The position numbers were made by a program, and so were the translations under genes. The notes beneath the pieces are model-generated. The model was not told where the DNA came from. It did not search any database and saw only the letters and a list, made by a program, of their open reading frames with translations. From Octopus vulgaris (taxonomy: Eukaryota), in NCBI GenBank assembly GCA_951406725.2, contig OX597815.1, positions 130,572,001 through 130,636,000 of the forward strand: 64,000 bases of DNA, in the 5' to 3' direction. Shown one piece after another: positions 1 to 64,000 of the stretch (the stretch's first letter is position 1; each line of letters begins with the position of its first letter).

Positions 1-80
1 GAGACAGAGTGGAAATGGTGGGGAAAGATGGAGTAGAAGGAAGAGATAGATATATGAAGGAGTAGGAGTGGCCAAATTAC

Positions 81-180
81 CTCTGCATTTTGACATTCTT
101 TGCAAGTTGTTCTGATCCAGCAGGTGTAGCCAAGAATAAATATCCCTGATGATTGAACTGAACATCAGGAGGATCCATAT
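81..180 (-). CDS. FOXRED1: FOXRED1-like FAD-dependent oxidoreductase, exon 3 (gene continues beyond left edge)
   Basis: Splice sites are ctcctcacag|AT...CAGAG|gtaat. The exon encodes (D)MDPPDVQFNHQGYLFLATPAGSEQLAKNVKMQ(R) and joins exon 2 in phase 1. It resembles the FOXRED1 segment PPLDLRFNPSGYLLLAS. Confidence 0.88.
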
Positions 181-548
181 CTGTGAGGAGAGAAGAAAGA
201 AAATGAAAGCATGACCGTAAAACCATGCCCAAACGGACACAAAAGTATGGTGCAGGCTTCTGCTTGGACATCTCCTGTCAAACTGTCCAACCTATGTTGG
301 CATGGAAGGAGGACATTAAATGATAATGACGATTATGATGACTGTGTGGTTATGAAGTGTGTTTGGCAACCAAGCAGTTTCAGGTTCAGTCCCACAGTAC
401 AGCACCATAGGCATGTATCTTCTACCATAGCAGCAAGCTGACAAATGCCCAGAAATTGTATGGAAGCCCATTGTCACTCACCCACTGACATATACACACA
501 TATGTAGTAATGCATTAAAGGATTTATGAATTTCTATTTGAAAGTTTG

Positions 549-1145
549 TGTTATTACTATATGTATTTGCATGTGTGTGTGTGTGTGTCTTCGTATGTAT
601 GATCTTGTGGCTGGTGGTTGTCTACACCACTAGTGCTCAAGCTGATTTGTTAACTGCTAGGAGCTGCATATGCATGCCGATGTTGGGAGTTGACTGTTGG
701 GTGCTGGCTGTTATTTCTAGTGTTGGAGGCCAACAGTTGTACATAGAAGAAAACAATGAAACCTGTTGAGATATTTACAAACTTTATTTCTTGTGAGAGA
801 GTTTAGATGTTATGTAATAATATTCGCAAAGTTACTGAAGACATTGTGTCGAAAGTCACTCTGTATTGTTGCTGCTGATAGTCTATTTGCCATCCATCTA
901 CCTTGTTGTCTCAGCTACATCCCAAAGCTCTCTCTGCTGGTGTCACATGTGTGTGTGTCATCTTATACTGTTTGAGAGGCTCAGAAAGGAAGGCGCCAAA
1001 AGATTATACAACCAATGGAACCTATTCCACATGGAGTCATAATTGGCCAGATTTTGTTGGTCACATGGGTAATATTCTTTCTAGGCGAAGTTGCGATTGG
1101 TCAGATTTGCTGATCTTATGGGCAACATTTTAGTGAATCATAACA
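549..1145 (-). mobile_element. Probable solo LTR (Gypsy-like)
   Basis: Ends are TGTTAT...ATAACA, flanked by a 4-bp direct repeat TTTG (545-548 and 1146-1149). CCAAT-like, TATA-like and AATAAA motifs occur in order on the minus strand. Confidence 0.5.
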
Positions 1146-1186
1146 TTTGTGGTTACTGAATATTTTCATTACAACCTTACACCTCA

Positions 1187-4020
1187 TCATCATCATCATC
1201 ATCATCATCGTTTAACATCCGTTTTCCATGCTAGCATGGGTTGGATGGTTCGACTGAGGTCTGGGAAGCCAGGAGGTTGCACCAGGCTTCAGTCTGATCT
1301 GGTGGAGTTTCTACAGCTGGATGCCCTTCCTAATGCCAACCACTCCGTGAGTGTAGTAGGTGCTTTTTACATTCCACCTGCACAGGGGCCAGAGGAGGCT
1401 GGCAAAGGCCATGATCGATTGGTGCTTTTATGTGCCATCGGCACGGAAGCCAGTCAAGGCGATGCTGGCATCAGCCACGTTCGGATGTTGGTATTTACGT
1501 GCCCCCGGCACGGGTATCACAACTACAATTTCCATTTGATTTTTATTTTGATGTTGATGTACTTGACTCAATAGGTCGCCTCAAGCACAGCAGGTTGCTC
1601 TACGATCCAAGGTAAGTACAGCAGGTCATCCTACGATCCAAGGTACTTTTGAACGGACTGAGGCTGGTTATGTGAAACTGGTGTAGGATAGTATTTGTCG
1701 GGTCTTCGCAGTCACAGCATATCTCCAGAGGTCTTTTGTCATTGACTCTGTGAGGCCCAATGTTCGAAGGTCATGCTTGACCACCTCATCCAATGTCTTT
1801 CTGGGTCTACCTCTACCCCGGATTCCTTCAACTGTTTGGGAGTGGCACTTCTTCACACATCTCTCCTCATCCATCTGTAGTACATGACCATACCAGCACA
1901 AACATCTTTCTTGCATGCCACATCCGATGCTTCTTATGTCCAACATTTCTCTCAAGGCGCTCACACTCTGTCATATGTGCACACTGACATTACACATCCA
2001 GCGGATCATGCTAGCTTCATTTCTTTCGAGCCTATGCATGTCCTCCACAGTCATGGTCCATGTTTTACTGCTTTGAAACAAGGCAGTTTGCACACATGCA
2101 TTGTACAATCTACTTTTCACTCTGAGCGAGAGGCTCTTTGTCACCAGTAGGAGTAGAAGCTTTCTAAACTTATTCTTATTCTAGTGGTAACACATTCTGA
2201 GCATCCACACCCCACTACTAACTTGGTCACCTAGGTAGCAGAGGCTATCAACTACTAGTTTCTCCCCATGGAGTGTGAGGGAATCTGTTTTCTGAGCATC
2301 TGTAGTATTTATTGCCCCTGTGCATCTGCCGCACACGAAAGCTGTCTTCTTGGTTAATTTTCCTTTGATGGTGCTGCACCTCTTATGTGTCCATAGCTTA
2401 CACTGGGTACATCTTATGGAGTTTCTACCTACACCTTTTCTGCAGATCAAGTAGGGCCACCTACCTGGGGAGGGGTGATGAGTTCACCTTCCTACTTACT
2501 AGAACTTTGGTCTTTGCTACATTGACTCTAAGGCCTTTTGTTTCTAAACCTTGCTTCCATACCCGGAATTACTTTTCTCATTCTGGTAGTGATTCTGCTA
2601 TGAGGGCCAGGTCATCAGCATAGAGGAGCTCCCAGGGGCAACCAGTCTTGAATTCTTCTGTTATTGCCTGGAGGACTATGATGAATAAAAGGGGACTGAG
2701 GACTGAACTTTGGTGGACCCCTACTTCTACCTGGAATTCTTCACTGTACTCATTGCCAATCCTAACCTTACTACTGGCCTCTCTGTATAGGGCTTGTACA
2801 GCCCTTATTAACCGTTCATCAATCTCCAGTTTCCGCATCGCCCACCAGATAAGGGATCGGGGGACCCTGTCAAAAGCTTTCTCCAAGTCCACATTTCTCT
2901 CCTGTGATATCACAATTTTCTCTCACACAGTATCTTGCAATCTGAAATACCTCAGTTCTTTGGTCCTTACATCGCTGGACATTGGCAAACTTCTTCTTTT
3001 CCGCTTCACCCTTGGCTATGTATACCTGCTGCCCAGCCTCCCTTTTGGCTACCTGGTACAGTTTCCTGCTACCTTCCAGGCCTGTTTCTTTGTCTAATGG
3101 CTTTGTCCACCATCATGTAACTCTAGGTCTGGAAGGGACATTGCACCATCCGCAGACTTGGTCTGTGGCACTCAGCAAGCTGCTTATAGGAATTTCCAGG
3201 TACCTTCTATGTCCAGTGCCTGTAGCTCCTCCTCCCTCTCATCAAATTTCTTGATGAGGATGTCCCTAAATCTCTGACCATGTGAAGGATCCTTTAGCTT
3301 CCAAATCCTTCTTTTTTGGATTGGTCTGTTTCTTGGTATCCTTCTGGCCTCGAGCCTAAAGTCACTAATGACTAGCCTATGCTGGGGGTACATTCTTCCC
3401 CCAAGAGGGTCTTTGTAATTAAGAGCAACCCTGCGTCCCGCTGTCTGGTAAGGATGAAATCAATCTGGCTAGCAGTGTCCCCCTGATTGATAGGTTATCA
3501 GATGATTGTCTGGCTTCCTGTTACAGATTAAAAGGTTACATGTATCACAGAACTCCAGTAGCCTAGTTCCATCATTGTTCTGGGTGCCAATACCATGGAC
3601 CCTGTGTATCCCAGTGAACATGCCAGATTCCCGCCCAACATGCCCATTAAAATCTCCAGCAACAAAGATGAGGTCTTTACCACTTGTCTTTGAGGTAGCC
3701 TGTAGAAGGGTATCAAAAAAGTGGTCCTTCTGATCATTTGGTAGCCCTGCATGTGGGGGTGTATGCAGAGATAATTGTAGCTGTGCTGTTCTGCAGGACT
3801 AGCCTGAGCTTAAGCACTCTATCGTATACCCTAACAACCTCTATGACTTTATCCACCCATTTCTCCACAAGGAGTATGCCAACACCCCCTACACCATCCA
3901 TGTTACCTTGCCAGAAAACTTTATTCCTATGCGCCTTGCTTGTAAGGACCTTAGTTGAAGCTCCTCTCCATCTTACCTCTTGCATGCAGCATACATCAAC
4001 CCATCTCCTTTCAAGCATCT
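1187..4020 (-). mobile_element. Degraded RTE-clade LINE (APE endonuclease, internally deleted RT, 3' UTR, (GAT)n tail)
   Basis: Fragment ORFs include CCMQEVRWRG (APE), LEKAFDRVPRS...ELLYADDL (RT) and GRGRPRKT. Frameshifts and stops are present. Homologous to 25489-27485. Confidence 0.9.
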
Positions 4021-4636
4021 GTGTATATATATTTACTACTCCTAATATCTTGACAATATTTATGACCACACCTAGCCATGAGCTGTCAGCTCACTCTTGC
4101 CCTTCATTCCAAACAGACACAGTCCTCTAGTCTTAGATTTAGTAGTTGATTAAATGACAAATAAATTAGAAATGAACCACAATCCTTTACAAGCTATGAC
4201 CCCAGTAAGCTTTATGCTTTTCTTGGAAGTGTAGTCTATTCTTAGCTACAATAGTGACAACATAGATTTCTTCCATCTTCTTGCCCTGTTAAAGTATTTG
4301 AGAAAAATTATATTAATGTGTCTAACTGATTAAAATTCTATTTATTTGTGCAACTGATGATAGCCCTGCATTTAAATTGATGTAATGATTGCTTGAAATG
4401 GTCGTGCTGCATCACTTCTTGATATCCTGTTGCTTATTTTGATATATATATATGTATTTATGAGCATGTCTGAGTCCATTTCAGTGTGCATTTGTGTGTG
4501 TGTGTGTGTGCATGCGTGCATGTGTATGTGCATACATGTTATCCATCAACATCTTCATAAACTGACATTGCATCAATGCTTAAAGATGCCAGCAGTTAAT
4601 AGATAAAAAAGAAAGATCAGAAATGTTGTCACTCAC

Positions 4637-4766
4637 CTAAAACACTTAAATATTGCTTGATATTTCGAAGGAATTGTGAAGTAAACATTGAAAGCTTCAC
4701 ATTCTCAGGTAAAGAAAACTGGTGACGTAGTCCCCCACAGGACAATGCACTGGCAGCTCTTGTGTA
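4637..4766 (-). CDS. FOXRED1: FOXRED1-like, exon 2
   Basis: Splice sites are ttttag|TAC...TTAG|gtgagt. The exon encodes YTRAASALSCGGLRHQFSLPENVKLSMFTSQFLRNIKQYLSVL and continues in phase 0 from exon 1. It matches the FOXRED1 [22 protein letters not shown] motif. Confidence 0.9.
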
Positions 4767-5548
4767 CTAAAAGTAAAAGAAAACATACAAATTACAGTCT
4801 TTATAGAGATTACAGGAAATTTTGTCATGGACATTTTTGCCAGAGAAAAATGAAACATGAGAAATTTCATTTTAGAAAAACTCACTGTAAAACAAAATAT
4901 ATCTGCAGCTAAAAGTATATTATTTGTGAAGCATTGTATGGGATTCTGATGCGTTTTAAATAACCTCACCGCATTATTTTAATGTTTGTTCTTGAAGAAT
5001 GAGTAACCTATTTAATGCTTTATAAAACCTTTTATCATCATTTTTTAATGTTAAAATGCTGATATAACAGGTTTAATCATTGCCCATGTGGCGAATATAC
5101 CTGATGGAAAATTTTCTTACAGCAAAAATGTTTACAGCAAATTTCCTGGACACACTTTATAGAAAACCCAGAAAGCAAGGAGGCAGTTAGAAAAGTAGTC
5201 AGTAACAGGTGGGTCCCTGGGATGTTCTCAGAGGGCTTCAGACCTTTTCTATTTGTGGGCCATTAAGCAGTTGGCATACTTTTAGGTCATCTTCAATGTC
5301 GTTTAATATTTGCTTATACAGGTATAGGCATGTCTGGGTGGTTAAGAGGTTTATTTCTCAACCAAGTGGTTTCGGGTTCAGTCTCACTGAATGACACCTT
5401 GGACAAGTGTTTTCTACTATAGCTTAAGGTTTGTGAGTGGAGATTTGGAAGATGAAAACTGAAAAACTTGTTGGAGCCTGTCAAACTGTTCAACCCATGT
5501 CAGCATGGAAATATGGATATTAAATGATGATGATTTTATATATATACA

Positions 5549-5591
<43 letters not shown>

Positions 5592-5795
5592 ATACCATAA
5601 TGATATCAGTAGGGCAGCTGATGATGGAGAACACCTAGCATCATAACAGCATAATTTTGAAATATCTATAAAACTGTCAAAAGCTTGTTTATTTTTATGG
5701 TTTTTGATTTATTATTAGTGTTGCTTAATATGCTTTGCTAAAATTACTGTTACTTTTCAGATATTATTAGAAAAAGATAATTAAAATTCATTAAA

Positions 5796-6896
5796 ATGAC
5801 AGATCTATCGGACTTTCAAAGAGGTCAAATTGTTGGTGCTCGTATGGCAGGCACTAGTGTAATGAAAACAGCTGAAATGTTTGGTGTATCAAGTGTATCA
5901 AGAAGTACTGTCTTGAAAGTAATGACAGCCTTTGAGAAAGAGGAGAAAACCTTCTCGGCGAAACAAAACTCCAGAAGAAAACCAAAACTTTCAGGTAGGG
6001 ACTGTCAGACTCTTATGCGAATTGTTAGAAAGGATCACAAAAGTACAACTCCCAAAATTACTGCAGAGCTTAATGACAACCTCAAGAACCCAGTTTCCAC
6101 AAAAACTGTCTGCTGGGAGCTGAACAAAGTCGAATTTCACAGGGTGGGGTGGGGCTGCTATCTGAAAACCACTACTTTCAAAAACAAATGTTGCAAAGCA
6201 TTTAGAGTGGAGTAAAAACCTACAGAATTGGTCCTTAGAGCAGTGGAAGAATGTTATTTTCTCAGACAAGTCATCCTTTAACTTATTTCCAACCATCAGC
6301 CAAGTATACGTGTGGAGACAGCCAAAAGAAGCATCTGACCCAGACTGCCTTCTTTCAACTATTAAACATAGAAGAGGATCTGTGATGATCTGCGGTGCTA
6401 TATCTTGGAAATCTGCCAGCCCAATGGTTTCCCTTCATGGCAGAATTAATAGTCAAGACTATTTAAGCATTTTATCTATCAAATTCATCCTATGGTTGTG
6501 GAACTGTTCCCAGAGGGAAACACAATCTTTCAGGATGATAATACACCAATTCACACAGCTAAAGTTGTTAGTGAATGGCACGAGGAACATTTTAGTGAAG
6601 TTGAACATCTTATCTGGCCACCACAGTCCCCAGATCTCAATATTATTGAACATTTATGGTGCATTTTAGAAAAACAAGTAAGGAGTCAATATCCTCCACC
6701 ATCATCACTATGAGGACTGGAGACTGTTTCAGCTGAAGGATGGACAAAAATTCCTTTGGAAACAATTCAAACTTTGTATGAGTTCATACCCCATAGAATT
6801 TAAGCTGTAATTACTGCTAAAGGTGGTCCTACCCCATATTAAAATAAATTTGTTTGAAATTTTAAGTTGTTTCCATTATTTTGTCCAACCCCTGTA
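5796..6896 (+). mobile_element. Degenerate Tc1-family transposon with DD36E spacing; right TIR ends ...TCCAACCCCTG-TA
   Basis: Motifs: LSDFQRGQIVGARMAG (HTH), FSDKS, FQDDNTPIH, WPPQSPDLNIIEHLW. Stops and frameshifts are present, and the left TIR was not seen. Confidence 0.88.
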
Positions 6897-6899
6897 TAT

Positions 6900-7490
6900 C
6901 ATCATCATCATCATCATCATTTAACGTCCGCTTTCCATGCTAGCATGGGTTGGACGGTTCAACTGGGGTCTGGGGAGCCAGAAGGCTGCACCAGGCCAGT
7001 CAGATCTGGCAGTGTTTCTACAGCTGGATGCCCTTCCTAACGCCAACCACTCCGAGAGTGTAGTGGGTGATTTTATGTGCCACCGACACAGGTGCCAGAC
7101 GAGGCTGGCGAACGGCCACGCTCGGATGGTGTTTTTTATGTGCCACCGACACAGGTGCCAGACGAGGCTGGCAGACGGCCACGCTCGGATGGTGTTTTTA
7201 TGTGCCACCGACACAGGTGCTAGATGAGGCTGGCGAACGGCCACGATCGGATGGTGTTTGTTACGTGCCCACAGCATGGAGGCCAGTCGATGCGGTACTG
7301 GCTACGGCCACGTTCGGATGGTTTTCTTGTGTGCCACAAAGATACAAATTCCATTGATGTTCATCTATTTTGATTTGTTTTGATTTTCACTTGCCTCAAC
7401 AGGTCTTCACAAGTGTCACAAGAAGGAAGGTATGCACAGGTGGACTGACTACGTCCCAGGTAGGGGCCACGGGTTATGGCCTGACTAGTC
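6900..7490 (-). repeat. 5'-truncated RTE 3' end with internal ~64-bp tandem units. Similar tails at ~15650-15960, 17700-18198, 32070-32413, 33740-34870, 45260-45990 and 48600-48795.
   Basis: Shares gttggcgttaggaagggcatccagc and aaccgtccaacccatgctagcatggaaa...(gat)n with the RTE 3' UTR at 26884-27485. Confidence 0.85.
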
Positions 7491-7496
7491 ATATTT

Positions 7497-7878
7497 CTTT
7501 TTCTTTCTTTTTACTTGTTTCAGTCATTTGACTGTGGCCATGCTGGAGCACCGCCTTTAGTCGAGCAAATCGACCCCAGGACTTAGTCTTTGGAAGCCTA
7601 GTACTTATTCTATCGGTCTCTTTTGCCGAACCGCTAAGTTACAGGGACGTAAACACATCAACATCGGTTGTCAAGCGATGTGGGGGGAGGGGGACAAACA
7701 CACACACATATATATACGTCAGGCTTCTTTCAGTTTCCGACTACCAAATCCACTCACAAAGCTTTGGTCGGCCCGAGGCTATAGTAGAAGACACTTGCCC
7801 AAGATGCCACGCAGTGGGACTGAACCCGGAGCCATGTGGTTGGTAAGCAAGCTACTTACCACACAACCACTCCTGCGC
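7497..7878 (-). repeat. tRNA-derived SINE. Other copies at ~16900-17310, 18670-19050, 19240-19790, 20620-21015, 21972-22372, 36282-37020, 42310-42480, 49660-49825 and 54395-54720.
   Basis: A-box/B-box head ggagtggctgtgtggtaag...ggttcagtccca, a shared body, and the tail gtcaaatgactgaaacaag(taaaaga)n. Confidence 0.85.
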
Positions 7879-7999
7879 TTATATATATATATGTGTGTGT
7901 ATATATATGCATGTATGTATATATATATATATATATTATATATATATGTACATACATATTTTTAGAAGGTTGATTGTTTTGACCAGTCAGAGAGTGACT

Positions 8000-9550
8000 A
8001 CAGATTTCATACCCATAAGACACTTAGCTGTATAAACAACTCGTCTGGTCAGAGGTACATAACCTCTCAACAACTGCAGGGAGGAAAACATCATAGTCAG
8101 TTTTTTAAACAAAAAATACACCAGGAGCGACCCTACAGGTAGGGTTTCAGGCAGGATGGTGTTGTGCTCCTTATATTTGTTCCAGCCATGGTGGCTCACT
8201 AAGTTGGTGATGTGGTCCTATTAGATGAATGAAGAATGCCAAGCTTGTAACAAGAAACATCTCAAATGAGGACATTGACTACTTTCCTGGAGTTTCAAAA
8301 GCTCCTTGGGTCAAGTGAGTTTTTCAGGATTCTTGCTCTCTCTGCTCAGCTAAGTTTACATTGTTTACTCCTGCTGATATATGACCCCAGTTGTTCAAGG
8401 AGCTTCCATTTAATAATGTATGGTAGCTCTCCTCTTTTAAATACCATAAGTAGTTGGCCAGGGATGTGATGTGCCTCTTGGGTATCCTAAAAGAGAACCT
8501 GTGGCTGTTTAGACACTGCTCAAAGGGACCACCTGTAGAACCGACATATTTCCATGTCTCTGCAATGGATGTGTTACAGCCGCTGTTGTCGCTTTCCTTA
8601 ACACTGGGCTCAAAGTTGTTTCCACAGGTGTTGTTGCTGGAGTCATTGCCATTGCTGCAATTCTTGGATGTGATGCCTGGTGTTGTCATTGCCACTAGTG
8701 TAGCCACCATTGCTGGATGCGTTGTTGGCATTATTGTTGCAGTTGGTATTGCTGCCTCTGCTGCTTAAACACTGCTGCCACTGTCACTGCCATTGTTTTC
8801 GATGGACATGTCATCAGTGCCATTACTACCTATGCTGCTGTTCTGGTTGCCAGAGCTGCTCACCACCTCAGCCTCATACATGACCCCCTCAGCTTTGCAT
8901 CGTCCCCACCTACCAAGCAGTCACTGTATACCCTACATGAACATCCTGCTTCTGCTTGTGGTTTAGTGGTGGTCACTAATATTTTCTTAATGCTGGGCAT
9001 GCAACTAAAAGAGACCCTTCAGTTGTGTCTATTAAACAGATATCTGTATCTATGTGACTGTGTGAAGTGTTTGTCTGCCAATCTAAGGAATATTCTTCCC
9101 ATACAGATCTTGATGTTGAGTGAAAAGGGTGGGCCAAATCAAATGACTTTATAGTGCTGCTTTTCTTTGCAGGTGCTAGGGCCAGGCATGTTGGAGATGC
9201 AGACCTTAATCTCTCTGGAAGCCAGAGCCTCATTGTAATTGGGGGCAGCAGCATCGAAAATCTCTTGATTGGAGGATAGATTCGAAATCCTCTTGCTGAC
9301 ACCCTTTACTTTGTTTTTGAACACGATAGCGGGGGTGGCAGGAGGCTTGGTTCGCTGTAGGTCCAACGTAACATTTAAAAAGTTCACAATGGTAAGGTTG
9401 GTCTCGATTGAAATCTTGAGTCCCATGGAGCTAAGGATGCTAATTAGGTCCTTCCTAAGCCTATCTAGAGTATGTCCATTATCTCCTATAGAGATAGCCT
9501 AAGCGTCATCTCTGTACTGACCAAAGAGGACTGATAGGAACCACTCTTTA
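8000..9550 (-). mobile_element. Penelope-like retroelement remnant (RT plus GIY-YIG endonuclease)
   Basis: GQYRDDA at ~9502-9522, GLKISIETNLTIVNFLNVTLDL (RT) and WKYVGSTGGPF...TSLANYLWYLK (GIY-YIG region). Frameshifted. Confidence 0.8.
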
Positions 9551-10702
9551 AGGTACGTGTGCATGAATATATATATATGCACATACGCACACACATACAT
9601 ATATACATGCATATGTGTATGCGCTGACACGCAAATATTTTGATGAGTTTTAAAGGCATAACCGATGACCAATGTTATTAAGATTAAATATCTATGCTAC
9701 GTTAAACTCCTGATTAGATATTTCACACTTAACCTTCACATGTACATTTGTTTCTATAACTTTACTTATAAAACCATTTCGTTGGCAATATTTCAGTAAC
9801 TTTTACTGATTTGATGGTTTTATGAATATGAAATAATTGAAATGAATGGGTAAATGAAGGATTCGAAATATTAATAATTTGTTTTCTGTAATAATTTCAA
9901 ATATAACCAAGAATGCGTGTAACTGTTTTACGGACAATCATAAAGGAAAAAAGAAACTAAGAGTCCTAAATACATACATAGTAGAGTATAACATCTGTGT
10001 GTTTTTAACATGGAAATGGGATAAGAACAAGGTTAAAAGAGTATGTTGTTTTCATTATAAATTTGTGATTTAATACAACGTATAAAGTATCATTTTTACT
10101 TTTGCTGAGGACTTTCTATCAAATAATGTAGCCGGTTTCGCTTTTGTCGATGCTTTTCAATTATCTAAAGCTTTTAGTTTTGTAAAGGTCCACTATTTGT
10201 GTTCTGTAATTGTTTATTTTATCGATTTGCTGTTCCAATATACAAACATACGGTGATTTGCTTCCAACTAAGCGCATGAGCCAGGCAGTGGTCGGGCACT
10301 GGCCAAAAATTCTTGCATTATATACGAACAATATTTCCTTCATTTCTTGAAGATTCTCATTATTATATCATTATTATCATTAGAATCGTTAACACGCCGT
10401 GATAAATGATTAGTGGTATTTCGCGTGCTTGCATGTTCTGAGTTCAAATTCCACTGAGTTCGACTTTGCTTTTCATTCTTTCGGAGTCGACCAATGGAGT
10501 ACTGGTGTCGATGTAATCGACTTAACCATCCCCCCAAATTCCAGGTCTTGCGCCCATAGTAGAAAGGATTATTAATCCTTTCAGGGTCGATAAAATAAGT
10601 ACCAATCAAATATTGCGGTCGATGTGATTGACTTTCAACCTCCCCTCAGATTCCAGGCTTTGTGCTTTCAGTGGAAAGGATTATTATTATTATTATTATT
10701 AT

Positions 10703-11250
10703 GTGAGAGAGCAGTGCATGCCATCAAAGTGACACTGGGGTAAAATATACGAAGCCCAGTATACCCATCATGACTACCCGTCTGATAAGGGTACATGCAT
10801 CACAAACTATATGTGCGCGACATGGTGATCTCATATCAAGATAAACAGCACATGACCTTGCAGGTGGGGTCCAGTTAGAATTTTCTTCTGGTCGAGTAAC
10901 CCATCTCACTCAAAAGGTCCCTGAATAAGGGTTGTTTAAGGGTGTTGACTGAAACACCCATGTTTCCAGAGGTGAATTATTCAAACCGCTAAGAATCCCT
11001 CTCAACACATGGCTATGATACTCCCCCACTACTTCTGCTCGTGATCAGAGATGCACATATCATCAGCCACTAAGGGACATGCTCAAATGGTTAAGGTCAA
11101 ACAACTGAAAAGCAAATCTGTGGTATTGAGCAGAATATTTGCTGTAGCCCATATTTTATACCAAGACAAAACAATGTACATGATAACACTTCCAATCAGT
11201 TTAAGATCAGATGCCATGAAAGCCACTGCCTGGTACTGCATCAGGGCATT
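10703..11250. repeat. Unclassified GC-richer insertion flanked by (ATT)n tracts
   Basis: Sharp compositional boundaries inside an ATT microsatellite; no coding signal recognised. Confidence 0.4.
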
Positions 11251-12009
11251 TATTATTATTATTACTACTACTACTACTATTATTGCTGTTGTTGATATCG
11301 CTGTTTTGAGAAGATGAAATGAAAAGTTTGCAAATTTGAAAAGAATGCTGAAATTTACAAAAGCGAAAACAGTACGCTATTCTCAATAATTGCTACATTG
11401 AGCACTGTCTTGCACGAACGCATCAGTAATTGAGCATATTAGCGCTTAGAGTGCTACTGATTGAGGCAAGCTCCAGTCGGGCTGAGTTAATAGTCTGGAT
11501 TCGGTTCTTAGTTAAATCTCACTTTAATTACACTACAAATGCTCGTGGGGATGGAAAGTCAGTTTCCTATGCCATATCTTTCTCTCCTATATACAATCAA
11601 TAATATCGTGTAATAAATAATAATAAACAACTTCGATCCGAAATTTGGTCGTAAAAATTCCACTTCACTTTTGCCGTACCCTGACGTAGATATCCAAGTC
11701 GGTTCCCTTGGTAATATATACGTAAAATACTACAGTATCAAGCATCACAAAATTCACTGGATACGGGAGGCTATTTTCATTGACAGGTGCATTAGATAAC
11801 TCTGTTACATACGTACATAAATACATACATTACTTATAGTATAATGTTTTGCTTTCTGTAATTCGGTGTTTTAATTTTTTAAATGGTGATGGGCCACCTA
11901 GTAAATACTCCTCTATAACCGACACTTTAGCTGTGAATTCTTAAAAAAAAAAACAAGTGACATGATCCCAATATACCCAACAAATCAAACAAAAAAAATC
12001 AATTCTTAC

Positions 12010-12300
12010 CGATGGATCTCTTTCAACAACAGTAATTTCATAGGCTTTCGGATTTCTTTGTTTGAGCCAATAAGCCACAGACGATCCCATAAGCCCACCC
12101 CCAATGATAACAATATCAGATTCTCGGGGTACTTTCTGCTCCGGTATTTCCAAATTACCATCTTTAATCGATTTAAATTCGTCCTTCAAGATCTTCCACG
12201 GCGATCTATGACTTCCCGCAGCAGAAAAATGTGGTACTGGAGGCTTGTTGCCGTTTTTAGTGCTGCAGTAACACCTTACAAGTAATTTTCGAGCGAACAT
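12010..12300 (-). CDS. FOXRED1: FOXRED1-like, exon 1 (mitochondrial-presequence-like N-terminus plus GxGxxG FAD-binding motif)
   Basis: ATG at 12300. Encodes MFARKLLVRCYCSTK...DIVIIGGGLMGSSVAYWLK...ITVVERDPS, then the donor TCG|gtaag. Length is 291 nt, phase 0. Confidence 0.9.
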
Positions 12301-13003
12301 CTTAAGTTCTGGTCGCTTTTTAATTGCTTGTGTTTATGCACGTTCTCAATACGCCTTCAACTTTGTAACGCTTAACTTTGATAAGATGAAGAGAACTGTT
12401 GACTAGCTGATTTTCGTAATCAGGGTGATTCGCTTGACGTTGATTAAATTCATGAGTGGTACTTGTGAGAGTAATGAAAAATACTTCCAATCAATGAAAA
12501 ATAAATAACACAGCGTGGCGAGCACCGGTTAGGTAGAGTTACGCAAAGAGTTCACACACCACAAGTTAGGGAGAGTTACGCAAAGAGTTCACACAATCAC
12601 AACGTCCTCTAAACAACGATGGAGCCTCTACGTGGTCTCTGGCTCTGCTAGAAACAACAGCTAAATCTCTTTAAAATTACACCATACCATATTATGATTT
12701 CAGAATCTAGATACACTGTATTTGAAAAAAAAAAAAAAAGAAATCAAGATCGTTACATCAGGAATGTCTCGATCATGGGTCTACTTGATCGGAGATGACG
12801 AAGACCGTCGCCTGCGCCACCACCGCCAACGATAATAAAAACAAAATTAATAACAACAACTGAATTATAAACATAAAAATTGAATAAAATATGAAAAAAA
12901 AAATTTGAAAACGTCTTTAAATTTTATTAGAGCAATACAATAGATTGTTTAGTCTTTTTTTAATATCGGAACTATATTTGACTCCACACCGTACTAAACA
13001 GAT
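12301..13003. promoter_or_regulatory. Probable bidirectional promoter between FOXRED1-like and AAMP-like genes
   Basis: The divergent ATGs are 703 bp apart, and the region is visibly richer in CpG than the surrounding introns. Confidence 0.65.
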
Positions 13004-13121
13004 ATGGAGAATAACCATGTGAACGAAGGGTTAGAAGAAATTGAAGACGAAATTGTAAATATAAACGAAGAAGACATCGATCGAGTTATCGATGTCGATG
13101 ATAATGAAGAAGACTTCAATG
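13004..13121 (+). CDS. AAMP: AAMP/Sqt1-like WD40 protein, exon 1 (acidic N-terminus)
   Basis: ATG at 13004. Encodes MENNHVNEGLEEIEDEIVNINEEDIDRVIDVDDNEEDFN, with donor G|gtacac in phase 1. The 11 exons total 1215 nt, i.e. 404 aa plus stop. Confidence 0.8.
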
Positions 13122-13270
13122 GTACACCATTATTTTTGTTATCAGTTCACTCGATCTTGTCTTTGTCTTATGTTTATTTTATAAGTTTTAACGGCGAAGT
13201 TTCGCATGTCGTAGCGCAGATTTCCGTCGATTTCCGTAAAAAACTTTTATTTTTTTACATAAGTAATGAG

Positions 13271-13896
13271 AGCGAAAGAGACTAAGAGGAAGCGATTTTA
13301 TGACGAGAAGGTTTCACTTTGAAATCGGCCTGTGTGTGTTTGATGGGTTGTGGGAGACAGACAGTATGTTGTATAAGTGAAGTGCTTCTGTTAGTGTGTG
13401 TGAAGAGACAGAGAGAGTAATGTGTGAAAGAGAGAGATAACTGATTTTTTACTCGGTGTATGTGTATATGTATGTATGCATGTATGTGTATATGTATGTA
13501 TGCATGTATCTATGTATGTGTGTGTGTGTAAGTATGTGTGTGTGTATGTATGTATGTATGGCCGATTCATCGTAATTTTTTACTCGGTGTATGTGTATAT
13601 GTATGTCTGCATGTATGTGTGTGTGTGTATGTATCTATGTGTGTGTGTGTGTGTAAGTATGTGTGTGTGTATGTATGTGTGTGTGTGTATGTATCTATGT
13701 ATGTGTGTGTGTGTATGTATGTATGTATGTACTCGGTGTATGTGTATATGTATGTCTGTCTCTTCGCACACACTAACAGAAGCACTTCACTTACACAACA
13801 TACTGTCTGTCTCCCACACCCCATCAAACACACACAGGCCGACTTCAAAGTGAAACCTTCTCGTCGTAAAATCGCTTCCTCTTAGTCTCTTTCGCT
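13271..13896. repeat. ~142-bp inverted repeat enclosing a (TGTA/TG)n microsatellite
   Basis: 13271-13412 is the reverse complement of 13755-13896 with about 5 mismatches. Confidence 0.9.
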
Positions 13897-14426
13897 AGTG
13901 AAAGTACTTATTTTGTTAAAATTCGGTGTTTTCCAGGTAAAAAAAAGTGAGACTGTTTCCTACAAAATGAAATTTGAGGGACTTAATCTCGGTGCCGACT
14001 TACATTACTAATTAACTTGGGCAAAGAATAGTTATTAACTACCCAAATGTAGCGAGTGTTAATAAAGAGCGACTACAGTTTTGCCCACAATAACACTTTA
14101 TTAACCTTTTTTAAAAATATCAGACAAGAAGTTAGCAGCATCCTATAGATAGATTACATTCTTCAGTTTACATCAGAGTAATTCCCTGTCACTTCTCTAA
14201 ATGCTGGTATTGCTAATAAATTGTTCATACCGACAAGCCTTACTGTTTGGGATCCATTTACAAATAGATAGACTAAGTCACTGACTATCAAATGTGTTAG
14301 GCAGACACATCATGATGTTGATGAGTCCCTGTCTATATTTAAACAACATTTTTATTAATTTAGCTACTAAACTGTTGCTCTTGCTATGCATCCAATAATT
14401 ACATTTTGGAATCTAAAATTGATTCA

Positions 14427-14848
14427 GGTCTATATTTAAGAGATGAGGAATTATTTACAGTTGTCCCCATCTTGTTTGTTGTTAACACGTTTCGGCTGAT
14501 ATACCCTCCAGCCTTCAGCAGGTGTCTTGGGAAAATTTCGAACCTGGGTTCTCATTCCTAAAGTATTTTTCGATGTTGTTGTTGTTGTTGTTCAGGTCAC
14601 TGCCTGGAATTGAACTTGGAATCTTGGGGTTAGTAACCTGCGCTCTTAACCACTACGCCAGGTAGTGACCTGAATAATAATAATAACAACAACAACACCA
14701 TCGAAAAATACCTTAGGAATGAGAACCCAGGTTCGAAAATTCCCCAAGACACCTGATGAAGGCTGGCGGGTATATCAGCCAAAACGTTGTGTTAACAACA
14801 AACAAGATGAGGACAAATATCCGTCAGCTGTAAATAATGTGAATAATG
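14427..14848. mobile_element. Inverted-duplicate non-coding retroelement with tRNA-like centre and hammerhead-like motif in each arm; 13-bp TSD
   Basis: TSD TAAAATTGATTCA at 14414-14426 and 14849-14861. Inverted arms are ~150 bp. The CTGATGA-stem-GAAAC motif is mutated in each arm. Confidence 0.75.
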
Positions 14849-17047
14849 TAAAATTGATTCATTAAAAAATAATCTTATAGTTGTGTGGTTAAGAAGCTTG
14901 CTTCCCAAGCATGTAGTTTTAGGTTCAGCTCCACTGCGCAGCACTTTGGGCATGTTTCTACCACTATAGACCCAAGCCAACCAAAGCCTTGTGAATTGAT
15001 GTAGTAGATGGAAACTGACGCCTGTCGCACGTGCATATGTACCTTGTCCTGACATCATATATTAATTGTAAATGAGCACCACTGCCATACAAGCGATTTT
15101 CCAGTCTTCCATGAGGAAATACTACCTTGCATGGAAACCAGCGAGGGTTGGCAACAGGAAGTTCAAATTCCATCTATGTCAGCTTTGCCGTTCATTCTTC
15201 TGAGGGCAGTAAATAAAATACCTGACTAGAATAACAGACTGGTGGAGTTGTTAGAGTATTGAATAGCTGACTGGCACGTAAAAAGCACTATCCAAATGTG
15301 GTTGATGCCAGTACCCCCTAACTGGCTCTCGTGCCAGTGGCATGTAAAAAGCACTATCCAAATGTGATCAATGCCAGACTGTTCAGTAGGTAATTGACAC
15401 CCGTAGCTAACAGCTGCTTCTCTCCCAGATTGTGAAAGCTTACCATAACGCTTAATCTGAATACAGTGAAATTTTTTATGGGCACATATGGATGAAGTTG
15501 TTTTGAAGAGTTCCCTTGTTGGCTCATCTACGAGATCTTATTGCTGTTGTTTAACCCCAGGTCAGCTCTGATTAAGCAAACCTATGATCAGAGATGTTCC
15601 AGCAATTTGTCTCTTTGTATGCCTTGGATTACATTGTATGTGTCCATCATCATCATCGTTTAACATTCGTTTTCCATGCTGGCATGGTTTGGACGGTTTG
15701 ACTGAGGTCTGGAGAGCCAGTGGCTGCACCAGGCTCCAATCTGATCTGGCAATGTTTCTACAGCTGGATGCCCTTCCTAACGCCAACCATTCTGTGAGTG
15801 AAGTGGGTGCTTTTTACATGTCACTGGCACAGGAGCCAGTCAAGCAAGCCTGGCATTGATCGTGTTCAGATAGTACTTTTTATGTGCCACCCAGTCAGGA
15901 GGTACTGGCATCAGCCACGTTTGGATGGTGCTTTTTGCGTGTCACCGGCACGGGGTACTGGCATTGGCCTAGGGAGTAATTTAATGAAATTTAGCTGCTA
16001 TTTCTAACAGATTGAAGGATCATGTAGAAGCTTGTTTGTGTGAGGTTAGTCACATGGATTAGGGCTGTGGAAAAGAGTAACATAGTCAGGCCTAACAGGA
16101 TTTTGATTCAAAACATGAACTAAATACTGCAAGACAATTAATCCTGTGCCATGTCACTCCTGACACCTTGTTACCCTAGACCCATGAAGTGATGGTGGGG
16201 GCTGTTTGAAGTTGCTTGGCTAAAAATAGCAGTCAAATCTTACTCTACATCACACCCTACTGTCTTACAAAAGGACATATTAACTGTTAATATGGACTTA
16301 GATATACTATCTGATCAGATGTGATGGTCATGGCTGGAATGTCTTTGATCACAAGTCTGCTCATTCAGTGTTGACCTTGAGCTAAACAACAACAGCTTGC
16401 TCCTCTAGTTAAACAAGACAACCTATGTGTGGTCACTCCTCATCATCATCATCTTTCTGAAATCTGCTTTTCCATGCCGCATGGATTTTTTATATGGCCA
16501 GATGCCCTTTCTGTCACCAACCCTCACCTATTTTCAAGTAAATTAATATTTCCCCTTGGCTGAACATGTTTTCACAGAATATTGGAAATTAACTTTTATG
16601 CACAACAGTCATATGATGTCAAGATAAGGAGACACTAACACACACACACACACACACACACACACGACAAGTTTCATTCAGTTTCTGTTTATCAAATCTA
16701 TTCTCAAGCCCCTAGTTGGCCCAGGGCTATAATAAAAGACACTTGTCCAAGGTGTTGCACAATGGGATTGAACTTGTGACCTTGTAGTTAGGAAACAAAC
16801 TTTGTAACCACATAGCTATGCTTGTGTCTATTGGCCTGAAATGCTAGAAATAGTAATCAATCAAATCTCCCTCAAGATCACAGCATATTATCTGAATATG
16901 TGGTTGAGTGGTAAGAAGCTTGCTTCCCAACCACATAGTCCGGGTTCAGTCCCACTGCATGACACTTTGGGCAAGTGTCTTCTACTATAGCCTCAGGCTG
17001 ACCAAAGCCTTGTGAGTGGATTTGGTTGACGGAAACTGAAAGAAGCC

Positions 17048-17107
<60 letters not shown>

Positions 17108-19135
17108 ATGTATTTGTGTGTCTATGTTTGTCCCTCCCACCACCACTTGAGAACTGATGTTGGTGTGTTTACAACCCAGAAACTTAGTGGTTTGGCAAAA
17201 GTGACTGATAAAATTAGGCTTACAATGAATAAGTCCTGGGGTCGATTTGTTCAACTAAAGGCAGTGCTCCAGCATGGCTGCAGTCAAATGACTGAAACAA
17301 GGAATAGAAAAGAAGGAAAGGAAGTTATGGGTACAGAGGAGGCATGTGGTTTAATGGTTAGGGTACTCAGTTTGTGGTCCTAAGGTCATCAGTTTGATTC
17401 CAGGCAGTGTGTTGTGTCCTTGAGAGAAACACTTATTTCATGTTGCTTCAGTCTACTCAGCCAGCAAAAATGAGTTGTACCTGTAATTGAAAGGGCCAGG
17501 CCTGTCACACTCTGTATCACACTGATCCTTTCTGAGAACTATGTTAGGAGTATGTGTGTCTGTGGAGTACTCAGCCACTTGCACGTTCATTTCATGAGCA
17601 GGCTGTTCAGTTGATTGGATCATCTGGAACACACATTATTGTAACTAACGGATTGCCAGTTAAGTTGCAGGATTGCGGATTGCCAGGTGACCCTGGCATT
17701 GGTCATTGTCATGGCCGATGCCAGTGCCACCTGTTTGGCACTCATGCCATTGGCACATAAAAAGTACCTGTCAAGCATGGCTGATGCCAGTGCTGGTGGT
17801 ACATAAAAAGCACCGTTCGCGTGTGGTCGATGACAGTATCGCTTGACTGGCTCCTGTGCTGGTAGTACATAAAAGGCACCATTTCAAACATGGCTGATGC
17901 CAGTGCCACCTGACTGGCACCCGTGCCACCTGACTGGCACCCGTGCCGGTCGGTCACACGTAGAAAGCACCATCTGAATGTGGATGATGCCAGTGCCACC
18001 TGACTGGCTCCCCCACCGGTGGCACATAAAAAGCTTCCACTACACTCTTGGAGTGGTTGGCATTAGGAAGGGCATCCAATTGTAGAAACATTGCCAGATC
18101 AGATTGGGGCCTGGTGCAGCCTCCTGGCTTGCCAGTCCTCAATCAAACTGTCCATTCCATGCCAGCATGGAAAGCAGATGTTAAACGATGATGATGATTT
18201 GAAACTGTTTTGTGTTGTTTTTCAAGCAGATTACATTTAAGTTCCAATGCCATCATGGCCTGCTTCACCATTTATCCTACCAGGGAGCTTAAAATGATGC
18301 ACCAGTCGAGTATTAGAGTCAGTTTAATCTACTAAACAACTTTCCTCGAAATTGCTGGCTGTGTGCCTAAATTAGAAACATTTATTTGTACATTATTGTA
18401 AAAAGAAAATACAGCAATTTTGACTTGATCCCTGACATTTACTCCACATTCACAGAAGCAATAATAGATGGGTGATTACTGTGGTGGTGGTGGTAGTGGT
18501 GGAATTGTGGCTGTAGCAATGACATCAGTAGTAGTGGTAGTAGTTGCAGTAGTCATAGTTGTGGATCCTATGATGGTGGGAAATATTTTGTTTTTGTGTT
18601 AATTGTTGGTAGATTGGGAGGGTATCCAAGCAGGGTTCGTACAAGTAGTGATGGTGGTGGTGGTGGTCCTTTATCTTGTTTCAGTTATTAGATCGCGGCC
18701 ATGCTGAGGCACCACCACCTTGAAGAATTTTTAGTCGAATGAATTGACAGTTTTTTTTTAAAGTCTGGTATATATTCTATCAGTCTGTTTTGTCAAACCA
18801 CTAAGTTATGGGGATGTATACTCACCAACACTGGCTGTCAAGTAGTGGAAGGAAACAAACATGGACACAAAGACAGACAGACAGACACACACACACATGG
18901 CAGGCTTCTTTGAGTTTCCATCTTACCATATCTGTTCACAAGGCTTTGGTTGGCCCAAGGCTATAGTAGAAGACACTTGCCCAAGGTGTCACGCAGTAGG
19001 ACTGAACTTGGAACCATGTGGTTGAAAAACAAACTTCTTACCATCTAGCTACATCTGTGTTTTTGGTGGTATTTAATTTACACTGCTCTTTTTTTGTTTG
19101 TTTACCAATTCCTTGTTTGTTTGTCTTTTTTCAAG

Positions 19136-19234
19136 ATATCACAGAAGATGCAGGGGCTGAGGGCGAAATTGAAGATGTGGAAATGTTCGAACCAGTTTCG
19201 GACTCATCAAAATTGACATTTGAGAAACACACAG
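19136..19234 (+). CDS. AAMP: AAMP-like, exon 2
   Basis: ttttcaag|AT...ACAG|gtaagt; encodes DITEDAGAEGEIEDVEMFEPVSDSSKLTFEKHT. Confidence 0.85.
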
Positions 19235-20114
19235 GTAAGTGTCTCTTACTTGTTTTTTTAATCATTAGACTGTGGCCATGCTGGAGCACTGCCTTGAAGA
19301 ACCTTTAGTTGAATGATTCAACCCTGGTACTTTTTTTCTCTTGAGCCTGGTACTTATTCTATCAGTCTGTTTTGCCAAACCACTCAGTTACAGGGATGTA
19401 ATCAAACCAACACTGGTTGTCAAGCAGTGGTGAGGGGAAATATACAATATAGACATATATATACATCGGGCTTCTTTCAGTTTCTGTCTACCAAATCCAC
19501 TCACAAGGCTTTGTTGTGTTAGGCTATTGTAGAAGACACTTGCCCAAGGTGCCACATAGTGGGACTGAACCTGGAACCATGTGGTTGAGAAGCAAGTTTC
19601 TTACTGCACAGCCACACCTGCACCTATATATATATATATATATATATACACACAGGATGGGCTTCTTTCAGTTTCTGTTTACCAAATCCACTCACAAGGC
19701 TTTGTTGTGTTAGGCTATTGTAGAAGTAGGACTGAACCTGGAGCCATGTGGTTGAGAAGCAAGTTTCTTACCACACAGCCATGCCTGCACATTTGTTCAT
19801 TTTTTTCTGTGTTTGTCTGTCTCTGTGTGTGATTAACAAAAATAGGTTGAAAGATGGAGCAATAATGAATAAGACTGGAGGAGAGAAGGGGTCTGATAGC
19901 TTGTTAGATAAATAAAATGAGAATAGGGAGAGACAGAAGAGTATATAGAATGGTTGGAAAAGAGAGCAGCAGCTAGTGAGAACATTAAATGCTTTTTGGT
20001 CTATTTGAGCCCTGTCAATAGTGTGTGCGCACAACTATCCACATGCTTAGATGAGATTTGTCACTTCCAGTCTATTAGAAAACAGTTTAAAACACACACT
20101 GGTACAAATAGAAG

Positions 20115-20340
20115 TCTGGTTGAATCGTTAGCACGCCGGGCGAAATGCGTAGCCGCATTTCGTCTACCGCTACGTCCTGGGTTCAAATTCCGCCGAGGTC
20201 GACTTAGCCTTTCATCCTCTCGGGGTCGATAAATTAAGTACCAGTTACGCATTGGGGTCGATATAATCGACTTAATCCGTTTTGTCTGTCCTTGTTTGTC
20301 CCCTCTGTGTTTAGCCCTTTGTGGGTAATAAAGAAATAGG
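20115..20340 (+). repeat. Second tRNA-derived SINE family. Copies at ~10380-10690, 21220-21435, 44650-44880, 46457-47075 (three in tandem) and 52945-53160.
   Basis: Shared motifs gaatcgttagcacgccgg...gagttcaaattccgccgaggtcgac...tttcatcctttcggggtcgataaa(a/t)taagtaccag. Confidence 0.8.
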
Positions 20341-21629
20341 TTGAATAAAAATCTGTTATATGCAATTAAAGCAATGTTAAATTAAAATAAGCATCTATCT
20401 ATCATAGTTAATGTAAATACATTGTTGAAATGCAAATTTACTGTGGTATTCTTCTCCCTCTGACATATATTGTGTTCTGAAACACAGCATGTCTGTAAGA
20501 AATGTTATTTCTGGGCAAATGCCACAGTAAATTTGCCTGGTGTAGTTACATTGAGTATGATCCCTAGATGGCTGTTTTAATTTGATACTGCCTCAAATGA
20601 CTATACTATAATATAATGTGGTAAGAAACTTGCTTCCCAATCACATGGTTCCAGGTTCAGTCCCACTGTGTGGTACCTTAGGCAAATGTCTTCTACTATA
20701 GCCTCAGGCCAACCAAAGCCCTGAGTGGATTTGGTGGATGGAAACTGAAAGAAGCCTGTTGTATTCTTTTATTCTTTTATATGTTTCAGCCTTGAGGCCA
20801 TATATTTATATATATATGTGTGTCTGTATTTGTCCCCCAAGCATCACTTGGCAACTGATGTTAGTGTGTTTACATCCCCATAACTTAGCAGTTTGGCAAA
20901 AGAAACCGATAGAATAAGTACTAGGCTTACAACAAATAAGTCCTGGGGTCGATTTATTCGACTAAAGTCAGTGCTCCAGCATGGCTGCAGTCAACTGAAT
21001 GAAACAAATAAAAGAATAATATATATATATATATATAAACATCAACATAACTTCAAAGTTCAGCTTCCATATTGGCATAGGTTGGACAGTTTGACCAGAT
21101 CTGATGGCTCTAAGCACTGCGATATGTTCTGATGCCTGCTTTGGCATGGTTTCTATGACACAATGTCCTTCCTTCTTCCAACCCTTGCCTGTTTGCAAGC
21201 AAAGGTGATATTTCCCCATGGCAATGAGCTGGCAGAATCGTTACTACATCAAGGCAAATTCCTTAGCAGCATTTCATCTGTCTTTACGGTCTGAGTTCCG
21301 TTTCCAGTATGGTCAGCTTTGCCTTTCATTCTTTTCGAGTTGATAAAATAAGTAGCAGTCATGTACTGGGGTTGAGGTAATCGACTTAAGCCTTCCCACG
21401 AAATTGCTGGCCCGGTGCCAAAATTTGAAACCAGTATTTCCTCATGGTCAAACATTTCAGCAAAATATTGGTAATGAATAACATTCATTTACAACAATTA
21501 TGTGATATCAAAACAAAGAGACACAAGCATATTTACTCTCAAAGCTGATGATGGAAGTATGTTGAATTGTTGGTATGGCTGTGGAATAGTATTATAACAC
21601 ATCCTTTTGATACATATATACTCATAATA

Positions 21630-22537
21630 TTCTATATTTTGGGGATGAGGAATTATGTACATTATTTACAATGGACGGATAGGTGTCCTCATGTGTTTGT
21701 TGTTACCATAATGTTTCGGCTGATGTACTCTCCAGCCTTCATCAGGTGTTCTGGTAGAATTTCAAACCCAAGCCTTTATTTGACTAATGGGGTACACTGT
21801 TCTCACTCCTAAGGTATGTTACTGATGTTATTTTTCAAGTCCCTGCCTGGGATTGAACTTAGAATCCGAGGGTTAGTAGCTTGTGCTCTTATCCACTACA
21901 CTATATGCCTATGGGCTACTAACCCTTACATTCTAATTTCAGTCCCAGGCAGGGACTTGAAAAATAACATCGGAGTGGCTGTGTGGTAAGTAGCTTGCTA
22001 ACCAACCACATGGTTCCGGATTCAGTCCCACTGCGTGGCATCTTGGGCAAGTGTCTTCTGCTATAGCCCCGGGCCGACCAATGCCTTGTGAGTGGATTTG
22101 GTAGACGGAAACTGAAAGAAGCCTGTCGTATATATGTATGTATATATATGTATGTGTTTGTGTGTCTGTGTTTGTCCCCCTAGCATTGCTTGACAACTGA
22201 TGCTGGTGTGTTTACATCTCCGTCACTTAGCGGTTGGGCAAAAGAGACCGATAGAATAAGTACTGGGCTTACAAAGAATAAGTCCCGGGGTCGATTTGCT
22301 TGACTAGAGGCGGTGCTCCAGCATGGCCGCAGTCAAATGACTGAAACAAGTAAAAGAGTAAAAGAGAGAGAGAGTAACATACCTAAGGAATGAGAACAGT
22401 GTATTCCATTAGTCAAATAAAGGCTTGGGTTTGAAATTCCACCAGAACACCTGATGAAGACTGCAGAGTACATCAGCTGATATGTGATAGTAACAAACAA
22501 GATGAAGACACCCATCCATCCATTGTAAATAATGTAC
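21630..22537. mobile_element. Second copy of the tRNA-head/hammerhead inverted-duplicate element, interrupted by a SINE (21972-~22372)
   Basis: The arms are homologous to 14427-14848. The minus-strand arm keeps CTGATGA-A-GGCTGG...TCAGCC-GAAAC (21705-21750). Confidence 0.75.
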
Positions 22538-22789
22538 ACATATACAGGCATGTATATTATGTATATTATTATCCATCTAATTTTATTTTTAATTTATTCC
22601 CATTCATGTGAAACCACTTATTCAAGTTCAAGTCATTGATGCAATTTTATACCAATTGCTATTTTTACTTTTGTTATGTTACGATTATATTATACTTCAG
22701 TTTGATTTTAATTATTACTTACTACATATAATTCAATTGTTATTATTATTTTTATTGTTAAAGTGAAAATATCTGACATAAAATAGAGA

Positions 22790-23155
22790 AACGTTTTTGT
22801 TTCACTTTTAACATGTAATACTGAAATAGTGGAGAAGATATGATATTGCTATGGGCTCGCTCTAGGCAAGAAGTTGAACATTTTTTTGCCCATGAAACTG
22901 CATGGACCCTAAGTAAGGCATGTGTAAAATTTGAATGGAAGTGGTTGTGTAGTTCTCAAGTTTCAGGGAATCGTAGTGGAGAAGATACGATATTGCTATG
23001 GGCTTGCCCTAGGCAAAAAGTTCAAAATGTTTTTTACCGATGACACTCCCCGGACCCTAAGTAAGGCATGTATAAAATTTGAATGAAATTGGTTGTGTAG
23101 TTCTCAAGTTTTAGGGAAACACACAGACAGACAGACAGACACACATTCTCAGTTT

Positions 23156-23165
<10 letters not shown>
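22790..23165 (-). mobile_element. Helitron/DINE-1-like non-autonomous element with internal ~147-bp tandem duplication
   Basis: The minus strand starts tatataaaactgagaatgtgtg(tctg)n. The duplicated unit lies at 22828-22965 and 22975-23112. Confidence 0.55.
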
Positions 23166-23207
<42 letters not shown>

Positions 23208-23622
23208 CATACATACATATATATACATATCAGGGATGTACCACCTGGGTAGGCAGTGACTACCATGAATAAAATAGATCGATAGTAGCCTTTTTCTTTT
23301 ATGGCATAATATGTGCATAATTCAATAAAACTATGGAGGTTACTCTGATTACCATGCATAAAATGCTAGATATTTTATTTTTTTGTAGATGAGGTAGGCA
23401 TAATTAACCCCTTTCAATCTAGTATTAAACTATGCATAGAACTGCTGTAGTACATGTGCTGCATACATTCCTATAAATGCTTTCTTTATATGCTGTAAAG
23501 GCAGAAGTAAATCTGCCTTCAACTTAGTCGCGTGCCTGTGCTTCACTTTTTTTTTGTGTTTTACTACATAAACGTCACCAACTGTGTACCCTAAGTAATT
23601 ACTGATGGCACATATATATATA

Positions 23623-25123
23623 TCATCATCATCGTTTAACGTCCGCTTTCCATTCTGGCATGGGTTGGACGGTTTGACTGAAGACTGGCAAGCCAGATGG
23701 TTGCACCAGGCTACAATCTCATCTGGCAGAGTTACTACAGCTGGATGCCCTTCCTAACGCCAACCTCTCCAAGAGTGTAGTGGGTGCTTTTATGTGCTAC
23801 TGGTACGAGGGCCAGTCAGGCGGTGCTGGCGATGGCCACGCTCAAATGGTGTTTTTTATGTGTGGCACTGGCAACGACCTCGCTCAAATGTTGTTTTTCA
23901 TGTGCCAGTAAGGTGACGCTGGTAAGGATCACGCTTGAATGGTGCTTTTTATGTGCCACCGGCACAGGAGCCAGTCAGTGGACCTGGCAACGATCAAGCT
24001 CAGATGGTGCTTTTAGCGTTTCACTGGCACGGGTGCCAGTCAGGCGGTGCTATCATTGGCCATGTCAGCGAATTTGATTTTGATTGTGATTTCACTTGCC
24101 TGAACAGGTCTTCGCAAGCAACGCATAGGTAGGCTGGTTACACTGCTGACATAGGCCACAAGTTATGGTCTCACTTGGCTTGCCGGGTCTTCTCAAGCAC
24201 AGCATATTTCCAAAGGTCTTGGTCCATAGTCATTCCCTCGATGAGGCCCAATTTACGAAGGTCGTGTTACACCACCTCATCCCAGGTCTTCCTGGGTCTA
24301 CCTCTTCTACAGATTTCCTTAATTGCTAGGGTGTAACACTTTTTCACACAGTTATCCCCATCCATTCGCACCACATGTCCATACCAGTACAGTTGTCTCT
24401 CTTGCACACTACACCTGATGCTTCTTAGGTCCAACTTTTTTTTCAAGGCTGTTGTGTATGCACACTGACATTACACATCAAGCGGAGCATACTGGCTTCA
24501 TTTCTTGCAAGCTTATGCATGTTCTCAGCAGTCACCACCCATGTTTCACTGCTATGTAGTATAGCTGTTTGTACACATGCATCATACAGTCTACCTTTTA
24601 TACTGAGTGAGGGGCTCTTTGTCATCAGCAGAGGTAGGAGTTTTCTGAACTTTGCCCAGGCTATTCTTATTCTAGAAGCTACACTTTCAGAGCATCCACC
24701 TCCACTACTGACTTGGTTACCTAGGTAACAGAAGCTATCAATGTGGCAAAAGTTGTTCTCTGCACATTTTCAGTGTTTATTGCTCCTGAGCCACATACAA
24801 AAACTATCTACCCAGTTAACCTTCCTTTGATATTGCTGCACATCTCATGTATCCATAGCTTGCACTGGGTACATCTTATAGAGTTTCTACTTACACCTTT
24901 TCTACAGATCGAGCAGGGCCATCTACCTGAAATGATTTGTGGTTTGTCTGCCTTCCTACTTATTAAGACTTTGGTTTCAGCTAGGTTGACTCTAAGGCCC
25001 TTGAATTCTAAACCTTGCTTCCACACCTGAAACTTCTCTAGCTCTGATAGTGACTCAGCAATAAGAACAAGGTCATCAGCAAAGAGGAGCTCCCAGGGGC
25101 ATCCTGTCTTGAATTCCTCTGTT
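23623..25123 (-). mobile_element. 5'-truncated, degraded RTE LINE
   Basis: ITEEFKTGCPWELLFADDL...CSICRKG; 3' UTR and tail toward 23623. Confidence 0.9.
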
Positions 25124-25382
25124 ATTCTGGAAGGTGCCATCGCCAACGACTGATGTAATAGTATTATAGTTAGTTGCATAAAGAGTAAAAGGTGATGTCT
25201 TAGATAGAAAAAACTGCAGAATGGCTCTCCCCAGACACAATACAATATATATGTATATATATATATATATGTGTGTGTGCATATTTGTGTCTCCATGTTT
25301 AAACATTGTGCAGTAGTTGTAAAATGATTGTCACTGTCATGTGTACACGGTAAATGATGATGATGATAATGTAGTAGTAGTT

Positions 25383-25415
<33 letters not shown>

Positions 25416-25488
25416 GTAGTAGTAGTAGTAGTATATCAGATAATTGAGAAAATTGTGATATGCACTTCATTATCTAATATGTGATTAG

Positions 25489-27485
25489 ATGAAGGTTACG
25501 GAGAGGGTCATAGCCCAACTAATTAGAGAGAGAGTTAGTTTAGATGAGATGCAGTTTGGGTTTGTGCCAGGGAAAAGTACTACTGATGCTATATTCCTGG
25601 TAAGGCAGCTGCAGGAGAAATACCTAGCCAAAGATAAGCCCCTGTACCTGGCTTTTGTTGACATGGAGAAAGCCTTCGACAGGGTCCCCCGATCCCTTAT
25701 CTGGTGGGCAATGAGGAAACTAGGGATAGATGAATGGTTAGTGAGAGCTGTGCGGGCCATGTACAGGGACGCCGCTAGTAGGGTGAGGGTTGGAAATGTG
25801 TACAGTGAAGAATTCCGGGTAGAGGTAGGAGTCCACCAAGGCTCAGTACTCAGCCCCCTCCTATTTATCATAGTCCTCCAGGCAATAACGGAGGAATTCA
25901 AGACAGGATGCCCTTGGGAGCTCCTCTATGCTGATGACCTTGCTCTAATTGCTGAGTCGCTATCAGAACTGGAGGAGAAGTTTCAGGTGTGGAAACAAGG
26001 ATTAGAATCGAAGGGCCTCAGAGTCAATCTAGCTAAAACCAAAGTCGTAATCAGTAGGAAGGTAGACAAATCACAAACACCTTCAGGTAGATGGCCCTGC
26101 TCGATCTGTAGAAAAGGTGTAGGTAGAAACTCTATAAGATGCACCAAGTGTAAGCTATGGACACATAAGAGATGCAGCAATGTCAAAGGAAGGCTAACTA
26201 GGAAGATGGTTTTTGTATGTGGCAGATGCTCAGGAACAATAAACACTGAAAATGCTCTGAGACCAACTTCCGTCACTTTCCAGGGAGAAAAACTAGAAAT
26301 AGTTGATAGTTTCCGTTACCTAGGTGACCAAGTCAGCAGCGGGGGCGGGTGTGCTGAAAGTGTAACTGCTAGAGTAAGAATAGCTTGGGCAAAGTTCAGA
26401 GAGCTCTTACCTCTGCTGGTGACAAAAGGCCTCTCGCACAGAGTGAAAGGCAGACTGTATGATGCGTGTGTACGAACAGCCATGCTACATGGCAGTGAAA
26501 CATGGGCCGTGACTGCTGAGGATATGCGTAAGCTCGCCAGAAATGAAGCCAGTATGCTCCGATGGATGTGTAATGCCGGTACTCACACTCGGCAGAGTGT
26601 AAGTACCTTGAGAGAAAAGCTGGACCTAAGAAGCATCAGTTGTGGTGTGCAAGAGAGACGTTTGCGCTGGTATGGTCATGTGGCGAGAATGGATGAAGAT
26701 AGTTGTGTGAAAAAGTGCCACACCCTAGCGGTTGAGGGAACCTGTGGAAGAGGCAGACCCAGGAAAACCTGGGACGAGGTGGTGAAGCACGACCTTCGAA
26801 CTTTAGGTCTCACTGAGGAAATGACTAGAGACCGAGACCTCTGGAAGTGTGCTGTGCGCGAGAAGACCCGGCAGGACAAGTGAGTCCATAACCCGTGGCC
26901 TTCTACATGGGATGGAGCCAGCCTACATATGCATACCTTCCCTTCTTGGGACACAAAACTCTACTTGTGAAGACGTCATGAGGCAAGTGAGGATCAGAAT
27001 CGAAATCGATCAATGGAAATTGCGGATGTGCTACCAGTGCCGGTGGCATGTCAAAACTCTGCTTGTGAAGACCCGTTGAGGCAAGTGACGATCAGAATCG
27101 AAATCGATCAATGGAAATTGCAGATGTGTTACCAGTGCCGGTGGCATGTAAGAGAACTTTCCGTTTCGCGACCGTTGCCAGCACCGCCCCGTTTCGTGTC
27201 CGTTGCCAGCCTCGCCTGGCCCTCGTGCCGGTGGCACATAAAAAGCACCATCCGTTCGTGGCCGTTTGCCAGCTCTGTCTGGCACCAGTGCGGGTGGCAC
27301 GTAAAAAGCACCCACTACACTCACAGAGTGGTTGGCGTTAGGAAGGGCATCCAGCCGTAGAAACACTGCCAGATTTGACTGGGCCTGATGAAGCCTTCTG
27401 GCTTCACAGACCCCAGTAGAACCGTCCAACCCATGCTAGCATGGAAAACGGACGCTAAACGATGATGATGATGATGATGATGATG
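25489..27485 (+). mobile_element. Young 5'-truncated RTE LINE with uninterrupted 464-aa RT/C-terminal ORF (25489-26883), 3' UTR and (GAT)n tail
   Basis: Motifs QFGF, FVDMEKAFDRV, GVHQGSVLSPLLF, LLYADDL, FRYLG, RRLRWYGHV and RGRPRKTW. No endonuclease domain, consistent with truncation. Confidence 0.95.
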
Positions 27486-28574
27486 TAATTAATTTAGTAA
27501 AAACTAGTCAGCATTTATATCAGCCATGACCTAAGTGGGTTTTTTTTTTACGTAAACACTATTGTCATCATCATCGTCATCATCTGCCTTCCAAGATGGC
27601 ATGGGTTGGATGGTTTGACAGAAGCTGGCTAGGCAGGAGCCTACACCAGACTTCTGTGTCTGTTTTGGCATGGTTGTTACAACTGGATGCCCTTTCTAAC
27701 ACCAACTGTCCAGCAGGGTGGACAGAGGGATTTTTATGTGGCACAAGCACAGATAAGGTCAGTTTTGGCATGGTTTTTGCAGCTTGATGCCCTTCCAAAT
27801 GCCAGTCACTTTACAGTGTGGACTGGATGCTTTTTGTGTAGCGCCAAAAACTGGCAGGGTCGCCAAGTAACATGCAAGACAAAGATCCTTTCAGAGGATT
27901 GGAGGTGGTGATCTTTGAGAGCATCGGATGTGGTGATCTTGTGTGAGATGATGAAAAATGAAAGGTTCAAGTGTGACAGAAAAGCAGAAACGGGTGTCTT
28001 GCTGTAGAGGAGGTACATGGTTACCCGGTTAGAGAGAGCGAGAGAGAGAATGATCAGGAATAAGGGCAGAAACAGGTGTGCTACTGTAAAGGAGATACAT
28101 GGCTATCCAGCCTGAGGGAAGAGCAAGGGAGAGAGAGTGGGAGATAGCAAGAGTGCAGGAGAGAGATGGTGGCATAGTGCCAGGGTATACTCACAAGGAA
28201 TGGGGATCAGAATATAAACGGGATGGTAGGTTGATGGAAGAGCGGAATAGATGGTGGCAAGTATGGAGGTCATAATATAAGTGGTAGGGTATTGCCGAAG
28301 AAGCAGAATGGCCAAAAGTAGTGCAGTGGCTGGTGAAAACCTGGGTATATAGAGGGGTGGGGAATAAGTGATAGCAATGATACAGTTAGCAGGGTTGTGA
28401 GGACAGGATTGGGGTGCAAGTAATAAGGAAAGTGCATGAAAGAGGAAATGTGAGGAAGAAGAGATGTAGTTTGATTTGTTGGGGTAAAGTGTATGGAAGG
28501 TTTTATTGATATGTGTGGGTGGAACATACATCGTTTCTAGAACTCAGTTTCTCTAATGTGGGCAGATCTCCTCA

Positions 28575-30010
28575 GACATCTTGACCCATTGTCATTTCCT
28601 CCATGAGGCCCAACATCCTGAGACTGGTCCTCACCTCTTCGTCTCATGTCTTCCTGGGTCTTCCTCTTCTGCGGCTACCATCCATTTTTAGTGATTGGCA
28701 CTTCTTTATACAGCTATCTTCATTCATGCGCATCACATGTCCAAACCAACATGCTGCATTTAATTCCTCTTTTGCCCAACTTTTCTCTCTACATGTACAC
28801 TGGTGTTGCACATCCAGTGGAGCATATTACCTTCATTTCTCTCTAATCTACACATGTCTTCCGCATCCAGAGCCCATGTCTCTCTACTATGGAGTACAGC
28901 TGTTTGTATACAAGTATCATACAATTTACTTTTCACTTAGAGAGAGAATCCCTTTGTTACCTACAGAGGTAACAGCTCTCTGAACTTCTTCCATCTTATT
29001 CTTATTCTAGAAGCAATACTTTCAGAACATCCTCCACTATTGCTAATTTGGTCACCTAGGTAATAGAAACTATTTACAACCTCAAGAGCACTTCTTGGGC
29101 ATTTGAAAGAATCTAATTCTTGTGTGTCCTTAGTGTATATTGTTCCTGCACATCTGCCACACCCAAAGACAACCTTATCTGTTAAACTTCTTGTGATTCC
29201 ACTGCACCTCTTATGTGTCCAGAGCCTACCAGTGTAGCAAATGGAATTACTTCCAATACCTTTCTTACATAATGAGCAGGTCATTTACCTGATGGAAGGA
29301 GAATTTTATCTGCTTTCTTGCTAACAACAACATTGGTCTCTGCTAGGTTAACTTTAAAGCCCTTTGATTCCAGGTTTTGCTTCCATACCTGAAATTCCAT
29401 CTCAAATTTGGCTACAGATACTACAATAAGAGCAAGGTCATCAGCATATAGTAGTTCTCATGGGTACTCAGTTTTGAATTCCTCTGTTATTGCCTGAAGG
29501 ACTAGGATGAAGAAAAGTGGGCTGAGAACTGAACCTTGGTGAACCCCTACTTGTACATTAAATTCATCACTGTATTTGTGGCCAACTCTCACCTTACTGA
29601 CAGCACCAATGTAGAGCTCTAACAACCCACTCTACTCCTAATTTCCTTAGAGGCCACCAGATAATAGAGCGGAGAACTCTGTAGAAAGCTTTCTCTAGGT
29701 TGACAAAAGCTAAGTGCAATGGCTTACTTTTGGCCAAATACTTTTCCTACAACTGTCTCATTAGGAAAATGCCATCTGTAGTACTCTTCTCTGGTACGAA
29801 ACCAAATTGCATCACATCTTGTTTAATCCTATTCCTAATTAATTGAGCTATAATTCTATAATTTTCATGACCTGATCCAGCAGTTTGATACTTCTGTAGT
29901 TGTTTCTATCTAAGGCATCATCTTTACCCTCTAAGCAACTAACTACAATACTACTACACCAGTCATTGGGGATGGCACTGTCTTGAATAACCTGATTAGC
30001 TACATCGGTG
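28575..30010 (-). mobile_element. Older, diverged RTE LINE fragment
   Basis: CSLCKKGIGSNSI...FYYLGDQIS and an LLYADDL-like segment at ~29430-29460; many disablements. Confidence 0.85.
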
Positions 30011-30264
30011 TCTAGGTAATCCTCATACTTGCAGCATCTGTGGCCTTCTTTGCAAATTGCTGGCAGGACTTAAATGTCACATTAGACATGAGCATTATGA
30101 CTGACAAAGAAAGAGTACGTTGTCGGAGCCTCATATGTCAAAAATGAAACTTGGTATGGTGTCTATGGCTGGAGCAAGTTGTGATTTTCAAGCCTGGTAG
30201 AGAGGGCAGTAATTCCAACTGGAAACTGGCTTAGACTATGAGAACCTCCCCAACACCTATGACA

Positions 30265-31035
30265 TGATATCAAAATGTTCCCGGACTAGTTCTGTAGTGC
30301 ACCAACAGATAGCAGCACACAGTTGTGTGTGCAGTGAGATCTACCAGTGACCTTCATGAGGCAATGTGCTGAGTGACATTGCTGTGTTTACTTCACAAGT
30401 TGTGAAATTTGTGTTTTTGTGATCATGTTAACCCTTTTGTTACCAACCTGGCTGAAATCAGTTCTGACTCTGAGTATTGATGTCTTATTTTCATAAGTTT
30501 GAATTAAAATCTTCCACCAAACCTTAGTCACAATTTATGTTCCTAACACTTGCTGAATGATAGCTAAGTTATTTTACTAGATTCTTTGTTATATTTAAAG
30601 TAATTGAAAGAAGCAGAGAGCATCTCAAAATAAATACAGTAATGAAAGGGTTAATGCTGTAATCTGCAATTTTTGTCTTGAACAGAAAGTTGGAACAAAA
30701 AGCCAATGTGAAATTTTGCATTAAACTTGGGAAGTCTGCTGCAAAGACATTGAGCATGCTTCAGCAAGCTTACAGCGATGAGGCAATGGGTCATAAAAAA
30801 TGTTTCGAGTGGCACGAGTGCTTCCAAAGTGGAAGAATATCCCTGGAAGACCTGCCATGAGTGTCACCACAAGAAATGTGGAGAAAATTCATCAGCTTGT
30901 GCATAAGGATCATCAGAGGACAATTAACAACGTTTTTAAGAATTTGAGGGAGAACATTCTGCAAAAGTGCTCGGATCTGTGGTGCGTGAAGAATTGGTTT
31001 CTTTACAACGACAATGCACCCTGTCACCAAGATCT
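30265..31035 (+). mobile_element. Mariner transposase remnant with internal deletions and a nested piggyBac-type MITE
   Basis: EQKANVKFCIKLGKSAAKTLSMLQQAY...CFEW (mariner HTH) and WFLYNDNAPCH. Confidence 0.8.
30428..30654. mobile_element. piggyBac-type MITE
   Basis: TTAA-CCCTTT...AAAGGG-TTAA; homologous to 37550-37779. Confidence 0.8.
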
Positions 31036-32662
31036 CCTCATTAACAACAGGTGTCTTTCAACTAAGGACAAACTAAATTAAGAGGGCATGTATGGAAGTG
31101 AAGCCTTACAGGCATAGGAAGGAATATATATGTTTAAATGTATATCTGTATATATATCTGAATGTGTATATTCACATACTGAAAAAGATTTAGGTTAAAA
31201 GAAAATAACTTTGAATTACTTAAGCAGTGTTAATTACATGGCTAAATTCAAAGCAGTGAACAGCATAAATATACTGAGGTGATTTGAATAATGATGAGAA
31301 TCATGATAAGAATTCTATTACAATAAAATACCAAAGAATAAAACAGTTTTCATAATATGCATACACACACTCATATGAAGATCTAGACTGAATGAAATGT
31401 AAGTGCTTGGGATATGTACTATTGTAGTACATATCCCCACCTTGCCATTTAGAAAAATGGGTTGACCTAATTGAGATATTTGAAATCAGTGCTTAGATGA
31501 CAAAATGTAGGGCAGAAATGAACTCTTTTTTTTGTCTTTCCCTTTTTTTCTTCCTCTTTCTAACTTTTTCTCTTTTTTCTCTTCATTTTGTTTCTGTTTT
31601 GTTCCTTTTAAAGTGTTATTCAAATTTTGATGTTACAGTAATTAAAATAATTAGATTTGTCAACACTTTTAATCCAGATTTCAACTTTTAAAGAATTTTT
31701 GAGTTTTAACTTGAATTTTGAAATTTCATTCATTTTAAAATCTTTTGATTCAGTCCTATTCCACTGGGTTCTGATTCCAAAACAACTGAAAAGGTGGGGA
31801 TAGGGGAAGAAATCAAATGGGGCTTGGACCAGAGAAGGCATGTCATTGATGAAGTTGCAAATGGCAACAAAAGGACTTTGACGAACCTAGCTGATTGATT
31901 GAACAATTGTTAAATGGTTAACCAATTGGAAAATAAATTATGAAGTGAAATAAAGCCAATGTATGTGTGTGTTTATTAGCACAACAATCTTCCCAAGATA
32001 AAGTAAAAAAATATGAATAAAACTTACCTACCCTGTCTCTTTTAATTTTTCTTCTTCTGTACCAGGGCCAGATCATTGCCAGGGCCACGGATTGGCTCCT
32101 GTGCTGGTGTCACGTGAAAAGCACCATTTGAGCGTAGTTGTTGTCAGTGCCGCTGGAGTGGCTCCTGTGCAGGTATCATGTAAAAAAACACCTTTTGAGT
32201 GTGGTTGTTACCAGAACCACCAGACTGGCCCTCGTGACAGTGGTACGTAATAGCACCCACTACACTCCTGGAGTGATTGGTGTTAGAAAGGGCATCCAGC
32301 TGTAGAAACTTTGCCAGATCAGTTTGTGCTTGGTGCAGCCTCTGGTTCACCAGTCCTTAGTCAAATCATCCAACCCATGCTAGCATGGAAAGCAGACGTT
32401 AAACGATGATGATGTGTTTATTTCATTTTTATTATTTTAGCAACAGCATATCTGTTCTTTCTCAATATGTTCTTGCTCAAATGTGAAGATGCTGATCACT
32501 TGTTTTCTATTATTGGAGACCTTTTTGTTAATAAATCTTCATAAGACACAAGATTCATTGATGTAATGAGACCTTGAGGCACCAGTCCTTGAGACACCAG
32601 TGTATTCACATTCAAATCTACTTGAATGTATTGCAAATAAATGAATATGCCATTGTTTAGAT

Positions 32663-33265
32663 CAGTGGTTCTCGACCATTTTTTGACTATGAACCCCTTT
32701 GATTCCTATTTTATTGTATTGGACCCTTCATAACCATTCAATGCTTTAAAAAATCCCATTTATTTTTACAATTAAATATCATTACATCTCCCTTAGCGAA
32801 GGCAGAGGTATTGTTTACAGTCGTGTTTCTTTGTTTGTGGACAAGATATCTCAAGAACTGCTGGATGGATTTGGATGAAACTTTCAGGGATGTTTGGCCT
32901 CATGACTGGCACAAACTGATTAGATTTTGAAATCGTTATGGTACCGGACAGGGATTCTGGATTATTTTTCTGTTTTTTTTACTTAATTTTTGAGAGTGGT
33001 CAGGTTCATTTTTAGTATTTTCATATGTGAGAGCAGTCGAGTTTATTTCAGATATTCTCATTTTAAAAATCATCTCCGGCTAATCGTTGAGAGGATGTTG
33101 GTGTTGCCTTGGTGGAGGTTTCTCTGAGTGCTCTTGTTGGGAATTATATAAAAAAAAATATTTTGTGTACTATAGGAATATAATCATTTTATTGCACATA
33201 AACGCTAACAACAAAACCTTATGTGGACCCCTAAGGGTCATATGGACCCCAGTTGAGAGCCATTG
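32663..33265. mobile_element. hAT (Charlie/Buster-type) MITE with nested Helentron/DINE-like element (~32781-33137)
   Basis: CAGTGGTTCTCGAC...GTTGAGAGCCATTG with a perfect 8-bp TSD GTTTAGAT. Confidence 0.85.
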
Positions 33266-33346
33266 GTTTAGATTCTTGTTATTCTGTGTGTATTCTTATG
33301 AATCATAAACCATTTTAATCTTTAATTACTTCTTTTATCTCTGCAG

Positions 33347-33466
33347 ATGTTGTCTACTGCATATCTCTGCATCCCTCTGGCCTGAAGATGGCAGTCACCG
33401 GGGGACAAGATGACAAAGCTTATCTGTGGGACATTGAAAATGGAAACATAATTTTGGAATGTAAAG
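33347..33466 (+). CDS. AAMP: AAMP-like, exon 3 (WD40)
   Basis: ctgcag|AT...AAAG|gtac; encodes DVVYCISLHPSGLKMAVTGGQDDKAYLWDIENGNIILECK. Confidence 0.92.
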
Positions 33467-34635
33467 GTACGACAGTTTTACATTATATCTTTTATTTGTT
33501 TCAGTTATCAGACTGACCAGGCTGGGGCACTGCTTTGAAGGGTTTAGCTGAACAAACCAACCCCAGCGCTTAATTTGTTTTGACACTGTTACTTATTCTA
33601 CTGGTCTCTTTGACAAACCGTTACATTATGGGGGACATAAACAAACCTATACTACCAAGCAGTTGGGGGAACAAACAAAGACATATACACAAATATATGT
33701 GTGAAAATCTGTTTGTGTGTATATATGTGTGTGTGTGTATATCATCATCATCATCATCATCATCATTGTCGTTTAACATCTGCTTTCCATGCTGGCATGG
33801 GATGGACAGTTTGATTGAGGACTGGCAAACCAGGAGGCTACCCCAGGTTCCAATCTGATCTGGCAGTGTCTCTACAGATGGATACCTTTCCTAATGCCAA
33901 CCACTCTGAGAGTGTAGTGGGTGCTTTTTATGTGCCACTCGCATGGGAGCCAGTCAGGTGGCACTGGCATCGGCCATGCTCGGATGGTGCTTTTATCATC
34001 ATTAATATCGTTTAACGTCCGCTTTCCATGTTGGCATGGGTTGGACGGTTTGACTGTGGGCTGGCAAACTAGAAGGCTACACCAGGCTCCAATCTGATCT
34101 GGCCCAGTTTCTACAGATGGGCACCCTTTCTAATCCCAGTTACATTTGAATGATGCTTTTATATATGTATTTATATATATATATAATTATCACATCCAAG
34201 CTAAATTGGATCTGTTTAGATTGCCATAAACAGTTGTAAATGTCTAGAGATACAATCTCTGTTGTTTAAGGTGATCTAATCATCATCGTTTAACGTCCGC
34301 TTTCCATGCTGGCATGGGTTGGATGGTTTGACTGAGGACTGGTGAGCCTCTGATCTGATCTGGCAAAGTTTCTACAGCTGGATGCCCTTCCTAACGCCAA
34401 CCACTCTGAAAGTGTAGTGGGTACTTTTATGTGACACGAGCATGAGGGCCAGTGAGGCGGTTCTGGCAACGACCATGCTCACTAGGCTAGAATTTGGGTT
34501 AGATATCATCATCGTCGTTTAACGTCTGCTTTCTATGCTGACATGGTTTGGATGATTTGACTGAGGGCTGGTGAACCAGAAGGCTGCACCAGGCTCCATC
34601 CATACAAACACTGCTAATGTCCCTAACAGTTAATT

Positions 34636-34686
<51 letters not shown>

Positions 34687-35554
34687 TAATCATCATCATC
34701 ATGTAGCAGAGAGGTTGGCATTAGGAAGGGCATCCAGCTGTAGAATTTTTGCCAGATCAGATTGGTACCTGGTGTAGCCTTCTGGCTTGCCAGCCCTCAG
34801 TCAAACCATCCAACCCATGCCAGCATGGAAAGCGGACGTTAAATGATGATGATAATGATGATGATTTCCTTATTGGCACGGGTTAGATGGTTTGATGGGA
34901 ACTGGTAAGCCAGATAGTTGTACCAAGTTCCAGCCTGATTTTAGTTTGGTTTCTATGGCTGGATGCCCTTCCGAACGCTAACCACTCCAAGAGTGTAATG
35001 GGTGTCTTTTATGTGTCACTGACATAGGTGCTTTTACATATCACCATCACCAACTACGATTTCACTTGGCTCGATAAGTCTTCACAAGCACAACAAATAA
35101 CCAAAGGCCTCAACCACTTATCCTTCCGTGTGACCCAACATTCGAAGATCATGCTTCACCACCTCATCCCATATTTTCCTGGGTTTTCCCCTTCCACAGG
35201 TTCCCTCCTTGGTTAGAGATCAGCATCTTTTTATGCAGCTGCCCTCGTCCATATATACATAACACAAGTTCACAAAAAGAACGATTTGAGTTCAAATCCC
35301 ACAGACTATTGGTGTGCTGATGAAAATATCTCTTGTTATTATATTTCATTTTTGAAATCTCGCTGAGGTCAACCTTGATTTTCATCAGTTGTTTATTAGG
35401 ATCGATGGTACCATTGATTAACACCCCATTAAAACTGTTGATCTTATGCCTAAATTAGAAACCATGATTATATTCCATCGTAGTTATCTCCCTTTACACC
35501 TGGTGGCTTGTCGTTCGTCGTCTTCTAAGGTTTTGTTATTAATACATTAATACC

Positions 35555-35935
35555 AGACAAACATGAGTACTCAGAGAGTGCAAACCTCTGCCAAGGCAAC
35601 ACCAACGTTCTCTCAACGATTAGCCAGAGATGATTTTTAAAATGAAAATATCTTAAATAAACTTGACTGGTCTCACAAACGAGAATACTAAAAATGAACC
35701 CGACCGCTCTCAAAAATTAAGTAAAATAAAAAACGGAAAAATAATCCAGAATTCTTGTCCGGTATTTGATCGATCCCAAAGTCTAGTCAGTTTGTGCCAG
35801 TCACGAGGTCAAACATCCCTGAAAGTTTCATTTGAATCCATCCAGTGGTTCTTGTGATATCATGTCCACAAACAAACAAACAAACAAACGCGACTGAAAA
35901 ACAATACCCCCACCTTCGCTAAGGCGGGGGAAATT
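35555..35935 (-). mobile_element. Helentron/DINE-1-like element (second copy of ~32781-33137)
   Basis: Subterminal ccttagcgaaggtgg hairpin, (tttg)n tract and 3' ccttggcagagg motif; reverse-complement homology to the nested copy. Confidence 0.6.
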
Positions 35936-36077
35936 AGTGGGATAGATATAGTTGATTAAATCCTGTGGATAGTTGTGCCCCAGCATGACCAGCGTCCTGT
36001 GACCAAAGCCAATAAAAGAATCACAAAGTATCTTAAAGATATAAAAGTCTTACCATATTATTTTTGTTATATTTCAG

Positions 36078-36217
36078 GACATAAAGACTCAGTGGCAAGT
36101 GTTGCCTTTAGCTTTGATGGTATTTATGTTGCTACAGCTGACCTGAGTGGTCTTATCAAAGTCTGGAAAGTCAGCAGTAGAGAAGAAGTGTGGTCTTTTG
36201 AATGTGATGATATTGAG
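36078..36217 (+). CDS. AAMP: AAMP-like, exon 4 (WD40)
   Basis: tttcag|GA...GAG|gtaggt; encodes [47 protein letters not shown]. Confidence 0.93.
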
Positions 36218-36324
36218 GTAGGTATTACTATCAGAAGAGCATCTCCTTCTGGATCAGATTATGTTTGGTTCTGTTATATAGGCGTGGCTATGTAGTTCAG
36301 AGGCTTGCTTTGCTCTATTTACGT

Positions 36325-36666
36325 CAGAGGTTCTCAACCATCTTTTATCGATGGACCCTCTTTGATTGCTAATTTATTCCGGTAGACCCCCGTAGCCATT
36401 CAATGTTTAAAAACTAGTTTTATAGAATGTTATTTATAAACGTTTTCACACATTAACTTGTGTAGGTTGAACTATGAAAAATATGAGAGAAAGAAACCTA
36501 GCTGTTTCTTGCAATACATACCAATACCTATGTCTAAAGCAAAATTTTTTCAGGGGCTCTTAAAATACTGTTGTTGATCCTCAATTTAATATTTTGTTGT
36601 GTGACCCCCACCAAAGATCTGATGTGGACCCTCAAGGGCAATATGGACCCCGGTTGAGAACCACTG
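36325..36666. mobile_element. hAT MITE inserted into a SINE head
   Basis: CAGAGGTTCTCAACC...GGTTGAGAACCACTG; TSD ATTTACGT/ATCTACAT (6/8 match). Confidence 0.8.
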
Positions 36667-37482
36667 ATCTACATGGTTTTGGGGTCAGTCCTGTTGTGCA
36701 GCACCTTGGGCAGGTGTCTTCTACCCTCACTCTTGGCTGAACAATGCTTTGTGAGTGAATTTGGTAGATGGAAACTGTGTGGAAGCCTGTTTACTATGTG
36801 TGTGCTTCTTTGTCTCTGTTTGCCCCCCCCCCACTCCTACATGACAACTGTTGGTTTTGTTTTCATACCCATAACTTAGCACTCTTACAAATGAGACCGA
36901 TATGATAACTAATAAACTTTTAAAAATTAAGTCCTGGGGGGTTATTTTTTCAACCAAAACCATTGAAGGTGATGCTCCAACATGGCCTCAGTCCAATGAC
37001 TGAAGCAAATAACAAATAAAAGTAAAGAAGATAACAATTATATAATGAAAAAAAAAGAACCTCCCCCTCAAAATAAAAAAAAGAAACCAAAAGGACCATT
37101 GTTTTGGTCGCCTGAAAGGTGAATGTGTGAAATTCTCTCTCATTTAGCTTTGTATCATTATGTATTTATGGTAAATTACATGCAGAGAAAAAATGTACAA
37201 AAGTTTTATTCATTTGTACATGTATTTCATCTTTTAAACAAAATAATATTATTTTCCTTTCCATCTTCTTATCCATTAATTAGTAATTATTGTTGCCTTC
37301 CTTCGAATTCATTAATTACAAATATTTTCTGTTATCCTGTGTCATCAGTAAGAGTTTAATTACTTCCCTTCGTATACCATATGCATATTGCACTGATCAT
37401 TTCTTACAGATATTTGAATGTTATAAGTATGTGAATTATACCATCACTTGGTAGTTTCAAAATATACATCTATGCATTTCTG

Positions 37483-37926
37483 TTAACCCTTTTGATGCCA
37501 ATCCATGTGAGTTCCTCCACCCCTAGTATTATGATACAAACTTCGTATTTTAACCCTTTTGATACCAACCTGCCTGAAACTGCATCTGGCTCTCTAGTAC
37601 AAATGTCTTGTTTTCAAAAGTTCTGAATTAAAATTTTCCACGACACCTTAGTCACAATTTATGTTCCTAAAACTAACTTAATGATAACTAAGTTATTTTA
37701 CTAAATTATTTGTTATATTTAAAATTAATTGAAAGAAACACCGAGCATCTCAATAGAAATAAGGTAACAAAAGGGTTAAAAGTGATCTAACTAACTTTTC
37801 ATCAAAAATTTCATGTCAACTATGTTCCAAACTCCAGCTTAATAGTGGCATATTCATTTTACTAAATTCTTAATTATTTTAAAACTTAATTAAAATAAAG
37901 GTAATGTATTACAATAGAAGGGTTAA
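37483..37926. mobile_element. Nested piggyBac-type MITEs (inner 37550-37779 inside a related outer element)
   Basis: Two TTAA-CCCTTT starts and two AAGGG-TTAA ends in nested order. Confidence 0.8.
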
Positions 37927-38515
37927 CTGAACTCTATTTCCTTTTTGTTATGACATTTCAAGACATGTATCTTCACCTTTCTTCTTTATTTTGTAGCTTG
38001 CACACCTCATGTAATATTTTTGGCATAAATCTAAAATATAATTATGAAGTATTTTATTAAATTTCCTAGACATAAATTTATAATATTCTACTTTCTGCAG
38101 TTTGATACAGTGTTGAATGAATGAATATATCACTTAACCAAGGTATAAATCTATCCCAGGTCTTTCAAGTTTTTGTTACCATATTTCTGTTGAAACACAT
38201 TGACTCTCATTTGTTAATTTTGAAAATAATGAATTTTAGAAAATAACTCTCATTCTTAAGCTGATGTTTTGGAATGTAAATTATCTTCAAATTTTGATGG
38301 AAGGTTTCAATTGAGATAATTTTAAAAAAGAGTTTGTGGCATAGAACCAGGGGCACTCTAAGGTAGGTTGGGTATTAAAAGAGGATTAAAAAAAAACTAT
38401 ACTGAGCATACATTAGGGCATAATGCAGATCCTAATCAGATCTTGTGCAACATGGAACATGGATGTTAAATGATGATGATGATATATATATATTTCATTT
38501 TTTCTTTTTCTTCAG

Positions 38516-38660
38516 TGGATCCAATGGCATTCCCATGCTCATGTGTTGCTTGCTGGAACTGCAACTGGCCAAATTTGGATGTGGAAGATACCATCTGGAG
38601 ACTGTAAGACTTTCACTGGCCCCAACAGTACAGTAACATGTGGAAGAATATTACCTGATG
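38516..38660 (+). CDS. AAMP: AAMP-like, exon 5 (WD40)
   Basis: ttcag|TGG...GATG|gtgtgt; encodes WIQWHSHAHVLLAGTATGQIWMWKIPSGDCKTFTGPNSTVTCGRILPD. Confidence 0.93.
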
Positions 38661-40314
38661 GTGTGTATTGTTTAGTTTGGACCCTTGATCTCTGTGTTAA
38701 AGTTGCTTTACATACTGGTTATAGAACTGATTTTTGTGGATAAGTTTGAAATCATGCTGGCCTAGTACATTTAGCTGTTAATAAATATAATGTCTGCAAG
38801 CAGTGCAGGGCTCTTTATTACAACTGATGATTGATATTATATGTACAAAAAAAAATCAGAGGAAAAAAGACAAGAAAAGAACTACAATGTGAGGATCTAG
38901 CATATGCAAAGTATTAATGAAATGCTCAGAGAAGGAAAGAAAGAGTGGTTATTTTATGTTTTGAGTAAAGCTCCTTGGAAACAGGAGACATAGGAAAGTC
39001 CAAAAGAAAAGGAAGAAGGAGGAAAAAAATTGCCAACAGTGTATGTATATATATATAATATAACATGTCTTGAATGACACAACAATCCAGAGTGTAGTAT
39101 ATTAACTGTTATAATTTAATTGATCAATTCCCAGCAATATCTGAAGAAGCAATTTTTAAATTCCCAAATATATCAGACTATGAATAATTAAATTATAAAA
39201 GTTATTATAGTCCACTCTGCATTGTTGTGCCATTCAAGACATGTTATATTTCACAAACAATACACAATGCTTCCAGTGAACTACAATACTCTCCTATATA
39301 TATATATACATACATGCATGCATACATGTACACTCAGCTGTCAATGGGTAACCCTGCAACAGACTTGCCTTCCTGTCGGGAGGAATGTTGGCATTATTCG
39401 GTAGCTGAAACAATGCAAAGCACATTGTGACCAGCGATGTACAACAACATCTGATAGTGATATATGTATATATATATATAATCATCATCATCATCATCCT
39501 TTAACATCCATCTTCCATGGAATGAAGTGTTTGATTGGATTTGATGGATTTCAAAGCGTCCTTTGTGTTCCAGTGTCTTCTTTGTCTTGGTTTCTATGGC
39601 AGGATGCCCTTCCTTACACCAGCCACTTTATAGAGTGTCCTGGGTACTTTTTCTCCCTGGCAGTAGCATAAGTGAGGTTGTCAAGGAACTTGCAAGACTA
39701 AGATTCTCATAGAGAGGGAGTTGGCTATATGCCAGGTGATAAAAGGGTAATGCATGAAAGAAGCAGCTGGTGGGGCTTACTGGAGCATGTTGGTTACTGT
39801 AGAGAAGCTTTATGGCTATTTGTATAATAAAAGAGTGGGTAGGAATAATTGGGATGAAACTGGAAAGGGAGGTAAGAATGATCATGATGAGGTGCCAAAG
39901 TGGCCCCTTAAGATACTAAAAAGAGAAGGGAAGTGAATGGAGACAGAATAGAAAGTGTGGATGGGTGGAGGTTGCATGAAAGAGGAATGATTAGAGATAG
40001 GATAAAGACGAAGGAGAAGATCAAATGAATGAAGAACAAGTGTTTGGGAGGTGGTTGATGATAAAGGTATTGTAGGGATTAGATAGCTTGTATACGTACT
40101 GTTATTGCTATGCACATCTATCCATGTTTTTGTTCTGCCCTTGTGTCCAATGTGCACTATCAGTAAATAATATTTACTGAATAAAGGAGGTTAAGCATTC
40201 TGGTTAGCTCAAAGTTGCCTCCCTTGGTATCTGGTACTGAAGAGAACTCAATAGTTTAGGATTTATCCATTAAGTCCAATAGTGGACTTTTTCTGTCTTC
40301 AGCAAGAATTTATT

Positions 40315-40663
40315 ACGGAGATGTACTTGCATAGCAAGTGACTTGATCTGAGATCATGTACTAAAACAAAAACAATTGCAGTGTGGAAGATGTTTGTAAG
40401 CCATTTAAGAAGACACAAAAACCGTTAGATTCACTTCAACATTTAAATTTTTATTTGTGTCAAAATATTTTCATTGCTTTGGAACCGCGACCTTTTCACT
40501 GACAAAACTTCATGCCGCACGATATTTAGTCATTGAGCAGGTCGTGGTTTCAAAGCAGCGAAAATATTTTGACACAAATAAAATTCAAATGTTGAAGTGA
40601 AACTAATGGTTTTTGTGTATTCTTGAATGCCTTACAAACATCTTCCACGCCGCAATTGCAATT
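40315..40663. mobile_element. Inverted-duplicate non-coding retroelement with variant hammerhead-like motifs; 13-bp TSD
   Basis: TSD GCAAGAATTTATT at 40302-40314 and 40664-40676; inverted arms at 40373-40504 and 40529-40658. Confidence 0.72.
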
Positions 40664-41144
40664 GCAAGAATTTATTGTACATGACAAACTGCAGTAACAA
40701 GTCATAAGAGGTTCAACTATCTCTCAAATGTATTTGAATTCATTTTATGTTTGTGTGTAATTTCTATTTATTCTTATTACTAATTTATTTAAGAAAAACA
40801 AAAAACTTTTGTGTCCATATATGATAATGTGAAAGCACTGCCTGGTGGTCAAGGTGTTGCACTCTTGATCGCTAAATCACGACTTTGATTCCCAGACCAG
40901 GTGGCACATTATGATCTTGAGTAAAATACTCCAATTCATGTTGCTCTGCAATCATTTCAACATCTCAATTGTTGCACACTAGTGCACCTGTGCAGGTGAT
41001 GTTGATTTGCTGGAGGGAATGAACTTATAAACAAATTATCTGTATGGTTGTTGGGCAAAGAAATCATGCAATCCTCATCCATCGTCTAAAGATGGCAGAA
41101 TCCAAAATAATAATTCAGTGGCAACTGCATAACTATATTTACAG

Positions 41145-41228
41145 GTAAACGATTGTGTGCTGGTTTTGAGAATGGAATGATGAAGATTATTGAATTGAAA
41201 GACCAGACAAGTTTGCACTCTTTGAATG
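41145..41228 (+). CDS. AAMP: AAMP-like, exon 6
   Basis: ttacag|GT...AATG|gtaagt; encodes GKRLCAGFENGMMKIIELKDQTSLHSLN. Confidence 0.88.
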
Positions 41229-42134
41229 GTAAGTGACTCTTTGTTGATGTTCTCATAATAGTAGTAGTAGTAGTAGCAGCAGCAGTAGTAATAACAGTAG
41301 TACTAGTAGTAGTAATAGTGAAATGGCTGGGTTGTTACTGTTTTAACCTTGTAGACCAGTGGGTTTAGAGATTAAATCTGCTGAAAGGCTTTACATTGTT
41401 ATATTTCTGAACAGGATACACGATTTTACATTACCTTGATTCACCTGGCTGTTGGTGAATAATAGGAAGACAGTCATAGCTTTTCATGTGAAAACTGCTT
41501 TATGGTAGAAGGGTAAAACTACTGTTCTGTCCAGATGAAGATTTTCTATTCATTTACTTAACAGTACTGAATCTGAAGTTTAACTGCATGTATATGTATA
41601 TATTCTGGTTGTTATAGGATACACTGAGCTGAATTCTGTTCCTTAAACCTGTCTGAAGGCTCTGAAAATATAATGATGATAGGAGTTGCCTTTCTATTAC
41701 TAAGTTAGCCATACCAAAAAAATCTTTTTAAATCTCTCTCCCCTCTACACCTGCTGCAGCATTCATCCTAACTATTGTCATCATCATCATTTATCATCAG
41801 TTTAACATCCACTTTTCCATGCTTGCATGGGTCAGAAGCAGATTTTTTCTATAACTGGATGCTCTTCCTGTCCCCAACATACCTGTTTCCAAGCAAGGTA
41901 ATAATATCACACACACACACACAAGTATTACATGCCTCTTCAGCTTCTTTCTACCCAGTACATTCACAGCATATTGATTAACCCTTTGTTATATTATAGA
42001 ATGTTAGCTAACAACATTACTGCAGTGGGGACTGAACCCCTAATCATATAGTACCAAAGTGAATTTTATAACTGCAACAGCTATACCTGCACCTTGATAA
42101 TTGTCTTAATTAACACGTCTAATTTCCTTTACAG

Positions 42135-42241
42135 TTCATTCTGAATGTATCACCTGTTTAGACTGTCACAGTGACAATAACCTGGTCATCAGTGGTTCTT
42201 CTGATTTAACCTGTCACATTACAAATATCAACAATGGCAAG
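42135..42241 (+). CDS. AAMP: AAMP-like, exon 7
   Basis: ttacag|TT...AAG|gtaagt; encodes VHSECITCLDCHSDNNLVISGSSDLTCHITNINNGK. Confidence 0.9.
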
Positions 42242-43000
42242 GTAAGTTTTGATTTGTTTACAAACTTTAATTCTTGTTTTCTTTTTCTACCTAAAAAAAT
42301 ATATCATAGGCTGAGACATGGCTATGTGGTAAGAAGCTTGCTTCCCAACCACATGGTTCTGGGTTCAAAATCCCACTGTGTGGCACCTTGCACAACTGTC
42401 TTCTATATCCTTGGGCTGACCTAAGCCTTATGAGTGGATTTAGTAGATGGCAACTGAACGAAGCCCGTTATATGTATATATCTATGTGTGTGTGCCCTTG
42501 TGTTTATACAAGGAGCTGAGATACAAAAGAAAAGGGCTGGTATCAGAGCAGGCTTTTGTTGTGGAAGAGGTACATGGCTACTGACATTTAGAGGGGAGAA
42601 TAAGAATGAATTAGTATTAGCTGCAAAGTGATAAATAGTGGTGGAGTATTATCTGAAAGTACAGGGTAAACGTATGTGCATGTGTGTGTGTGTGCATGGG
42701 TGGAGATAAAGATGATGTGTCATAAAAATGCTTGCTGTATTTAGTTTTGTCCCTTTATGCTAAAGACAGTTTGTATTTTGCTCCTTGAAAAATCCAGTAA
42801 AATAAATACCAGACTAAACAGTTGAGTCAGCAGAATTCAATCATTATAAAAAAATCATTAAAGACAGAGTCCCTGTCTGGACACAGTACACTGACTGAAA
42901 CCAATAAAAATTCTGGTAAAAATAAAATGAGGAAAAATAATTTATGTCAACAGATATTTTTGTCTTGAATGCAATGTAATATTGTATTTTTGTTGAACAG

Positions 43001-43083
43001 GTTGTATCTTCTGTGATCTGTGATAACAATTCTCACAATGCCAACATGGATAACTCAGTGGAATCAGTGGCTTTCTCCAAAAC
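43001..43083 (+). CDS. AAMP: AAMP-like, exon 8
   Basis: gaacag|GTT...AAAAC|gtagat (weak donor, but phase 2 fits exon 9); encodes VVSSVICDNNSHNANMDNSVESVAFSK. Confidence 0.8.
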
Positions 43084-44940
43084 GTAGATATCAATCAATT
43101 CTGTTTATTATCTTATGTTTGTCTCATTTTTCTTTATTCACCACTCACATAGTCTCCCTTTACATTTGGTTAATACTGTCTGTTGGTCCTTGGCTGCCTT
43201 TAGCAGCGTCCATTTCTCTTGCAATTATTTGTGCCAGGTTTCTGGTTTAGTGAGAATTTCCTTATTTCCTCCTACCAGTGTTAGAGGTACTGGAAAGCTT
43301 CAAAAGGGTTGCTATTACCTTTTTGACTAAATTGCAAATAAGAAAAAAGAAAAAGAAGAGAGGCAACGTAAATGTAAACTCTGGAGTTTTGTCTCTTGGA
43401 TTAATGATTAATATTTTGAGCCCTAATTAATTAATCCGTGGAATTAAATGTCATGATTATTCCAGTAATGACAAAAAATTAGAATTGGTGTTGTTTGTAT
43501 GTCATTGTTGCCTCAGTGCTTTCTGCTTATGACAATGTTGATCCAAGACATTCATTCTTCTCTGCCTCCAACATATTGTTTCTCATTGGAGTAGATGTGG
43601 CTGGCAAGACCCATATGTGATCAGCAAATCCTGTGGTACTAAAGGCACTGAAAAGGACCCTGAACAATGTCACAGGGGTTTGATGATGACGTTGTTGTCA
43701 ATAAACTTACTGTATCTCAACAAAAAATAATTTCAAACATGACATTCCTTAGTGAAAGATATATTGGTATATAAAACTGCTTTGTGCAGTTAAAAGTAAT
43801 GAAATTTTGAGATGATATATATATCAGCTTTCCACAGTAAAAAGGTTGTGTTTGGAGGAGAAGAGGCTTCACTCAGAACTTTTTTAAGATTTGTTGATTG
43901 ATACTAACACATCAGCTTCAAAACGAATTGGTCTTTTGAAGCATGGAATAAATCACCAGCCCCTGTAATCCATGATTCCTTAAATTCACCAACACTACTC
44001 CTGACGTGTCTGCGCACCTTTTACGACACTTAATGCTCCCTTTTCTTTTTTTTTTTTTTTTTTGGTGTTTTATTCTGTGTACTGTGCATGTATTCCAACC
44101 TTCATAACTGTCTTTCTTTACTTGACTTAAAGTTGGCTTTCTGCCCCCTTTTTTAACACTTCCAGATGCATTGTAGTGCACCTGAACACTGTATACAATA
44201 AGGTTACTAGAACAAGTAGAATGATATATTTTTCAACTTGTAAATAGTGACAGAATATATATATAGGATAAAATCCTTTTTAGAGCAGAAAAGCTTGTCA
44301 GCAACCAGCCCTGCTCTAGAAAGGGTTTTATCCTATATTTTATGCTGTTCTGTCAGTATTTATGCATTGAAAAATATATTTTTCTACTTGTTCTGCAATA
44401 CATTTCAATGCTTCAAAGACAAACTTATGTTTGTTTACATATGATGTAATAAGGTTAGTTTTTCCACGAGGACCTTAAAGCACCTCCCTTGTTGGCAGTT
44501 TTAATTTGTTTAATTATTATTGTTATGCTTTGTTTATAGGTGGAAAATCCATTGTGTCGTCCCATTTTTGTCTTTTATGCCGTTGCATGTCCTTTAATGT
44601 TATTGTTTGTGAGCCCTTGTGGCTAATAAAAGAATAAATTATTACCAAAGACTGCAAACTGGCAGAACCGTTAGCATGCTTAGTGAAATGCTGCTCTGCA
44701 TTTTGTCCAGCTTTATATTCTGAGTTCAAACTTTGTCAAGGTTGACTTTGCTGTTGATCCTTTCAGGGTTGAAATAAGAATAAGTACCACTTAAGAACTG
44801 GCGTTGGTGTATTCGATTTATGCTCACCAACCCAAAAAAAATTTGCTGGCCTTGTGCCAAAATTTGAAACCAATATTTATTTGTCTGCCTTGGCTTGTAA
44901 TGTTGTCTTGTGATAATTCTTTCCATTTTTGGTCTTGTAG

Positions 44941-45031
44941 ACATCCTTGGGCTGCTGTTGGTACACTTGATGGAACCATATACTTGTGGGATGTCCAAGC
45001 TGGAAAATTACGGAATAAATGGCAATTTGAT
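44941..45031 (+). CDS. AAMP: AAMP-like, exon 9
   Basis: ttgtag|A...GAT|gtgagt; encodes THPWAAVGTLDGTIYLWDVQAGKLRNKWQFD. Confidence 0.9.
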
Positions 45032-45988
45032 GTGAGTGTCCATCAATTAATTGTAAATATGTCATCATCATCATCATCATTTAACGTCCATCGTTTGATT
45101 GAGCTGGCAACTCTGGAAGGCTATGTCATGGTTACTTCTGCTGATTATTGTCGCTTTATCTAAACTTCTGCTTCTCTGTCAGTGGTTCGTTTGGACCTTT
45201 GTGTACACCTATTATTTGCATTGCATGGTACTGAGTTTCTGCCAACTCACTATGTATATATATCATCATCATCATCCTCATTTAATATCTGCTTTCCATG
45301 CTGGCATGGGTTGGACAGTTTGACTGAGGGCTGGCAAACCAGAAGGCTGCACCAGGCTCCAATCTGATCTGGCAAGGTTTCTACAGTTGGATGCTCTTCC
45401 TAAAGCCAACCACTCTGAGAGTATAGTGGGTGCTTTTTATGTGCCACCAGCACAGGAGCCAGTCAGGTGGGCCTGGCATTGACTACGCTTGAATGGTGCT
45501 TTTTATGTGCCACCAGCACGGGACCGGTTAAGCAGCACTGGCATCAACCATATTTGTATGGTGCACTTTACGTGCCACTGGCACAGATACTTGTAAGGCG
45601 GTACTGGCATTGGCCACAACAATGATTTCACTTGACTCAACAGGTGTTTTATATATATATATATATATGTGTTATATATATATATATATATGTATTTATA
45701 TATATATATATATAGCGTGGGTTGATGCCAGTGCTGCCTGACTGGCTCCCCGTGCCGGCGACATGTAAAAAGCACCATCTAAACGTGATTGATGCCCGTG
45801 CCCTCCAACTGGTTCTTGTGCTAGTGACACATAAAAAGCACCCACTACACTCTTGGAATAGTTGGCGTTAAGGAAGGGCATCCAACTGTAGAAACCTTGC
45901 CAGATCAGATTGGAGGGTGGTGCAGCCTTCTGGCTTGCCAGTCCCCAGTCAAACTGTTCAACCCATGCCAGCATGGAAAGCAGATGAT

Positions 45989-46019
<31 letters not shown>

Positions 46020-47821
46020 AAAACGTTTTTGGTAGTGAATAGATTTCACTAGTAATAATAATAAGGTTAGTCAGGAGAAATGTAGTACCTTAGTTTATTT
46101 CTATATAGGTACAGAAAGTCTTCAGATTTTTAAGAAAATGAAATGAAAAAAAAAAACAAAATAAAATATTTATGCCAAAACTTTGAAGAATTTGTTTGTG
46201 CTGACAAATTCTTAAATGTAATGATGTAAACATTTTATTTCACTTCATTTCCTTGGAAAATTTGATGACTTTCTGTACCTGTATAAATAAACTAAAACAC
46301 AATTCCTTAATTTCTTATTATTACTTATATATTTACCTTCTTGTACCTTGAGGATATATCCTGACACCTCATGGTGTCAATGTATTTGACTTCCTTTTTT
46401 CTCCAAAATTGCTGGCCTTATGCCAAATATCAGGAAAAAAAAAAATATTATTATTAAGGTGGTGAGCTGGCAGAATCGTTAGCACGCTGGATGAAATGCT
46501 TAGTGGTATTTCACTTGTCACTATGTTCTGAGTTCATTTTCCACCAAGGTTGATTTTGCCTTTCATTCTTTTGGAGTTGATAAAATAAGTACCAGTTGAA
46601 CACTGGACTCAAAGTAATTGACTCATCCCCACCTCACCCAAGCTGCTCTTGTGGCAAAAATTTGATTATTATTATTATTATTAAGGCAGCGAGCTGGCAT
46701 AATTGTTAGCATGCCAGACTAAATGCTTAGTGGTATTTCGCCCGTCGCTCCGTTCTGAGTTCAAATTCCGCCGAAGTTGACTTTGCCTTTCATCCTTTTG
46801 GGGTCAATAAATTAAGTACCAGTGAAACACTGGTGGGGGTCAATGTAATTAACTATCCTGCTTTCTCCAAATTTCAGCCCTTGTACCTTTAGTAGAAAGG
46901 ATTATCATTGTAATAATATTAGGGTGGCAAACTGATAGAATTGTTGGCATGTCCATCAAAATGCTTAGTATTTCTTCCAGCATTTAAATCTAACCAGTTG
47001 AACACTGGGGTCAATGTAATTGACTAAACCACTTCCTTAAAATTACTGGCCTTGTATCATAATTTAAAACCATTATTATCAACACTAGCTGGTCCTGTGC
47101 CTTCAAAAATGATGGCTAATTGTAATATAAATAAGGACAAAATATAGAACATGAATGGTAAATCAAAGTAGTACACTTGTTAATGTTATCTAGTGGTTGT
47201 CTTTTGAGATGCGACATTGATCATCATTAGTTACTGAAAGAATGCTGGTTCACATACTTCCCTTGAACACACACACACAGGTACTCACACAGAGTTGAAA
47301 CGCTGTTTGATTTTCCTTTTCAGTGTTGAATGTTGATCATCCCACTTCTATTGCACACACATACAAACATTCACATACCTCCCTTTTACATACACACACA
47401 TATAGTATAAATCTGCTGTTTTGAATTCTTGCTTTTCACTGTAGAATTTCCATCATCCCACTACTAAGTTTGCCATCACACTTTCCTCCCCTATCACTCC
47501 TTTTTTTCTTATTTCATATTTTGTGATGAAGAAAAACACAAGAGTATTATTATACTATTAGATTATATATTATGCAGTGCCTATTTATTTTCAAATATTA
47601 TATAATAATATTGAGTGTATACTTATGTAACACTAAGAGTGAATCAATCTAACTCCATCAAAGCATCACCATGAACTTATCTTGTTCTGCAATTGTTAAG
47701 CAATTCATAATATAACATTTATTGATTGCAGTCCTGATATTGTATTGATTACGTAGCAAAGTAGTATGTTGCTGTCATATTATCGTTGTAGTTTTTTTTC
47801 ATACAACTATTCTTACTTCAG

Positions 47822-47976
47822 GGATCTTTAGTGAAATTAAAATGGCTAGAGAACAGTCCACAGTTATTCACTGCAGGCCTTGATGGTATCATACGACTCT
47901 GGGATACTAGAGACGGTTTACTGAGTAAACAGTGGCATGGACACAGAGCTGCTATCATGGATTTTGAAATATCAAG
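47822..47976 (+). CDS. AAMP: AAMP-like, exon 10
   Basis: cttcag|GGA...TCAAG|gtaaag; encodes GSLVKLKWLENSPQLFTAGLDGIIRLWDTRDGLLSKQWHGHRAAIMDFEIS. Confidence 0.92.
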
Positions 47977-49099
47977 GTAAAGAAATTTGGTGTTTTTATA
48001 AAACTTTTAAAAAAAATATTATCTATGTAACCTGTTTCATCTATTGTCATTGTTGGTCTCCATCTGTGTAGAAATTTCTTCTTTTTCCTGTTTGTTCCTT
48101 TTCACTTTTGTCTCCCTTCTTATGCTCTCATTATGTCCTAGTCTGGTATTACTAGAGGTCTGGTAGAGCCATATCGTGATGATGTTAGTGATGTTAAACC
48201 TAGCAGCAGATTTATACTGGGGTAACATTAATCTGCATGAAAGGTGGAGCAGAAGTAATCTGAAAGAGTGGTTAAGCATTAAAGCATCATCATTTAATGT
48301 CTGTTTTCAGTGCTGGCCTGGTTTGGACAGTTTGAAAGGAAATGTGATGAATTGAAGGACTGTGTTGAGTTTCATTGGCTACTTTGGTGTGGTTTCTATA
48401 GCTGGAGGCCCTTGAAGAGGAAGTATTGGCCAGGTGGGTTCCTACAACACCAGATATCACAAATGAGTTTATGAAACTTCAACACAAATTGCTACATATA
48501 CTTTGCAGCTAATCCAACCAATTCGTTGCAAAATAACAGCCATCTGGCTAATAGACTGATTTAGAAATACCATGCCAAGTGACATTGTATGGTGTCATGT
48601 AACTGGTGCCCACACTGGTGCCACATAAAAAGCACCCATTACACTCTTGGAGTGGTTAGCATTAGGAAGGGCATCCAGCTGTAGAAACCACACCAAATCA
48701 GATTGGAACCTGGTACAGCTCCCCCTGGCCTGCCAGTTCTGTCAAACCATCCAATCCATGCCAGTATGGAAAACAAATGTTAAATGATGATGATGGTATT
48801 GTTTAGTGTGGATAACCTTTCTACAAGGCACTTTGCCAAATGTCTTCTAAGTAAAATCCTGAGCCAACCAAAACCCTGTGAATAAACATACGTGTGTGTG
48901 TGTCGCTAAGTCTTCAGATTGCATAATAGTTGTAAACAACCTTCCAGTCTTCTGCAAAAATATGTCTGGCCATAGGGGAAATATTACCTTGCCTGGAGAC
49001 TAGTGAAGGTTAGCAACAGGAAGAGCATCTGGTCTAAGAAAATGTGTCTCAGCAGATTCCATCTGATGCATGCAAGCATAAAAGAGTAGATGTTTAAAC

Positions 49100-49379
49100 C
49101 AATGGTTCTCAACCATTTTTGTACCTGTGAATCCCTTTGTTTCCTATTTTGCTCGGATGGACTCCTGTAGCTATTTTGACTCCTATTTTGCTCGGATGGA
49201 TCCTCATAGCTATTTCAATGTTTTAATAACCCTATCATATTTTTATAAGTAAATTTTATTAGGAATTGTATTAAAAAAATATTTGTTGAAATATTTTGTG
49301 TTTTATAGAAGTATAAACAATTTATTGCAGATTACATGGTCCCCGCAAAGGTTATATAGACCCTGGTTGAAAACCACCG
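49100..49379. mobile_element. hAT MITE
   Basis: CAATGGTTCTCAACC...GGTTGAAAACCACCG; TSD GTTTAAAC/ATTTAAAC. Confidence 0.8.
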
Positions 49380-49456
49380 ATTTAAACATTGGTAATTACA
49401 TATGAACTGTGTTTGTAATTAACTGAGATTGTGTATTGTTTTTTCTATTCTTTCAG

Positions 49457-49529
49457 TGATGGCTCCCTAATAGGAAGTGTATCTCAAGACAAAACAGCCA
49501 AGATTTTCTCTATGAATTCTTCCACTTAA
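49457..49529 (+). CDS. AAMP: AAMP-like, exon 11 (terminal coding exon)
   Basis: tttcag|T...TAA; encodes SDGSLIGSVSQDKTAKIFSMNSST*. AATAAA occurs at 49614 and 50110. Confidence 0.9.
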
Positions 49530-51116
49530 AATTCCAACAATGACATTATTTGGTTTGAATAGACATGAAAAAAAAATAACAACCAAACAATTGCAAATAA
49601 GATGCAAAGATTAAATAAATATTTACTTTACAATCACACAGATACCATATACAATGGAGATGTGCATGCTGGGCTTTCACACAACTTCCATCTACCAAAT
49701 TCATTCAAGGCATTTGTTGGCTTAGGGCTATAGTAGAAGACGACATGCCCAAGATGCTGTGTAGTGTGACTGAACCCGAAGCCTTGTGGTTTGCAAAGTG
49801 AACTTCTTAACCACACAGCCATGCCTCCACAAAAAACTCCAATTCAAGCCTAGCTCTAAGATGCCGGTTCAGCAAAACAGCCATTTAGATTCAGGTTTGC
49901 AAAGTAAATAACATCCACAATGGAAAAGAAACAGTTTGTTTCTATTATGTGTTAGCTGTTCTGAATAATTAAACAAATATTAAAGCATAAACACATGCTG
50001 GCAACCTTTGTTCATCATCAAGCAGTGAGTGGCATGAGTGGCTTGTTAAATTTGTATGTGACACATTGACTCTTGAAAGAATGATTAAAAACACATGGAA
50101 AGTTACATGAATAAATTGTATCTTTATTTAAAAACCTTGAAACCTTCAGATGAAGTCTATAAAAAGAAACTTTTACAATGGCTAACAATATTTTTTCTTT
50201 TTTTTTTTTTGTTTACTTGGCTATTACATGTCTAAATCTGTAAGTCTAAGAAGATAGAATTATTGCATATAAATGTGTATCTGTGTGTATCTATGTGTGT
50301 ATATGTAAAATCTATGCATAATGTAGATATCTATGAATAAATTGAAATAACAATCCTTATTGCTTTAAAATTTCTGAGTAACATTTTTATTGCTTGAATC
50401 AAGTCAATATATATGAGAAAAGACATTTGTAATGGATGAAGATAATTTTTTTTCTCCATAAAGTCTAATTTCACTCTTTAATTTTTTTTTTTTGTGCTAA
50501 GAACTTTGAAAAAAAAAGCATATACATATATATATATGTATATAGAGAGAGCGAGCAAGATGGAGTTTTAAATCAAATGCTCATTTCGTTAAAATTTTAA
50601 ACTGACATTCTTCAAGAATCGACCAAATTTAATTTTTCACAAGCTAAATTTAATAACAATGAATGATACCAGGAAAAAAAAAATCTATAGTAACCAAAAA
50701 AAAAAAAAAAATTCCCCAAAAAGGCAACAATGCCCAAAGTTAGTTGAAATATTATATGTCCAATTGTTGAAGTCCATATTTGCTGAGGAGGAGGAGAAAT
50801 ACAAAAGTGAAATCTCTCCTGATAGCATTTGTTGAAAATCTACTTAGATGGGATGACTGAGAAATACACTATTATTAGACAGTGAGCATGGAGTTAAAGC
50901 ACCAAAATATAACAAAACAATTTTATGTTGAAGAAAAATACTAGCATAACAGCCATGGAATTAAACAAAAGGGTTAAAAAAAAAAAAAGAAAAAAAAGGA
51001 GGCAGATAGTATTGCATATTGATCCCCAATAGAAATTACAAAATGTCTTTGAAGCCATTGTTTGACCATTGGATTTCAGAAGAGAGAGAAAGAGACTAAC
51101 AGTAATTAAAAAAAAA

Positions 51117-51224
51117 TTAATTTAGGATTTGCAAATAATTAACAGGAACTTTGCCACGATTGTGGCCTTTCTCAGCCATCACATAATCATCTCCCAAACT
51201 AGGAAGGCTATGAACAGTTATGAG
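51117..51224 (-). CDS. SH3GLB1: Endophilin-B-like (SH3GLB) terminal exon, C-terminal half of SH3 domain
   Basis: cttttcag|CTC...TAA; encodes LITVHSLPSLGDDYVMAEKGHNRGKVPVNYLQILN*, resembling the endophilin B end ERGNQKGKVPITYLELLN*. Confidence 0.88.
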   Translation of the reverse strand, partial: LITVHSLPSLGDDYVMAEKGHNRGKVPVNYLQILN

Positions 51225-53241
51225 CTGAAAAGAGAAAGAAAATGTGAGACAGTTAAAAAGATACAGTAAATTTAATCCAGCTAAAAGAACTTAACTTAAT
51301 AATCTATAGTAATTATACATACACACACTATATATACATACACACTATATATATATATATAATGCAATTAAAATATAATCTACGGTATATTACTTATGAA
51401 TACAGCTGAAAATATTTTAGTGATTTAAAGATTAGACATAAAATAAACATTAAATCCTAATAAATGTAAAAAGGTGAAGCTGTGGTTTACTAATATATAT
51501 TGAGCCAAGGTCACCAATTAAAGTTAAGTCTGAGAAAAATTTACACTTAGTGTAAGAGAAATAATAAGTCTCTTGTTCTCATGTGTGGAAAACAAATCGA
51601 TGTATAGGAAATATGTTGAAGTTACAAAAATATTCAATATTTCATTCATTGATAAAAGCTTAAATATATTTATGACTTTTTCTATGCATTATTAAAACAT
51701 TTAAAAAAATTAATTTTTGTTATAAGATAATTAATACAACCGATAATTTAATAAACCCAGATATACTAAGTAGTAGAAATTTCTCTGCAAATGGTATTAT
51801 CTTACAGCTGTCATAATCTTCAACTTCCCTTCAGTTACACAAATATTTTGATATTCTTATCAGCATATGATATAAAAACAAAATATTACTAACTGCCTAC
51901 CTGTCATACCAATTTTTTAAAAGCATATTGAGTATTTAATGTGCAAGCTACAGACAGAAAATGTAAATATGAAACATGCTTAAACAAAAATAAACAAATA
52001 ATAGATGACATCAAGTATGAATGTGCTTTGCTATTTGCCTTTTGAGAAAGAATTCAACTTGTTGAAAGCCATGAATAGTTGTGATTAGCTATGACAATGA
52101 CATACGTGAAAAATTGTGTAAACATGAAGAACAGAACTGGTTTAAATTTGACCAAGGACAAAATACACAGACATTGAAAAGGATGCTGATCCACTTTGCT
52201 GTACACTGAGGTTTGTAATGAGTTCTGGGGACTTTTAAGGCAGGACTTAACTTAGTTTCCATGGCATATAAGTGGCAGATCATAAACCCCACCCCATTGG
52301 GATGTTGGTTCACTGCAGAGTTAACTTCTCAGCTGTTGCTACAACTCATTTGTGGCTGAATGGACTGGAGCAATGCAAAATGTAACACCCTAACTACTGA
52401 ACTACATACTTTCATCTTAGTTCTATGTTTACACAAAGGAAAAAAGAACTAACACTTTCTAAACTTAAATTATGCTGAGATAAAATATTAAGACAGTATT
52501 TTTAATATATATGTAAAATAGGAGAAAAGGTGGTGGGGTGTTCCTGGTCAAATTTAAACCATGTCTGTATACTTATGTAGAGATTTACCATTTTGGGAGT
52601 TAGTATTTTACAAATATGTTAACTCTTTCAACCTTAATGTTCTTGCTAATTGTATCAGTTATGTTAATACTTATATTCTGATGATATAATTACACAACAG
52701 TGAAACATTACGCAAAATACATTATTAAAGTATTGAAATCATGGTGCTGAAATCTTAGGATTAAATTTGTCATTTATTCCCTTGGAGATACACGAGTGTG
52801 TGTGTGGAAGGGGGCTTCAATAGAACTATATTTACCAGTAATATACTGAGCACTGGACCATCGAGATACTCAAATCATTCACTATAAATGATATGCCTGT
52901 GCTTGGGTTAAGAGATTGTTATTATAGACATAATACTGAAATATTGGTTTCACATTTTGGCACAAGGCCAGCAATTTCAGGGGCGGGTGTAAGTTGATAA
53001 TATTGACTCCAGTGATCAACTGGTACTTATTTTATTGTATCCGAAAAGGATGAAAGGCAAAGTCGACCACAGTGCAATTGTTACTCAGAATGTAAAAACA
53101 GATGAAATGCCACGAGGCATTTTACCTGACACACTTACAATTCTGCCAGCTTGCCACTTCATAGTATGGAAAAATTACATAGGATGACATTCAGAACAGA
53201 ATTGATCAGCTCATGTCATTTTCAATTCAAGCTAAACCAAA

Positions 53242-53377
53242 AGTTTGAGAGCACTGGGCTTTCTGTTTGATGGCTCAGATGGTTTAGCTTGTGATAAGTC
53301 AAGTATTCTTGTGTTCTTTCCTTATCACAAGCTAAACCATCTGAGCCATCAAACAGAAAGCCCAGTGCTCTCAAACT
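53242..53377. repeat. Perfect 57-bp inverted repeat with 22-nt spacer
   Basis: 53242-53298 is the exact reverse complement of 53321-53377. Confidence 0.92.
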
Positions 53378-53475
53378 GGTACTTATGCTATCAATTTCTT
53401 TTGCTGAACCACTAAGTTATGGGGGACGTAAAAACACACCAATATCAGTAGTAATGCTGTAGTACTGAACACGCA

Positions 53476-53515
<40 letters not shown>

Positions 53516-54354
53516 AAATCTGATTCTTTCAATTTCTGTCAGCTAAATCCACTCAACTCAAAGCTTTGGTTGGCCCAAGGCTATAATAGAAGACACTTGC
53601 CCAAAGTGCTACACAGTGGTGGGGGGAGCAAATTGGCCCAACTTCAGAACCTTGGCCAACCAAAGCTTGGTGAGTGGATTTGGGAGATAGATACTGAAAG
53701 CAGCTTGTCATATATATATGTGAGTGTGTGTGCAGGTATGTGACTGTTTGTGTTTCCTTGTCTTAACATCATACGCTAGTTGCGAGTATTTCAATCATAT
53801 AAGCAGTATCATTATGGTGGTGGTGGTAGCTCTGAACGGGGTCTTAGGGAGTAGCGTCCCTGCCTTCCTGAGCTAGTTTTCCACCTATTTCTTAAAAATC
53901 GTGGTAGACCCCTTGGTCTCTAGAAACTGAGGGTGGGGGTAAGCAAGGGCATGCTCCCCGTAGAAAATCCAGCTACGGAAAAGTCTCATGATAATAGCAA
54001 AGGAGTCATTCATATCCAATATTCTGTGCAAACATGTTTGGACATGGGGAACTATGACTTTGCAAAAACAACACAGTACCCATGACTTTCGGAAGAATTT
54101 TGTCAGGTTCACAATTCCTGGAGGAAGGAATAAACTATTTGCATCCTGATTGTTAGCAATCAGGACACTACATCCCTCAAAACTTCCAGGTTTGCTGAAA
54201 TTCACCAACAGTAAACCTGATGTCTTCCTTCCTTTTTCTTTACACGACTCATTCGTTGTTCACCTCTGCATTATTCTATGTATTATACATGCACTTTTGG
54301 CTATTTATTTTGATGAGCTGTAGTTTACCTGAGCTCTGCATACAATAAGTTCAT

Positions 54355-54392
<38 letters not shown>

Positions 54393-55721
54393 TGCTGGAG
54401 TGGCTGTGTGGTTCTAGGTTCAGTCCCACTGTGTAGCATCTTGGGCAAGTGTCTTCTACTATAGCCTCGTGCTGACCAAAGCCTTGTGAGTGGATTTGGT
54501 AGACAGAAACTGAAAGACGCCCATCATATATATATAAGTGTGTGTGTTTGTTTGTTCCCCCAACATTGCTTGACAATTGATGCTGGTGTGTTTACGTCCC
54601 CTAAATTAGTGGTTCGGCAAAAGAGACTGATAGAATAAGTTGGGGGGGGGGGGGGGAGGGATTTGCTTGACGAAAGGCGGTGCTCCAGCATGGCCATAGT
54701 CAAATGACTGAAACAAGTGAAGGCTGGCAACAAGAAGGGTATCTTGCAGTAGAAAGCCTGCTTGAATACTGTCCATCCAACTCATGCAAGCATGGAAAAG
54801 TGGATGTTAAAATCATACACACATATATATATGCATGCAGATACTCATGCATTAGTGGCAGCAGTGATGAAGGCTGAGACAAGTTGTGCTGAAGGCAATA
54901 CCTAACATTAGTCTCAATCTCACCAAATTCAACATCATTTCTCATCCTCTTAAATGTAATAAACTCATTCATCAGTATTAGGCTAATGTTGATTCATTAA
55001 ACTAAAAACCTTATTCTATAATTAAGAAATTAAATAAAAAATATTTGAAAAGGTAACAGCTCTTTCATTATTCCTAATACTAGGGTTGAAATAGTGCAGT
55101 AATAATATTTCATTAGAAATAAAATAAAACTAAATGTACCTTTGATAATGAGAATTATTAATGGTTTTGTTTGCAAATTTATCTTAATTTGTAAATTTTT
55201 CTTGATATTGGAGCAACATTTCAATTAATATGCTCTCCTTATCATTTGTGTTTATAACAGAGGTTAGAATTTCTTCCCTTTTTCTTGTGGTGGTGGTGGT
55301 GGTGATAGTGAAAACATGAATTTCTTTGAACCATCATAACAAGAAACGGTATTTGATGTTGATCAAAGAATGTATGATTGATGCATGATTTTAAATAAGA
55401 TGAAAAAACACATTGCAAACCAAAAACTATCTCATGTTCAAAAATACAAAAATAAAAGAAAATAAACATTAAAAAAAAAAGAAAACAGTTATACTGAGTA
55501 TTTAATTAAAATAAAAAAAAAAAATTCACACACAACCATCACCAAACACAGATCAAAATTGAAACGAAAAGAAAATTAGAAAAGAAAATATGTAAAGCAG
55601 CACAACATAGTCATTCCTATTTTAATATTTCTGAACATAGCAGCAGTGGGGTAAAAAAAAAATATACAAAAAAAAAAAACAACATTTGACAATAAAATAA
55701 ATGTTAAGGTTTATAATATAC

Positions 55722-55968
55722 CTCATCAGCTGTTAAAGAGATTTCTGTTAAATCTGCTGCTGCATAATCATAAAGGACTCTGGCATATTTTTTTTCAACA
55801 TTGGGAGATGGCGCTGTCACCTCAATAGCTGGAGGGGCTGATGGATTGGGGTAAAATGTGCTGAGACTAGCTAGTTGGGGCTGTGCACCAGCATTGGAAT
55901 TGTTCCCCAGTTCTGTGGCTGATGGAGCAAATATACTACGTGGTGCACAACTGATAAATGATGACAAG
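55722..55968 (-). CDS. SH3GLB1: Endophilin-B-like penultimate exon (linker plus N-terminal half of SH3); upstream BAR exons not found in window
   Basis: catttgcag|C...GATGAG|gtatat; encodes ...PSAPPAIEVTAPSPNVEKKYARVLYDYAAADLTEISLTADE. Phase 0 joins the exon at 51224. The acceptor is uncertain (55968, 55950 or 55935). Confidence 0.82.
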
Positions 55969-58900
55969 CTGCAAATGGACACAGGAAGAAGACTTCCGAT
56001 TAGAAAGCATGAAGCCTTTGTCCTTCTAATCTGGACTACAATTATAAGCAACATTAACACCGCTGAGATAGTCGAAGGAGTCCGCAGGACCATGTTATTA
56101 ATGCATCGCCAGCAGTTAACTTGATGAGCAAGCATTTAAGCTAGTTTACTATGCAGCAAGTAAAAGCTTAGCTACATTAATCTAAGTTGTACCACACAAG
56201 CATGAAATTGTTTTCTAGTTAGGAAATAATGAAAATAATGAGTAATAAGCTTTTTTTTTTAATGAAGAAACAAAATGGTTAAAAAAAAGAAAAAAAAGAG
56301 AAAGAGAGAGAAAGAACAGAAATGAAACAGCAATTCTGAAAACCCAAAAGAGACACACATTTACACACAACTATAGTAGTTGCAGATTTGAATTCTGATA
56401 GATTTATTTTGATAATTAATACATTTTGCAAAAGATACAGATTGTGGCAAGAAACACTCCCACATCAACTACAAAAAGATACTGTTACCAACTTGCCTGT
56501 CTTCACTGGTGCTGCACAAATGGTTGTATAAAATATAAGCTTTTCTGCCAATATTTTATACACCCAGTGGTGTGACATGAGTGAAGCTTGTGCAGGTGGT
56601 TATGGCATTTTTATACAGCTAACATTGGAGATGTTTTGCAACACTCTGTATATTCAGATTTTACCAGAAATTGAATGTATTTTTTTGTATCATTTCTTGA
56701 GGTTGTTGAAACTGGGCTAAAGACACAGAACATATATAATAATAATGATAATAATGATAATAACAATGAAGTTTCAATAAAATGTTTGCATCTGCATTCT
56801 TTCTTTTTAATATTACTATTATTTTAATATTATAGTATAATCATAATATTAAATAAAATATTATAATATTATATTAATATTAAAATATTAATATTTTAAA
56901 ATGTAAATATTGCATAATTTCTTTGGAAAGACAATTACTATTGTTGCAGGGACTGCTTTTGCTATCAGACATTAATAACTGATAATAAATTAAGGCAAGA
57001 TTACAGAGGTGGTGTGTGTATGTGTGTGTGTGGGACAGGAATGAAACAAATATTATTCAACCAATACAAAACAAGTAAACAAACTAGCAGTACTTTTAAT
57101 TAGTAATAGTTAAATCAGTTCCACATTTTTGAATTACACAAAAAAAAAAAATAAAAACAAAATCAGACTCAGTTTTTGTTATTCAAAACATATAATAACA
57201 AAGAGGCAGATAGAAGGGTCGTTGTTTATCTTAAGACAGGAATCCTTTAAAAAGTTTTGATTATAAACTATAACTGAAGATTGAAAAAAAAAATTCTAAA
57301 TTTTCAATGAAACGATAAATAATTGTTTGAGTGACCAAACCATTACTTGAATGATTAGTGTATTCTACAGGATTTGAAACACTTTTGGAAAGCAAACAGA
57401 CTGAGCAACTAACAAGATAAGGTTCCATCTCATACTCCAAATATTAAATAAAAAGAACTACCTTTAGATCTCGTACTAAGCCAGAGAACAAAATCTTGGT
57501 GATTAAAAACCACTAAACTAGCTAAATTTTTCATACTGTTTACAAAAAGATGAATAAAACTTCCTAATTTACTATAATGTCTAATTCTATTATGTTTCAA
57601 AATATTTTACACATTCATGAATTATTTATGTCAGTATATTTGGAGGTAAAATCTTTCGTATAGAAGAATCAATAAAATAATATTTTGAATATTATAATAA
57701 ACATTGGGCAGATTCAAAGGTGAAGTTAATTGGATATAATAATGAGAAAGAGAGAGACAGGCAATGAAAGAATAGATCTCAGAAAAGGATATAAATTTTA
57801 TTACTGTATAAATATTGTATGGTGTGGAATGTCTTTTTTTCTTTTTCATTAAAAGACAAATTTATGAGGAGATGAAATGTTCAGATTTAGATTTCAAAAA
57901 ATGAAATGACATGGCATTTCATAAACTTTGGGAAGTTTCACACATAAAGAGGATTATTGCTTAATGAATGCTTAACAAGGTTAATGGTCTGTGGTAGAAT
58001 GATTTGTTGAGATGACGACAATGAAATCATTAACAGTAATCACGAACCCAATTACAGTAAAACGATTATCTGAACATCAATTAACCAAACAAGATCCCAT
58101 TGTTTCATGACTATTTAACTGAATGTTAAAATAATACCAGTGCTACCATTTTCTCTTTTGTTGACAATAATGGAAAGTGAATTCAAATAACAGAACATGA
58201 GAAACACCACACCAAAGGTGTTTAGTGAAACTGGTGCAGTGATTGCATCTTTTGTCTGCAGTTATCAAAAGTACGCTGGGTTAGTCAAGTTATTTGATCT
58301 CCGTCATTCACTTTAAAAATGTTAAAATAGTTTTAACACACAAAAATGACTGACAGGCCAAGGGATTTAAAAGCATGGCAAAATCACATGATGTCTATTC
58401 ACTGTATGACTTTTGTATGAATGAAAGTTATCTGCTACAAAAAACAAAAACAAAAAAAAATCAATTTTGTTACTGTTAGTATGTCTGTGAAGAAGAAGCA
58501 AATACCATTGACAATCAAACAGAAGAACAAGATTTTATAACATCTAGATTATGGTGAAAAGACATCAAAGACTGCACATGAAAATTATATTGTAAAACTC
58601 ATACAAACACTGTAAACAAATATGCCTTTTTTCTGTTTTGTTTTTTTTTCTTCTTTTTTTTTTTTACATAATTATATTTCATATGGTTACCTTATTTTGA
58701 AGATCAGATCAGATGAGTAATCCGAACAATCAGTTACCCAAACTAAATCCTTCCTGTTTGAGACTTGTTTGGATAAATAATAGGTAGGGACATGGCTGTG
58801 TAGTAAGCAGCTTGCTTCCTAATCACAGTTTTGAATTCCTTATTGAAAATGATTAACAATAAACATAACCACTTTGAGGGTCATAAGCATTAGAGAGAGA

Positions 58901-60436
58901 GGAAATTCTCATGTGATAATATGGCAAAAGTAAGCAAAATGGTTATTTGCAAATGAGTAGGACTTGGTAGCAAGTATTATTCTTTCACTAATTGTTTTCA
59001 GTGCCTGCGTAGTCACAAGCAAACACAAACACTGTCTTGGTTCTCCTAACCTCAATCCGGTGAAACAAAGGATGTAGCAAGTACTAAGGGAGAAAGAGAG
59101 AGTTGAACCTGCTCAGCAAGTACTCATTTTGCAGCTGAAGAGACTGAGCAACATGAAATGACATACCTGGCTTGAAATCTCAATGCACTGCCAGTTCCAG
59201 GAATTGAACCCACAACCTTATTGTGAGGTCAATACCTAAACCACTAGACCACAAGCTTTTGTAATTGATAAAATGCATTTTTATAATTAAGATAAATAAA
59301 GATATGAAACAATGTATAAATATCTATAGAAGTAGAAGTAAAAAAAAATACAAAATGTAAATCATTTATAAATGATGCAGAAAGGATTAATGAAAATGAA
59401 ATAAATAAGGAAACAAATGATTCCAATGTGAACATATTTATATAAAATCACCAGAAACCTATTCAGGTATCCTAGGTAAAGATATCAAAGGAAGAAGATA
59501 GAGTAAAGAAGAGATGATTATCCAAATAATAATTAACTAATATGCTATATTATCTAAGTGATAGACATGATTATAATGACTATTGAAATTGTTTTGTTAA
59601 TATTGATAACTGGAACAAATAAGAATTTTATAGTCAGTCATCAGGGTTTCTTTGATATTTTTATCCTACTTCCGAATTATTTTGTAAACATGCAACCTCA
59701 GTCTACTGTTGACCATTCATGAATTTAAAAAACAAACAAACAAATAAGTTGTCTCTGATCTAAACTAGAAGTGAATTCATGACTAACAAAGGTTTCCGCG
59801 TTTATAATCATTTTATTGGAGAAAAGCTATACACACTGCTTGTATTGACATAATTTGGGGGGGGGGGGACAGAAAAAATAGAAAACAACACTAACGAAGC
59901 TTTTGAATTCAACTAAACTCAACAAAAAGTCCAGTGGATTGCTGTTGTATTGCACTTAAAAAGAAAGCCTTTGAAAGATCAACAATCAACCCCACAACTC
60001 ACATCATTTTCCTGATACTGTTAACAAACCTAACAAAATTTGCAGAGATGGAGATATTTTTAGTAGTAATACATGTCTGTAATGTTATATAAGATATAAT
60101 CATATACAAGCTAGAAATTTATCTATTATATCTGTGAGAGTAGATTCTTCTACTTTAAACATTTTCATTAAGTGAACTGATAAAGATAAATGCAAATATC
60201 TTCTGATACTCAAGGGAATTTTAAAACACTGAGTTCAGCCTTGGTTTTATGACATTAAATGGATAAGCAATGTCAGATAATCTTCCTAGAAAGGATCTGG
60301 AATGCTACATTAACTAAAATAAAATAGAGTTAGGTGTACTGCTACAATATTTAAAATACTGGTACTGATTCTGAATTTATTTTGAATCTTGGGCCATTTT
60401 GTGTCTGTACCAAAATCTAATTTATCAACTGAAGGT

Positions 60437-60664
60437 TTAACCCTTTAGCATTCAAACTAGCCATATCCAGCCAAAATATTTAACCTGTTTTATATTGAAA
60501 CTAACCAGATCTGGCCTCTCACCTCAACCCTACAATGTCATTCTAAAACTAAACAATCACATTATCAAAATCTCTATCCTATAAGATAATGCATGATTAA
60601 TTCAAAACAATATAAATAAACAAACATTGCATTTAATAGAATAATCTGAATATGAAAGGGTTAA
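60437..60664. mobile_element. piggyBac-type MITE
   Basis: TTAA-CCCTTTAGCATTC...GAATATGAAAGGG-TTAA; a partial relative lies at ~63159-63360. Confidence 0.75.
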
Positions 60665-63600
60665 TGGTCAGCAGCTTGTCACAAATGCCATATTGTAGCT
60701 CTAGCCTGGGTATTTTACAGTTAATGGTTGAGCTCAACTTGCTGTGTATAAGTGTCTTACAATCAACAAAAGGCTCTGTTTCGCTGATATTGTACAAGAG
60801 AGTTTACTTATAACATTGCAGTAGGCATTAGGATGTCATTTGAATGTATCTATCCATGCAGACAAAAGCTTTCAAAAAGAGGATTTAACAACTTATTGAC
60901 TATTACTGACTTTATTATTCATCCTTTAAGAGTAAATAAAATAAGTATATGCTGAGAGAGAAATCTTTTGGATGGCTCTCGTGATCTGTTTTGAAAAATT
61001 CAACATTATGTATTTAATATTCTGAGTTGATGGAAGTGGTCTTCAAATGAAGGTCTTTTTTACTGATAGATATAAAGTTTCTCCATTTGATATATAAATA
61101 CAGTCTATTACATTATATTAAACACTCTCTACAAAATAAAGCTATTGCTGTGTGTGTGTGTAAATAAAATGGCAACTACATTAAAAACAGCAGAGTATTT
61201 CCAAGAGAGAAAGAAATAGTCTTTAAATAACCACTTTAAATACTAAATACACAAACTTCACCCAACACCCACTATCATCTCTCTCCCTCTCTCATGGACC
61301 ATTTGCATTGCTGCTTATCATTTACGCTTGTCTTTATGTCATCATCCATCCTCACCTTTGTGCACCTCTGTTATTGCCAACCACTTCCCTCCCTTACTCC
61401 ACTCCAAATAACCTTGCTTTTTCTACTACATTCTTGCTACTTTCACACACTCATTCTGGTCTTTCAAATGCCATCTCTCTCCCTCTCTCTCCTATTCCCT
61501 TCCTAGGTCACCAGAGTAACCGTACAAACCCTAATTTATACTCAAACTCTTGCCCTTCCTCTCAGTTGCCTATTTTTGGCCTTTCTGCCATTGTTCCTTT
61601 CACTATTTCACCACCATGATCTACATATCTAAGTGTACCAGGCACCCTCATCCACTTCCTGCCTGAATTCCTTCTACAGGTCAAGACAAGGTCTACAGTG
61701 CTGGTGCTAATGAGAAAATACACCCAGTACCATGTAAAGTGGTTGGCAATGAGGGGGAAAGAAACCATCATCGGTCTATGGGGTCAGTGACTCTCAATGG
61801 ATAGACCATAATGACCCAATCAAACCCTGTCAGCACAGAAATCAGGCATAAAGTGATTATGATGAGTCACAAAGTTAATTTTTGTTGCTAAGGAATACAA
61901 TATTCAATTGAATATCCTTTGTGGTATAAGAACTTATTTTATCAAGTCTCAAGAGAATTAAGAAAAACAAAGAAAAATGTAAAACGATGGACCTAAATGC
62001 TATAAGCTGTCCTAATATGTGTCTTTAACAGTGAAATATAAATATTTACTTAATATATAAGCATAATGAGATCATTGCTTATAGTGCACAGGTGCACTAC
62101 AACTCATTGAAAATGGGTAAAAGAGGGGACAGGAAATCAGGTAAAAAAAAAAAGGCAGCAATGATAGCCAAAAATACATGCATAAAACAAAACAAAACAT
62201 ATTGAGCTTGAAGGACAATATGGAACCAATACATGAAGATTAATCAATAAAATGATCATTCAACTTTATTTAAAGCAGTATTGCTTTTTTGTCTGTATGT
62301 TTTACTGAAAAAATATTAAAATAAATTTAACATGAACTGACAAATGATGCATACACACATGCATGCAAATGCACGCATGCACACGCAAATGCATGCATGC
62401 ACACAGATACACACGCAGAGACTAAAACATGAGAAATACTGAAATGAATTCAAATAAATTTAACTTGAAATAGAGAAAGCAACTGAAACATAATAAATTC
62501 CACGAAAACATATTTAATAAGAGAAAAGAAAAATAAGGAATTGTGGCATTTATTAAAATTAAAAATAGTTAAATGCAAGACTGTTTTGAAATTCAAGAGA
62601 CTACAAGAATCTACAACTAATTTATACGAAACACAGTGCTTAGAAGTAGTAATGCCATACTGTTTGTTGCAGCTATAATAGACTCCAATCTCTCAACTAA
62701 TAGGTATCTTACAGAAACACTAATATGAGTTTAGAGAGAGAAAGAGTGAATTACAAAGACAATGCTGCTATCATTGTTATGGTGCATACATAATAATGAC
62801 AGAAGCAGGCTAGTGAAGGCAGCATTCTAATGAGGTGTAGTGATAACTGTGGTTTGGAAATAGATATTCTAATGGGTAGATTGTGGCTATAGATAAAGAC
62901 AAAGTGGCTGTTGCATAAAATATGTAGTAAAGAAATATATTTTGCTTGAAAAAAAAAAAAAAAATTGTAACCAAATAATATTTATTTTTCTGTTTAGCTG
63001 TTTACAGACAAAAGTTTAAACTGGAAGGAAAGAATTTAATTTGATTGACTCTGAATTGTATTTGCTCTTAATTCAATGAAAAGTCAAGAAGCATGAAGTT
63101 GAGAATGTTAACCATGAAATCTACAGCAAGATATTTGGAGTGATTCATACACCTTCTTTAACCACTTAGCATTCTGGTTACTCTATTAAATGTAATGCTT
63201 ATTTATTCACAGTTTTGAATTAATTATGATTTATCGAATAGCTTTGAGATTTCAAAAGTATGATTGTTTAGTTTTAGAATGGCATTGTCAGGTAGGCATG
63301 AGAGGCCAGATTTGGCTGGTTTGAACACAAAATTGATAGAATATTTGGTCTGATATAGCTGATTGAAATGCAGCTGATTTCAGTCAGTGGACCACAACCA
63401 TGCTGGAGCACTGCTTTCAAGAGTTTCAATTGTTTATATCAACCCCAGTATATCACCTGGTACTTATTTCTGATGTATCAACTCTAGTATATTCTCAATA
63501 TTTATTTTATGAGATTCATTCAGAGAAAGGTTAAGCCACCATGGGTGTAATTGGAGAGGAATGAAATACAAGAAATTTTTAGTTTCCTCACACCATTTCT

Positions 63601-64000
63601 TCAATTCTACTCACGCACACACAAACACACAATTACTGGCTTCTGCACAGTTTTTCATCAAGCTAGTCTCTTTTAGAAAGCTTTGGTCAACTTGAGCTTA
63701 TGGTGCTGTGCAGTGAGACTGAATCTGACAACGCTTGACTACAGAGTGAATTTCATAACCACACATTCACATATACAAGCAGCTGCAAATATCTAATCAC
63801 ACAGCTCATCACATACATACATATGCACATACATATATAAATAAATATATCAATAAATAAATAAACAAACACAAACTAACATTAAAACGAAATATATTTT
63901 CATCTGCAAATTGCTATTCTTGCAATCATGTATGTAAGTGTGTGTGTGTGCGTTTATGTTATAAAATAAATAAGTTGTTAGATTGTCAATTGTATTTCTC

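What the first reader, a model, noticed from the sequence alone, without database searches (positions are those of the whole stretch)
40315..40663. Independent family with an apparent G3-C8 swapped hammerhead core
Seen: a 349-bp insertion with a 13-bp TSD (GCAAGAATTTATT), ~130-bp inverted arms and a ~58-bp extension on one side only. The minus arm (40504-40458) reads TGTCA-GTGAAAA-G-GTCGC-GGTTCCAAA-GCAAT-GAAA-ATAT-TT-TGACA. The plus arm (40529-40573) reads GTCA-TTGAGCA-G-GTCGT-GGTTTCAAA-GCAGC-GAAA-ATAT-TT-TGAC. Stem I (TGTCA/TGACA), GAAA, a palindromic ATAT loop and a UH site are in hammerhead order. Established: hammerhead positions 3 and 8 form a tertiary Watson-Crick pair that tolerates compensatory swaps. 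Inference: combining the two arms gives GUGARCA (G3-C8) with stem II GUCGC/GCGAC eroded by CpG decay. Such a core would be missed by CUGANGA searches.
Basis: partly seen in the sequence, partly recalled or inferred. Interest (0 to 1): 0.75.

Follow-up and report, generated by a model that had tools for sequence, protein, structure and literature searches.

The report
Swapped-core hammerhead in Penelope retroelement ends
This is a decayed back-to-back pair of end repeats of a Penelope-type jumping gene whose thousands of copies carry a hammerhead RNA motif with two paired core letters swapped (G3-C8); related elements show all four possible pairings at that spot, so the motif is likely kept as a self-cutting RNA, though cutting is untested.

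Summary
In detail: a 349-bp insertion, a 13-bp target duplication, 143-bp inverted arms and a 58-bp one-sided tail. It is not an orphan family. It is two head-to-head pseudo-LTR ends of a Penelope-like element (PLE); I found its full-length RT + GIY-YIG parent in the same genome (L104). The swap is real covariation. The sister lineage in this genome has the same stem I and N7 but C3-G8. Eight of 8 hammerheads found just 3' of related PLE ORFs, with a search blind to positions 3 and 8, pair there (C-G, U-A, A-U). Core and stems are unchanged across three subfamilies while loop and flanks change. This copy is likely dead, since both arms have a broken 3:8 pair. Copies begin about 20 nt upstream of the core and almost never at the predicted cut, so templates were likely uncleaved RNA. 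I found natural U3-A8 in print, but G3-C8 only as an engineered mutant; two key papers were not readable. This scan already flagged the same family elsewhere in this genome. Verdict: new variant of a known kind; cleavage untested.

The parts
40302..40314 (+). Left copy of 13-bp target-site duplication
   Evidence: D5; 18 of 32 non-TA-flanked family loci have duplications of 7 nt or more, mostly 11-13
40313..40519 (-). Long arm: whole pseudo-LTR unit (positions 5-209 of the 209-nt consensus), ending at the distal fixed 3' end; old subfamily, 6.8% diverged from its consensus
40315..40372 (-). 58-nt PLE 'tail' between the two fixed 3' ends; it lies inside the start of the parent ORF
   Evidence: tail as defined in PMC11167929
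40315..40404 (-). First 30 codons of the parent RT-endonuclease ORF (ATG at 40404-40402)
   Evidence: frame continues into the ORF in L104, L204, L214, L215
40458..40504 (-). Decayed minimal type I hammerhead: G3 at 40499, position 8 mutated to A at 40494, stem II damaged at two CpGs; predicted cut between 40463 and 40462
40512..40519 (.). Head-to-head junction of the two arms at the fixed 5' boundary of the unit
40512..40658 (+). Short arm: unit positions 4-149, ending at the proximal fixed 3' end; 10.2% diverged
40529..40573 (+). Decayed hammerhead: position 3 mutated to U at 40533, C8 at 40538; predicted cut between 40569 and 40570
40659..40663 (+). 5-nt junction filler (local duplication), not family sequence
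40664..40676 (+). Right copy of 13-bp target-site duplication

Best explanation
The insertion is a head-to-head pair of pseudo-LTR ends of a Penelope-like retroelement whose family carries a minimal type I hammerhead with the 3:8 core pair swapped to G3-C8, likely kept by selection as a weak, dimer- or protein-dependent self-cleaving RNA, while this copy is likely inactive. Shown: parent element with RT + GIY-YIG ORF; unit = 5'UTR + hammerhead + first 30 codons; two fixed 3' ends; fixed 5' boundary; variable target duplications; TA-rich targets; covariation at 3:8. Inferred: a transcript starts about 20 nt upstream of the core, probably capped (extra G). The element's protein nicks both target strands and primes reverse transcription internally at the two sites, one per strand. 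Both cDNAs run to the RNA 5' end and are joined head to head, which gives one long and one short arm. The template was not cut by the hammerhead, so cleavage, if it happens, serves another step (RNA processing, circularisation or self-limitation).
For: Parent: L104 is pLTR-ORF-pLTR, and the unit runs straight into the ORF; GIY-YIG PF01541 above cut-off; 318 homologous proteins at E<=0.001. Architecture: of 46 inverted pairs in 58 loci, 42 are exactly one long + one short end, with no long+long or short+short pair (30 of the 58 were selected by likeness to this copy). PAc protein cuts and extends both strands and starts at two internal sites that bound the tail (PMC11167929). Orthology of the motif: the sister family (53% aa identity, 100/99 support) has C3-G8 at the same place. 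An older sister subfamily has the same stem I, A7 and A9 with C3-G8 in about 79 of 100 listed matches. In 46 related metagenomic loci a descriptor blind to 3/8 gave 11 hits: the 8 that lie just 3' of the ORF on the sense strand all pair (C-G 4, U-A 3, A-U 1), and the 3 elsewhere do not (shuffles give 2.5 per strand, 6 of 25 paired); permutation p about 2e-4 for 10 families. Structure covariation score 0.71 against 0.21 shuffled and at most 0.16 slid. Across three subfamily consensuses, 0 of 39 constrained positions change against 17 of 76 other non-coding positions (p 6e-4; 10 of 69, p 0.013, without the columns used to define subfamilies). The engineered C3G/G8C double mutant of a PLE hammerhead partly restores cleavage. 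The predicted dimer fold uses the palindromic stem III (-32.0 against 2 x -14.5 kcal/mol).
Against: No cleavage data. At most 2 of 68 non-clonal arms listed begin at the predicted cut, and one of them is explained by microhomology (counted by eye). The swap needs two transversions, so the lineage passed through a mispaired core or changed both at once, which suggests selection on cleavage can lapse; the young sister family also tolerates C9 for A9. In the predicted dimer the 10-nt palindrome can also pair A13/A14 with the cleavage-site Us, which would compete with the active core. The families compared are related, so the permutation p-value overstates independence. The A3-U8 case (L139) has a weak stem I. 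No fully intact ORF was seen in this family. The 5' boundary also looks like a 3' splice site, so a start site there is inferred only. PLE minimal hammerheads cleave poorly in vitro even with the usual core (PMC4209133).
Confidence: 0.72

Rival explanations
1. Same element and homologous motif, but the G3-C8 hammerhead no longer cleaves; it is kept as a folded 5'UTR or promoter/protein-binding structure.
For: Templates are uncleaved. Hammerhead mutants do not affect PAc insertion in vitro. The motif lies 20-65 nt downstream of the inferred start, where internal promoter elements lie in Penelope (PMC2377424, passages), which could conserve the sequence at DNA level. The swap needs a mispaired intermediate.
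Against: Promoter or plain stem constraints would not keep a Watson-Crick 3:8 pair in four different forms across 10 families; that this pair belongs to the active fold is recalled. Loop II, in the same stretch, changes freely.
Confidence: 0.2
2. The palindromic 349-bp unit is a self-propagating non-autonomous element (SINE- or retrozyme-like) that cycles through its own RNA, possibly a circle made by hammerhead cleavage.
For: Thousands of short copies; a 30-copy 166-bp tandem array of the same unit exists.
Against: Arm lengths and junctions differ from copy to copy. Solo units lack the ORF sequence beyond the tail that PAc protein needs. A transcript through a palindrome folds as one hairpin of about -180 kcal/mol. 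The array unit includes TA-rich filler of target type. Groups of identical palindromes were carried inside other repeats.
Confidence: 0.06
3. A DNA-transposon MITE with long terminal inverted repeats and a chance hammerhead look-alike.
For: Long inverted arms and short length.
Against: Variable duplication length, unequal arms, solo arms, continuity with an RT + GIY-YIG ORF, and orthologous hammerheads.
Confidence: 0.02

Closest known systems
Minimal type I hammerheads in pLTRs of metazoan PLEs (Cervera and de la Pena 2014, PMC4209133; read parts 1-2 of 4; 2 supplementary files searched, file 1 not searchable)
   Same: Located in the pLTR; extra nucleotide between 9 and 10.1; G10.1-C11.1; palindromic stem III; 4-5 bp stem I; mostly truncated solo copies; pairs on opposite strands 100-700 bp apart
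   Different: The natural 3:8 variant reported there is U3-A8; here G3-C8 is fixed in a whole family, and A3-U8 appears in one relative
Poseidon_Ac (PAc) of the green anole (Frangieh et al. 2024, PMC11167929; read parts 1-2 of 4)
   Same: Tail between two internal RT start sites inside the ORF start; AT-rich targets; uncleaved RNA as template; G3-C8 partly active as an engineered double mutant
   Different: PAc is Penelope/Poseidon clade with a natural C3-G8 core overlapping the start codon. Here the hammerhead ends about 50 nt before the ATG, the protein has a CX3CxxC linker before the endonuclease, and the swap is natural
Neptune/Nematis clades of EN+ PLEs (Craig et al. 2021, PMC8557442; introduction and passages)
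   Same: RT followed by a C-terminal GIY-YIG, a cysteine-rich linker, TA-microsatellite bias (26 of 58 loci), inverted 5'-truncated copy and one-sided tail
   Different: Clade not fixed here because no named reference proteins were in the tree
Natural hammerhead core variants (Perreault et al. 2011, PMC3088659; section 8 and passages)
   Same: 3:8 covaries in nature
   Different: Only U3-A8 is named there
Animal non-LTR retrozymes (bioRxiv 10.64898/2026.07.22.740005; part 1 of 5)
   Same: PLE-derived non-coding repeats with type I hammerheads; one tandem array of this unit exists
   Different: Copies here are mostly solo or inverted pLTR ends of a coding PLE, not tandem monomers cut at the ribozyme

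Membership tests
EN+ Penelope-like element | Single ORF with RT and C-terminal GIY-YIG endonuclease | tested here: met
   About 1,065-codon ORF in L104 (broken in that copy); YVDD RT motif; PF01541 above cut-off. Pfam RT models did not hit.
EN+ Penelope-like element | pLTRs, direct or inverted, with a one-sided tail | tested here: met
EN+ Penelope-like element | Variable-length target duplication and AT-rich target | tested here: met
   18 of 32 non-TA loci with 7 nt or more; 26 of 58 TA-flanked
Neptune or Nematis clade | Zn-finger-like linker between RT and EN | tested here: met
   CX3CxxC before the GIY-YIG domain; definition
Neptune or Nematis clade | RT phylogeny with named references | not tested
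   No named reference sequences were fetched
Minimal type I hammerhead | Core U4 G5 A6 A9, G12 A13 A14, A15.1-U16.1, H17 | tested here: met
   90-100 of 100 arms per position; U17
Minimal type I hammerhead | C3-G8 letters (CUGANGA) | tested here: not met
   G3 96/100, C8 98/100; 0 of 100 C3-G8. Filed as a variant, not as a canonical member.
Minimal type I hammerhead | Watson-Crick 3:8 pair | tested here: met
   G-C in the family; C-G, U-A, A-U in relatives. Not met in the two arms of this copy.
Minimal type I hammerhead | Stems I and II, palindromic stem III | tested here: met
   5-7 bp stem I, 5 bp stem II, 6-nt palindrome; covarying
Minimal type I hammerhead | Site-specific self-cleavage | not testable with these tools
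   No raw RNA reads were available; contigs cannot show ends
Non-LTR retrozyme | Tandem non-coding monomers, each with a hammerhead, and circular RNA | tested here: not met
   This copy is an inverted pair; only one tandem array of the family was seen; circles untested
MITE / DNA transposon | Fixed-length duplication and symmetric terminal repeats | tested here: not met

The most novel reading that the evidence does not exclude
A PLE lineage fixed a naturally swapped G3-C8 hammerhead and kept it through at least three subfamilies and thousands of insertions, and its clade uses all four Watson-Crick pairs at 3:8, including A3-U8. PLE hammerheads are therefore selected for the catalytic fold even though the RNA copied into the genome is uncut, so cleavage controls another step of the cycle. 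The near-identical C3-G8 and G3-C8 families in one genome are a ready natural pair to test this, and CUGANGA-based censuses miss whole ribozyme families.
Probability: 0.5. Interest if true: 0.62.

Novelty: new variant of a known kind. Interest (0 to 1): 0.45.

Why it matters
What PLE hammerheads do is open: they cleave poorly in vitro, are dispensable for insertion in vitro, and have been suggested to be passengers. Natural covariation of the 3:8 tertiary pair through all four combinations argues that the active fold is under selection. It supplies natural confirmation of a pair known mainly from engineered swaps, and it shows that standard descriptors miss a family with about 6,000 core copies in one genome. 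The long-plus-short architecture of the inverted pairs is also a genomic footprint that fits priming from both nicked strands at two internal sites. The element class and the ribozyme class are both known, and this copy is a likely dead remnant.

Tried and rejected
Rfam at gathering threshold: no hit in the window. Looking for the parent by reading past the tail: none among the 100 of 161 matches listed; it was found through copies that share upstream sequence. An apparent 3.4-kb tandem (L066) was a local duplication without ORF. Viral contigs gave no relatives. No RNA holder on record was listed; contigs of guessed-RNA runs cover the unit and the ORF start but cannot show ends, strand or level, and showed no splice joint into the 5' boundary. 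My first strict scan missed the sister hammerhead because it has C9. A shared flank beyond the tail was first a candidate for ORF continuation; it is one insertion carried in another repeat. The MITE reading was rejected. For the 5' boundary, cis-splicing to a longer exon or trans-splicing was disfavoured because no copy shares sequence beyond 3 nt upstream of it, but it is not excluded. Lunse et al. 2017 and Przybilski and Hammann 2007 were not held, so a report of natural G3-C8 there, or in the unsearchable supplement file of PMC4209133, cannot be excluded. The scan's look-up by sequence returned nothing. My notebook says 36 of 100 for the clonal group; the recount is 32.

Full report
Observation. 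The window holds the element as described: a 13-bp duplication at 40302-40314 and 40664-40676, arms of about 143 nt at 84-90% complementarity, and a 58-nt extension on the left. Rfam finds nothing. The window lies in a 2.8-Gb genome; a protein that NCBI names from Octopus vulgaris matches it at 100%, so the host is an octopus.

Family and consensus. A DNA search gave 3305 candidates. From 60 loci, 100 distinct arms covering the motif give a 209-nt unit with core GUGAACA, an extra G, stem II GUCGC/GCGAC, GAAA, a palindromic stem III, UU and stem I. G3 is in 96 and C8 in 98 of 100. A pattern with N at 3 and 8 has 6024 exact matches (reversed control 0); 95 of the first 100 are G3-C8 and none is C3-G8 (by eye). 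The window copy belongs to the old subfamily (arms 6.8% and 10.2% diverged). Its arms read G3-A8 and U3-C8 with damaged stem II, and a read-through transcript folds as one hairpin of about -180 kcal/mol, so this copy is likely inactive.

The parent. Five of 100 listed copies shared upstream sequence; that junction has 993 matches at up to 1 mismatch. Following them led to an ORF with an RT motif and a GIY-YIG domain, with 1750 candidates and 95-99% identity among the 40 scored. L104 is a full pLTR-ORF-pLTR element with an inverted truncated copy upstream. The unit's last 90 nt are the first 30 codons, and the frame runs on into the ORF. The four near-full-length copies examined (L087, L104, L204, L205) are all broken or truncated. 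A CX3CxxC linker points to the Neptune or Nematis clades, which I did not test with references.

How the insertion was likely made. Arms end at two fixed sites, near unit positions 150 and 209 (53 long, 48 short, 4 other). Of 46 inverted pairs in 58 loci, 42 are one long plus one short and none is long+long or short+short (30 loci were chosen by likeness to this copy, which biases the count). Duplications are variable, and 26 of 58 loci sit in TA tracts. The anole PAc protein cuts and extends both strands and starts reverse transcription at two internal sites that bound the tail (PMC11167929, parts 1-2). I infer that each nick primed at one site and that the two cDNAs were joined at the RNA 5' end. 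That end is sharp: no solo copy extends more than about 3 nt upstream of the ATGCAGC motif. Where AG precedes it, the next letter is G in 21 of 29 loci and 25 of 40 listed matches (by eye), against C in the parent. This fits a capped start with the cap copied as G (cap copying by RTs is recalled), and Penelope has an internal promoter (PMC2377424, passages). The same place also resembles a 3' splice site, and RNA contigs did not decide between the two. At most 2 of 68 non-clonal arms begin at the predicted cut (by eye; 32 clonal rows left out), so templates were likely uncut, as for PAc.

Is it a hammerhead? The closest sister family (53% aa over the aligned ORF, 100/99 support) has a hammerhead at the same place with C3-G8 and compensatory changes in stems I and II; its position 9 is C. 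An older sister subfamily has the same stem I, A7 and A9, and is C3-G8 in about 79 of 100 listed matches, so its 3-9 core differs from ours only at 3 and 8. In 46 related metagenomic loci (of 78 fetched; L126-L171, the first 46 listed), a descriptor blind to positions 3 and 8 gave 11 hits. The 8 just downstream of the ORF on the sense strand all carry the extra G and all pair: C-G in 4, U-A in 3, A-U in 1. The other 3 lie inside ORFs, do not pair and match the chance level. Of 20 loci inspected at the 3' end, 12 showed none, several being cut short. Nine of 10 families have a palindromic stem III. On a 14-row alignment the structure has a covariation score of 0.71 against 0.21 shuffled and at most 0.16 slid; the only unpaired 3:8 rows are the two decayed window arms. 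In the tree G3-C8 is nested among C3-G8 and U3-A8 rows, so it is likely derived (midpoint root only). Three subfamily consensuses (1.3%, 4.8% and 7.3% mean divergence) differ at 0 of 39 constrained positions and 17 of 76 other non-coding positions (p 6e-4; p 0.013 without marker columns). A few older copies with C8 and a sister-like loop II suggest the swap predates these subfamilies (thin evidence).

Against. There are no cleavage data. The swap needs two transversions. The 10-nt palindrome can over-pair in the dimer. Families are not independent. Minimal PLE hammerheads cleave poorly in vitro (PMC4209133), and PAc's cleaves only with protein and is not needed for insertion.

Literature. Natural U3-A8 is described (PMC3088659 section 8; PMC4209133). 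I met G3-C8 only as an engineered variant: partial rescue in PAc and a remark in PMC3884650 (passages). Searches showed no report of a natural G3-C8 or A3-U8 hammerhead. Lunse 2017 and Przybilski and Hammann 2007 were not held, and one supplement file of PMC4209133 could not be searched, so absence from print is not established. This scan noted G3-C8 before, in this genome and in phages. One such note is a 30-copy array that I confirmed to be the same family.

Verdict. A real, likely dead, inverted pLTR pair of a PLE family with a natural G3-C8 hammerhead variant. New variant of a known kind; interest 0.45.

Noticed in passing
window 21700-21830 (-) and about 22380-22480 (+): Inverted pair of ends of another repeat family with a canonical C3-G8 minimal hammerhead (core at 21745, minus), with a different repeat lying between the arms; no BLAST similarity to the finding.
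   Followed up: partly
L139:2809: Candidate natural A3-U8 hammerhead 3' of a PLE ORF, with the extra G and a palindromic stem III but a weak stem I.
   Followed up: partly
L106-L119 (for example L107:2136 and 2272-6198): Young, intact sister PLE family (about 1,310-codon ORFs, 99% identical copies) whose hammerhead has C9 in place of A9; L127 also has C9 with U3-A8.
   Followed up: partly
L120-L125: One damaged palindrome of this family was captured in another repeat and amplified; it makes up 32 of 100 rows.
   Followed up: partly
L002, L003, L005, L011, L012, L036: A second captured copy with shared flanks on both sides, carried in another repeat.
   Followed up: no
L214, L215, L212 and rows: Further minor 3' ends inside the ORF, about 120-145 and 211 nt into the query L104:4400-5100, which may be additional internal RT start sites.
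   Followed up: no
L216:589-5529: 30-copy 166-bp tandem array of the unit with intact G3-C8 cores, which could supply natural dimers.
   Followed up: partly
L104:7535-8480: The 0.95-kb 3' region of the parent is rich in (CATA)n and (CA)n and ends in a motif that looks like a branch point and 3' splice site at the unit's 5' boundary.
   Followed up: partly
L072:3129-4300: A fragment of a different PLE-like ORF next to a copy of this family; no tblastn hit to this ORF.
   Followed up: no
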